From contig CM059431.1 in the NCBI GenBank assembly GCA_030390025.1, forward strand, positions 104,224,001-104,288,000: a stretch of 64,000 nt of DNA. The letters run 5' to 3'. The stretch is from Squalus acanthias. Lineage: Eukaryota. Position numbers and translations under genes: made by a program. The notes beneath the pieces were generated by a model. The model saw nothing but the letters and a program-made list of their open reading frames with translations, did not search any database and had not been told where the DNA came from. The number at the start of each line of letters is the position of its first letter. Positions within the stretch are counted from its first letter, which is position 1. Of the stretch, positions 1-64,000 are shown piece after piece.

Positions 1-509
1 GGAATGCCGGGCTGCCCGATTGCGGCTGGCACCCCTGCAGCAGGAGGCGAGAGGGGGGCAGGTGCTGGCAGGCGGCCCGAAAAAAAAATGGCCGCCCGGC
101 ACCTGCCCTTTAATTTGCGCCGCCCCGGCCGCAAACACGCCCCCACTGACCCTGCCGGACATAGGGTCGGTAGGTCAGGGGGCGCGAGCGAAGTTTGCTG
201 GCTGGGCGCGAGCGAGGCGCTGCGCACGGTGACGTCACCGCCACTGCTAACCTCTCGCTGAATTTCGCGGCAGGCGTTAGCGGCGCCGCGCCCGGGTGCT
301 AGGTGCTTTTCATCAGTGTAACATGACGTAATAAGTGAAATGATTTCAAAGATATAACAATGTACGAATATAAATATTATGAAGAATATAACACATGCTG
401 ATTTACAATGGACAGTGTCAGTGTTGTACTTTGGTGCATCAAGGTCAATTAAATGTGAAATGGTGAATGTCTGGACTTATTAGATAAAAAGCAACCGAAT
501 TTTTCCCCC
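1..509. mobile_element. Harbinger-type MITE (left part outside window) containing a captured 188-bp flanking segment
   Basis: Terminal AATTTTTCCCCC matches the TIR of the MITE at 22268-23163; the GC-rich body aligns in reverse with that copy; 304-491 duplicates 1275-1462. Confidence 0.75.
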
Positions 510-979
510 ATAGTTCATTCCTTTCCCTCCTTGCTGTTTTCACATGACTCCTTCCTAAGAATTGGTCCAATTTGTTATCCCCTCCCAAGCTTACTTAATT
601 TAAGTATATTATATATTTAATATATTTTCATTATCTGCCACTTGTTCCTGTACTTACAGGCCCAGGATTAATGTCATCATTATGTGGTCAGCCTGTGATG
701 TTTTATCCTTAATCCAAAGCCAGAGTTGTAAAGAAGAAAGCACTTTACTGGGCATTATTGGGTTCTCAGGAACTTTGTTAAGAATCCTTGTCTACCTTGA
801 TGCTATGATTTGATTGTGATACAACCATGTCAATTTGTAGTCTGGCTTTTGAATGGTTAATATGCCGTTCTGTCATCTCATAGTGTATCTCCAAAGCTAA
901 ATCCATAGGTCCACAGCCCAATAACTGTAGCATACTATAGCGCCAAAACTAGGCGCCACAAATATCAGATAGTCACCAA

Positions 980-1240
980 TCAATCCAACAGGGAATTCAG
1001 GAGCAACTTCTTTACCCAGAGAGTGGTGAGAATGTGGAACTCGCTACCACAGGGAGTGGTTGAGGTGAATAGTATAGATGCATATCAGGGGAAGCAAGAT
1101 AAGTACATGAGGGAGAAAGGGATAGAATAATATGCTGATGGGGTGAGATGAAGAGGGGTGGGAGGAGACTCGTGTGGAGCATAAACACCGGCACGGACCA
1201 GTTGGGCCGAACGGCCTCTTTCTGTGCTGTAACTTCTATG
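980..1240 (+). mobile_element. CR1 LINE 3' fragment
   Basis: Encodes a FFTQRVVRMWNSLPQGVV-type C-terminus followed by the 3' UTR also seen at 58560-58800. Confidence 0.85.
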
Positions 1241-2589
1241 AAATATTAGCCTTTTATCCCATAAAAAACAGTTATGCTTTTCATTAGTGTAACATGACGT
1301 AATAAGTGGAATGATTTCAAAGATATAACAATGTACGAATATAAATATTATGAAGAATATAATACATGCTGATTTACAATGGACAGTATCAGTGTTGTAC
1401 TTTGGTGCATCAAGGTCAATTAAAAGTGAAATGATGAATGTCTGGACTTATTAGATAAAAAGTTTCCATAGGGATGTATATTTTGACTTTAGCTGGCATC
1501 ACCAGTAATGGTTGGTTAATCTACTTACGCAGCAACAAGTATTCTGTCTCTAGACCCCTGTGTTCTCCTATCTCCTATTACCCAGCTTTTGGTCTTGCCT
1601 TCTGTTGCTTGATCCCACTGTCCCTCAGCTGTTATTGTCCCATTTGACACTTCCTAATCTTCTGAGAGCTGGAAGTCCTAAAGCTGTGGCTTTACAGATC
1701 TAACCCAAAATGTGCTGTAACGCCTAACCATCAGCTTGAAGCATTAAATAATTTGCACTCATTAATGCAATCAAGAAACAGGTTTTAGTCCTGATGTTAC
1801 AATTGTTATTGTCGCATTTGACACTTCCAAATCTTGTAATAATTATACTGCATTGGAATTAATCCCAAACTTTCTAATATATAGCGTTTCAATCAGGCAG
1901 CCACAAGAATGGCACCTGCATTGATTTCTTTTGTGAGTTTTGTGCAAGACTTGTCTTTGCTGTTTTATTCAATTGCATGGATGCTGCTTGCTCCAAGTCA
2001 CTGCAATCAGGTCTGTTCTGTATCTTTGACATATTGCAATTCAAACGTATTTTTAGTCAATAAACAAAACAGTTTGTGGATTACAGGGAGCGCATGCCTC
2101 TAAATCCGATATAAAAGGAAGGCAACTGTGTAAATATTTATCTAGACCTTCTGTTAACAGAATCCAAGTATGTACAATAGGCAGGCGTTCATGCAGCTGA
2201 TTTTCCCTGTGTGGATCCTCGTTTAATTATGTATATTTCTATTCAACGAAACTTATCTCAAAGCTGCAGAATACTCTCTTGTACCAGAGTCTTGAATATG
2301 ACTTGCTACAATTTTGGTCACTTGACGCGCGGTAGTATTTAATCATGTATCCTCAGGCTGTAATTTTGAACATAGCTCACTAAAATACAGTCTAATCATT
2401 ACTGCATACAGACATTGAATACTTTTGAGACCTGTAATTCCTAAAGCTGAGGATTTGCAGATCTAACCCAAAATGTGCTATAATGCCTAACAATCAGCTT
2501 CAAGCATTAAATAATTTGCGCTCATTATTGCAATCAGGAAACAAGTTTTAGTCTTAACGTTACAGTTTAATCATAATGCTTTTGTAATG

Positions 2590-3164
2590 CATGTTTTTGT
2601 TACCTCCAGACTTGTCTATTCCAACGCTCTCCTGGCCAACCACCCACCTACCACCCTCCATAAACTTGAGCTCATCCAAAACTCTGCTGCCTGTATCCTA
2701 TTTCCCATTAAGTCCCGCTCACCCCGTGCTTGCTGATCTACATTGGCTCCTGGTCCAGTAAAACCTGGATTGTAAAATTCTCATTCAAATGTGTTCAAAT
2801 CCCTCCATGGCCTCGGTCCTCCCTTTCTCTGTAACCTCCTCCAGCCCTACAATCCTTCAAGTTCTCTGCGCTCCTCCAATTCTAGTCTTTTGTGCATCTC
2901 CGATTTTAATCGCTCCACCATTGGCGGCCATGACTCCAGAAGCCTGGGCCCTAAGCTCTGGATTTCCCTCCCTAAACCTCTCTGCCTCTCTCCCCTCTTT
3001 TAAGTCGCTTCTTAAAACTTTTCTTTTCGACCAAGCCTTTGGTCATCTGCCCTGCTATCTCCTTTTGTGGCTCGGTGTAAAATTTTGTTTCATAACGCTC
3101 TTGTGAAGTGCCTTGGGATGTTTCACTATGTTAATAGTGCTATATAAGTGCAAGATGTTGTTGT
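2590..3164 (+). mobile_element. L2 LINE 3' fragment
   Basis: LHWL..FKIL..FKSLHGL..PKLW..LP..FKSLLKTFLF motif and (TTG)n tail. Confidence 0.85.
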
Positions 3165-3479
3165 TACTTGGCGGTCATCACAAACCAGCGTGGTGTTTGT
3201 ACTATTCCATTCTCACATCACCACCAAGTAAACTCACCACAGAATGTTGTCAAGTCATTTCAGTCTAAGTATCCTTTTACCGATGTGCTAACTCAACTGT
3301 TGGTCAACCTCTCTGGCACTGAAAATTAACTATTACAAGTGTAGAGACTCAATCCTTCAGCTTTTAATTGTTGTTGGAGATTTTAAAAATGTTAAATTTT
3401 AAATTTTAATATTTTCTTTTCCTTTTCTTTTCTGTCTCTTTTTTTCACCCTCTCTCTTAACTCCAGCCTTTCTTCCCTT

Positions 3480-4190
3480 ATTCGTTCATGGGATGTGGCC
3501 GTCGCTGGCATGACCAGCATTTACTGCCCATTACTAGTTGCCCTCGAGAAGGTGGTGGTGGTGAGCCACCTTCTTGAACCGCTGCAGTCCGTGTGGTGAT
3601 GGTACTCCCACGGTGCTGTTAGGGAGGGAGTTCCAGGATTTTGACCCAGCGACGATGAAGGAATGGCGATATATTTCCAAGTCGGGATGTAACTTGTAGG
3701 GGAACTTGGAGGTGATGGTGTTCTCATGCGCTTGCTGCCCTTGTCCTTCTAGGTGGTAGAGGTCGCGGGTTTGGGAGGTGCTGCCGAAGAAGTCTTGGCG
3801 AGCAGCGTGAATGCATCTTGTAGATGGTACACACTGCAGCCACGGTGCGCCGGTGGTGGAGGGAGTGAATGTTTAATGTGGTGGATGGGTTGCCAAACAA
3901 GCGGGCTGCTTTGTCCTGGATGGTGTCGAGCTTCCTGAGTGTTGTTGGAGCTGCCCTCATCCAGGCAAGTGGAGAGTATTCCTTCACACTCCTGACTTGT
4001 GCCTTGTAGATGGTGGAAAGGCTTTGGGGAGTCAGGAGGTGAGACACTCACTGCAGAATACCCAGCCTCTGACCTGCTCTTGTTGCATAGTATTTATGTG
4101 GCTGATCCAGTTAAGTTTCTGGTCATTGTTGACCCCCAGGATGTTGATGGTGGGGGATTCGGCGATGGTAATGCCGTTGAATGTCAAGGG
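3480..4190 (-). mobile_element. CR1/L2-supergroup LINE 3' fragment (YKAQVRSVMEYSPLAW family)
   Basis: ORF 3724-4047 encodes LSTIYKAQVRSVKEYSPLAW..LDTIQDKAARL; same family at 14826, 36240 and 56728. Confidence 0.8.
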
Positions 4191-4737
4191 GCAGTCCAAA
4201 AGCTTGGTCAAAGAGGTCGGTTTTAAGGAGGATTTTAAAGGAGGAAATAGAGGTAGAGAGGCGGAGAGGTTTAGGCAGGGAATTCCAGAGCTTGGGGCCT
4301 TGGCAGCTGAAGGCATGGCCACCAATAGTGGGGAGAAAGGAATTCAGGGATGTGCAGGAGGCCAGAATTAGAGAAGTGTAGAGATCTCGGTGGGTTGTGG
4401 GGCTGGAGGAGATTACAGAGATAGGGAGGGGCGAGACCATGGAGGGATTTGAAAACAAGGATCAGAATTTTGAAATCGAGGCGTTGCTTAACCGGGAGCC
4501 AATGTAGGTCAGAGAGCACAGGGGTGATGGGTGAACGGGACTTGGTGCGAGTTAGGACATGGGGCAGCCGAGTTTTGGATGACCTCAAGTTTACGTAGGG
4601 TGGAATGTGGGAGGCCAGCCAGGAGTGCGTTGGAACAGTCAAGTCTAGAGGTAACAAAGGCATGATGAGGGTTTCAGCAGCGGATGAGCTGAGGCAAGGG
4701 CGGAGTCGGGCGATGTTACGGAGGTGGAAATAGGCGG
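4191..4737 (-). mobile_element. L2 LINE 3' fragment
   Basis: AYFHLRNIARLRPCLS...PITPVLSDLHWLPVKQRLDFKIL in ORF 4271-4741. Confidence 0.88.
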
Positions 4738-5356
4738 CCAATTCCTAAGGGGAATGTACCTACTTCACAAGGCCGACATTAATTGGCAATACCACTCAGG
4801 CAGGTCTAAGGATGGTTTGTGTGAGAAACTGAAATAAAATCTTACTTTAGACCAATCCAAATGTTGGATGAGTTTCAGTGTGCACCTCCAGCAAAAAGAA
4901 AGTCACATTTAGAATACAACCAATTACTTACAGCATAGTTTCGCCATCTTTCATTCCATGACAGAATGTAGAAATGTTTTAAATAAATCTATTAGACCGT
5001 TACGTGAAAAGTCTCTCTCAAGAGTTGCCGGAGCTGCTCCAGATGTAATGTGTTCAGTTGCGGGCACAGTGATCAGCTGGGATGCCAACAATCCCAGCCA
5101 GATCTTCTGATTTTGAACAATGTTGTGCAGCTCTCCTGCAGAATTCATAATTGTAAATACATTTACATGCAGGGCCATCATTTATCATATCTTTCTACTT
5201 TAAGGTTTTAATCTCTCCCTGGTCCCTATGTTTAGCGGAATTGACCTGGTTACTAGTTCTGACCCTGAGCGAGGCAACAACCGCAGAAACCGGTATCGAG
5301 ATTCCTAAGCACTTTATTCAACCGCCAAAGGAAAATAAGCAACAGTTCAAGATAAT

Positions 5357-6120
5357 GGGCCTGAATTTGCGGGCGGGGGCTTCCCATGGGCGAATGCCTC
5401 CGACCGCAAGAAAGTACGAATCTACCTGATGATCCCGGAGGTTCATAGACTCTCGCGCTCCTGGGCCTCTACGTGTAGGCCTGCGTAAAGGCCCACGTAT
5501 CCCGGGGGCGCCCGCGGTTCGCAGGCGTCCCTGTGATCACGTGAGCCAGGCCGACCAATGACAAAGGGGGATCCCCATTAGGCTTATGGAGATTCCATTT
5601 ACGTTCAGAAACTCCATGAGCATGAATAGGATCCCCTAAAAAACACAATTACGCGCCAGTTAAATAAAAATAAATCATTACGTGTTCAAAATTAATTAAA
5701 ATACAATTAAATTAAACATGTAAAGTAAAAATTACAATTTTTGAAAAATAAATTTAAACGTTTTAAAGGGGCTAAAAATAACCTGAACTAATTTCAAAGG
5801 TTTTTTATGTTTAAATAATCAAAAAAAACATTATTTTAATATTTATTTAAACTCTTACGCTGGTAAAAGGAGGCCCTACGCCTGCTTTTACCAGGCGTAA
5901 GCGTTTCACGGGCATTCGCTGGGCAGTAGGTTGGGACAAATAGCCTGACTCTTCGCCCGCGGAGGTCTATTTCCTGCAGATTCGTACAACCTGTCGAGCT
6001 GAAACTCGACAGATCGCAAGTTCCAGGTTTTCGCGTCTGCGCATCGCACGCAGAACTTGCGGGGCACTTATGGCCACGTACGCACCGCGTATGCGGTCAC
6101 AGGCCCGGATAATCTGGGCC
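5357..6120. mobile_element. Harbinger-type MITE, family A
   Basis: Imperfect GGGCC..GA(A/T)T TIRs, 3-bp TSD AAT, AT-rich core; homologous to 16372-17141 and 54843-55605. Confidence 0.8.
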
Positions 6121-6352
6121 AATACTTACAATAGCGGAATGTGGTTCAGATCGCGGGGTGAGCAAACCACTGCGCTGGGAGAGCCGGAGTGTCTGCCAAA
6201 GTGATTCTGCTGTGTCGTCTTCTTCTTGCACGTTGATCTCAACACTCAGTGGTTACTCCACCGAGGAGTCTTTGCCTCTCCTATAGGTATCCCAGTTCAT
6301 CTTCTTCGTATCCCGTTGCCGATGAACCTGATCGATACTCATGTTGAATTGT

Positions 6353-6386
<34 letters not shown>

Positions 6387-7011
6387 TTTCTTTCTTTCTC
6401 CTTCTCTGGCTGCCTGCTACCATATAAGGATTTTTTTTTTCTCTCCTTGTCATTCTGCTGATGTGCAAAGTTCCAACATTGTGACCTCTATGTCCTACTT
6501 TTGTTTCCTGAGACGAGCAGCAGACAAAAGGTCCAGATGATATCTGACATTAACTGCCAACAAAGCGCCCACAATCTCTGCTCTTTGCCTTAGCGGTGAC
6601 GAAGTCCATCATACTTTACAAGTCGCTAGGCCTGCCAGCTTTTCATAGGACAAAGTCCTGTATCTTATACTTCCGTAATGTGTTTTCAAAGAAATATCAA
6701 ACTATAAATATTCATATTGAGCTGTGTGTGTGCATGCGCACGGTGCGGAAAAGAAAAGTACAGCAGTGCTTCAAATAATAAACAGAAAGAAGAAAGAAAG
6801 AAAGCCTTGCATTTATATAGCGCCTTTCACGACCACTGGACGTCCCAAAGCGCTTTACAGCCAATGAAGTAGTTATTGAAGTCTGGTCACTGTTGTAATG
6901 TAGGAAACGCAGCAGCCAATTTGCACACAGCAAGCTCCACAAACAGCAATGTGATAATGATCAGATCATCTGTTTTTAGTGATGTTGATTGAGGGATAAA
7001 TATTGGCCATG

Positions 7012-8773
7012 AAATGGCAGACCAACTAAATGCATACTTTGGGTCAGTCTTTACGAAGGAAGACACAAAAAACCTCCCTGGGATATCGGGAAAAATAGGG
7101 ACATTTGCAAAGGAGGAACTGACGCAAGTCAATATCTCTAAGGATATGGTGTTAAGGAAGCTAAAGGGATTGAAGGCGGACAAATCCCCAGGGCCTGATA
7201 ACATGCATCCTAGGGTGCTGAAGGAGGTGGCCCTAGAGATAGCGGATGCACTAAGTATGATTTTTCAGAATTCATTAGACTCGGGAACAGTGCCCATGGA
7301 TTGGAGGGTAGCTAACGTTACCCCACTATTCAAAAAGGGGGGTAGGGAAAAAGCAGGTAATTACAGACCTGTAAGCCTTACATCAGTTGTGGGCAAAATG
7401 CTGGAGTCCATCATTAAGGATGAAATAGCGGAGCACTTAGCAAATGGGGACAGGATAGGACAGAGTCAACATGGATTTACAAAGGGTAAATCGTGCTTGA
7501 CTAATCTATTGGAATTTTTTGAGGGAGTAACTGGTAAAATAGATGGGGGAGAGCCAGTAGATGTGGTGTACCTGGACTTCCAAAAGGCCTTCGATAAAGT
7601 CCCACATAAAAGATTAGCAGGGAAAATTGAAGCTCATGGGATAAAGGGGAAAGTATTGACGTGGATAGAGAACTGGCTGTCAGATAGAAAACAGAGAGTT
7701 GGAATAAACGGCTCATTTTCTGAATGGCTGGCAGTAACAAGTGGGGTACCACAGGGATCTGTCCTGGGTCCCCAGCTGTTCACAATTTACATTAATGACC
7801 TGGATCAGGGAGTCGGATGCAGCATTTCCAAATTTGCAGACGACACTAAACTAGGAGGAGGGGTGGGCTCAGAGGAGGAGACCAGGAAGCTCCAGAGCGA
7901 TTTGGACAGACTGGGTGATTGGGCGGATAAATGGCAGATGCACTATAATGTGGACAAGTGCGAAGTTATCCACCTTGGGTGCAGGAACGGGAGGGCAAAT
8001 TATTATTTAAATGGCAATAAATTGGGAGAGGGGGAAGTACAGAGAGACCTGGGTGTTCTTGTACACCAGTCACTGAAGGCGAGCATGCAGGTGCAACAGG
8101 CGATCAAGAAGGCAAACGGTATGCTGGCCTTCATAGCAAAAGGGTTGGAATACAGGAACAGGGATACCTTGCTGCAGCTGTACAGGGCACTGGTGAGACC
8201 ACAGCTCGAGTACTGTGTACAGTTTTGGTCGCCTCATCTGAGGAAAGATGTTCTTGCCATGGAGGGGGTGCAGCGGCGATTCACCAGGCTGATACCAGGA
8301 ATGGCGGGATTGACCTATGAGGAGAGACTATGTAGTTTAGGGATGTACACACTGGAGTTTAGAAGATTGAGAGGGGACCTCATAGAAGTGTATAAAATTC
8401 TGACAGGTCTAGACAGACTAGATGCAGAAGGAATGTTTCCCTTGGCGGGTGAGAACAGAACTAGAGGACATAATTTAAGGATAAGGGCTAAACCATTTAG
8501 GACAGAAATGAGGGGGAATTTCTTCACTCAGAGGGTGGTGAACCTGTGGAACTCATTGCCACAGAGGGCAGTGTACGCCAGCTCATTAAATATATTTAAG
8601 AGGGAATTAGATATATTTCTACAGGCAAAAGGGGTTAAGGGTTACGGAGAGAAGGCGGGGACGGGATACTGAATTGGAGGATCAGCCATGATCTCATTAA
8701 ATGGCGGAGCAGGCTCGAAGGGCCGGATGGCCTACTCCTGCTCCTATCTTCTATGTATCTATGTATCTATGTA
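7012..8773 (+). mobile_element. Young 5'-truncated CR1 LINE
   Basis: Uninterrupted RT ORF, 3' UTR and (CTATGTAT)n tail; short ATGA duplication at the ends. Confidence 0.93.
7014..8672 (+). CDS. CR1 ORF2 reverse transcriptase domain (endonuclease lost by 5' truncation)
   Basis: KSPGPD, NYRPVSLTS, YLDFQKAFDKVPH, GVPQGSVLGP and FADD motifs; 552 aa without a stop. Confidence 0.9.
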   Translation: MADQLNAYFGSVFTKEDTKNLPGISGKIGTFAKEELTQVNISKDMVLRKLKGLKADKSPGPDNMHPRVLKEVALEIADALSMIFQNSLDSGTVPMDWRVANVTPLFKKGGREKAGNYRPVSLTSVVGKMLESIIKDEIAEHLANGDRIGQSQHGFTKGKSCLTNLLEFFEGVTGKIDGGEPVDVVYLDFQKAFDKVPHKRLAGKIEAHGIKGKVLTWIENWLSDRKQRVGINGSFSEWLAVTSGVPQGSVLGPQLFTIYINDLDQGVGCSISKFADDTKLGGGVGSEEETRKLQSDLDRLGDWADKWQMHYNVDKCEVIHLGCRNGRANYYLNGNKLGEGEVQRDLGVLVHQSLKASMQVQQAIKKANGMLAFIAKGLEYRNRDTLLQLYRALVRPQLEYCVQFWSPHLRKDVLAMEGVQRRFTRLIPGMAGLTYEERLCSLGMYTLEFRRLRGDLIEVYKILTGLDRLDAEGMFPLAGENRTRGHNLRIRAKPFRTEMRGNFFTQRVVNLWNSLPQRAVYASSLNIFKRELDIFLQAKGVKGYGEKAGTGY

Positions 8774-8911
8774 TGACACTGGGGAGAACTCCCCTGCTCT
8801 TCTTCGAAATAGTGCCGTGGGATCTTTTACGTCCACCTGAGAGGGCAGACAGCACCTTGGTTTAATGTCTCATCTGAAAGACGGCACATCCGACAGTGTA
8901 GCACTCTCTCC

Positions 8912-9946
8912 GAGAGTAGTGGTGAACAGTTGTTTTTCAGACTGGAGGAAGCTACACAATGGTATTCCCCAGGGGTCGGTACTAGGACCACTGATTTTCT
9001 TGATATACATCAATGACTTGGACTTGGGTGTACAGGACATAATTTCAAAATTTACAGATGACACAAAACTTGGAAGTATAGTGAACAGTGAGGAGGATAG
9101 TGATAGACGTCAAGAGGATATAGATAGGCTGGTGTAATGGGCGGACACATGACAGATGAAATTTAACGCAGCAAAATGTGAAGTGATACATTTTGGTAGT
9201 AAGAACGAGGAGAGGCAATATAAACTAAATGGTACAATTCTAAAGGAGGTGCATGAACAGAGAGACCTGGGGGTATATGTGCACAAATCGTTGAAGGTGG
9301 CAGGTTGAGAAAGCGGTTAAAAAAGCATACGGGATCCTGGGCTTCAAAAATAGAGGAACAGAGTACAAAAGCAAGGAAGTTATGATGAACCTTTGGTCCG
9401 GACTCAACTGGAGTATTGTATCCAATTCTGGGCACCACCCTTTAGGAAGGATGTGAAGGCCTTAAAGAGGGTGCAAAAAAGATTTACAAGAATGGTTTCC
9501 GGGATGAGGGATTTCAGTTGCATGGATAGACTGGAGTTGTTCTCCTTGGAGCAGAGAAGGTTGAGAGGAGATCTGATAGAGGTGTTCAAAATCATGAGGG
9601 GTTCGGACAGAGTAGATAGAGACAAACTGTTCCCATTGGTGGAAGGGTCGAGAACCAGAGGACACAGATTTAAGGTGATTGGCAGAAGAACCAAAGGCGA
9701 CATGTGGAAAAACATTTTTACACAGCGAGTGGTTAGGATCTGGAATGCACTGCCTGAAAGGGTGGTGGAGGCAGACACAATCACGACTTTCGAAAGGGAA
9801 TTGGATAAGTACCTGAAGGGAAAAAATTTGCAGGGCTACGGGGAAAGGGCAGGGAGTGGGACTAGCTGAAGTGCTCTTGCAGAGAGCCGGCACGGGCTCG
9901 ATGGGCTGAATGGCCTCCTTCTGTGCTGTAACCACTCGTGATTCTA
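8912..9946 (+). mobile_element. Decayed CR1 LINE 3' fragment
   Basis: GIPQGSVLGP/FTDD and LRGDLIEVFKI motifs broken by stops and frameshifts. Confidence 0.9.
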
Positions 9947-10375
9947 TAAAGCATCTCATGCTGTTTTACAGTTCAATCCACTTGATGTGTCTTTTTTCCA
10001 ATTACTTATTAATATAGCATTGGAAAATCTGCTTTAACATCAAAATATAAATGTGAGACATGATAATACTGAATCTGCTCAAGCGACAAAAGTTGAAAGG
10101 ACAAGCAAGGTGAATAAATTAGTGATGTAGCAAGACATTAATTGCAGTAAAGATGGAAGCTTCAGCAATACAAAATACACTGATTGGGATTATTACCACA
10201 GTAAGACATTAAAACATTTTAATTTAATTGGAATGTCATAAATTTCCTCAGGAAAAACCTAGCATCTTTGTCTCATCAAAATAAAAGGATGTCCAAAATT
10301 ACATATATATTTCCCACCAGTCTATACTCTGCAGGAAACCAGCTGTGGCTCAGTTGGTAGCACTCTCGTCTCTAT

Positions 10376-11218
10376 GGCGCGATCTTGCCAGCCCTGGGGA
10401 GGAGGGTGTGGAGACGGGACTGCCGGGAAAATGGCAGAATCTGGGGGCGGGTGCCCATCACGCCCCCAACCCGCCTCCGGCCATCTTGCCAGGAGGCGGG
10501 TAGCCGACCCGTGCCAGGGTCCCGTCTCCTGGAGGCAGGAAGGGGATTACAGCCACTTAACTGCCTGTTAACAGGTAGTTAACAGGCAGTTAAGAGGATT
10601 ATCCCCATCTTTCCAACAGAGGCGCGGGCTTCCCGACATCGGGAAACCCCGCCAGTGTCAGCGAGGCGAGCAGAGGGTCTGCGGGGGTCGGAGGGGTCCA
10701 AAAGTGCGCTGTGAAGGTAAGTGATGGGGGCAAGCGTGGAGAGGTGAGTATGTGAGGTAAGTGGAAAGTGTTAGAAAATGTTTCCTTACCTTTGTTTCTT
10801 CCTGCAGGCTTCAACAGTTGGGGATGCGGAGAGTCTCGCATCTCACCGGCAGAGATAACAGATGGCTGCTGCATTCTCCGATGCAACAACCATCTAATTT
10901 CTGCTCACAAAAGAGGTTTGATGAGTCTTGAATACAAGGACTCATCAAACAACAGAGAATGTCAGTGTTTGACAGCTTCACAGAGCCGTCAAACGATGAC
11001 AATTCATCTGTCAAAAGTTTTTGACAGATGAAACGTCATACGTTGACGTTCTCTGTAACTGGCTTCCCCTTAATTGGCCTGCTACGCCCGCTGGGCGGGC
11101 TTAACAAGGTCAATCAAGGGAAAATAGCGTGGGTTGGCCACAAATCGATGGAGGCGGGACTAAAACCCGACAAGCAGCAGTCCCTCCTCCAACGCACCCC
11201 CATTGGCAAAATCACCCC
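10376..11218. mobile_element. Harbinger-type MITE, family B
   Basis: Collinear with 39594-40438; ends in AAAATCACCCC; splits a SINE head. Confidence 0.78.
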
Positions 11219-11569
11219 ATAGAGTCAGACCCCTCCAGAGACTTGAGCACAAAAATCTCGGCTAACACTCCAGTACAGTGCTGAGGAAGTGCTGCATTGT
11301 TGGAGGTGCCGTCTTTCAGATGAGCCATTAAACCTAGGCCCAGTCTACTCTCTCAGGTGGACATAAAAGTTCCCACCAGGTGGATGTAAAAGATAGTGCT
11401 ATTTCGAAAAACAGATTATCTGATCATGTTGCTGTTTTTGGGAGCTTGCTGTGTGCATATTGGCTGCCGTGTTTCCTACATTACAACAGTGACTACACTT
11501 CAAAAGTACTTCATTGGCTGTAAAGTGCTTTGGAACGTGAGGTCAGGAAAGGTGATGTAGAAGTACAAG

Positions 11570-12305
11570 GGGGCCATATTTGGTTGCCTTTGCGCCTCCC
11601 GTTAGCGCTAATGGGGCGCTAATGTCTTTGCGACCGGACGCGGCGCTGACATCGACTCCCACCATATTCGGCGGGAGATTTGCGGCGGCGCTACGGCGTT
11701 GCGCCCCGATCTCCTTCACCCGGAGATCGTGACATCATCGCCGCGCTCATCGCCCCGGTAGTGCCCTAGACCCGAAATTGAATTCTGCCCCACTGCAGCA
11801 GCGGCGGTCGAAAACACCGACAGCTGCAGGAAGCGTGCACCGGGCGGCCGGCCACTTCGGGGCGATGAGCGAGGTGGCCGAGGTAAGTAAAAGAAAAACT
11901 TACCTTTCTTGTTCCGCTTTTTCTCGCGGGTTCCTGCCCGCGATCGATCAGCCTGGCACTCTGCTTGAGTGCCGGGCTGATCACGCGGGATCGCGGCTGC
12001 CTTGGTGGTCCAGGTAGGTCATTTTTCTATTGCAGAGCCTGCAGCGATGGCCCTTCCCTTTAAGGGAGGGAAGGAGCCTTTGAACGCGGCAGCGCTGCAC
12101 GGCCCAGTGTGCAGCCCTGCTGAAGTCTCCATCCCAATTGCTGATGATTGCACGCCAAGAAGGAAGTGGAGCGCTTGATTTAGCTTCCTTCCAGGAGTGC
12201 AAAACCGAATTTTTTAAAAGTTTAGAAACTTTAGCGCCTGGTGCTAATTTTCCAAACTTTTAAAATTTAGTGCCCCAAGCGGGGCTATAATGAATTTCTC
12301 CCCCC
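11570..12305. mobile_element. Harbinger-type MITE, family C
   Basis: GGGG...CCCCC ends and 3-bp TSD AAG within a SINE tail; related to 22268-23163. Confidence 0.78.
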
Positions 12306-12976
12306 AAGTCTTTCTTTGAATGATGACTGCACTTATTGAATAGAAGCAGTTGACAAACCCAAAACACTTTGCAGTTCTAGAATATTAAGTATTCTGAACC
12401 TAGCTGAGAATAATGAGCATCCTGAACCAGCAAGACTACAACTAACATTAATTTCCTTTTGGTTGAGGATGTGGGAAAAAGGAATGAAACATCTGATGTG
12501 CTGCTTTCACTAATCATTCCTTACTTGCACACTTGCGTATCTCCAACATGGTGTATTTGAGCCTGAAACTTCTGTGGAAACTCTTGAGAGAGCATAATTG
12601 CGGTAAGGCGGGACTTCCACCCGTTCCTCTGGCTACCGTTGGCTTGGTCCCAAATACTGGGACAGGGGTCCTATCAGTATTCGAGTGGGCGGCTGTGCCT
12701 GTAGTGGTACAGCAGAGGCAGCTGTCTCAGCGAGGAGGTGGAACTCGGAGTGACACCTTGCTGCTCCAAGAGGGAGCATCGGAGGCCCAGAATGGGCCAA
12801 AGGGAAGTGACAGTAAAATTATTTCTAATTCCACTCAGGGAATGGACGGACATCTGGATTGATTAACTTTGTTTGCTGCCGTGATTGGGCCTTCTCCAGT
12901 ATGGGACCAGCACTGCACTCCGCAGGGATAGGTTCTGCTGGATCTATGGAGACAAGCTGGGCAGAATGTCTGGGAT

Positions 12977-13815
12977 AACAACAACAACAACAACAACAAC
13001 AACTTGTATTTATATAGCACCTTTAACATGGTAAAACGTCCCAAGGCGCTTCACAGGAGTATTATAAGACAAAAAAATTGACACCGAGTCACATAAGGAT
13101 AAATTAGGGCAGGTGACCAAAATCTTGGTTGAAGAGGTAGGTTTTAAGGAGCATCTTAAAGGAGGAAAGAGAGATAGCGAGGCGGAGAGGTTTAGGGAGA
13201 GAATTCCAGAGCTTAGGGCCCAGGCAACAGAAAGCTCGGCCACCAATGGTTGAGCGGTTATAATCAAGGATGCTCAAGAGGGCAGAATTAAAGGAGCCCA
13301 GATATCTCGGGGGGGTTGTGGGGCTGAAGGAGATTACAGAGATAGGGAGGGGCGAGGCCATGGAGGGATTTGAAAACAAGGATGAGAATTTTGAAATCGA
13401 GGCGTTGCTTAACCGGGAGCCAATGTAGGTCAGCGAGCACAGGGGTGATGGGTGAACGGGACTTGTTGCGAGTTAGGACACGGGCAGCAGAGTTTTGGAT
13501 GACCTCAAGTTTACGTAGGGTAGAATGTGGGAGGCCAGCCAGGAGTGCGTTGGAATAGTCAAGTCTAGAGGTAACAAAGGCATGGATGAGGGTTTCAGCA
13601 GCGGATGAGCTGAGGCAAGGGCGGAGACGGGCAATGTTATGGAGGTGGAAATAGGCGGTCTTAGCGATGCTGTGGATACGTGGTCAGTAGCTCATTTCAG
13701 GGTCAAATATGACACCAAGGTTGCGAACAGTGTGGTTCAGCCTCAGACAGATATTAGGGAGAGGGATGGAGTTTGTGGCGGGGACCGAAAACAATGGCTT
13801 CGGTCTTCCCAATAT
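12977..13815 (-). mobile_element. L2 LINE 3' fragment
   Basis: (ACA)n tail at 12977-13002; close match to 23164-23982 in the opposite orientation. Confidence 0.88.
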
Positions 13816-14825
13816 TGCTCTAGACCCGCCCAAAATGTTTTCTCAATGTAACGGAGGCAGGCGGAAGAAGCACCCACGACCTTTGAGCGCAGTGTTTGAG
13901 GAAAGATGCAAGGGCAGAAAACCAGCGGATCTGAGCTTCACTCCAAATTGTGGCACCCACTCCCCACTGGAATCTCACCTCAAATCCGTCCCTGGCCAAC
14001 AACAGGAATTTGTACTGTTCGGTTTTAATCACTGAACATCTGCAACTTAATTTTGCTGCTGGGGGTATATTTCCTTCTGTGTGTTAACTTCAGAAAACTT
14101 GTCATTGAATCATAATGATAGTTTAGTAAAAAAAAAACTTTATTTAGCTTTATACACAAAGGAAAATATATCCAAGATTATGCGTTTGGAGTGGTGCATT
14201 GGTACACGATTTCAATAAATTTCAGAAACCCAAAAAAATTCGTCAAACATTTTGCACCTCAGTACCTAATTGTATCATCTTTGCTAAGCCAATCAGAAAA
14301 CTTCTGAAAATAGGGACCTTTCCTTCTGAAATGTATATCACAGCTCCATGGCAAGAGAGGTGAACATGGAGCTGCCATATATCTGTAGGAGTCTGACAGA
14401 TAGGAGTATGATGGAGGGCCGCGGATCAATTTTATTGCACATGATAAAACTCGACCTTTTAGCAACCCCTCTCTCTTTTTCCGGCTCAAGGAAAGGAGGA
14501 AAGTTACACATCTGATGAAACAACCTGTCAAAGCTCAGCAGCACACTACTTTTTGTCAAACTCACTTACAGTTAACACTGCAACCATGCCGCTAGTCTGG
14601 CATATCATCCCGAGTCCTCTCTCTATCTAAAGGAGAGATGCTACCCCTATATCTCATGAATAAACCGCTAAGCAGGAAAAGATCTAATGGCTGATAATCA
14701 AAATACAACTTTTAACATAACTACAGTAAGCATAATGGAGGCAGATTACAAGCAAAGCAAGATGCATGTTCGCTATCATTCAGATACTTAAGACGTCTGC
14801 CTCTTAAAAGCTTCCACTGCAGTTA

Positions 14826-15108
14826 TTTTTTTATTCGTTCATGGGAGCAGGGCATCGCTGGCAAGGCCAGCATTTATTGCCCATCCCTAATTGCCCTTGA
14901 GAAGGTGGTGGTGAGCCGCCTTCTTGAACCGCTGCAGTCCGTGCGGTGAAGGTACTCCCACAGTGCTGTTAGGTAGGGAGTTCCAGGATTTTGACCCAGC
15001 GACGATGAGGGAATGGCAATATACTTCCAAGTCAGGATGGTGTGTGACTTGGAGGGGAACTTGGAGGTGGTGGTGTTCCCATACACCTGCGGCCCTTGTC
15101 CTTCCAGG
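14826..15108 (-). mobile_element. CR1/L2-supergroup LINE 3' end
   Basis: GSKSWNSLPNSTVGVPSPHGLQRFKKAAHHHLLKGN C-terminus and A-rich tail. Confidence 0.8.
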
Positions 15109-15164
15109 TGCTGTCGAAGTTATAGGTATATTTATAAATATATCCAGTCTAAAATCTGGCAAGA

Positions 15165-15437
15165 TGTCAGCCTTGGCTCAGGAGTTAGCACTCTCGCCTG
15201 AGTCCAAAGGTTGTGGGTTCAAATCCCACTCCAGAGACTTGAGCATAAAATCTAGGCTGGCACTCCAATGCAGTGCTGAGGGGTGCTGCATTGTTCGGTG
15301 TGCTGTTTTTTGGATGAGACGTTAAACCGAATCCCTGTCTGCCCTCTCAGGTGGATGTCAAAGATCCCTTGGCACTATTTGAAGAAGAGCAGGGGAGTTC
15401 TCCCCAGTGTCCTGGACAACATTTATCCCTCAACATT
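15165..15437 (+). mobile_element. Deu-domain SINE, 5' part
   Basis: tRNA-like A/B boxes and Deu core shared with the other copies. Confidence 0.8.
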
Positions 15438-16371
15438 CATTTTCGGTTGAATTCCCCCCAAAGCGTCTCACCCACCATCCCCCACCTCCCTGTAGGTGGG
15501 GGTTTATATTTCTTTTCAGAACCAAAGGAGACTTTTCTCCTTTTCAATACATTTCCATTGTGGAATGTGATAAAAACACACTTTTCATTGCAAATGGAAC
15601 GGAGTTTAGACCCAGTTTTCTAAAAATATCTCACAGCTGCAATTTATTATATTGGTAACGATCATAATGTTTGCTCTGACTTTTTGTTTTTCAAACCATT
15701 TGTTTTTTTTAAAGTACATACATTTTTGACCGCAATAAGTCAGGATTAGGCTATGTGGCCCCGCAGTGTATAACACCATGATAAGTATACGTGTGACTTG
15801 GGTTATTTTGTGTGTATCTGAGGGAGTGTCTTTGCTCTCTATGGGATTGATTTTTTAACCATGAATATTGCTCATCGAAACTAGAAGTGACAGTGATTAA
15901 TCTTCTGGGCTGAACTGTAGCATTATTACAAGAGAAAAACACTTGTTGAGCGAGGAGAAGCAGAATGTGAAAGAGCACAAATTAATATAACCCGTTCCCT
16001 GGTGGACCCAATCTTGCAAGTGAATAAAATGTCTCTTGTATTAAAGATACACAACAGACTCGGAATATTTTGCATTCCAATAAAACAGAACATTCACAAA
16101 TTCAAAATATTACTAAACCTGGCAGTTCAATTCAAATTATAATGATTAGGAATACGATATTTAAGAGACATCACTGGCCACAAAAATTTCAAAGGCCCAT
16201 AGAGGGCCCTTTGCCCTAATGTAGAGACATCTCTAAAATATTTTCTTCTCTCCGTCTTCTTCCTCAAGTTTTCCTTGCCTAAATAGTCCTGATGCCATTA
16301 TAAGCAGAGATCCTTAGCCAACTGTGTGATCTGAGAGGTTGTCACAACTGAGCCCAAGCACGTCCCGACAA

Positions 16372-17141
16372 GGGCCCGGATTTTCCGATTGGAGGCTTCC
16401 TGCGGGCGGAGGCCTCCGATCTGGAAAAAATCTACGCCCTTACCTGCTGGCTCCGGAGGTCCGGACATTTCCTCTCCTGGGCCTCTCCCGGTGCACGCCG
16501 CAGAGGCCCATGTATCCCAGGGGCGCAGGCGGTTCGCAAGCTTCCCTGGGATCACTTGGGCCATGGGGAAACAATGGAAGAAGGGAATCCCCCTTCACAC
16601 TTTTGACAGGTCTCTCCGCACGGATCTGTCAAAAGTATGAATGGGGATCACTCAAAAAACACACTAAAACATGAAATACATTTTTTTTTAATCACATTTT
16701 TTAAATTAGTTAAAATTACATTAAATTAAATATTTTAAACAAAAATTTAATTTTTTGAAAAAAATAATTAAAGTTTTTTACGGGGCTAAAATTAAACTTA
16801 CCTTTTTTAAAAGTATTTTAAAATTATAAATGAGTGAAAAAAAAATATTTTTTTACTTTTTTAAACTCTTATGCTGGTAAAAGCAGGCCTTACGCCTGCT
16901 TTTACCAGGCATAAGATTTTTAAAGGTTTTCAGCGGGCGGAGGTTCTGCAGAAAGCGGAACTCTCTGCCCGCGGAGGCCCTTCTCCAGGGCAAGCGTCCG
17001 ATTTGTCAAGAGGATTCTTAACAGATTGGAAATGCCGATTTTCAGCGCATGCGCTTGGCATGCCTGAAACCGGCACTTGCGAGGCCCCTACGGGTGTGTA
17101 CACAGCTCGTACGCACCCGTAGGGATCAGAAAATACGGGCC
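16372..17141. mobile_element. Harbinger-type MITE, family A
   Basis: GGGCCCGGATTTTC / GAAAATACGGGCC ends; shares the internal palindrome CTGGTAAAAG...CTTTTACCAG with 5357-6120. Confidence 0.78.
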
Positions 17142-18251
17142 ATGATGTCTGTGCCCGTGCAGTCGCAGGGGTCCGTTCGCTGGCGAACAAGGGCAGCACT
17201 CCTGGCTGAGTATTTCCCTCCCTCGCCCAGAACACTGTGGCCAATTATAGCACCAAACTGGTGCCTCTCAGCTGAGACCAGCTAACTCCGCACAGACCTG
17301 GAGCTTTCTGTTTTGTGTGGATTAGTGCTGCGCCGAGAGATGCCTTTGATCACTGGTCCACTCATTTTTTGTAAAGATTTTGCGACGTTTCAACTGGCTC
17401 TTTTATTGCAGTAAATCTTCAGATTATGCTCCACCATCTATAGATTGTTTTTTTGGAAAGGCGTGCCATAAATATATCAAGCCATTGGAGTTTAAACATA
17501 GAAAAAATACAATTTTTGGAAAAATTAGGTGGCAATATAATAAACTTTGTAAGTGCTGCACTAATTAAACCAATAAACCAAAGATTTTTTTCAACGTGCC
17601 AGTACATGAATCTTACACACACCGCCACACACACTGCCCCATCACTGAGTAAACCCTCAATGCGTCTTGCCTTGCTGAAAGGTGTGCTGCCCTGTTACTC
17701 TACAAATCATCGTACACAGTGTTACATAGCCATGCAAGCCGCTTACTCGCTCACTGCCGAATTTGAATTTTATTATCTTGAATTTTCTTTTTCCTCTCTG
17801 GAACTGGGTCCTTGCTTATAGAATGAGAGAATCATTCGGCCCATCGTGTCTGTGCCCTCCACAGCTGGAATCCAGGCTCCCCTTCATTCTTAGTAAAATA
17901 AAAGAAAGACTTGCATTTCTACGGCGCCTTTCACGACCACAGGACGTCTCAAAGTGCTTTACAGCCAATGAAGTACAATTAAGTTCTGACTTTAAAAGCT
18001 TCCCCAGTACAATTTTGCTATGCACCATTTTCTCGGGGAGTGTGATGGGAGTCTTAGTTATAGGACAAATAAATTGAAATGTGAATTTTGATTGGCTGAA
18101 AAATATGATTTTAGCCAATCATAAAGCATGTTTGACGTGATAACATTATCAAAATGACTGGTCAAAATTTGGCACAAGTTTTACCGTCCGAAAATGGAGC
18201 CATCACTACGGGTCGGGAAAAATCAGTGCAGCACAGGTCAAATATTTCAAT

Positions 18252-18468
18252 AAAGAAAGAAAGACTTGCATTTATATAGCGCCTTTCACGACCACCAGAC
18301 GTCTCAAAGCGCTTTACAGTCAATGAAGTACTTTTTTTGAAGTGGTATCACTGTTGTAATGTGGGAAACGCGGCAGCCAATTTGCGCACAGCAAGCTTCC
18401 ACACACAGCAATGTGATAATGGCCAAATAATCTGTTTTTGTTATGTTGGTTGAGGGATAAATATTGAC
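18252..18468 (-). mobile_element. Deu-domain SINE, 3' part
   Basis: Matches the SINE 3' half and its L2-like tail. Confidence 0.8.
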
Positions 18469-18504
18469 CTAGGAGATAAAATGACCAATTAGTTTTAGAA
18501 TTAG

Positions 18505-19838
18505 GTGTTAAACCATCTGCCCTCTCAGGTGGATGTAAAAGATCCCACGGCCACTCTTTCGAAGAAGAGCAGGGGAGTTCTCCCCGGTGTCCTGGCCAAT
18601 ATTTATCCCTCAACCAACACCACTATTATCTGGTTATTATCACATTGCTGTTTGTGGGAACTTGCTGTTTGCAATTTGGCTGCCGCGTTTCCTCTTCTTC
18701 TTAGGCGGTCCCTCGGAACCGAGGATGACTTGCTTCCACATTAAAAATGAGTTCTCAGGTGACTGATGAGTCCAATGCGGGACCTACAGTCTCTGTCACA
18801 GGTGGGGCAGACGATGTTTGAAGGGGCGGCTGGGTGGGGTGCTTGGGTTGTTTGCGCTTGGCTTCCGCTTGCTCCCGGCGAAGAGACTCGAGGTATTTGG
18901 TGCCTTCCTGGATGCTTCTCCTCCACTTTGTGCAGTCTTGGGTCAGGGATTCCCAGGTGTCAGTGGGGATGTTGCACTTTTTCAAGGAGGCTTTGATGGT
19001 GTCCTTGAAGCGTTTCCGCTGCCCACCTGGGGCTCTCTTGCCGTGTCGGAGCTCCGAGTACAGCGCTTGTTTTGGGAGTCTCGTATCGGGCATGCGGACG
19101 ATGTGACCCGTCCATCGGAGCTGATCGAGCGTGGTCAAAGCTTCGATGCTGGGGATATTGGCCTGAGTGAGAGCACTGACTTTGGTGCGCCTATCCTGCC
19201 AATGGATTGGCAGGATCTTGCGTGGCAGCGTTGGTGGTACCTCTCCAGTGCTTTGAGGTGCCTGCTGTACATAGTCCATGTCTCTGAGGCATACAACAGG
19301 GTGGGTATCACTGCTGCTCTGTAGACCATGAGCTTAGTGCCGGGTTTGAGGTCCTGGTCTTCAAATACTCTCTTCCTCAGGCGACCGAAGGCTGCACTGG
19401 CACATTGAAGGCGGTGTTGGACTTCGTCATCGACGTCTGCCCTTGTTGACGGTAGGCTCCCGAGGTATGGAAAGTGGTCCACGTTGTCCAAGGCCTTGTC
19501 GTGGATTTTGATCATCGGGGAGCAGTACTGTGTGGCGGGGGCAGGTTGGTAGAGGACCTTTGTCTTACGAATGTTTAGAGTAAGGCCCATGCTCCCGTAC
19601 ACTTCGGTGAAGGTGTTGACGATGGTTTGGAGTTCGATCTCCGAGTGAGTGCAGACGCAAGCGTCGTCTGCATACTGTAATTCGACAACAGAGGATGGAA
19701 CTTGCTGTGTGCAATTTGGCTGCCGCGTTTCCCTACATTACAACAGTGACTACACTTCAAAAATACTTAATTGACTGTGCAACAATTTGGGACACCCTGA
19801 GATCGTGAAAGGTGCTACATAAATGCAAGTCTTTCCTC
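18505..19838 (+). mobile_element. Deu-domain SINE interrupted by an RTE
   Basis: SINE sequence at 18505-18692 resumes at 19697. Confidence 0.8.
18693..19696 (-). mobile_element. RTE (BovB-like) LINE, 5'-truncated
   Basis: QYADD, GLTLNIRKTKV, FPYLGS, LLYASETW, QLRWTGHIVRM..RLPKQALY, C-terminal CPTC..H..TH finger and (GAA)n tail. Confidence 0.9.
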
Positions 19839-22149
19839 TTTTATAAATCAAGTTTGAAGGTGGTGTTTGAGGGGTAAATGTGGGCCATGACACCAGGAGT
19901 GCAGGCAGAGAGATCCTCACTTTAACATCTCATCTGAAAGACTGTTCTGAAGAAGGACAATGTCTGAAATGTTACCCTTGTTGTCTTTTTCCTCACTACA
20001 GATACTGATTGACCTGCTGTGTGTTACCAACGTTTTCTGTTTCCGATTTCCAGCATTTATAGTTCTGCTTCTCTTTATATATAACTTTTATTCTAATGCT
20101 TTTGTCCATCAAAAAAAAAGCTGGTCCATTATCTGTGAGTGAACCCGGTTTTTAACCCCAGATCTACTGGACAGAAAGAAAGATACCAGTAACATGATAG
20201 GTCATAGACAAAAATACTTGACTTTTTCCACAGTGATAAAGTTGTTCTATGAACACAAGCTCTTTCCTCGTTGTTAAGGTTAGCTAACTAACCTTGAAAA
20301 TCTACATTCATCTCTTTGTCCTGTTTTAAACAACATTTTCTATCCTCTAGTCCTCTAGGTGCAGCACCTGGATTTATAGAACTCCTAAGCTTATTTACCA
20401 TAGCCTCGATTCATCCCTCAATAACTTCCTTAAAATCTCAAAGGGTTTTGAGGCACCTGTTTGCCTCAGCAGATCTCGGCTGAGATTATTAGGAGGTAAA
20501 TATCTGTAAATAAACGTGGCTTGAAATTGTTATAGAGAAGAAGTCATTAAACAATATCACAGTTAAGTTTTCTACTCAAGTCATTGACTTGCACTGTGGA
20601 CGATACTATTTCACTGTCCTGTTTCATTCGGGTACTGCTTGTCTTTTAGATAGGGAATCGTGTTGGTAGCAGAAAGAACATCCATTCTAATGACCTTCGT
20701 TAACGGATAAGGAACAGAGCAGGGTCAAATATGATTTCCCTATATATAAATATATATACTGCAGCAAGATGGGAGGTATCCTTGTGTCCTGACTTACTGT
20801 TTTATTCGTCCGAAGAATTCACATATCCAATGCAATGAACCTCCAGATGTATCACAGGAGCCAGGCATCACGATAAATCCAAAATGCCCTACTATACTGG
20901 GTGCTTTGGAAATGTCAAGTTACTGTTCTGACTTTGTGATGAGGATCAAGGGAATTGCTCCATTTTTCGACCATGAGAATAAATTCATCACCAGTTGACC
21001 GCATGTTATGTCCTCTTTCCTCTGGAAATAAAAACGGGTCATATCCTAAAGGAGTTGTAAAACTATACTCGAAATAGATACTCCCTTTCAAACTAGATCT
21101 TTCTGTCTTGGTGCAATGAGCTGTGAATAATCATTCAAGAGATTCTAATGAAATATGTCCATAAAGTTAAATATTAGTACTACAGGAACCTAATCAATAC
21201 GTCAGGGAATATTGAATGCTGCCCGAGAGGAAGGGCAGTAAATAAACCGTGAGCCTATCTCCAAATAGCAAGGGCAACAGCAGTCCTCCAGAGATAAGTG
21301 ATGGAATTACACCTTTGCAAATAGAGCTGGAAAATATTGAAGATTTATGGATGTTAAGTAAAGTATAGATGTACCAAATTCAAATGTATTACAGAATCCC
21401 GTGACTATAAGAAAGCGAGGATGATACCGCTGATCACAGAACACTTATTTTCCAGCTGAGATATTAGAGCTGTGCTTGCTAATGTCAAAGGAAAGAAAGA
21501 CAAAAGCGAAATCTGCCAGAGTAATCCAGCTTTTACTAGTGTGGAAACTGAAGATAGGAAAAGCGTGGAATTTCATAGGAGAGGAGTTGGGTGGATAATA
21601 TTGCAAAAGGCTCTTCTGCACTTAAGCCACTGAAGTCAATATCCACTCCCGTCAAGATACATTGTTCATGTCTATTGAAGGATTATGGACTTTCTAAATA
21701 CCAGTGTTGAGGAAACTATAAAGAAACCCTAGATTGCTCAAAAACAGAATTTGGTTCACAGCATTAACAACAAAGGATAGAAGACAGAATTGCTAACCTA
21801 ACTGCTTAGAAGGCCACTGAGACCAGGTACTTTCGTGGAGATAAGAGACAAGGTTAAAGAAGACAGCTGCCCAGCTGCACCCTGAGAGACTGTGGAAACG
21901 TTAGGAAACTGCTTTAGCATTAGAGAGCGAGGGAGGATGGAAGGTTACTGAGAGGTTTAGACCACTCAACCACTGGGCAACAGTTTGATTCCACCCACAC
22001 TGTCACATCCTTTTATAATTTTAAACACTTCTGTTATATTGCCCCTGCAACTTACGTTGTTCTAATGAAAAAAGATCCAACTTTTCGAGTCTTTTCTTCG
22101 CATTTGTAGTTCATCGCACCAGGCAGCACCCAGGTGAATCTGTGTTTTA

Positions 22150-23982
22150 CCCTCTCATAAGCCTTGACCCCTCCACGGTCTCTAAATTGACAGACTGCTT
22201 GTCCGACATCCAGTTCTGCATGAGCAGAAATTTTATCCAATTAAATATTGGGAAGACCGAAGCCATTGGGGGAAAAATTCAGTTGGTTTGTGCCTCCCGT
22301 TAGCGCCTTAAGAGGGCGTTAATGGGGCACAAAGCAACTAGTGCCCGGGCGCGGCGATATCTACGCCTCTCGCGAAATTGACCAGACATTTTGCGGCGGT
22401 GCTAAACACTACCGCCACGATCTCCTGCGCCTGCAGATCGTGACGTCAGTCGAGTGCGCAACGCCCCGGTAGCACCCCGGAGCGGATATTGAGTGGCGCC
22501 CCCTGCCTTACCGCCTGCCGCTAGCAACGACAGGTTGAGGGGAGCGTTTTGCAGTCAGGAAGGGACTGGGGGAGCGCTATTTAAAGGCGAACGCTTCCTG
22601 CCTTTTTTTGTTGGTGACATTTTTGCACCACGCATTCTGAGAGAGAGAGAGAGAGAGACTTCTGGAGAGATTCAACGCTGTGTGAAGGAGTTTTGGGTAC
22701 TGAGCAGCGCTTTGCAGGTTCATTTTGATTTGCCCTTCCTTGCATCTATTTAGAAGAGACTGTGGGGGCTGCACTCTGAGCTCTTTCCCTGGTTCTCTCC
22801 ATTGTTCTTTCCAGCAGATTTGATGTACAGGTCTCTCCAGGCCGAGATTCAAGGCTGCAATGAGCAGGATGTGGATGGAGAGCAAGATCAACCCACCCCT
22901 TTAAGAACTGGCTGGCACCATTGTGTCTGTGTTCCATTGCTGACTGACATCACATGAGCTTCGCCAGCGCTCTGAGGTAGCGCCTCGCTCCTTGGCCTTT
23001 GCGCCTTAAGACAGGTGTGTAGCGCCTAATTTAGCAGTCCAATCACTTCCAGGGGCGATAAAAGCCAAGTTTGCAGTCGGAGGCGATAATTAGCGCCAGT
23101 CGCTAAACTTTACGCACAGCCAATAATTGCGCCCCAAATGGGGCGATACTTAATTTTTCCCCCATTGTCTTCGAGCCCGCCACGAACTCCATTCCCTAGC
23201 CACCAACTCCATCCCTCTCCCTAACATCTGTCTGAAGCTGAACCACACTGTTCGCAACCTTGGTGTCATATTTCACCCTGAAACAAGCTTCTGACCACAT
23301 ATCTGCAGCATAACTAAGACCGCCTACTTCCACCTCCATACCATCTCCGCCCTTGCCTCAGCTCATCCGCTGCTGAAACCCTCATCCATGCCTTTGTTAC
23401 CTCTAGACTTGACTATTCCAACGCACTCCTGGCTGGCCTCCCACGTTCTACCCTACGTAAACTTGAGGTGATCCCAAAACTCGGCTGCCCGTGTCCTAAC
23501 TCGCACCAAGTCCCGTTCGCCCATCACCCCTGTGCTCGCTGACCGACATTGGCTCCCGGTTAAGCAACGCCTTGATTTCAAAATTCTCATCCTTGTTTTC
23601 AAATCCCTCCATGGCCTCGCCCCTCCCTATCTCTGTAATCTCCTCCAGCCCCACAACCCCCCCGAGATATCTGCGCTCCTCTAATTCTACCCTCTTGAGC
23701 ATCCCTGATTATAATCGCTCTGCCATTGTTGGCCGTGCCTTCTGTTGCCTCGGCCCTAAGCTCTGGAATTCCCTGCCTAAACCTTTCCGCCTCTCTACCT
23801 CTCTTTCCTCCTTTAAGATGCTCCTTAAAACCTACCTCTTTGACCAAGCTTTTGGTCACCTGCTCTAATTTCTCCTTATGTGGCTCGGTGTCAAATTTTT
23901 TGTCTTATAACACTCCTGTGCAGCGCCTTGGGACATTTTACTACATTAAAGGCGCTATATAAATACAAGTTGTTGTTGTTGT
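22150..23982 (+). mobile_element. L2 LINE 3' fragment interrupted by a MITE
   Basis: QLNIGKTEAI|VF continues across the MITE; (TTG)n tail. Confidence 0.88.
22268..23163. mobile_element. Harbinger-type MITE, family C
   Basis: 12-bp TIR GGGGGAAAAATT / AATTTTTCCCCC with TSD ATT. Confidence 0.85.
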
Positions 23983-24076
23983 CAATATCCTTCCTACAGT
24001 GTGGCGTCACAGTACTCTAACTGAGGTCTTGTTAAGGTTTCATATAAGCACTTAATTTCTTCTTGGCTTTCATATT

Positions 24077-24270
24077 GCATAGAATGTACAGCACAGAAAC
24101 AGGCCATTTGGCCCAACTGGTCCGTGCCGGTGTTTATGCTCCACACGAGCCTCCTCCCACCCCTCTTCATCTCACCCTATCAGCATTTCCTTCTTTTCCT
24201 TTCTCCCTCATGTGTTTATCTCACTTCCCCTTAATGCTATTCGCCTCAACTACTCCTTGTGGTAACGAGT
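24077..24270 (-). mobile_element. CR1 3' end fragment
   Basis: Reverse match to the CR1 3' UTR at 980-1240. Confidence 0.75.
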
Positions 24271-24588
24271 TTTAATTAGCATTTGTGATAAAACCTAGAA
24301 GATCCTGGGGAGGGAGGAATCTTCCCAAACACATGCAAAATGAACAAACTGTGCTTAATTTGGAGCAGATCAGTCCCAGGTTATTCACAACCAGAATTGA
24401 TGGCACGGAGGTTTTGTGATCCTTTGATCTTCCTCACACTCCCAGGAACAGCAACAGCACGTGACAAGGCTGTGGAACTTTATAAAGGCCCCGACATAAA
24501 AACCATAGTTAGTGGCAGCAAGAAACCTCAACACTTGTTAGTGCATCTCGGAAAATTACAGGCGCACCAACCTGATCCGATATACACT

Positions 24589-24660
24589 GGTGGTGACTGT
24601 TGGTGACTAGCTGTGACTGGTGATGACTGGTGGTGACTAGTGGTGACTGGTAATGACTGA
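24589..24660. repeat. Degenerate 10-bp tandem repeat (TGGTGACTGG-like)
   Basis: Directly visible repeated GTGACT units. Confidence 0.7.
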
Positions 24661-26502
24661 GGTTCCATGCCACATGTGCATCTTTAGAATATTACACCTA
24701 AAGAGTCAGTCTTATTTCGAACCTGTAATTTGGAGCGATCTCAATCCAGTGGAGAAACAAACCCAGGGAATCAAAGCCAAGCCCTCTTAGCCGCAAGTCC
24801 GACAACGTATACACAGAATGGGAAAGGATACAGGACACAACGGGCTGAATTTTCCGTGGTGGTAGCGAGCGCGATCGGTGGCGAGTCGGTTAGGAAAGTT
24901 GTTTTCTTTGACAGCAGGTCGGGAACTCGCTGTCAGCCTGCTCCTACGCGCCTTTCCCAGTAATTGCAGTGAATTGATCTGCACTATAAAATATGACATA
25001 TACCATTTAAATACATTTTTGTGGTGTTTCTGGTCAGGTTTTTCTCATAGTATACTGTGATTGTCCAGTTACACATTAAATCAAGTCTTCAACCATAACA
25101 ATTTCAAACTCATCACTCATTCCAGTGGTTCAATTTGCTTTCAGTCGCTGAATATGACGAATGTAATTTTTCAGTCTGAGACTTTAGGGTGAATTTCTGC
25201 AGAGGTTCTCTCACTTGTCCGTTGTTAACTTCAACGGAAGAGCTGCAGAAATCCCAGAAACACATTGTAAGCACCACTTACACTGTTTGTCAGGGATTCC
25301 ACAGCTCTTCCGCTGAACTTCCATAAGAGTGTAAATCCACCCCTTTACAGTTACATTTAAAATCTGCTTAATTTTATGTATTACCTATACACACACATCT
25401 TTTATTTCTATTAGTTACTGATACAAAAGTCTATAGATTTGTGACTAAAGCACCAATAACTTCCCATTTAATGTACTTTTTAAATTATATTCTTGATCGT
25501 ATTTGTAAATGGAGTCATATTACTTAATGATGATATTATGTAAATATTTCTTTGTCACACATATAACTTTTACTATATTATTGTACAGTAAAGATTCAAC
25601 ACCCTCTGTGTTAGATTAAACTTAAAATTTTATGTGGCCATGGTCCCTTTAAGGATCCTTGCTTAAAACGCGTCATGAATGACGTCACCAGACCCGCTCC
25701 ATCTCATTGGGCCAGGTAACATAGTGGGTGGGCTTAATAGGCCCCATTAAGGTAAGTTCATTTTCTACAGCGGGATGGAGCCAGCAGCGGGGCCGGGACC
25801 CACCACGGACACCGGCCGCACTGGACCCGCCCAGGTAAGGAAAATTCCGGCCAATGAAACAGAGCATCCTTGCACCAGGCAGTCTAATGGATCAGGGTAA
25901 TGATAGGAGAATTCTGTGCTTTCTTAGTCTTGCCTTTTGCTCAAATAAGAAACCAAAGTTAATGGGTTGAAGTGACTTTGTTGCGGTTCAGAGTTCTTGT
26001 GGATGTGATTGCACAGACTGTTTATAGTGCATAGTTCCAGTGAACTGCTCATGTGGTTCTGCCATTTCCGTCTCTATGTCTTTGAACTACAGTTCAGCCT
26101 AACACGTTCTATTAGCTACTACCATGAGGGTTAGTTACTACCAGCTTTCTTTAAGGTCAAGGTTTAAAGATAGATGCTTGAAGAACATTTCTTAGATGTC
26201 TGGACCCTGCTTATTCTTCTTCCTCTTCTCCTTGCTTCTGTATCAAGACCATGTTTTTTTCTTTTCATTTACTGTACCTGCTTCTGTATTGCTGTTAGCA
26301 TTTCCTGAAGGAGTGAAGCTTTCCCTGTGCAGCATGCGTTATATTGCCTCAGTGGCATAAACAATGGAGTATTCTGAATTGGTGCGTAATTTGTCATGTT
26401 GTAATTTAGGGAATGAAGATTTATGAAAACAATTTATGAATTTAGATATTCAAATGGAACGGGCAATCCCTGCAGGAAATTACATTTCATACTGCCCCAT
26501 TA

Positions 26503-26712
26503 ATAAGAAAGAAAGGCTTGCATTTCTATAGCAGCTTTCACGACCACAGGACATCCCAAAGTGCTTTACAGCCACTAAAGCACTTTTGAAGTGTGGGCAC
26601 TGTTGTAATTTTGGAAACGAGGCAGACAACTTGCGCACAGCAAGCTCCCACAAACAGCAAAGTGATAATGACCAGATAATCTGTTTTTAGTGATGTTGGT
26701 TTGGGGATAAAT
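26503..26712 (-). mobile_element. Deu-domain SINE, 3' part
   Basis: Matches the other SINE copies. Confidence 0.78.
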
Positions 26713-27360
26713 ACCTCTGAACATCACCACTATGCTTGTTTAGTGCTAACAGGATTATTGGCATCTGTTTGTCGTGAGTCAGAGATCGATGGTGTGTCGG
26801 ACGCGGTCTTGATACTTTAGTTCTGTTTTCTTTTTAATATTGTAAATAGTTCAACATTAAACATTTAAATAATACAGTAAACAGATCTTTTAGTCGAATG
26901 CTGCATCACAATGGAAAATTAATTAGCCTGTCACTGCATGCCTGATGTGTTTGTGTTAGCAGACAGAAAAATTTACCTACTCTATGAACTAGAGTACTGG
27001 TTTAGTTAATTACTTGGTCAACGTGGTTACTGTGCAGGGATAGAGGGAGGGAATGTCTGAAAGACAATGCAGAATGTCGGTCAGAGCGGAGGACATTATG
27101 GTATGGCAATCACTATTCTTACAAGATTAAAGACATGGCAGTGTTGACTGTTGCTTCCTTACATTTACTTTGCCTTAGATCAGCACCTGTACACATTATA
27201 TTGGATATTTAGAAAGCTCTGTTTAACTAACACTCCCCTTCTTGGGAAATCAGCTAAAATGCGGTTGGGACGTATTGGCACATGTGTCACACTTTGTGTC
27301 ACATGCATCATTTAAAAGGGTGCATCATAGCATGTGATTGACCATTTTCTAGGCCAGTGC

Positions 27361-27685
27361 CATAGAATTACATAGAATGTACAGCACAGAAACAGGCCAT
27401 TTGGCTCAACAGGTCCATGCCAGTGCTTATGCTCCATGCAAGCCTCCTCCCACCCTACTTCATCTAACCATATCAGCATATCCTTCTATTCCTTTCTCTC
27501 TCATGTGTTTATCTAACTTTCCCTTGAATGCATCTATGCCACTCACCTCAACCACTCCCTGTGGTGGCGAGTTCCACATTCTAGCCACTCTCTGGGTAAA
27601 GAAGTTTTTCCTGAATTTCCTATTAGATTTATTAGTGACTTATATATATATATATATAGCCCCTAATTTTGGTCTTCCACACAAG
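27361..27685 (-). mobile_element. CR1 3' end fragment
   Basis: Reverse strand encodes NFFTQRVARMWNS followed by the CR1 3' UTR. Confidence 0.8.
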
Positions 27686-27688
27686 TGG

Positions 27689-28085
27689 ACTCCAGGGACT
27701 TGAGCACATAATCCAGGCTGACACTTCAGGTCATTACTGAGGGAGTGCCGCATTGCCGGAGGAGCCGTCTTTCAGATGAGACATTAAAGCGAGGCTCCGT
27801 CCGGCCTCTCAGGCGGATGTAAAAGATCCCACGATACTATTGGGAAGAAGAGCAGGGGAGTTCTCCCCGGTGTCCTGGGAAACATTTATCCCTCAACCAA
27901 CATCTAAAAAAACGGATTATCTGGTCAATATCTCATTGCTGATTGTGAGAGCTTGCTGTGCGCAAACTGGCTGCTATGTTTCCTACATTACAACAGTGAC
28001 TACACTTCAAAATTACTTCATTGGCCGTAAAGTGCTTTTGGATGTCCTGAGATCATGGAAGTTGCTATCCAAATGCAAATATTTC
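27689..28085 (+). mobile_element. Deu-domain SINE followed by a (CCTT/CCCTT)n microsatellite
   Basis: SINE body match; simple repeat at 28084-28153. Confidence 0.8.
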
Positions 28086-30471
28086 CTTCCTTCCTTCCTT
28101 CCTTCCTTCCCTTCCCTTCCCTTCCCTTCCCTTCCCTGCCCTGCCCTGCCCTTCCGGAAAGCATCTGGCTTCAGTTGCACATAATTGCATGGGTATGATA
28201 CATAATTAACCATTTGGAGAGCAGCGTGGGTGGGATAATGGACTGCAGCTTACTATGACACCATGCTTTGGGCACTATAAAATATTGGACTATTACATAA
28301 TTAATATTTGTTGTTGGATGCAGTAATCTACATAAGAAATGCTTTTGGAATGAATTTCAATTCAATCAGTTTTGAAAATAGTTTCCTGAGTATGAAATGT
28401 GGCCCTTTCTTGCCTGCGACACCCCTACTCCCTATAAATAGCTTTTGAATCATTGAGTAAAGTGACCTCGGATAATAAGCAGTTTATTTGTGAAGTGTAT
28501 TTGCTTCAGCCTCAAGCTGTTATTGTTCGCTCTGATTCAGATGTATTATCTTGGTATTCATTTTCACTTCAAGGACGCTGTACGCAGTGTCAATGGGACA
28601 CAATTCTCCATTGTTGTGAATGATAATTGGCATCATTATTCTTTTGCTATGTTTGAGAAATCGAACGCTAATGGATGACTTGGACTGCTATTTGCTATCC
28701 GATTGCAGTCGCTACATTCCTACATTCTGACAGGAATACGTGTTGTGTCAGTGCAGTCACATGAAGATTTGTATCCAGCTGTTCATCATTAACGGGCACG
28801 CTCCAAAAGCTAGGTGCATGCAGATGTGCAGAGTTCCGAAGGTTGTGTTGCCTGCCCGGTGCCAGGGCTAAAGACATCTCCTCACAGCTGGAGAAGAACT
28901 TGGAGTGGGAGGGGGTGGATCCAGTTGTCATGGTCCACGTAGGAACCAATGATATAGGTAGAACTAGGAATGAATTTCTGCTGAGGGAGTTTGAGGAGCT
29001 ACGACCTGAGTCACACGCAAATTGGCATAGGGACAAAACAGATTAGAGGTTTAAATGCGTGGCTCAAAGAGTGGTGTGAGAGGAAGGGGTTTCAGTTCAT
29101 GGGGCACTGGCACCAGTACTAGGGAAAGAGGGAACTGTTATATTGGGACGGGCTCCACTTAAACCAGGCTGGGACCAGTGTGATGGTGAACCGAATAACT
29201 AGGGCAGTAGACAGGGCTTTAAACTAATGAAGGCGGGGTGGGAGGATTCAGGAAAGAGTAAATTTAAAAGCAGTGAGAGAAATGTCAAGGCTCTAGAGCA
29301 GAATAGAGTTTTGGGTAAAAATAAGCAGAGTGGGTCAGGAAGGGACAGAGAGAGTAACAAAGATAAGGCATCAGTGACTAAGGTGACATCAGGGAAAAAT
29401 AGAAATAAGTCAAATCTAAAGGCATTATATCTCAGTGCGCGAAACATTTGCAACAAAATAGATGAATTAATAGCGCAGATAGAAATTAATAGGTTTGATC
29501 TAATAGCCATTACGGAGACGTGGTTGCAATGTGGCCAAGGTTGGGAACTAAATATTCCAGGATACTTAACCTTTAGAAGAGATAGGCAAAATGGAAAAGG
29601 AGGAGGGGTAGCCCTGATAATAAAGGATGGGATAAAGACAGTAGAGAGAAAGGATCTTAGCTCCGAAAATCAAGTAGTAGAATCAGTTTGGGTGGAGCTA
29701 AGAAACAGCAAAGGGCAGAAAACATTGGTGGGAGTTGTTTATAGGCCCCCAAACAATAGCTGTAATGTAGGGCGCAGTATAAATCAGGAAATTAGAGGCG
29801 CATGTAACAAGGGGGACTTTAATCTACATATAGACTGGACAAACCAAATTTGCAGTAATAGTGTGGAGGACGAATTCATGGAATGTATACAAGATAGTTT
29901 TCTAGATCAGTATGTTGAGGAACCAACTAGGGAACAGGCTATTTTAGAGCTAGTATTATGCAATGAGAAAGGGTTAATTAATAATCTTGTAGTAAAGGGA
30001 CCTTTAGGGAAGAGTGACCATAATATGATATTAAATCCGAAACTAGGATCTTAAATCTAAACCAAGCAAACTATGTAGGTATGAGGGGCGAGTTGGCTAT
30101 GGTAGATTGAGAAACTACATTAAAAGGTATGACAGTAGACAAGCAATGGCTAGCATTTAAAGAATCAATACATAATTTACAACAAATGTCCATTCCTTTA
30201 AGGCACAAAAACCCCACAGGAAAATTGGTTCAACCATGGCTAACAAGAAAAGTTAAAGATAGTATTAGATCAAAGGAAGAGGCTTGTAATGATGCCAAAA
30301 AGAGTAGTAAGCCTGAGGATTGGGAGGATTTTATAATTCAGCAAAGAAGGACCAAGAAATTGTTAAAGGAAGGGAAAATAGAATATGAGAGGAAACTAGC
30401 AAGAGACATAAAATCAGACTGTAAAACCTTCATTTCATGCCTATGTTCTTCCAGATTGACAACTGCTTAAA

Positions 30472-32416
30472 GTGTGTGCTACTGCTAAAATATCAAGCTC
30501 AAGGGCTAAGGCCTCACCACGTTTTGATGATGACTTCCTCCATGCTCTGGTGGAGGGAGCCAGAGTTCAAAAGGAGGTGCTGTTTCCTTCCTCTGGGAGG
30601 AAAACATCTCCCCAGCAAACCAAAGCTGTGTGGCTGCAATTGGCTCAGGAGGTCAGCTCCAGATCAATGTGCAGCAGAACCTGGCTGCAGGGCCGAAAGA
30701 GGTTCAATGACCTTGTCCGCACAGGAAAAGTGAGTAGACCATCACCTTTACCCTCATTCTGCTGCCCATCTCCTCTCAGCACCAGCACTCTGCATTGCCA
30801 ACCTACTCCTACACATCCCACTTTATCCTTACATCCCTTGCACCCTTAAGCATCCCTCTCTCTCTATGTACACAATCAATTCACTATTCAACTATGCTGT
30901 CCTCACACTCCCTATCACTGTTATGCAATGACAACAACTAACAACACACAGGGAGGGCCCTTGGTCTTGGGACCTCACTCCATCTTTGCCTCCTTCTAAG
31001 CATCTATGCTATGGATTCTCTACACTCACTCCATCATGATCTCATGATCACTGAAACTCCACTTGTGTCCCTCATTGCAGGAAAAGAGAGCCCACAATAA
31101 GAGGGAAAGGGTGAAGACAGGAGGAGGGCCACCCTCAATAGCACATCTCACCAGTGCCGAGGAGGCGGACCTAGAGATCGTTGGAGCTGAGGAGGATCTG
31201 GAAGTGGGGGACGGACAGACGGGTGCATCAGAGCAAGCTGGTGACAGAATAGTTTAGTATCCCTCTCATTGAAATTGCATGAGTGACTGATATGGCTTCT
31301 GATGCTCATACAGATTGACTTATGACCATCTGCACATGTTCATGTGCATGCTACGTTAATATCACATGTCTAACTCATGCCTTTACTCCCCCACAGGACC
31401 ATCGACAGCCCCCCTCCCCACTGTCCAGGAGGAAGAGCCTAAGCTGGAAGACTCCTCAGAGGAAGCTGCAACCTCTGAGGGCGCAGCGTCAGCAGAATTA
31501 AGCGCACCCAGCACCAGCGCAGACACTCACACCTCGGTGGGACCTTTGGGAGATAGATTAGTGTTGTCACCTGGTGTATCACAGCTCACAAGTGAGCATC
31601 AGCAGATGGTGGAGACAGGGTCAGCAGTGGAGAGTCCTCATCGGAGGGCGCAGGACTCTTGCAGCTCTGCTCAGCTGCATGTCGACCCTGTGCCTCCGGG
31701 TCCAACCAGAAAGAGAGCTCCAGGAACAGGTGCAGGAGTCTCTGGCAGGTTTTGTCTCCAGGGTTACTGCGAGTGTGGAGAGGATGGAGGAGTCCAACTC
31801 TAACATGAGCAGTGTCTTTGTGGAGGCATTGGCGCATGAACGCACCACCACGGAAAGGATGGCAACCTCCGTGGAAAGGATGGCTACCTCCGTGGAAATA
31901 AATGCTACCTCCATGGTAAGGATGGCTACCTCTCTGGAAACGATGGCTATGGTGGAGGTGAGGGTGGCTACGGCCATGGAGGAAATAAGTCAACAGAGTC
32001 TAGAAAACATGGTGAATGTTCAGAATAGACTGACATCTCTGGAGGAGCGATGGGCAGCTATTGAGCAGAGAAACGAGAGCTTCATGGAAGTCCTATTGAG
32101 TAGGACTGCCAGTGCAGATATGGGTCCTCATGGCCCCCCTGATGTGCAGCAAGGTGCTGTCAAGCCGCTTGCTAGCACTGAAGTGGGGCTGACCCATGAG
32201 AGGGATGTTGGTGGCAGGCAACAAGGAAGTGGGGGCTCCTCTCCAAGCGCTCACACTCCCATGCCACTGAGTAGCCCTTGGTCAGAGCCACACCAGAGTC
32301 CACACCCAACTGAGATGGGCGTCTCAGCCCCTGAACAGACGCAGGAGGAGCAGACTGTTGCCAAGCCCTCAGAGACTCGCAAACCCAGAGGATGCCCACC
32401 AAAGGTGTCGAAGTAG
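30472..32416 (+). pseudogene. Harbinger Myb/SANT-like DNA-binding protein (3 exons: about 30472-30729, 31081-31240, 31397-32416; frameshift in exon 3)
   Basis: PRFDD..L.ALVE..W..LAQEV....RTW.Q.RKRFNDL trihelix motif; GT-AG introns keep the frame into EKRAHNKRERVKTGGG. Confidence 0.85.
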
Positions 32417-32780
32417 GAGCAGCATGAAAGTGAGCAAGGTGCCTCCACATCTACTGAAGCCACAGGGGAAGCACCATGTAGGAGCATGCGTAAGAGGAAG
32501 ATAAAGCACAATTAGTCACAAGGGTAGTCACTTGGGTGTTATGTTCTGTTGTATTTATTTTTTGTCATAGCCATCCTTTTGTGCATTGAATAAACAGAAG
32601 TGATGGCATACAGTTGAAGTTCTGGCCTATGTGATCTGGGAAATGGAACTTGCACATTGAGGGCTCAGGGCGACTTACATTTGTAATGATGGTGGTGAGA
32701 TTGATAGGAACCCATAGGTTCTTGTCCATTGTCTATGGTCTGATAAGAAGGTGCCAGCCGCATATGTTTGATTCGTCTAC

Positions 32781-34014
32781 CTAAGCGAATCTGGCAAAGA
32801 TTAGTGCAGCCCTTGCATCCCGGGCAGCAATGTGCTTGCGTGCTGCTGCAGCTGGCTCACCCGCCTCCGCAAGGTCTTCCTCATCCTCCTCCTCCTCCTC
32901 CTCCTCCCCCTCATCTGAGGAGGCTATGCGCTGAGCCATTTGTTTCTCAGGCAGCTGCAAGCCATGATGCTGTGCGATGTTGTGCAGTGCACAGCAGATC
33001 ATGACGATTCTGGAGACCCTGGCTGCTGAGTACTGTAGGGCTCCACCTGATCTGTCAAGACATCTGAATTGCATCTTCAGCAAGCCGATGGTTTGCTCGA
33101 TGATGCATCTGGTCAAAATGTGGCTGCCATTGTAGCGCTCCTCAGCTTCGTTCGATGGCCTCCTCAACGGCATCATCAGCCATGTCTTCAGGGGATAGCC
33201 CTTGTCTCCAAGTAGCCACCCAGAAAGTTGGTTTGGCGGATTGAACAGCGGAGGCACACTAGACTGTCGAAGGATGAACGAGTCATGGCAACTGCCAGGG
33301 TACTTCGCGCAAACATGCAAAATGTCCTTCCTGTGGTTACACACCAGCTGCATGTTGAGGGAGTGGAAGCCCTTGCGGTTGACTAAAAGCTGGGTTATGA
33401 TGGGGTGCCCTAAGGGCCACATGTGTGCAGTCTACGACGCCCTGCACCTTTGGCAAGCCTGCCATATTTGCAAAGCCAACCGCATGCGCAGTTATACTTG
33501 CTTGATCCATCGAGAAGTGTATGTAATTGTGCGCCTTGGCAAAGAGGGCATCGGTAACCTGCACGATGCAAGTGTGTGCGGCCGACTGGGAGATGCCGCT
33601 GATGTCTGCTGATGACCCCTGGAAGGACCGTGAAGCAAATAAATTGAGTGCGGTGGTGACTTTGACAGCCACTGGTAAGGGATGTCCACCCGCTCCTCTG
33701 GGCTCCAGGTGTTGGTGCAGCATTGCGCAGATGTCACCCACTACCTCTCGCGAAATTCTCAGCCTCCTTTGGCACTGCTGCTCAGTCATGTTGATGAAGG
33801 TCATCCTCGGCCTGTAAACCCTGTGTTGGGGCTATCTTCTGCGGCGACGTGCTTCCCTGCGCTGATGCCCTCTGCCCTGTGCAGCTTCAGGTGGGTGAGC
33901 AGCAGGTTGGCGCTCCTATTGTTGCTGCTGCTGTTGTTCCTGGTTCTGCTGCTGCCGCGGCTACTCTTCCTCCGAATCTGAGGACCAGGATGAAAGGAAA
34001 TAAATGGTTCCCAT
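32781..34014 (-). pseudogene. Harbinger (HARBI1-like) DDE transposase, frameshifted
   Basis: [61 protein letters not shown] and CCALHN motifs across two frames; early stop near the 5' end. Confidence 0.92.
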
Positions 34015-36239
34015 GCTGCTGGTAGATATGTCAGTTGAGGAAACGCTCAGTCAGTGTGGGGAGAGGGTTTTCCCAGGAGGTCACAGTGGAGATGGATCTC
34101 AGCTTCACCACTTCCAAAATCAGTAGACCTGCAAAAAGTTCTCCAAGACCTGAGAAAACAAAGTTCTGCCACCTGCAACTGATCCTTGTTGAAAGCTCCG
34201 TTTTTATGCTGGAGCTGCAGCTGTCAGGAAGGCAGCCACTTGTGAACCCGCCACAATTAGCTGGCGTGGTTTGGGAACGACGTGGAACACGCTGAAAATG
34301 TGGTAAAATTTAAAAGGCCAGGCAAAATAGGATTACACAGGCCGTTAACTGCCTTAAGGGCCTATCCCGCCGCTTGGTGGCGGGACCGACCGGGAGTCTG
34401 CGAGTCCGCCTTTGGAAAAGTTGGACGGAGGCGGGTTGACGGCGGGATCGGAACCCGCCGGCATTTTTTTCAAACTTACCGCCTGACCCGCCTCCAACCC
34501 CGCCCCCTGAGCGCCGGCAAAATCTAGCCCTTTGTGTTTGTCTTCACGGAAGAAGACGCATAAAACTTCCCTAAAATAGTGGAGAACATAGGGTCTAGCG
34601 AGAATGAGGAATGAAAGAAATTGGTATTAGTATAAAAATAGTACTGGAGAAATTAATGCGACTGAAAGCCAATAAATTCCCTCAACCTGATGGCCTACAT
34701 CCTAGGGTTTTGAAAGAGGTGGCTATAGAAATAGTGGATGCAATGGTTGTCATTTTCCAAAATTCCATAGATTCTAGAACGGTTCCTGTGGATTGGAAGG
34801 TAGCAAATGTAACCCCACTATTTAAGACAGGCAGGAGAGAGAAAATGGGGAACTACAGACCAGTTAGCCTGACATCAGTAGCAGGGGAAATGCTAGAATC
34901 TATTATTAAGGACTTAGAAAATAATAATAGGATTGGGCAGAGACAACACGGATTTATGAAAGGGAAATCGTGTTTGACAAATCTGTTAGAGTTTTTTGAG
35001 GTTGTAACCAGCAGAATAGATAAGGGGGAACCAGTGGATGTGGTGTATTTGGATTTTCAGAAGGCATTCGATAAGGTGCCACACAAGAGGTTATTAAACA
35101 AAATTAGGGCTCATGGGATTGGAGGTAATATACTAGCATGGATTGAGGATTGGTAACGGACAGAAAACAGAGAGTAGGAATAAACGGGTCATTTTCGGGT
35201 TGGTAGGCTGTAACTAGTGGGGTACCGCAAGGATCAGTGCTTGGACCTCCGCTATTCACAATCTATATCAATGATTTGGATGAGGAGACCAAATGATATA
35301 TATCCAAGTTTGCTGATGATACAAAGCTGGGTGGGAATGTAAGTTGTGAGGAGGATGCAAAGAGACTTCAAGGGGATATAGACAAGCTAAATGAGTGGGC
35401 AAGAACATGGCAAATGGAATATAATGTGGAGAAATGTGAAGTTATCCACTTTGGTAGGAAAAGTAGAAAAGCAGAGTATGTTTTAAATGGTGAGAGATTG
35501 GGAAATGTTGGTGTTCAGAGGGACTTGGGTGTCCTTGTACACGAATCACTGAAAGTTAACATGCAGGTACAGCACGCAATTAGGAAAGCAAATGGTATGT
35601 TGGCCTTTATTACATGTGGATTTGAGTATAAGAGTAAAGATGTCTTACTGCAATTATATAGGGCCCAGGTGAGACCACACCCGGAGTATTGTGTATAGTT
35701 TTGGTCTCCTTACCTAAGGAAGGATATACTTGCCATGGAGGGAGTGCAACGAAGGTTCACCAGACTGGTTCCTAGGATGGGGGGATTGTCCTATGAGGAG
35801 AGATTGAGTAGACTAGGCCTATATTCTCTAGAGTTTAGAAGAATGAGAGATGATCTCTTTGAAACATACAACATTCTTTCAGGGCTTGACAGGGTAGATG
35901 TAGGGAGGATGTTTCCCCTGGCTGGGGAGTCTAGAATCAGGGGTCACAGTCTCAAAATAAGGGGTCGGCCATTTAGGACTGAGATGAGGAGAAATGTCTT
36001 CACTCAGAGGGTGGTGAATCTTTGGAATTCTCTACCCCAGAGGGCTGTGGAGGCTCGGTCGTTGAGTATATTCAAGACAGAGATCGATAGATTTTTGGAT
36101 ATTAAAGGAATCGATAGATATGAGGATAGTGCAAGAAAGTGGAGATGAGGTAGAACATCAGCCATGATCTTATTGAATGGCGGAGCAGACGCGAAGGGCC
36201 AAATGGCTGACTCCTGCTCCTATTCATTATGTTCTTATA

Positions 36240-36525
36240 TTTTTTTTTTCGTTTTTATGGGATGTGGGCGTCGCTGGCAAGGCCAGCATTTATTGCCCAT
36301 CCCTAATTGCCCTTGAGAAGGTGGTGGTGAGCCGCCTTCTTGAACCGCTGCAGTCCGTGTGGTGAAGGTGCTCCCACAGTGCTGTTAGGGAGGGAGTTCC
36401 AGGATTTTGACCCAGCGACGATGAAGGATCGGCGATATACTTCTAAGTCAGGATGGTGTGTGACTTGGAGGGGAACTTGGAGGTGGTGGTGTTCCCATGC
36501 GCCTGCTGCCCTTGTCCTTCTAGGT
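36240..36525 (-). mobile_element. CR1/L2-supergroup LINE 3' end
   Basis: Near-identical to 14826-15108. Confidence 0.8.
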
Positions 36526-37569
36526 GTTATGTTCTTAGTTGCAGAGAAACACTGAAACTCTTTTTTTGTACTTTCTTGTTAGAAATTACATTTTGTCATT
36601 CGTGACATGTAATGAAGACAAATAACCAAAGTGAAAATAATGCTTTTGCATAAATTAGTTAAGGGGAGGTTATTAGTCTTGTCCCCTTAGACTCGGCATT
36701 ATATTTATTCAGATCTACAGCTGCAATTGCAATTGCAGACGTGTAATTTTGTTTGTCTTTTCAACAGGAACAATAAAATAATATTAATTGCTGAGAATTG
36801 TTCTAAGCTCTCTGACCAAAAAAAAAATCAAATGAGCTAATTGGGTCTCTTGGTGATGATTGAATATGCTGAATAGTTGAGAAAGATTCCTTATTAATCA
36901 TTGACGCTTGGCCACCTTTGGTTTGTTTGATTTCTGGAATACACCATGTGGCTTTTTTAATTATCGTAGCAACTGCATTGTGTCTAATTCCTCTACAGTC
37001 CTAATTAGGGATGAATGCAAACGTTATAGGAAACTGAGCAGTGCAGTGCATGGTATAACGTTCATTTTCTCTGGGGATTTTATCTGCCTTATTTAACAGT
37101 GTTGATCCTTTCTTCATTCAGGACACAGCATGCATAGAGATATGATACTGACGGTTGATATTGTTCTTCCTTATCAGTGCGAATGTAGCAGAACAAGTTC
37201 TCATCTTTAGTTTTCTGGGAAACAAATATATACTTTTCATATTCTGGTGACAGAATAATTTTTTAACAGGTTCTGTATTTTATTGCGGCTAACATGATAT
37301 GTTGGTATACTCAGTGGCTTCTGTCCTCTCCAGTGTGATCTGTTTGTTGTCTCGTCAGCCATCTTTTAGGAGAGAAGATACAAAAAAGATACCCTATATA
37401 TTATTTATTGGACATGTATTGGGTTTTAAAAGTACTTTATCACATCTCGTACACTACTGCTTGAACTATCTGCAACTCTTACTATTTCCAGACAACTCCC
37501 GTTGAGCTAGCCGACTGACAAATTATTCACAGACTTGTTCCTTTCGTTCCTTATCTATCTTCCGGTGTG

Positions 37570-38182
37570 CCAGCCGTGGCTGAGTGGGTAGCACCCTCAC
37601 CTCTGAGCCATGAAAGTTGTGGGTTCACGGTCCCACTCCATGAGACTTGAGCACAATAAATCTAGACTGACACACTGGTGAAGTACTGAGGGAGTGCTGC
37701 ACTGTTGGAGGGGCTGTCTTCCGGATGAGACGTTAAACTGAGGCCCCGTCTGCTTTGACTTGCATTTCTATAGCGCCTTTCACGACCACCAGACATCTCT
37801 AAGCGCTTTACAGCCAATGAAATAATTTTTGAACTGTAGTCACTGTTGTAATGTAGGAAACACAGCAGCCAATTTGCGCACAGCAAGCTCCCACAAACAG
37901 CAATGTGATAATGACCGGATAATCTGTTGTTTTAGTGATGTTGATTAAGGGATAAATATTGGCCCCAGGACACCGGGGAGAACTCCCCTGCTCTTCTTTG
38001 AAATAGTGCCCTGGGATCTTTTACATCCATCTGCGAGAGCAGACGGGGCCTCGGTTTAACGTCTCAACCGAAAGACGGCACCTCCGACACTGCAGCACTC
38101 CCTCAGTACTGCACTGAAGTGTCAGCCTAGATTTCTGTGCTCAAGTCTCTGGAGTGGGACTTGGACCCACAACCTTCTGACT
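37570..38182. mobile_element. Two Deu-domain SINEs in opposite orientation (5' half on +, near-full copy on -)
   Basis: Plus-strand copy at about 37570-37752, minus-strand copy at about 37757-38182. Confidence 0.78.
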
Positions 38183-38464
38183 ATATTTCCTAATGATCCT
38201 TGCTCCTCACTGGTTTTGTGTGATGGAGGTCTCTAATGTAAACAGTAGCCACAGAAGGAGGCCAGTGATACTGGCCTCAGGTATTCCACCCTTTGCTGTC
38301 TCACAATTAAACACACTTGACTTTCGCTGAGGTGGACGAACTGCTCCTGTTCTCAGGCGGACCATTAGATGGAGAAGCATATCAAAGTAAAGTAGTTAAC
38401 TTCCGAAGGGGTAAAACTGATATCTTCTGACTTGTACTGCTCAATCAATGTCTTTTTGTAGTCG

Positions 38465-38704
38465 AAAATGAGAAGTCGCACAACACCAGGTTATAGTCCA
38501 ACAAATTTATTTAAAATTACAAGCTTTCGGAGCTGTCGCCCCTTCCTCAGGTAGAGTTACAAATGTAGTAACTCTACTCGAGGAAGGGGCGACAGCTCCG
38601 AAAGCTTGTAATTTTAAATAAATCTGTTGGACTATAACCTGGTGTTGTGCGACTTCTCATTTTTGTCCACCCCAGTCCAACGCCGGCATCTCCGCATCAT
38701 GCCA
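38465..38704. mobile_element. Palindromic Penelope-like pseudo-LTR insertion
   Basis: Inverted arms of about 95 bp plus a tail; 12-bp TSD TTTTTGTAGTCG at 38453-38464 and 38705-38716. Confidence 0.85.
38518..38553 (-). ncRNA. Minimal type I hammerhead ribozyme motif
   Basis: TAC CTGAGGA A GGGGC gaca GCTCC GAAA GC T T GTA. Confidence 0.65.
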
Positions 38705-39593
38705 TTTTTGTAGTCGGTGGAGGAGTAGTTCATATACAAGGAGAAACTGGATAAGTGCACGAGGGGGAAATGAATAGAAGGATGTGTTGACATGGCGCGA
38801 TGAAGTAAATAGAGTGGGAAGAGGCTCATGTGGAGCATAAACACCGAATGGCCTGTTTCTGTGCTGTAAATTCTATACAGTATAGATGCCAATTGCAGTC
38901 TGTATCAAGCCTACCTCTTTGCTAGAAAAAGGATATGTACATACAGGTCCAAAAGACAATTAGAAGTGTTCCTGGAGAGAGAAGGAATTAAGATAGATAT
39001 GAGGAGGAAGGTAAGTTAAGTTGATTTATCAAAGAGCGATTGGCCGAATGGACATTTCCTAAATCTTCCTATGGTGTGTGGTGTCAAGCAGATTGCCGGA
39101 GGTAAGAATAAGCATTTTTTTTTATCATTGCAAACAGGCAAATGTTTTAAAAACTATTCTGTCATAACATAATCCACGATGGCAATTAAAACACATTGCA
39201 GAACACGTCGCATCTTTCACTGCACTCTCTGTAACGAGTGGAAATTCTAGCTTCTTATTCACACAATAGTGGTAAAATCTATCCTCAATTAGCAAATTGT
39301 TTTCCAGTCCTTAGAAAGAAAGAAATTAAAGCAGTGTAGAACATCTATGTGGGTTCATTCGGCTTTTGTGGATCTCTGCTTAAACTGCTTAAAATACAAA
39401 ACACTTATCATGAACAATTTCATCACCACATGTATAACAAAATGAAAAGAAATAAATCTGTTTAGTTTATAACATAGTTCTGTGCATTGCATTGATTTTA
39501 ATTTTAGCATTTCATTACCATACTATTTTACTGTTACTACATTGTTTGATGTATAAATACTGCACTGTTTGTGCCCAGATCATAGAATCATAG

Positions 39594-40438
39594 GGGGGGA
39601 ATTTTCCCAGCCCTGGGGAGGCGGGTATGGAGGCGGGACTGCCGGGAAAATGGCAGAAACTGGGAGCGGGTACCGAACCCGCTCCCAACCCACCTCCGTG
39701 CCATCTTCCCGGGAGGCGGGTCCACGAGTCGCGCAGGGACCCGTCTCCTCGTGGCAGGAAGGGGATTACAGCCATTTAACTGCCTGTTAACAGGTAGTTA
39801 ACGGGCAGTTTTGAGGCTTATCCCTATTTTACCCCTGCAAGTGCGGGCTTCCCAACGGCTGCGAACCTCGCCAGGGTCAGCGAGGCGAGCAGTGGGTCTG
39901 CGGGGGTGAGAGGGATCGAAAAGTCCGCTGTGGAGGTGAGTGATGGGTGCAAGTGTGGAGAGGTAAGTATGTGAGGTGAGTGTAAAGTGTTAGAAAAAGT
40001 TTACTTACCTTTGTTTCTTCCTGCAGGCTTCAACCCTTGGGGATCCGGAGGTGCCTCATCTCAACGGCAGTGATGACAGAATGGCTGCTGCATTCTCAGA
40101 TGCAGCAGCCATCTGATTTCTGCTGAGGAGAGAGGTTTGGTGAGTCTTCAGTACAAGGGTTCATCTTAGAACAGAGATTGTCAGTGTTTGACAGCTTCTC
40201 AAAGCTGCCAAATGCTGACAATTCATATGTCAAATTTTTTTGACAGATTAAACATCATAGGCTGATGTCCTCTGTCACTGGCTTTCCCTTAATTGGCCGG
40301 CTAAACCCGCAGGGCGGGCTTAACAAGGTCAATCAATGGAAAATAGCGTGGGTTGGCCGGACGTCGTTGGGGGCGGGACTAAAACCCCAAAACCAGCAGT
40401 CCCGCCCCCAGTGCGCCCCCATTGACAAAATCCAGCCC
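39594..40438. mobile_element. Harbinger-type MITE, family B
   Basis: GGGGGGAATTTT / AAAATCCAGCCC ends; collinear with 10376-11218; inserted in a CR1 tail. Confidence 0.8.
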
Positions 40439-41005
40439 AAAGAATCAGACAGCACAGGAGGAGGCCATTCGGCCCATCACGCCTGTGCCGGCTCTTTGAA
40501 AGAGCTGTCCAATTAGTCCCGCTCCCCCCTGCTCTTTCCAAATAGCCCAGCAAATCTTTCCCCTTCAACTATACATCCAATTCCCTTTTGATAGTTGTTA
40601 CTGAATCTGCTTCCACCGCCCTTTCAATCAGTGCATTCCAGATCACAGCAACTCGCTGCATAACAATTTTGTCCCTTATGTCGCCTTTGGTTCTTTTGCC
40701 ACTTACCTTAAATCTGTGCCCTCTGGTTTAGACCTTTCTGCCACTGGACACAGTTTCTCCTCATTTACTCTATCAAAACCCTTCGTGATTTTGAACACTT
40801 CTATCAAATCTCTCCTTAACCTACACTGCTCCAGGGAGAACAGTCCCAGTCTCTCCACTTAACTGAAGTCTTTCATCCCCGACACTATTCCAGTAAACCT
40901 CCTCTGCACCCTCTGCAAGGCCTTGAGATTCTCCCTAAAGTGCGGTGCCCAGAATTGGCCACCACACTCCAGCTGGGGCCTAACCAGTGTTTTATAAAGC
41001 TTTAG
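40439..41005 (-). mobile_element. CR1 3' fragment
   Basis: Reverse match to 9390-9946. Confidence 0.8.
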
Positions 41006-41890
41006 TCATTCACTGCACCTTATTGAACATTTTCTGTAGAAGTACTTTCTCTGATCACAGTTGACTGGTTTATTCGTGTTCATAAACCAGACATGACATA
41101 CAGTGCTACCTCATTCACACTTAATGAAAATTGGTAGGATAGTTTTCAATGTCACCCCTATAACTGGGGTGACTTGTTTGTTTTTTTTCCCCCCTCTCCT
41201 CCTCCTCCTCCTCACAGTCTCATTATGTATTATCTGCAATTATCAGTGAGCAGACACAAAAAGCCACAGGTAACTCATAAGTAATTTATCGTGACAGAAA
41301 GATTAAAACACAACAAAGTGCTTGATGCTGAATAAAGCTCTCAGTGGAAATTGAATTAATCAGCAGCACTTATTCACTGTGTGCATATTGAACATGTAAA
41401 GGCTATTTATGAGCTGGAAATGCACATAGTTGAGTGTTTGACAGGTGCACCTTGTGTATCTGCACTTTAGATGATTGTGTCATTTCACAGACTGCAAGGA
41501 GTAGCTCTGATTTACCATTTTATCTCTTAGTGATGCTTATATCTTCATAGATGAAGACCTGTAATATACTCAAGCAATCTAAGGATCATTCTGATAATAT
41601 ATAAATGGATGGTATCAAAGGTTGGTTTTGGAAGATGATTGATTGCACTTATTTGGTTTAAAAGCTTTTTACACGAGGAGCAATTGTGAAAAATAGCTCT
41701 GATTACATGTAGACCTTCTATGGTTCTAGTGTCAAGTATTTGTTGAGTGCTGATATACAATCAAAATCTATAGCATGTTGATACCAGGCGGTAGTGATAG
41801 AAAAATAACTCAATCTTAAAAAATAAAAAAAACTCTAAATTGGATTAACAGCACAAGCAGGGTTCCAAAATTACATTTTTAAAGATTAAA

Positions 41891-42078
41891 GGCCTAGAAA
41901 TTCATCACGGGCGGTGACGCAAAACGTGCGGTATCGGATGGGCCGCCCGCTATACGCAGCGCCTGATGTTCAGCTGCATTGACTGCAATTCGAACGGAAT
42001 ATCAGGTGCTGCGTATAACGGGCGGCCGATCCGATACCGGCCGTTTTGGGCCACCGCCCGTGACGAATTTCTCGGCCC
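41891..42078. mobile_element. Short hairpin MITE
   Basis: The whole 188 bp is an imperfect palindrome with GGCCTAGAAATTC / GAATTTCTCGGCC ends. Confidence 0.75.
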
Positions 42079-42188
42079 ATGATACATAAACAATGAAACA
42101 GGAATGAATTGAAGGGGCAGCTTGAATAGTGTAGAGTGCAGCTCAAGCCTCCCTTTTGGTGCACTTATCAAAATGAAGCAAAAGCCTT

Positions 42189-43760
42189 GGGCTGGATTTT
42201 ACCAACCTCGGCGGGTCCGTGGCGGGCGACGTGGTTTGGGGGGGTCCCGACCCCCCCACTGCCGGCTCCATCCCGGACTCTGAAATGAATTTCCCCTAAT
42301 TGGGCTGCACCCAGGCTCTCATAGGACTCCCTCCATACGCTTATGGAGCGAGTCACACCACGCAGGGAGGTCCCCTTCCCTTCCCATGGGCGGAGGAGAC
42401 CTCCCCAGGAGATCAACACAGCCTGGTTACACATTGCACAGGAGGGCACAAGCAGGGATGTGGTCAGGAGGACCTGGGTGCAGTGCCACAAATGTTTCAA
42501 TTATCTCATAGATCACAAAACATTAGTATAAAGCCACACTCAACCTCATCCTCCTGTGCCTCTCATCACATCCCCATCACTCTGCCTTCCCTACCCTACC
42601 CCTGCATCTTTACTCACACCAACTTACCTTGCACCTCCACCCATCCCTCTCTATCTACATTATCACTTCCCCAGTTCACTAGCCACCCCTCACACTTGCC
42701 CTCATCCTAGTCCAATCATACCAACTAACAACACACAAGGGTAGGCACTTGGGTGTTTTATGCAATGTTCATGCAAAGTTTCTGTTAATGTGCTGTCAAA
42801 CATTGAAACCTTTATTTTCAACACTTTGCGTTCTTGGACAGATTTGTGTGCACCTTTGGAAGTGGCTTAGTGAGTTGGAGTGAATAGTGAGACATAACGG
42901 TACCCCCGCAATGGTCATAAATGTGAAAGGAATGGCTTGGGCATTGTAGGGATGCTTTATGGTGTTGGTGTGGGGTGGTGCCAACTTGGTGCATCATGTG
43001 GCAGCCAGGGTGTACAGCGTAAAGTGAAGTAAATCTGGCCATGGTGAGGCTATCCCTGGTGTCCCGGGCAGTAATGTGGTCGGGTGCTGATGCCCTATGT
43101 CCTGTGCAGCATCAGGTGATTGCGGAGAAGGTTGATGTTGTTGTTGGTGCTGCTGGTGTGCCTGGTGATGCTGGTGTTGGGGCTGATCGTGAGGACCAAG
43201 GTGAGAGAGTTTCAAGGGCACCCATGCTGATGGAATAGATGGCAGGTGAAGTAGAGATGACAGAAGCGATCTGTCACTGGTGGGTGAGGTAATGAGGTCA
43301 GACTGGATGGAGACTTGTGTAAAGACTTGCAGCATTCTGAATCTGTAGTGGAAATGCAGTTTAGAGAAGCTAATGATTAAGGCAACATTTCTCAATCAGC
43401 TGGGAACTTTGACTTGACATTTGAAGCTGTCAACTCATCAGCTGATTCAATGGCAAGTGAACTCCCGCCTCAGCTTCACAGACGAGGTCCAGGCACAGCG
43501 GGAAACCGGTGGGCGACCTGTCAAATCCAAAAAGCTGGGAATAAACCATTGATAAGTGGCTGTAAACAAGTCACTAATGATTTTAATTGCCTCCCCCGCC
43601 GCTGCGTGTCTGGTCTGCTCAGCGTTGACAGACCCGACATTTGGTAATGGTGCGTGGCGGCGGGTTTACAGCAGGGTCCCGACCCGCTGGGGAGAAAAAA
43701 CACTTTCCCACCCGACCTGCCACCGATCGTGCCCGCTGACCCCCCCGCAAAATCCAGTCC
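42189..43760. mobile_element. Non-autonomous Harbinger deletion derivative
   Basis: TIRs GGGCTGGATTTT / AAAATCCAGTCC; Myb remnant at 42343-42531 (AWLHIAQE..RRTWVQCHKCFNYL). Confidence 0.8.
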
Positions 43761-43936
43761 TTTGTTTCTGCATTCAAAACTCACTTGCATCTGCCAAGCG
43801 TGAACGTAGCCCATCTCCTAGCACACATGCTTTCCTTCCTATTTGCATTGGTGCTGGAGTTAGTGCTTGTAATAAATGAGGACTTATTTTATTTTCCCAA
43901 TCAATCAATCCTCTGAGAGGAGATAGTTATTTGTCA

Positions 43937-44125
43937 AAGAAAGACTTCCATTTATATCACGCCTTTCACAACCTCAGGATTTCCCAAAGAGATTTACAGC
44001 CAATGAAGTACTCTTGAAGTGTAGTCACTGTTGTAATGTAGGAAACGCGGCAACCAATTTGCGCACAGCAAGCTCCCACAAACAGCAATGTGATAATGAC
44101 CAGATAATCTGTTTTTAGTGATTTT
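43937..44125 (-). mobile_element. Deu-domain SINE, 3' part
   Basis: Matches the other SINE copies. Confidence 0.78.
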
Positions 44126-45898
44126 ATGTTATCATAATAACTAGGCCAGAACACTTTAGATTTTGCTAATAATACAGTTTACAGTGATGATAATTTTCAA
44201 GGTGGAAATTGTCAGTTCAGTTTTCCCTATTCCTTAACTTTCAGGTATGTTGACTGCTCATTTCATAAAATGCACTCTAAATCAAATGGCATATGGGAAT
44301 GTCACCTCGCTCTGTGCATCTACTTCAGATGAAATAATTTTGTTTATGCATAGCCTTTTCACAAGACTGCCATAAAGACTGCTCATAACATCGCGTTCTT
44401 CATGAACACTTCCGTCGTATACTGCTGCTTTCTCAACACATGACTTGGCATTGCTCCATCACATTTACTGATCTCCTGATTCTCTTCCTTTTTCTGGCTC
44501 GCAGTCAACTGATCTCTCTGAAAGTATTTCATCATCCATTCAAGCAGCATGTCTGAACATGTTGTGTGCGGTGTTGTTGTTGCAGTCACTTTGATACATG
44601 GTCTGACCTTTATATGAGTATCTCTTTCTTGCCATCTTATTTTTAGTATTCTTCGTATGTTGAACAGAGTTGAATTTCTTCGCTGCGTCAAAGTCAAGGC
44701 TTAAGATATCTTTAATACAGTAGGGGAGGACTGCTCTGTTGTTTATTTTCATCTTCTGATACAGTCAATTACATTCTAATCCTTCATTAATTAACTTTCC
44801 CGTAGATCAAACAGTAGCAGTATTTTATTTTCAAGTTTTAAAATGGAATAACATTTTCCTAAAAAATCTCATGCTGTTAATTTTCAAGAGAATATCACCC
44901 TTTGTGCCTGCCACTATGGTGCGTTATTCCACCTTGCCCTCCTCAACGTAACCTTTGCAATGTCATCAATAAGTCCATCCTCCACCACCACATCTCCTCA
45001 GTGGTCCAACTGCAATGGACCACCTATGGCCGGTTCCCTTCCTACCTGCCTCAACATAGCCAGCGCACCTTTGGCAACACTTGTCATGCCACTTTAAAAT
45101 TCCCGAGATTTCATCCTTGCCCTTCTCTCATGTGCATGTTGCCCCTTGGTGACATTAGTTATAGGCGTGGGGTAGGCTTCTACCTATATGTTGAAGACAC
45201 CCAGCTCTACCTGTCCACCACCACCAACTTGAACAAATATGGATGAGCTGGAACTTTCTCCAACTGAACATTAGGAAAAGCGAAGTCATCCTATTTGCCT
45301 ACCACCAAAAACTTTTGTGTACTTTCCCCCTCCCCCGGCACCGCTCGCCCCTCCCCAACCCCGTTACAATGTCCTCGCCGGCTGCTAACTCATGGCTGAT
45401 CCAGACAGTGCGTAACCTTGATGACCTGTTCAACCCTGAGCTGAGCCCCAAATTCCATACCCTATCCATTACCACAATTGTTCAGTTCCATCGCCTCATC
45501 ATGGCTTACCTCTGTCTTTACCACACTCCCACTGTTGGTGAAACCCTTAACTACACATTTGTTGCCTCCAGACATAGCATTTTTCAATGCATTCCTTGCT
45601 GGCTTTTCAAGTTCCAACCTACAAACATTCTAACTCATTTAAACTCCACCACTTGTGCCCTATTCTCCACTAATCCCATTCACACTGCAGCTTCATCCTC
45701 GTTAACCTCCACTGGCAACCATCTCCCAATGCGCTGCATTCAAATTCCTCATCCTTACCAAAAACATTCCTCCACAGCCTCATCCCATCCTCTTTCTGCA
45801 AACTTCTTCAGTCCTACATCCCACCCAATGCTCTCTGGACCTCCAACTCTCTTCCTATTCATTCCCATTCCCTTTGCTCCACCATTGAAGACTTCAGC

Positions 45899-46060
45899 AG
45901 TCAAGGACATTCAGCCTCCGATCTTCGGGTAAGCGTTCTCCAAGGCGGCCTTCGAGACACACGACAATGCAAAATCGTTGAGCAGAAACTGATAGCCAAG
46001 TACCGCACCCATGAGGACAGCCTCAACCGGGATCTTGGGTTCATGTCACGCTACATGTAA
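45899..46060 (+). pseudogene. Penelope-like ORF C-terminus (GIY-YIG endonuclease region)
   Basis: Manual translation: SQGHSASDLRVSVLQGGLRDTRQCKIVEQKLIAKYRTHEDSLNRDLGFMSRYM*. Confidence 0.75.
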
Positions 46061-46367
46061 CCCCACCTGACGTAGAGTCATCCAGACTCGAGTCGTCGTT
46101 GGCTTGTTCTCTCTACACAGATGCGGCTGGACCTGCTGTGATTTCCAGCAAAAAAAGTTTTTTGTTTTCCATACAGACCCCAGCATCTGCCACATTGTCT
46201 TTGATGTAATGTTTTCCTGACTGACCTGTTTGGACACCATCCACACCTTTGATTGCCGTGATTATCTCTCTGCCGAGGTGTGATAAAGGGCAGTTGGAAA
46301 GATTAACTGTAATCATCTGGCTGTGTTCTCTGACTATATATGCTGTGCCTATATGTATCTCTTCACT

Positions 46368-46404
46368 TCGCCTGATGAAGGAGCAGCGCTCCGAAAGCTT
46401 GTGA
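46368..46404 (+). ncRNA. Minimal type I hammerhead ribozyme motif
   Basis: TCGC CTGATGA A GGAGC agc GCTCC GAAA GC T T GTGA. Confidence 0.7.
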
Positions 46405-46505
46405 TTTCAAATAAAACTGTTGGACTATAACCTGGTGTTCCTCTTTTTGGTTGGACAACACAAATTTACTGTAAATCAATTAAAATTTTAAATGAAACTT
46501 AATAA

Positions 46506-49500
46506 TCAAATCAAAATTTCGAAGTCCGGGGTGACGATGCACTCCAGCCCCCGCGGCGCCCACCGGTCGCGGAAAAACTCAAGCGTGCCGGCGGACACCG
46601 CGTGCTCCATCTCCAGGGCCACCCGGGCGCGAACATGGCCGCGGAAGAGAGGCAGGCAATCGGGCCGAACGACCCCCTCGACCGCCCGCTGCCTGGACCA
46701 ATTAATGGCTTTCTTGGCCAGGCCCAGGAGCAGTCCTACGAGGAGGTCCTCCGACCTACCCGCTCCCCTCCGCACCGGGTGACCGTAGATCAGGAGCGTG
46801 GGGCTGAAGTGCAACCAGAAATTGAGGAGCAGCCCCTTCAAATAATGAAAGAGGGGCTGCAACCTCTCACATTCAACATAAATGTGATAAACGGACTCCT
46901 CCAGGCCGCAAAAATGGCAAGCAGCCTGGGAGTCCGTAAACCTACTTAAAATCCTATTGCACGGGACTGCTCCGTGCAACACCCTCCAGGCCAAGTCCCC
47001 AATAGAACAAGGGAAGACTCCCGCGTAGAGAGCCTTCCAATGGGGACCTTCGCCTCCGCCGGACGGCAGGATGGTACGCCAAGGCGTGTCCGGACGGCAG
47101 ACGAAGATGGCAAAGTGGAGAGTGTGCAGGAGCAGCCCGTACAGGAAACGCCTCCGTGCGGATTGAAAGGGCACGGAGGGCATTTCTCCGAGAAGGCTCA
47201 AGTGGTGAGGCGGCGGCTCCCGAGGGAGGATTCGGGGCCGGGCGCCGATAAGGAATTCCGTCCGAACGGGGGTCAGTTCGGACGGGATCGCCCCACGTGC
47301 TTGAGCCTCCTCGACACACCTAGTGGAGACGGGGCCCAGTGCCACTTTTAGCGACTCGATGGCTTTGACCGCGAGCCGGACGTTGACCCAGGACATGCGC
47401 CTCGCCAACTCCTCCGGCGCCATCCAGCCCGCTCCTCCGCCATCGAGCAGGTCCCCGACTCTGGTCACCTTACCGGGCACAGCCCTGCCCTCCGCCAGCC
47501 AGCCGAACCCGCGGTCGTGGAGGTGCGGATTCCTGAACAGCGGCTCCCGAAGGACGGCCGCCGCTCCTGACGGGGGAGAACTGCGCTCGGAGGCGACGCT
47601 GTTCCAAACCCATAGCAGTTCCTGGTAGAAGACAGGCAGCTCCCGCAGGCTGGCACGCGTGCCATCCACTCTCACAAACAGGAGCTGCGTGTCGTAATTG
47701 AGGCCGTGCAGCTGGCGGAAGAAATACGTCGCCAGCGCACGCCACCTAGGAGGATTCTCCACGTACAGGTATCTCTGCAGCGTCTGAAGACGGAAAGTCG
47801 CCGCCTGGGTGCGAAGGCACACCAGCGCCTGACCGCCCTCCCTAAGCGGGAGACTCAAAACCGCGGCAGAGACCCAGTGCTTCCTTTTGTCCCAGAAGAA
47901 GTCGACGAGCTTCTTCTGCATCTTGGCGACAAACGCAGGGGGAGGGATCAAAGTGACCAACCGGTACCACAACATGGCGGCCACCAGCTGGTTTATGACC
48001 AGCGCTCGACCCCTGTAGGACAACACTCGGAGCAGTCCTGTCCAGCGTCCTAGGCGAGCGGTGACTTTGGCCTCCAGCTCTTGCCAGTTCGCCGGCCAGG
48101 CGTCCTCGGCCGGGCTGAGGTAGACTCCCAGGTAGAGGAGGTGCGTGGTGCTCCAGGCGAAAGGCCCGAACTCCTCCGGCAGGGAGTCCACCCACCATGG
48201 GCCCACCAGGAGTCCAGAACATTTCTCCCAGTTGATCTTGGCGGAGGATGCGTCCGAGTAAATCTGCTGGCATTCTCGCATCCTCCGCAAGTCGACGGGA
48301 TCCGTGACCGCGAGGAGCACGTCATCAGCGTAAGCCGAGAGGACCACCTCCACGCCCGGCCCTTGCAGAGCCAGTCCCGTCAACCTCTTCCGCAAGAGGC
48401 GCAGGAAAGGCTCCACGCAAACGGCGTATAACTGACCGGACATGGGGCATCCCTGACGCACCCCCCTCCCGAAGCGAAGGGGCGCCGTCAAAGACCCGTT
48501 AACTTTAATGAGACACTCCGCGGCGGCGTACAGAAGTCGGATCCGGGTGACGAAATGCGTCCCGAACCCGAATGCGCGCAGAGTCCCGAAAAGATACTCG
48601 TGATCCACCCTGTCGAACGCCTTCTCCTGATCCAGGGAAAGGAAGGCGACCGACAGACCAGCCCTCTGGGAATGGTGGACCAGGTCCCGGACCAGATGGA
48701 TGTTATCGTGGATGCTCCGGCCCGGGACCGTGTAGGACTGGTCGGGGTGGATCATGCGGGCCAGCACGGTGCCAAGGCGAGCAGACATAGCCCTGGCGAA
48801 AATTTTGTAGTCCGTGCTGAGGAGGGAGACCGGGCGCCAGTTCTTAAGTAGGCGGAGATCGCCCTTCTTGGGCAGCAGGACGATGACCGCCCTGCGCCAA
48901 GAGAGGGGCATCTCCCCGGTCGCCAGACTTTCCCCCAGGACCCGCGCGTAGTCGTCCCCCAAGACGTCCCAGAACGCCCTGTGGAACTCCACGGTCAGCC
49001 CGTCCAGCCCCGGGGACTTGCCCCTCGAGAGCTGGCGCAGGGCGCCGGTCAGCTCCGCCAGGCTTAGCGGAGCTTCTAAATTCTCGGCGCCCTCCGGGCC
49101 GACCTTCGGCAGGTCCTCCCACAAAACTCTGCGCGCATCCTCGCTGGACGGATCCGAAGAGAACAGAGCCCCGTAATAGGCCCGGGCCTCCGCGCTGATG
49201 CCCTCCGGATCCGAGACCAGAGATCCGTCGTCGGCCAGCAGCCCCAAGAGCTGCTTACGGACCCCCCGTCTTTTTTCCAGCGAGTAGAAGAAGGGGGAGC
49301 CGCGGTCCAGGTCCCGCAGGAACTGGATCCGCGACCTCACGTACGCGCCTCGGGACCCGACCAGCTGCAGGTCCTTCAGCGCGCCCTTCTTCTCTTCGTA
49401 CACCTTCCGCAGGGCCGGGTCCTCGACGACTTGACCGAGACGGGACTCCAGGTCGAGCACTTCTTTCTCCAATCGCCCGACCCGGGCCTCCCGCCTCTTG

Positions 49501-50405
49501 GTCGACCCCTTCGCGTACTCCTGACAGAAGACGCGGACGTGAGCCTTGCCCACGTCCCACCATAGCCTCAAGGAGGGGAAGCCTCCCCGCTTCCTTCTCC
49601 AGTCGGCCCAGAACCAGCGAAACGAATCCCGGAACCGCGCGTCCTCCAGCAGCAGGTTGTTAAAATGCCAGTACGCGGACCCCCCCCGCGCGCGCAGCGG
49701 AGCGAGCTCCGCCCACACCAGGTGGTGGTCCGTGCACGGCACCGGCCGCATGGAAGCCGCCGGAACGCAGGAGACGTACGCCCGGGAAATGTAAAGGCGG
49801 TCGATTCTGGACCTTCCTCCTCCAGACCTCACGCTCGTGAAGGCGCTGGAGTCGGGATGGAGATTTCGCCAGACGTCCACCAAGTCGAAGGACCCGACCA
49901 GGTCCCGCAACTTCTCCATCGCCGCCGGGCTTCGCGGGGGACCCGACCGGTCCCGCGCCTCGAGGGTACAATTGAAATCCCCCCCGAGGATGACGCACTC
50001 GCCCACGTCGATGGAGCCCAGAAGAGCGGACACTTCTCCGAAGAAGCGCACTTGCTGCGCACCGGTCCGGGGGGCGTACACGTTCACTAAATGGAGCGGC
50101 ACACCTCCCAGGCGAACAGTGACCTGGAGCAAGCGGCCCGGCACGTGCTCCTTGACCCTCAAGATCTCCGGCTGAAAATGCGGGGCCAGCAAGACAGCCA
50201 CCCCGCAGGAATTGTTGGAGAGGTGACTCATGCTGACCCCTCCTTGCCACTCCAGGAGCCACGTGGCCTCGTCTCCCGGAACGGTGTGGGTTTCTTGCAG
50301 GAAGCACACCGCATATTTCCCGTCCCGAAGGACCGAGAAGTTATTGAATCTACGGCGCGCCTCCCTGCTGCCGTTGATGTTGAGGCTGGCTATGGTTATC
50401 TTCAT
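46506..50405 (-). CDS. Tx1 ORF2: APE endonuclease, reverse transcriptase, C-terminal zinc finger
   Basis: SLNING, LQETH, GDFN, SRIDRLY, TDHH; KSPGLDG, WRPVSLL, DQEKAFDRV, QGCPMS, YADD; CHFC..ESVYH...C; ATG at 50405. Confidence 0.96.
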   Translation of the reverse strand: MKITIASLNINGSREARRRFNNFSVLRDGKYAVCFLQETHTVPGDEATWLLEWQGGVSMSHLSNNSCGVAVLLAPHFQPEILRVKEHVPGRLLQVTVRLGGVPLHLVNVYAPRTGAQQVRFFGEVSALLGSIDVGECVILGGDFNCTLEARDRSGPPRSPAAMEKLRDLVGSFDLVDVWRNLHPDSSAFTSVRSGGGRSRIDRLYISRAYVSCVPAASMRPVPCTDHHLVWAELAPLRARGGSAYWHFNNLLLEDARFRDSFRWFWADWRRKRGGFPSLRLWWDVGKAHVRVFCQEYAKGSTKRREARVGRLEKEVLDLESRLGQVVEDPALRKVYEEKKGALKDLQLVGSRGAYVRSRIQFLRDLDRGSPFFYSLEKRRGVRKQLLGLLADDGSLVSDPEGISAEARAYYGALFSSDPSSEDARRVLWEDLPKVGPEGAENLEAPLSLAELTGALRQLSRGKSPGLDGLTVEFHRAFWDVLGDDYARVLGESLATGEMPLSWRRAVIVLLPKKGDLRLLKNWRPVSLLSTDYKIFARAMSARLGTVLARMIHPDQSYTVPGRSIHDNIHLVRDLVHHSQRAGLSVAFLSLDQEKAFDRVDHEYLFGTLRAFGFGTHFVTRIRLLYAAAECLIKVNGSLTAPLRFGRGVRQGCPMSGQLYAVCVEPFLRLLRKRLTGLALQGPGVEVVLSAYADDVLLAVTDPVDLRRMRECQQIYSDASSAKINWEKCSGLLVGPWWVDSLPEEFGPFAWSTTHLLYLGVYLSPAEDAWPANWQELEAKVTARLGRWTGLLRVLSYRGRALVINQLVAAMLWYRLVTLIPPPAFVAKMQKKLVDFFWDKRKHWVSAAVLSLPLREGGQALVCLRTQAATFRLQTLQRYLYVENPPRWRALATYFFRQLHGLNYDTQLLFVRVDGTRASLRELPVFYQELLWVWNSVASERSSPPSGAAAVLREPLFRNPHLHDRGFGWLAEGRAVPGKVTRVGDLLDGGGAGWMAPEELARRMSWVNVRLAVKAIESLKVALGPVSTRCVEEAQARGAIPSELTPVRTEFLIGARPRILPREPPPHHLSLLGEMPSVPFQSARRRFLYGLLLHTLHFAIFVCRPDTPWRTILPSGGGEGPHWKALYAGVFPCSIGDLAWRVLHGAVPCNRILSRFTDSQAACHFCGLEESVYHIYVECERLQPLFHYLKGLLLNFWLHFSPTLLIYGHPVRRGAGRSEDLLVGLLLGLAKKAINWSRQRAVEGVVRPDCLPLFRGHVRARVALEMEHAVSAGTLEFFRDRWAPRGLECIVTPDFEILI

Positions 50406-50430
50406 CTCAGAAGCATAGTGCAACCTCTAC

Positions 50431-52587
50431 CTAACGGAGGGGAGGGAGGGCGGTCACTGACGACCGCCACTCCCTCAGCAGCCCAGTGTGGAACGTCTTG
50501 AGCCGACGCAGCTCGAGCCGGCCAACGTCCTTGTCCGCGCCCATGATTTTAACGGCGGCGCGGACGGACACGACGAGCAGCGTCAGCTCCGACCACTTGT
50601 CGAGGGCCAGCCGGATCTTCTTGTGACGACCCTGGCTCAGGGCCATAAAATCCCGGAGTTCCCCTACGGGGATGAGGGGAGAGTCGGTGAAGGGCACGAG
50701 GGCGTCCATCGCCTCACTGCCGATGGACTCCAAATCGTCCTCGATGCCCCCCACCGAGTCCCCGTCCTCCTCCGGGAGGTCGTCACCGGCGGCCAACCCG
50801 TCCGTCACACAGGGTGCAGCGAACGGCTCGGCCGCACCGGCCGGCCCCGCCTCCGTCACGATCCCACCCCCAGGATCGGTGGCAGAGGAGTCCACCCTGG
50901 GCTCCTTCAGGGGCGCCGGGCCGGGAGGCGGCGGCGGCGGTTCGGGGCCCCCTCCCGCCTCAGGCGCCGGGGCGACCGGAGAAACCGGGGAGAAAATAAT
51001 CCCAAATTCCTCCAGCACGTCCGGCGCCAACGACAGAGACGGAGTCAGGGGGCTTTCCGTCTCCCCGCCACCAACCTCCGACCCAGCGGGCTGGGGATTG
51101 CTACACTCCTCCACCAGGTCGAGCAGTCCCTGGGAGATATCTGGGTTATAAAAGGCGGGCTCGGCTTCAGCCTCTTTGGCCTCGCCCGCCCCAGTCCCCA
51201 GGACGCCCGACCCGGCGAGGAGCAACGGTTCCGTAACTACATTTCCCTCCGCGGGTTGTTCCGCGCCCCCCCCCACGGGCAGGGTCTCTTCCCCATCCCC
51301 GGGAGGCACAGGTCGGACAGACTCGGCTGTCTCACCCTCCCGAGGGACAGACGACCCCTGCCGATCGCGCGCGACGATGACGGTGGTGGGGTGGGGCGCA
51401 GCACCCGCGGCGGGCGACTGGCCCCCTTTTGCGGAGGGACCTTCCTCCTCGCAGTCCTCCTGCTGGGGGCGGAGCTTTCTTTTTAACGTATTGGGGCCCG
51501 GAGAGGGGGAGGCCTCCATGTCTGCTGGGGCCTCCCTCTCTGCCCCCTTCCGACGACTGGGTTTCTTGGGCCCCTTGGGCCCGAGCCCGGCCGCAGGTCT
51601 TGATTCAGCTGCCTCAGCAGTTGCGGTCACGGTCACGGGCCCGGGCACGAGGACCCCCCCAGTCTCATGCGTCCCGACCAACTCCGCGATATACTCGGGC
51701 GTGAGTTCGGCCAATTCAGATGTTTCCTCCGCGAGGGGATCCGCCCTTATGTGTTTATTTTTCCTACGCGCCTTCCTTCCCCCCGGACGCTCTCCCTCCT
51801 CCCCGCCGGAGGCCGTGGTGGAGTTGGCCTCCGATTTCGACCGCGCATCCGTCGCCGTCGACGCGCGGACAGTATCAGGGGGAGGGGGGGCGGCGGCGCC
51901 AACCCTGGCCGCGCCAGGTGTCGTGGCGGCCTTGGAGGCGGGGCAGTTTTTGCGGACGTGCCCCACCTCCTTACAGGCGTAGCACCGCGCGCCGTCCGAG
52001 GTCCAGAAGACGCGGTGGGCGGTCCCCCCGTGGAGCACCGTGAACGCGCCATCCGCGTCCTCCTCCCGCGCCAGCCGGACGAAAAGCTGGCGCCGGAAGG
52101 AGAAGACGTGCTGAAGGCTGGCTTCCCGGAAGCCGAGCGGGATGGGTGTGATCCCCGACCTCACCTCCCCCAGTTGACGTAGGTGGGGGAGGAGGAGCTC
52201 ACCCGGAACAAAGGGCGGGACGTTGGAAACCACAATCCTTTGCGCGGTGGCCTCAAGGGGGTCCACCGGCAGGAAGGTCCCGCCCACGGTGAGCCCCTTC
52301 TCGATGGCCAGGGACACCGCCCGCTCCGACCCCAGGAAGAACACAGCCTTGCCGTACATTTTAGAGGCGGCGACGATGGCTGAAGGGCCGACAACCCCAG
52401 CCATGGCTTTTACACACGCCTCTATAGTCATGTTGGGGTGAGTGTAGCTCTTGACCCCATTCTTCCTCGTAAGGAGGGTAAAAGGTGACGGGGTAACAGG
52501 AGGACTCGTGGCTGCGGCCGTGGCCGCGGCTGCCACGCTCGCGTACGTCCTCGCTGCCCCCGCCACCGGCGAAGATGTGGTCGCCAT
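50431..52587 (-). CDS. Tx1 ORF1 (RRM-like region, CCHC zinc knuckle, long low-complexity tail)
   Basis: SKMYGKAVFFL, IVVSNVPPF, HVFSFRRQLF and CYACKEVGHVRKNC; first ATG at 52587. Confidence 0.93.
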   Translation of the reverse strand: MATTSSPVAGAARTYASVAAAATAAATSPPVTPSPFTLLTRKNGVKSYTHPNMTIEACVKAMAGVVGPSAIVAASKMYGKAVFFLGSERAVSLAIEKGLTVGGTFLPVDPLEATAQRIVVSNVPPFVPGELLLPHLRQLGEVRSGITPIPLGFREASLQHVFSFRRQLFVRLAREEDADGAFTVLHGGTAHRVFWTSDGARCYACKEVGHVRKNCPASKAATTPGAARVGAAAPPPPDTVRASTATDARSKSEANSTTASGGEEGERPGGRKARRKNKHIRADPLAEETSELAELTPEYIAELVGTHETGGVLVPGPVTVTATAEAAESRPAAGLGPKGPKKPSRRKGAEREAPADMEASPSPGPNTLKRKLRPQQEDCEEEGPSAKGGQSPAAGAAPHPTTVIVARDRQGSSVPREGETAESVRPVPPGDGEETLPVGGGAEQPAEGNVVTEPLLLAGSGVLGTGAGEAKEAEAEPAFYNPDISQGLLDLVEECSNPQPAGSEVGGGETESPLTPSLSLAPDVLEEFGIIFSPVSPVAPAPEAGGGPEPPPPPPGPAPLKEPRVDSSATDPGGGIVTEAGPAGAAEPFAAPCVTDGLAAGDDLPEEDGDSVGGIEDDLESIGSEAMDALVPFTDSPLIPVGELRDFMALSQGRHKKIRLALDKWSELTLLVVSVRAAVKIMGADKDVGRLELRRLKTFHTGLLREWRSSVTALPPLR

Positions 52588-53959
52588 AATGGAGGGTTCT
52601 TTAAGGGCTACACTCACCCCAAGTCACAGGCCTGAAGGTGTTAATGGCCTCGGTTTTTTTTTTTTGTTTTCCCCCGAGCAGAGGGAGCTCTTAAATTGAA
52701 GGCACACCTCTCCCTTTAGTTGATTGAGTTGGGAGAGGGGCCTTCTCCCCTCTGCTCAATGGGTACTTAATTAAAAAGATAATGAGGTGCCTCTTAGAGA
52801 GAGAGAGGCAGAGAGAGACAAGTGACAAAGAGAGAGAGAGAGAGGGGGGGGTGGGAAGGAGGGAAGCCGCAAGGGCAGGGTCGCCACTCAGGATGGTGGG
52901 TGGGTGGGTGTTGGCAGGGGGGTGCACTCTCCGATGTAATAAAAGTCTTTGGTGGTGGTCTTCTGGTGGGGGGAGAAGATGTCTTCACCTGGGATAGCTG
53001 GAGATGCCCAGGCTCAGTCCTGCACCAGGTCTTAACGATGCCCAATTGGATTAAATTAATTGGGGAACTTCACCTAGGCAGCTCCAGCTGTCCCAGGTCA
53101 GGCAATGGGAAAGGGGTGTTTAATATGGTGTGTGCGGCCTAGCTTTTACAGAAGCCACACACACACCCCTTAGATGTTCCGGCCTTCTTCTTTTCTTCTT
53201 TCCTCCCCCCACCTACAAAACAAAGTCTCTGGGAGAGTGCCCCAGAATCACACCCACCTGTAGCTGATATTCTTTCCTTCCTCCCTCCTTCCAAACAGAT
53301 GATGGATGTTTGTGATGTTTTTCTCCCCTCTCTCCCTCTCCTAAAATGGAGGCCAATTGAGGAGGCAGTGTGGAAAGGCCTCTCCTCTGTTGTTAATGGC
53401 CTTGGCCTTCCCTTCTTTTCTTTCTCCAAACTGGTGTTGTGCGACTTCTCACAATTGAAGACTTCAGCCATCTCAGATCCAGTTTCTGGAACTCACTCCC
53501 TGAACCCTTTATATTGCTGATATACCCATTGCCTTTAAAAGTTTCTTCAAAATTGATCTTTTCAGCAATGTTTTTGATCAACTTTGCTGACTTGCCCACC
53601 ACAGTTTAACATCTACTTCTCCTCCGTGAAGTGGCCTGGAAGGTTGCTGTGTTAAAGGCGCTACACAAATGCAACAAGCTGGTGTTGAATTCTTCCCTAT
53701 TTCTCATAGACTTTTAAAGTGCACCACTCTATGAAGCTCGACTTAGATTAGATTTCAAAGCCTGTTGACAACGCAAAAATACTCTTACGAATCCATGATC
53801 ACTTTCGGCAAAACTCATCTTTCAACTTCAACTGATTTCCTGCTCTCAATATTATTACTGTTATCCCTGACTGATGCGGAGATGCCGGTGTTGGACTGGG
53901 GTGGACAAAAGTGAGAAGTCGCACAACACCAGGTTATAGTCCAACAGCTTTATTTGAAA

Positions 53960-53997
53960 TCACAAGCTTTCGGAGCGGCTGCTCCTTCGTCAGGTGA
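53960..53997 (-). ncRNA. Minimal type I hammerhead ribozyme motif
   Basis: TCAC CTGACGA A GGAGC agcc GCTCC GAAA GC T T GTGA on the minus strand. Confidence 0.7.
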
Positions 53998-54296
53998 AGT
54001 GAAGAAATACAAATGGGCACAGCATATATAGACAGAGAACAATGCCTGTGCAGAGAACAATGCCAGACGACTACAGTTAATCTTTCTAACTGCCCTTTAT
54101 CACACCTCGGCAGAGAGACAATCACGGCAATCAAATCCAACCAGGTCAGTCAGGAAGACATTACATCAAAGACGAGAGCAAAATACAACAACTCAGCGTA
54201 GTCTGTAGAAAGATTAACTGTAGTCATCTGGCATTGTTCTCTGCACAGGCATTGTTCTCTGTCTATATATGCTGTGCCCATTTGTATTTCTTCACT

Positions 54297-54333
54297 TCAC
54301 CTGACGAAGGAGCAGCGCTCCGAAAGCTTGTGA
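54297..54333 (+). ncRNA. Minimal type I hammerhead ribozyme motif
   Basis: TCAC CTGACGA A GGAGC agc GCTCC GAAA GC T T GTGA. Confidence 0.72.
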
Positions 54334-54682
54334 TTTCAAATAAAGCTGTTGGACTATAACCTGGTGTTGTGCGACTTCTCACTTTTATCCCTGACTGAGT
54401 GTGACTTGTAGTTCTCTTGAGCCTACCAGCAGGATGTGCAAGAAAAGTAGCGTGATCTGAACTCAGATCTTCCTCACCATTTTATCAGATGTGTCTGATT
54501 GAGATTGTAATTCACCGTATGGAAACTACCAGCAGGAACCATGTGTTAGCACAACATGACATTGAGGTTATAATACAGTATTCGCTACGCTCTCATTTGA
54601 GTTGCATATGCTTGGAAAACTCTCACCTTTCTAACAACTTGTCAATAAATTAGCTGTAAGCAGCCTAGCACCAAGAAGGTGA

Positions 54683-55895
54683 TAAAGAAAGAAAGACTTG
54701 CATTTATATAGGACATCCCAAAGGGCATTGCAGCCAATGAAGTACTTTTGAAGTGTAGTCACTGTTGTAATGTGAGAAACGCAGCAACCGAATTGCGCAC
54801 AGCAAGCTCCCACAAACAGCAATGTGATAATGACCAGATAATGGGCCAGAAATTCGGCTCTTGTCGGGTGAGTACGCGCTGTGTACTCACCCGTAAGGCC
54901 ACCTGAAGTGTCGGTTTCCTGCATGCACTGCGCATGCGTGGGAAACCGGAACTTCCGTTCCCCTGAAGGGAGGGGTTCGGAAGTCGAATGCGTGCGCGGG
55001 AGAGGCTGCGCGCACGCAGCGAACTTCGATTTTTTTTTCAGGTTTCTCCGGGAGGGGAAGTATGGAGAAGCTGCACTTTTAAAAAGGAGCCGCAAGGCCT
55101 GTTTTTAACAAGGTAAGTGGTTAATTAATTACAATTTAAACATTTTTTCAACAGGTTTATCTTTCTTAAATACTTTAAAGAAAGGTAAGTTTATTTTTAG
55201 CACCGTTAAAAAGTATAATAAAAAAATTTCAAAAATTTAAATTTTTGTTTAAAGTAGTTAATTTATGTAACTTATAGTTATTTTAAAAATGTGATTTAAA
55301 AAAAAATTATTTGAAGTTTAAGTGTGGTTTTGGGGCCGATCTCTATTCATAGATTTGACAGGTCTTCCTGTCAAATCTATGAATGAAAATGCCCTGTTAG
55401 GATTGGCTCTCCATGGCCCACGTGATCCCAGGGGACGCTTCGAACTAACTGCGCCCCTGGGATACGCAAGCACTGCGCGCCGGCAGCTGGAGGAGGCCCA
55501 GGAGCTGAAGTCCACGTGGGCCCAAAGCACAACAGCAGGCTCAGTAGGCAAGTACACGCACGATGCTTGCACCCGCAGGAAGCCGGAGAGCCGAATTTCT
55601 GGCCCAATCTGTTTTTTAGTGGTTGAGGGATAAATATTGGTCAACACACCAGGGAGAACTCCCCTAGTCTTCTTGGAAATAGTGCCATGGGATCTTTTAT
55701 GTCAACATGAGAGAGCAGACGGGGCTTCGGTTTAATGTCTCATCCAAAAGACAGCACCTCTGACAGTGCAGCACTCCCTCAGCACTGCACTGGAGTGTCA
55801 GCTTAGATTTTGTGCTCAAGTCCCTGGAATGGGACTTTAACCCACAACCTTCTGACTCAGAGGTGAGTTTGCCAACACTGTGCCAAGGCTGACAC
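54683..55895 (-). mobile_element. Deu-domain SINE interrupted by a MITE
   Basis: SINE sequence GACCAGATAAT|CTGTTTT is split at the AAT TSD. Confidence 0.82.
54843..55605. mobile_element. Harbinger-type MITE, family A
   Basis: Perfect 19-bp TIR GGGCCAGAAATTCGGCTCT with 3-bp TSD AAT. Confidence 0.88.
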
Positions 55896-56154
55896 CTCAA
55901 TACACTGTAACACACTGCCACTGGCAGTGAAGGTCACCAGTGCCATCAACCTTTGTGTGATGGGGACATCTCAGGAGCCATCCACTTTGCCATGTACTAT
56001 CCTATTATGGAAGTAACTGAAGGCCCTGTATCACCAAACCATCCTGCTATAGTCATCTCAGCAATAGCCTGCAGTAGACCAATCACTCTGGGCAAGGAAA
56101 CAAGTGCACACAAGTCTCGTTGCCCAGTGAGTACAAAATGTTACAAAGATTTAC

Positions 56155-56520
56155 ATTGAATTTTATAGCATAGAAACAGGTCATTCGGCCCAACAGGTCC
56201 ATGTAAGTATGTATGGTCCACAAAAGCTTCCTCTATTTACATCATCTCACCCTATCAACATATCCATCTATTCCTTTCTCCCTCATGTGTTTACCTAGCT
56301 TCCCCTTAAATGCATCTATACTATTCGCCTCAACCACTCCCTGTGGTAGCGAGTTCCACATTCTCACCACTCTCTGGGTAAAGAAGTTTCTCCTGAATTC
56401 CTCATTGGATTTATTAGTGACTACCTCACATAGTCATAACATAACTTCTCTGCTTTTGAATTCTATTCTCCTAGAAATGAACCTCAGTGCTTTGCTTGCA
56501 CTTATTAGGGCTTCGTTAAC
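56155..56520 (-). mobile_element. CR1 3' fragment
   Basis: Reverse strand encodes FRRNFFTQRVVRMWNS followed by the 3' UTR. Confidence 0.78.
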
Positions 56521-56727
56521 CTGTTTTCAGTTATCAAGCTGCTGCTTGCTTTATCAGTTTCGTCTTGCTGTGCGCTGCATCATTTTTTTTGTTTGGGATT
56601 TTGGACAGCTGATCAACTGAGGCCTTATTTTCTGCATAATGAAAGAATGACAGACTGTGAAACATGATTTATTTTTAATTAAATGTATTGTGTTTTGCTG
56701 CCGTGTTCCTCCCTTGTGTGTTGCCAC

Positions 56728-57351
56728 CACTGTGGTTACAAGAGCAGGTCAGAGGCTGGGTATTCTGCGGCGAGTGTCTCACCTCCTGACTCGCCAAAAC
56801 CTTTCCACCATCTACAAGGCACAAGTCAGGAGTGTGATGGAATACTCGCCACTTGCCTGGATGAGTGCAGCTCCAACAACACTCAAGAAGCTCGACACCA
56901 TCCAGGACAAAGCAGCCCGCTTGATTGGCGCCCATCCACCACGTTAAACATTCACTCCCTCCACCACCGGCGCACCGTGGCTGCAGTGTGTACCATCTAC
57001 AAGATGCACTGCAGCAACTCGCCAAGGCTTCTTCGGCAGCACCTCCCAAACCCGCGACCTCTACCACCTAGAAGGACAAAGGCAGCAGGTGCATGGGAAC
57101 ACCACTACCTCCAAGTTCCCCTCCAAGTCACACACCATCCTGACTTAGAAGTATATCGTCGATCCTTCATCGTCGCTGGGTCAAAATCCTGGAACTCCCT
57201 CCCTAACAGCCCTGTGGGAGTACCTTCACTACACGGACTGCAGCGGTTCAAGAAGGCGGCTCACCACCACCTTCTCAAGGGCAATTAGGGATGGGCAATA
57301 AATGCTGGCCTTGCCAGCAACACCCAGATCCCATAAACGAATAAAAAAAAA
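56728..57351 (+). mobile_element. CR1/L2-supergroup LINE 3' fragment
   Basis: QRLGILRRV..IYKAQVRSVMEYSPLAW..KAAHHHLLKGN* and AATAAAAAAAA tail. Confidence 0.82.
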
Positions 57352-57934
57352 CTTCCCCAGTGCTGCGAGTGCATGTTGCCAGTACCAAATAGATAAAGGT
57401 AGCTAAATGTTGAGCTGCAGGTTAGATAATAGGCCTTCTACCTGTATGTATGAGTAACCCTGCCGACCAATGAAGCACAGCTCTGGTGGTGCAGTCGCTG
57501 TTATCTCAGGTGGTGCCTATTGTCACTTTTTTGGGAGGAAGTGGGACTAATTGGACAGTTCTTTCAAAGAGCTGACACAGGGACAATGGGCCGAATGGCC
57601 TGCTTCTGTGCTGTATCATTCTATGATTCTATGATATGATGGCACAGAAATGCTGCTGTCATAAGGGCCAATTGGTTGCGCCTGTCGTGGTCCACCTATG
57701 CCACCAGTAGGACATCGACCCTTGATGGTCACAAACATGTGTGACTGAGGAACATTAGGAATATATGAAGATTCAGAATCCCACTACCATGGTTATCTGC
57801 AACCACTTTCCAAGCAAGTTGAAGCCCACCATTACTTAGCTTGCTGTTTGAACACCAAAACCTCTAAAGCAATAATGGGAGATGCACCCACTGTGCTTGT
57901 GAGCTGGGTAACTCAGATCTCCATTGAAGATGCC

Positions 57935-58803
57935 ACTGATGTTAATAAACTTGCAGAATGGGCATATAATTGACAAATGAAGTTCAATACAGATAAATGT
58001 GAGGTATTACATTTTGGTAGGAAGAATAGGGAGGTCACTTATCACTTGGGGTTGCTAGTCTAGGTGGGGTAGAGGAACAAAGGGATCTCGGAGTACAAAT
58101 ACACAAATCACTAAATGTTGCGACACAGGTTAGCAAGGCCATAAAAAAAGCAAACCAAGCACTAGGGTTTATTTCTAGTGGGATAGAATTGAAAAGTAGT
58201 GAAGTTATGCTAAACCTGTATCAAACCTTGGTTAGACCACACTTAGAGTACTGCGTACAGTTCTGGTTGCCATGTTATAAAAAAGAATATAGAGGCACTG
58301 GAGAGGGTGCAGAGAAGATTTACAAGGATGATACCAGAAATGCGAGGGTATACATATCAGGAAAGGAGGAACAGGCTGGGTCTCTTTTCTCTTGAAAAAA
58401 GAAGGCTGAGGGGTGACCTAATAGAGGTCTTTAAAATTATGAAAGGTTTTGATAGAGTGGATACAGAGAGAATGTTTCCACTTGTGGGGAAGAGCATAAC
58501 TAGAGGCCATCAATATAAGATAGTCACCAAGAAATCCAATAGGGAATTCAGAAGAAACTTCTTTACCCAGAGAGTGGTGAGAATGTGGAACTCACTACCA
58601 CAGGGAGTGGTTGAAGCGAATAGTATCGATGCAATTAAGGGGAGGCTGGGCCAGCATATGAGGGAGAAGGGAATAGAGGTTATGTTGACAGATTTAGATG
58701 AGGAAAGACGGGAGGAGGCTCGTGTGGAGCATAAACGCTGGCATGGACTGTTTGGGCCGAATGGCCTGTTTCTGTGCCATGTATCCTATGTAATCCTATG
58801 TAA
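57935..58803 (+). mobile_element. Decayed CR1 3' fragment
   Basis: KCEVLHFG, LVRPHLEYCVQFW and RLRGDLIEVFKI motifs; (TCCTATGT)-type tail. Confidence 0.88.
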
Positions 58804-61255
58804 TATACTTAACAGCAGACCGCAATGGAGACAGCTGGAAATTGATGATATTATTCTTATGAGAAATGGACATTGCACATCTGGGTGTTGGATACCTCAA
58901 AAATACCTTCCAATGACATGTGCAAAGAATAAATGGCTCCTCATTATTGTCCTGGTGCTGTTACAGCTTCCATTTCACTAAGGCTTGTGTCCCCAGTGCA
59001 ACTCATTAGCAACAGCTGGAATGCTGGGCTTCCACTCTGTCCCAGCCAGACTCTGATCTACTGCCACCTCTGTGACACCTCCCTTTCCGTTGCTTGGCGT
59101 CTCACCTTGTGCTTTCTCATCAGCACCACTGACTGCTTCTCTCACAGTCCTCGCTTCTTAATCTCTCCCAAATGGTAACCACATGCGCTCATCCAATTAA
59201 CCTTCGAGGAGAAATAGGATATATCCTTGATAATGACCTACTTCTCATCACAGAGTTTAATTAGATGAGCAAATGTGGTCACCATTTTATGTCGGCCTGT
59301 TTGATTGTGGCCATTTTATTTTGCTGTTCTGTTTCAGGTCATTCCACCATGGAGTGAGAATGCTACCCAGCTGGTCACATTCAGAATATACATTCAGTCT
59401 TTGGACAATTTCTGCTCAAGTCTTATATGTTACAAATCCTTAGTTTACTGAACAGTATGTTCTTCCTCTTCAAGATGTCTCTAAGTGGAAGGGTCATTGT
59501 TACTGTTTCTAGCTGTTACATCTGTCAGCCATCCTGTTGCTGAATTGCATTACTTGGACGTCACCACTGTGAATCTCTTTGCCATTTTCTTCAGCTAATT
59601 ATCATATACTTCCATTTGATTTGTATCTCATTTGCACCACATATAATTGAAGTTACGACATGCCCTGTGTGCCAGTAGCAAGAGTGAATCACTGCACAGA
59701 TAGAAAATGTATGTGGCATATAATCCAGATATGAATAATCAAATAGTATTTAGCCTTTTAATTTGGTGGTTGTTATATTATCAACATGTGTGGGTTTTAA
59801 ATGGTGTGAACAAAATTCAGCAACGCAAGTATTTTAGAATTTCGCAAAATAGCGAAAAGGGGCTGAAAAAGATTAATAGTGCGGCCAGAATTAAATTTGA
59901 GTCATCCCAGGAAAGGCTGTAGATTCTTGTACGTTTTGAAGCAGCCTATTGTGGACAACATTCCGGATACTGCATCATTGAACCACTGAAGGGAGCTGTA
60001 TTCCAGCAATCTACTGCTAACACAAGCTGTAGCAAAGCCTCACAGCAACAGAGTGGGCACTTAAATATCAGTTACGTACAGTGCCTATTTTAGTTTTATA
60101 CTGGACTACTTTCTGCATTGCTAATTAATAACTAGTAACCTTTCCTTATTGCCTTACAATAGCATTGGTATTAACCTTTAGAAAGTCCAGCACTCTCATC
60201 TCTATAATTCGCAGATCACTCATCTTTCTCGAACCTCATTTGAATGTAAAGTACATGTCGAAATGATTTACCCCCTTGAGCTTAGAGTTACGAATCCCCG
60301 GGGCACCTGGTTTCTTCACAATAGTCAAGACTCTTAATTGTCAAAAAGTGTATCTTTGTCTAAACAAGCAGAAAAAGAAAAAGTAGCTCAGATTCCCCAT
60401 AAAATCTGATGTATTAGTTGATCTGGAATTCTGTCCCAGTGAGCTGATTCATATATTGCTCACTGTGCTGCACAGATTCGATAGAATCCTTTGACAAAAC
60501 ACCCGATCGATCTGTATCGACTTCTCAACACATGCTAACTTTTTTAATGCACTAACATTTATTTATTAGCCGTGTAAAAATGATTCCTATGTATTTTTGT
60601 TCCATTCCTCGTCCATCCTTTCCGAAATAACAAGACTGCACCGAGCATTCCTTCTTTTTAACATTAAATGCCCACCTTTATCGTAATGACTAAAACCAGG
60701 AGCCCGTGGCTTAGAAATGTTTTGAGTTCTGTTTTTCTGCGACTGTGAGCGTTGAGAAACCAAGGTGGACCTGCCCGTTACCCACCTACGTGCGCCAACA
60801 TACCCTGCTGGAGCTACTGTGCATGTCAGAGGCGATGTGCCTTTGCCACCTATGCTGGCCAAGGAGACTTTTCTCCATGTTGGGTTTGTGCACTTCCAAG
60901 AGGAAAATAAATACGTAGTCTTGAGATGCTGGGAGATGAACAATATATGCACAATGAAGACATGGGCACAACATGCAAAACCAACCTAGTTGTAAGTAAC
61001 TGTCCATCACACAGCTAGGTTGTTTCGCAATGGCTTGAGGTGTTATCCCCTTTGAAGATGTGAGTGCTTTCACATTACATGTTGCATCTTGAAGGTGTTT
61101 CCTCGTGAGGTGCGGGCATCCAATGAGAGAACCATAAGGCTGTGTGAGGGCTTGGCCTGGGCATGCAGTGAATTTGGAACAGGCAGTGCTCTGTGATGTG
61201 CAGTCTTGGGCCTTCTACAATAATCATGATCATTTAAATTGATACAGTAATGTAA

Positions 61256-61725
61256 AAGAAAGACTTACATTTATATTGCGCCTTTCACGACCACCGGACG
61301 TCTCAAAGCGCTTTACAGCCAATGAAGTACCTTTTTTGAAGTGTAGTCACTGTTGTAATGTGGGAAACACAGCAGCCAATTTGCACACAGCAAGCTCCCA
61401 CAAACAGCAATGTGATAATGACCAGATAATCTGTTTTTGTTATGTTGATTGAGGGATAAATATTGGCCAGGACACAGGGGATAACTCCCCTGCTCTTCTT
61501 CGAAATAGTGCCGTGGGATCTTTTACGTCCACCCGAGAGAGCAGACGGGGCCTCGGTTTAATGTCTCATCAGAAAAACGGCACCTCTGACAGTGCAGCGC
61601 TCCCTCAGCACTGCACTGGGAGTGTCAGCCTAGCTTTATGTTCTCAAGTCTCATGGAGTGGGACTTGAACCCACAACCACCTGGCTCAGAGACGAGGGAG
61701 CTACCCACTGAGCCATGGCTGACAC
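61256..61725 (-). mobile_element. Full-length Deu-domain SINE (SacSINE1-like)
   Basis: tRNA-like head (TGGCTCAGTGGG, GGTTCAAGTCC), central Deu domain and L2-like tail. Confidence 0.85.
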
Positions 61726-63037
61726 TAGAAAGTAGAAAACTAGACAGTAGAAATACATCCCAAGATATTTCACAGAGATCTAATCAAAAAATGAACTCTG
61801 AGCCAAAAAAGGAAAGATTAGGAGGGCAACCAAAAACTTGGTCCAAGAGGTGGGTTTAAGGAGGGTCTTAAAGAAGGAAAGGGAGATTTAGGGAGGGAAT
61901 TCCAGAATATGAACATGGTACTGTTGGGTAGTCTTTCCTTGCTAGATTCTGTTAAGAGTGCAGCTGTTCCCAGGTCCTGCAGGTGATGTACACACCTGCT
62001 TCTAGGAATGGTGCACTGGTGTATTCTGAGTGCCCTTTAGTGCCAAAATAGAGCAACTATCTCACACTCACTTCATTCAATTGCAAACCCATTTGGCCAT
62101 CCATGAAACAGGAAAAAGGATTTGTTGTGCTCCATCAGCAGTGTTGCCAGGCTCCAAGATTCCTCCAAACCCCCCAAAAGACCCATCTCCAATTCGGCAC
62201 AGCCCCAGGACTACCTGCCTTGGTGCCAATTTGCAACAGCCCCACCCGCTCCTCACAATACTTCCAATGGCCTAGAGATTGGATTGTGCCCGAATCGGAG
62301 CCTGATCTGAATGCAGCACGCGCTGCACATGCCCAATAAGGCCATCGGTAGGAACACGGAATATTGGACTACCGGTCTCATTCTGATAGTTCGGGCACCA
62401 GTCGTGGCCTTCGAGCCAGTTTGCCTGTCACGAGGTGGGTGGGGAAGGGCAGGAGAGCGAATTTGGGCAGCTGGGGTACCAGCCGAAGTCCTCAGGTGAG
62501 TCGGGAGGAGGGGGAGACCATAAGGAAGGGAGGGGGGTGGGGTGCAGACAATTGAGCACTCCTGGTAAGAGAAGGGTTAAAGTGAGAGAATTGTAAAGAA
62601 CAGTGGGGGAAGAGCCCTCAAGGAATGATTTTACTCTGTGTCTAACCTAATCTGGCAGTTTGACACTGGGTGCCCATAGTAGAAAAGTGTTCCAATGCAC
62701 AATGCTGATATCCCTTATCTAATGAGCCCAAAATGTTTTACTCTTATATCCCGCCATTGTTGCAGTGATCTGAAGGAGGCTGGAGATTGTGTAATGAGTC
62801 TTAATACTCGTAATACTTAATACTGTATGTTCAATCGCCCAGATGAGTTGTGTAGCCCATGAAATCTTTTCAACGTTCTGGGCAGGGTGAGAGGCAAACC
62901 ACATACAGCACATTGAAACCTCATCGCCTCCTTAAGAGATTGGAAGAGGCCAGATATACTGATCGCATTTCCTGATTTTAATCACTCCACCATTGGCGGT
63001 TGTGCCGTCAGCTGCTGAGGCCCTAGGCCCACAGTGT

Positions 63038-63293
63038 CATCTGTGGCTCAGTTGGTAGCACCCTCACCTCTGAGTCAGAAGGTTGTGGGTTCAAAGTCCC
63101 ACTCCAGAGACTTGAGCACAAAATTCTAGGCTGACACTTCCAGTGCAGTGCTGAGGGAGCGCCGCACTGTCGGAGGTGCTGTCTTTCGGATGAGATGTTA
63201 AACCAAATCCTCGTCTGCTCTCTCAGGTGGATGTAATTTATCCCACGGCACTGTTTCGAAGAAGAGCAGGTGCATTATCTCTGGTGTCCTGGC
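63038..63293 (+). mobile_element. Deu-domain SINE 5' part, cut at 63293
   Basis: SINE match stops abruptly after GTGTCCTGGC. Confidence 0.82.
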
Positions 63294-64000
63294 ATCCGAT
63301 CAAGCTGCGCAGCACGAGGTGTGCGTGCTTTACGGGGCGTGGTTACTGGGCGAGGGCCGCAGTAATTTGGAGGATTTAAAACAAGGTTTGGTCCCGTCCT
63401 GGATAAGTAACAAACACCTGCGGGCGCTCCACCCTTTTCAGAACGCATTAAGTCCGTGCCAGCTCAGGCTAGCTTCAGAAGCTTACCCAGTCCCCGTGGA
63501 CTGCGGACGATCAAACCATACTATTATGGGAATAGTATTACGCATGCCGGTTTTGGGCGACACAGCAAAGCCCGCCCCGGTGTATCGGGTAGAGAACATT
63601 GGTGTCATTCAGGGGGGAGCCCACATTCGTTACGCAGCGGTTCCACCTTACGTCATCCGCTGGGAGCAAACGATGACAGGTACAGATCTCTCTGGTTGTC
63701 GTGGCAGGGGAGCACACATAATACTGTGCCCCCAGCACTTGAATGCCTTTTTAACACCACAGTGCGGGTTCAGAACGACTGGCGCCAAGTCCATGAATTG
63801 CACCATGGAGGCAATGGCACAAGATCATGTGCCTCCGCAGGTAGCATACATCGGGGGTGGAACATATTGTGTTACCACTGCAGCGCAACACTACCAGCAT
63901 GGAAACCGTAGCCGGTGTCCGGTGAGTGACAGCAGTTTCTGTTTTAAACCCAGGGCGGAAGTTCAAGTAGCACAACAGCGAATTATCCCAATCCCTGAAC
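63292..64000 (+). CDS. Partial class I viral fusion/envelope-like protein (paramyxovirus-F/lokiretrovirus-Env-like); runs off the window end
   Basis: Manual translation gives 236 stop-free codons: ..LEDLKQGLVPSWIS..GIVLRMPVL..VYRVENIGV..VPPYVI..GTDLSGC..IILCPQ..QC..NCTME..YIGGGTYCVTT; sequons NHT, NCT, NRS. Confidence 0.65.

Follow-up and report, generated by a model that had tools for sequence, protein, structure and literature searches.

The minus strand of the window (the whole stretch of 64,000 nucleotides analysed here) carries a two-ORF LINE, which is the host of the inverted repeat considered below and which we take, by name, to be a Tx1 element; its anatomy fits this assumption. The features needed for the discussion are as follows.

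53428-53452, minus strand: upstream half of the target repeat, whose downstream half lies at 46384-46439
52588-53427, minus strand: 5' leader of the window copy, 840 nt, no AUG, predicted nested helices
52831-53341, minus strand: leader domain I, predicted nested long-range helices (3-25) ending in two hairpin arms
52674-52759, minus strand: leader domain II, predicted long hairpin (helices 27-28), with 88% of cells paired
52603-52622, minus strand: UTR arm of the stem, its 3' end 15 nt upstream of the ORF1 AUG
52620-52612, minus strand: donor-like 9-mer GGG/GUGAGU inside the UTR arm, a candidate splice donor
52587-50431, minus strand: ORF1, 718 aa, zinc knuckle
52484-52567, minus strand: inner helix domain in ORF1, enclosed by the stem; 52567-52558 is predicted to pair with 52493-52484
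52433-52452, minus strand: ORF1 arm of the stem, codons 46-52, K-S-Y-T-H-P-N
50431-50474, minus strand: acceptor-like site, a predicted conserved hairpin (50474-50444) over a pyrimidine tract, followed by AG
50405-46506, minus strand: ORF2, 1299 aa, with APE endonuclease, reverse transcriptase and zf-RVT

A domain search of ORF2 gave matches to PF03372 and PF00078, as well as a match to PF13966 that lies under its own curated cut-off, and the zf-CCHC match of ORF1 reached 20.4 bits against a cut-off of 20.8. The conserved part of ORF1 resembles 11 sturgeon and turtle proteins with identities of 39–57%, none of them labelled as Tx1 by its source. A short target repeat, presumably a Penelope-like end, adjoins both ends of the element, and the same target separates the units, about 7.17 kb each, of its tandem arrays in the 3.7-Gb genome. 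Contig joints at 53431 agree with insertion at a fixed site into another repeat. A two-ORF APE-RT element inserting into another repeat is also represented by Tx1L of Xenopus, for which the accessible part of the published account describes no leader structure (PMC4494074). The copy in the window is truncated at the 5' end by roughly 130–180 nt in comparison with seven other copies. A first look gave 1373 candidates for subfamily A and 1091 for subfamily B, figures that are not copy numbers.

In the RNA of the element, the UTR arm (52622-52603) comes first and is followed by the ORF1 arm (52452-52433). The arms form an inverted repeat that is complementary at 19 of 20 positions (95%), with 150 nt between them and a C.A pair (52606/52449) as the single mismatch, and the whole donor-like 9-mer GGG/GUGAGU does lie within the UTR arm, as the earlier note had claimed from the sequence. 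Its opinion that complementarity of this length was hardly accidental was also borne out: the best inverted 20-nt match within 300 nt is 19, versus 15–17 in 40 of 40 dinucleotide shuffles. The 301-nt region of the stem folds at z −6.5, a value equalled by none of 100 shuffles; the predicted energy of the stem helix is −32.7 kcal/mol, and its 16-bp core has a predicted pairing probability of 0.98 in a context of 1047 nt. The loop of 150 nt that was said to hold the ORF1 AUG needs a correction. The AUG (52587) is indeed situated between the arms, but the structure predicted there is a multibranch domain and not an open loop. It includes the inner helix of 10 bp, with a predicted probability of 1.0, which is helix 32 of the leader alignment and shows two-sided change in three of eight pairs. 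Since the A and U of the ORF1 AUG are predicted to be unpaired, the stem would leave the start codon itself uncovered.

According to the prediction, the UTR-ORF1 stem belongs to a nested set of about a dozen helices that spans the whole leader, a context which the earlier note had missed. Along the RNA, a rod (53341-52831) is predicted to be followed by a hairpin (52759-52674) and by a last domain that is closed by the stem. The fold of the 840-nt leader has a z of −10.1, which 0 of 20 shuffles equal. Folds in sliding windows of 200 nt gave z near 0 in the leader, as is expected if the pairing is long-range, and they were not counted as support. The antisense strand of the leader gives an equally good fold (−451.8 vs. 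−438.3 for the sense strand). Rfam covariance models run over 44000-56000 gave no family match and one chance-level hit (E 0.75), and a search among solved structures returned nothing useful. In the literature searched, subscription papers and Repbase entries aside, no description of a Tx1 leader structure was found; a survey of vertebrate L1 elements deals with structure in the inter-ORF spacer, and its accessible part does not mention Tx1 (PMC5381506).

The composition of the leader is unusual in one more respect. It contains 0 AUG and 18 CAU triplets, the shuffle mean being 8.3 and none of 500 shuffles having 0, and over the leaders of 32 copies there are 29 AUG against 415 CAU. An AUG-free leader would point to scanning rather than to an IRES, and the latter was judged unlikely, since purged upstream AUGs imply scanning.

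Conservation of the arms was followed from the nearest copies of the element to its older subfamilies. The 30 closest loci, taken from 40 matches and including the window copy, all have both arms unchanged. Older subfamilies were recruited by pattern searches that left the arms unspecified, and the subfamilies were represented by 32 copies, about 72–100% identical. In these representatives 94.9% of 607 cells of the stem are paired, with 36–53% in slid controls, over which the tested structure has an advantage as the window copy's own fold. The pairing probability of the core is at least 0.73 in 30 of the 32 copies. Two-sided change was found in six cells of the 32 copies, a number as high as in none of 500 shuffles, and in 2 of 19 pairs, which 140 of 500 shuffles reach. 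The covariation of the arms that the earlier note had named as a check was seen in part: both arms are kept and change in concert, but two-sided change is confined to 2 of 19 pairs, within one lineage and one genome. The inverted repeat is real, and this joint behaviour of its arms makes it likely that it forms, in cis, an RNA helix under selection.

A broader set of copies permits individual pairs to be considered. Eight matches at locus edges or without the ORF1 core were dropped before the counts, removal of five loci (with an insertion or no UTR) and of identical rows reduced 171 rows to 126, and the exclusion of four rows lacking one arm left 122. Among these copies, the pair 52614/52441 is A-U in 95, G-U in 17, G-C in 7 and unpaired in 3. 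On a tree of these related copies, built from the ORF1 sequence downstream of the coding arm, G-C is found on two branches, with starred forks and A-U between them, and G-U on a third. The C.A mismatch is kept in 112 of 122 copies and is replaced by U-A in five and by C-G in four, and the pair next outward from it is U-G or C-G in 16 of 16 rows of one clade. ADAR editing at this mismatch was considered as well, purely as a conjecture. In subfamily B, the donor +4 position has changed from A to G in 16 of 16 copies, and the partner U is retained in 15, giving G-U.

Each arm is also more conserved than its surroundings. The column conservation of the UTR arm is 0.94 versus 0.59–0.85 in the flanks, its variable columns are 4 of 20 against 40 of 53 flanking ones (p 2.7e-5), and conservation drops sharply at the 3' end of the arm. 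Third codon positions in the coding arm are conserved at 0.95 versus 0.70 and 0.78 outside it; one of six is variable against 43 of 62 outside (p 0.018), the comparison with downstream codons alone (1 of 6 vs. 11 of 18, p 0.15) being not significant. The peptide KSYTHPN is unlike its sturgeon and turtle homologues, though the flanking residues are invariant, and this situation, with an unshared peptide between invariant columns, suggests that the constraint is likely on the RNA.

Three tandem copies with a broken ORF1 (L240-242) carry two changes in the UTR arm without changes in the partner, and in the best folds of two of the three the stem is lost. In four further runs no change was found in either arm; their cover was thin, with one run empty, and they were left out of the counts. 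More distant Tx1 families were not found in the element's own genome, where the top matches belong to the same lineage. A metagenome match (L115), considered as a relative, proved to be an unrelated sequence.

When the whole leader is considered in the alignment of the 32 representatives, 84.6% of its 5785 cells are paired, and 38 of 239 pairs show two-sided change; conservation is poor in the 5'-most predicted helices 1 and 2 and in some small helices. Among leader variants common to at least three copies, those giving G-U number 32 versus 12 giving A.C (p 0.004), and this excess favours selection on the sense RNA. When all variants are taken, including single-copy ones, the numbers are 80 and 76, and the asymmetry is gone. 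Shared changes respect pairing of the sense strand, and single-copy decay does not.

In our opinion, the helix, which is kept across the Tx1 lineage and closes the last domain of the leader, may be a translation-coupled clamp on the initiation of ORF1; we assign to this reading a probability of roughly 0.45. Control of ORF1 translation, the second possibility raised in the earlier note, would fit better than a splice switch, considering the AUG-free leader and the arm ending 15 nt before the AUG. A scanning 40S subunit would cross the leader and, because of this position of the arm, would have to melt it before reaching the AUG; the predicted cost of opening the arm together with the AUG region is 34.1 kcal/mol. 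Ribosomes elongating along ORF1 would then traverse codons 46-52, which make up the coding arm, and prevent the helix from re-forming; the RNA would have two states, one of them open, translated and self-reinforcing, the other closed. Since the nucleus has no ribosomes, the closed state would prevail there, the donor-like site would also be hidden from U1, and the RNA would be helped to stay full length, such hiding being a constant mask and not a switch that sets a ratio. Complementarity, conservation of both arms, paired changes and the lack of upstream AUGs make up the evidence from which we infer the function of the clamp. The clamp does not explain why the arm should contain a donor consensus, situated 30 nt upstream of the AUG.

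A coding arm with such properties is known from the Min Jou interaction of phage MS2, in which ribosomes passing through the coding arm free a helix limiting initiation. The MS2 interaction couples two bacterial genes, whereas the Tx1 arm would act on the start of the very ORF that contains it, and this in a eukaryotic leader subject to scanning. The U5:AUG duplex of HIV-1 is similar in that a segment of the UTR pairs over a long range with the start of the first ORF and closes the domain of the donor region, and this pairing is tied, in the accessible part of the report, to translation versus packaging (PMC5192399). In HIV-1 the start codon forms part of the duplex and the donor is a proven one (PMC5192399), whereas in the present element the AUG is enclosed and the partner lies 135–154 nt inside ORF1. 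The Tx1 element differs further in its helix of 19 bp, its non-LTR host and the absence of a dimer and of proven splicing.

The donor inside the arm suggests another main job of the stem, namely a constant splice-site mask that would keep U1 off a strong donor and avoid splicing to host or internal acceptors. In the predicted fold, the donor-like 9-mer lies fully in the helix, with an unpaired probability of 0.0 at 9 of 9 positions, and its opening would cost 23.4 kcal/mol with the ORF1 arm and 6.8 kcal/mol without it; moreover, it is the only GGTGAGT among five GGTRAG sites on the sense strand. In MLV, too, a leader structure would limit the access of U1 to the donor before the first ORF and so attenuate it, according to the accessible part of that study (PMC2794156); MLV makes a spliced env mRNA (PMC2794156), whereas no spliced product of the present element was found. 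Human L1, with its 5' UTR donor and SpIREs, is likewise a LINE with a donor in the leader, and since splicing is a dead end for an element of this type, its suppression should be favoured (PMC5860796). Spliced retrocopies make up 131 of 6,609 full-length human L1, or about 2%, with 11 spliced into ORF1, and the accessible part of the report describes no masking UTR-ORF1 helix (PMC5860796); in contrast, no spliced retrocopy of the present element was found. Masking as the main function is nevertheless rather unlikely. Mutation of the donor would be a cheaper solution than the maintenance of a 20-bp helix in coding sequence, and the other leader helices, about a dozen, are equally kept without any donor. 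The 9-mer is carried by 83 of 122 copies and +4 G by 23; this +4 base is the most variable one of the arm, changed from A to G on three branches with pairing retained, and subfamilies with the weaker +4 G donor still keep the whole stem.

LINEs are thought to pick their templates by the 3' tail and by cis preference. This counts against an architectural role, in which the helix would serve RNP assembly, export or template selection, marking full-length RNA and not gating translation. The stem being one of many nested helices of similar conservation agrees with such a role, and in HIV-1 the U5:AUG pairing and residues adjacent to the donor build a packaging structure, as the accessible part of the report has it (PMC5192399). 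On balance, we consider it improbable.

The earlier note had proposed, as the first of two options, a cis switch that blocks U1 and sets the ratio of unspliced to spliced RNA, and this proposal is unsupported: no spliced genomic copy was found, contigs bridge the donor, and its +4 position varies most. A regulated switch would require that the open stem lets the donor join the AG at 50431, producing an ORF1-less mRNA for ORF2. The layout is indeed retrovirus-like, since the donor precedes the first AUG by 30 nt, and a pyrimidine tract with AG, likewise under a hairpin that is predicted and conserved, precedes the ORF2 AUG by 25–34 nt; the GU at +1/+2 is almost invariant among the copies, and the AUG-free leader would provide a clean first exon. 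This AG, 25 nt before the ORF2 AUG, is also part of the ORF1 stop. However, an out-of-frame AUG precedes that of ORF2 by 11 nt in most copies, and the junction searches were against the switch. The donor-to-ORF2 junction pattern had 0 matches across the genome; a second search gave one match, which is not from this element, and the control also gave one. Junctions with another base after the exon end had nine matches (two in unrelated DNA and seven in collinear copies), and six of six matches to further variant-donor junctions were collinear; 0 of 99 distinct donor contexts were joined to ORF2; junctions with the second exon starting G-N-G were covered only for the ORF2 acceptor. Zero spliced retrocopies excludes common, not rare, splicing, because, given the first-look candidate numbers of subfamilies A and B, the rarer L1 class would predict only a few copies.

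In contigs of runs X1, X4 and X5 the unspliced sequence continues across the donor, and the 15 joints listed, out of 25, for four runs guessed to be RNA all lie elsewhere; this evidence is weak, since the RNA status is a guess and contigs drop rare forms. For the same reason, the candidate RNA runs being guesses and consisting of contigs, read depth was left unused. A contig break at 50405/50406, at the ORF2 AUG, was rejected as a splice joint, as 253 genomic copies have the other base there and the break reflects a difference between subfamilies. Since its use was sought and not found, the donor fails as a regulated donor of the HIV/MLV type, and a regulated switch is quite improbable.

Very improbable is a remnant without RNA function, left by a short inverted duplication or by a template switch, whose arms occasional copy correction would have kept similar: the lineage-specific arm peptide, which could reflect copying of one arm into the other, the few two-sided changes and the equally good antisense fold agree with it, but the persistent C.A mismatch and the G-U fixed in subfamily B are not expected from mirror copying, and the sharp conservation boundary at the 3' end of the arm and the sense-strand G-U excess among shared variants also speak against it. 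We have just as little confidence in a further scheme, in which the LINE would be run like a retrovirus. ORF1 would then be an intron between the donor and the acceptor-like AG, each under its own conserved helix, and rare opening would yield ORF2 mRNA; the UTR-ORF1 helix, formed only by unspliced RNA, would mark the RNA for copying, and spliced copies would therefore never reach the genome.

The division of one LINE RNA between translation and copying, as well as the ability of this RNA to stay unspliced, has been studied mostly in mammalian L1. With its folded, AUG-free leader of roughly 1 kb and a helix from the UTR to the coding sequence, this Tx1 lineage would possess a compact control element comparable to those of retroviral leaders. 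The helix is likely selected and would represent a variant of known leader control, a splice switch being unsupported. If the retrovirus-like scheme were true, it would represent a mode of reverse transcriptase expression that is new for a LINE.

The LINE, a two-ORF element of the Tx1 type lying on the minus strand, carries several predicted RNA structures and short candidate signals along its length, and it is placed in a short repeat which served as its target. The corresponding features are as follows.

50431-50474, minus strand: predicted hairpin over a pyrimidine tract, directly 5' of the ORF1 stop, conserved
50402-50416, minus strand: 4-codon ORF, starting 11 nt 5' of ORF2, its UGA overlapping the ORF2 AUG (AUGA)
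52985-53030, minus strand: second acceptor-like site of the 5' leader, pyrimidines followed by CCCAG/G (slash, splice point)
53252-53260, minus strand: donor-like site of the leader, CAG/GUGGGU
53903-54390 and 46197-46439: target repeat regions, antisense to the LINE

The stem of the hairpin at the ORF1 stop is retained in 12 copies of the LINE with a varying loop, and in the consensus register none of its pairs has changed on both sides. This hairpin is a candidate for acceptor masking or for translational coupling of ORF2. The AUG of the 4-codon ORF was found in most copies, not in all.

In the leader, the second acceptor-like site, whose U tract is longer in the sister subfamily B, and the donor-like site are each placed by the folding model within a helix. 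One leader hairpin has lost its 5' arm in subfamily B (leaders of copies L033 and L034; columns 520-580 of copy alignment A1), so the loss of one branch is tolerated by the leader fold. Near the end of ORF2, strong local folding was found on the minus strand in 15-shuffle tests at 46578-46777 (z of -6.1 in sense vs 0.6 in antisense) and at 46928-47127 (z of -5.3), and these modelled folds possibly form a 3' recognition structure.

The target repeat, forming a long inverted pair upstream, contains CUGACGA, a short stem and GAAA, which we take to be a hammerhead-like core. Hammerhead motifs of such a kind have been described in Penelope-like repeats (PMC4209133).

In tandem arrays, the first 45-57 nt or so of a unit belong to the downstream half of the target (5' ends of copies L002, L005, L016, L019, L026 and L030), so that every unit is headed by a landing site. 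Copies of subfamilies A and B are often found in head-to-head orientation with about 1.3 kb between them (L027, L029, L035-L037, L041, L044 and L045), as would be expected if both arms of the inverted target had received insertions.
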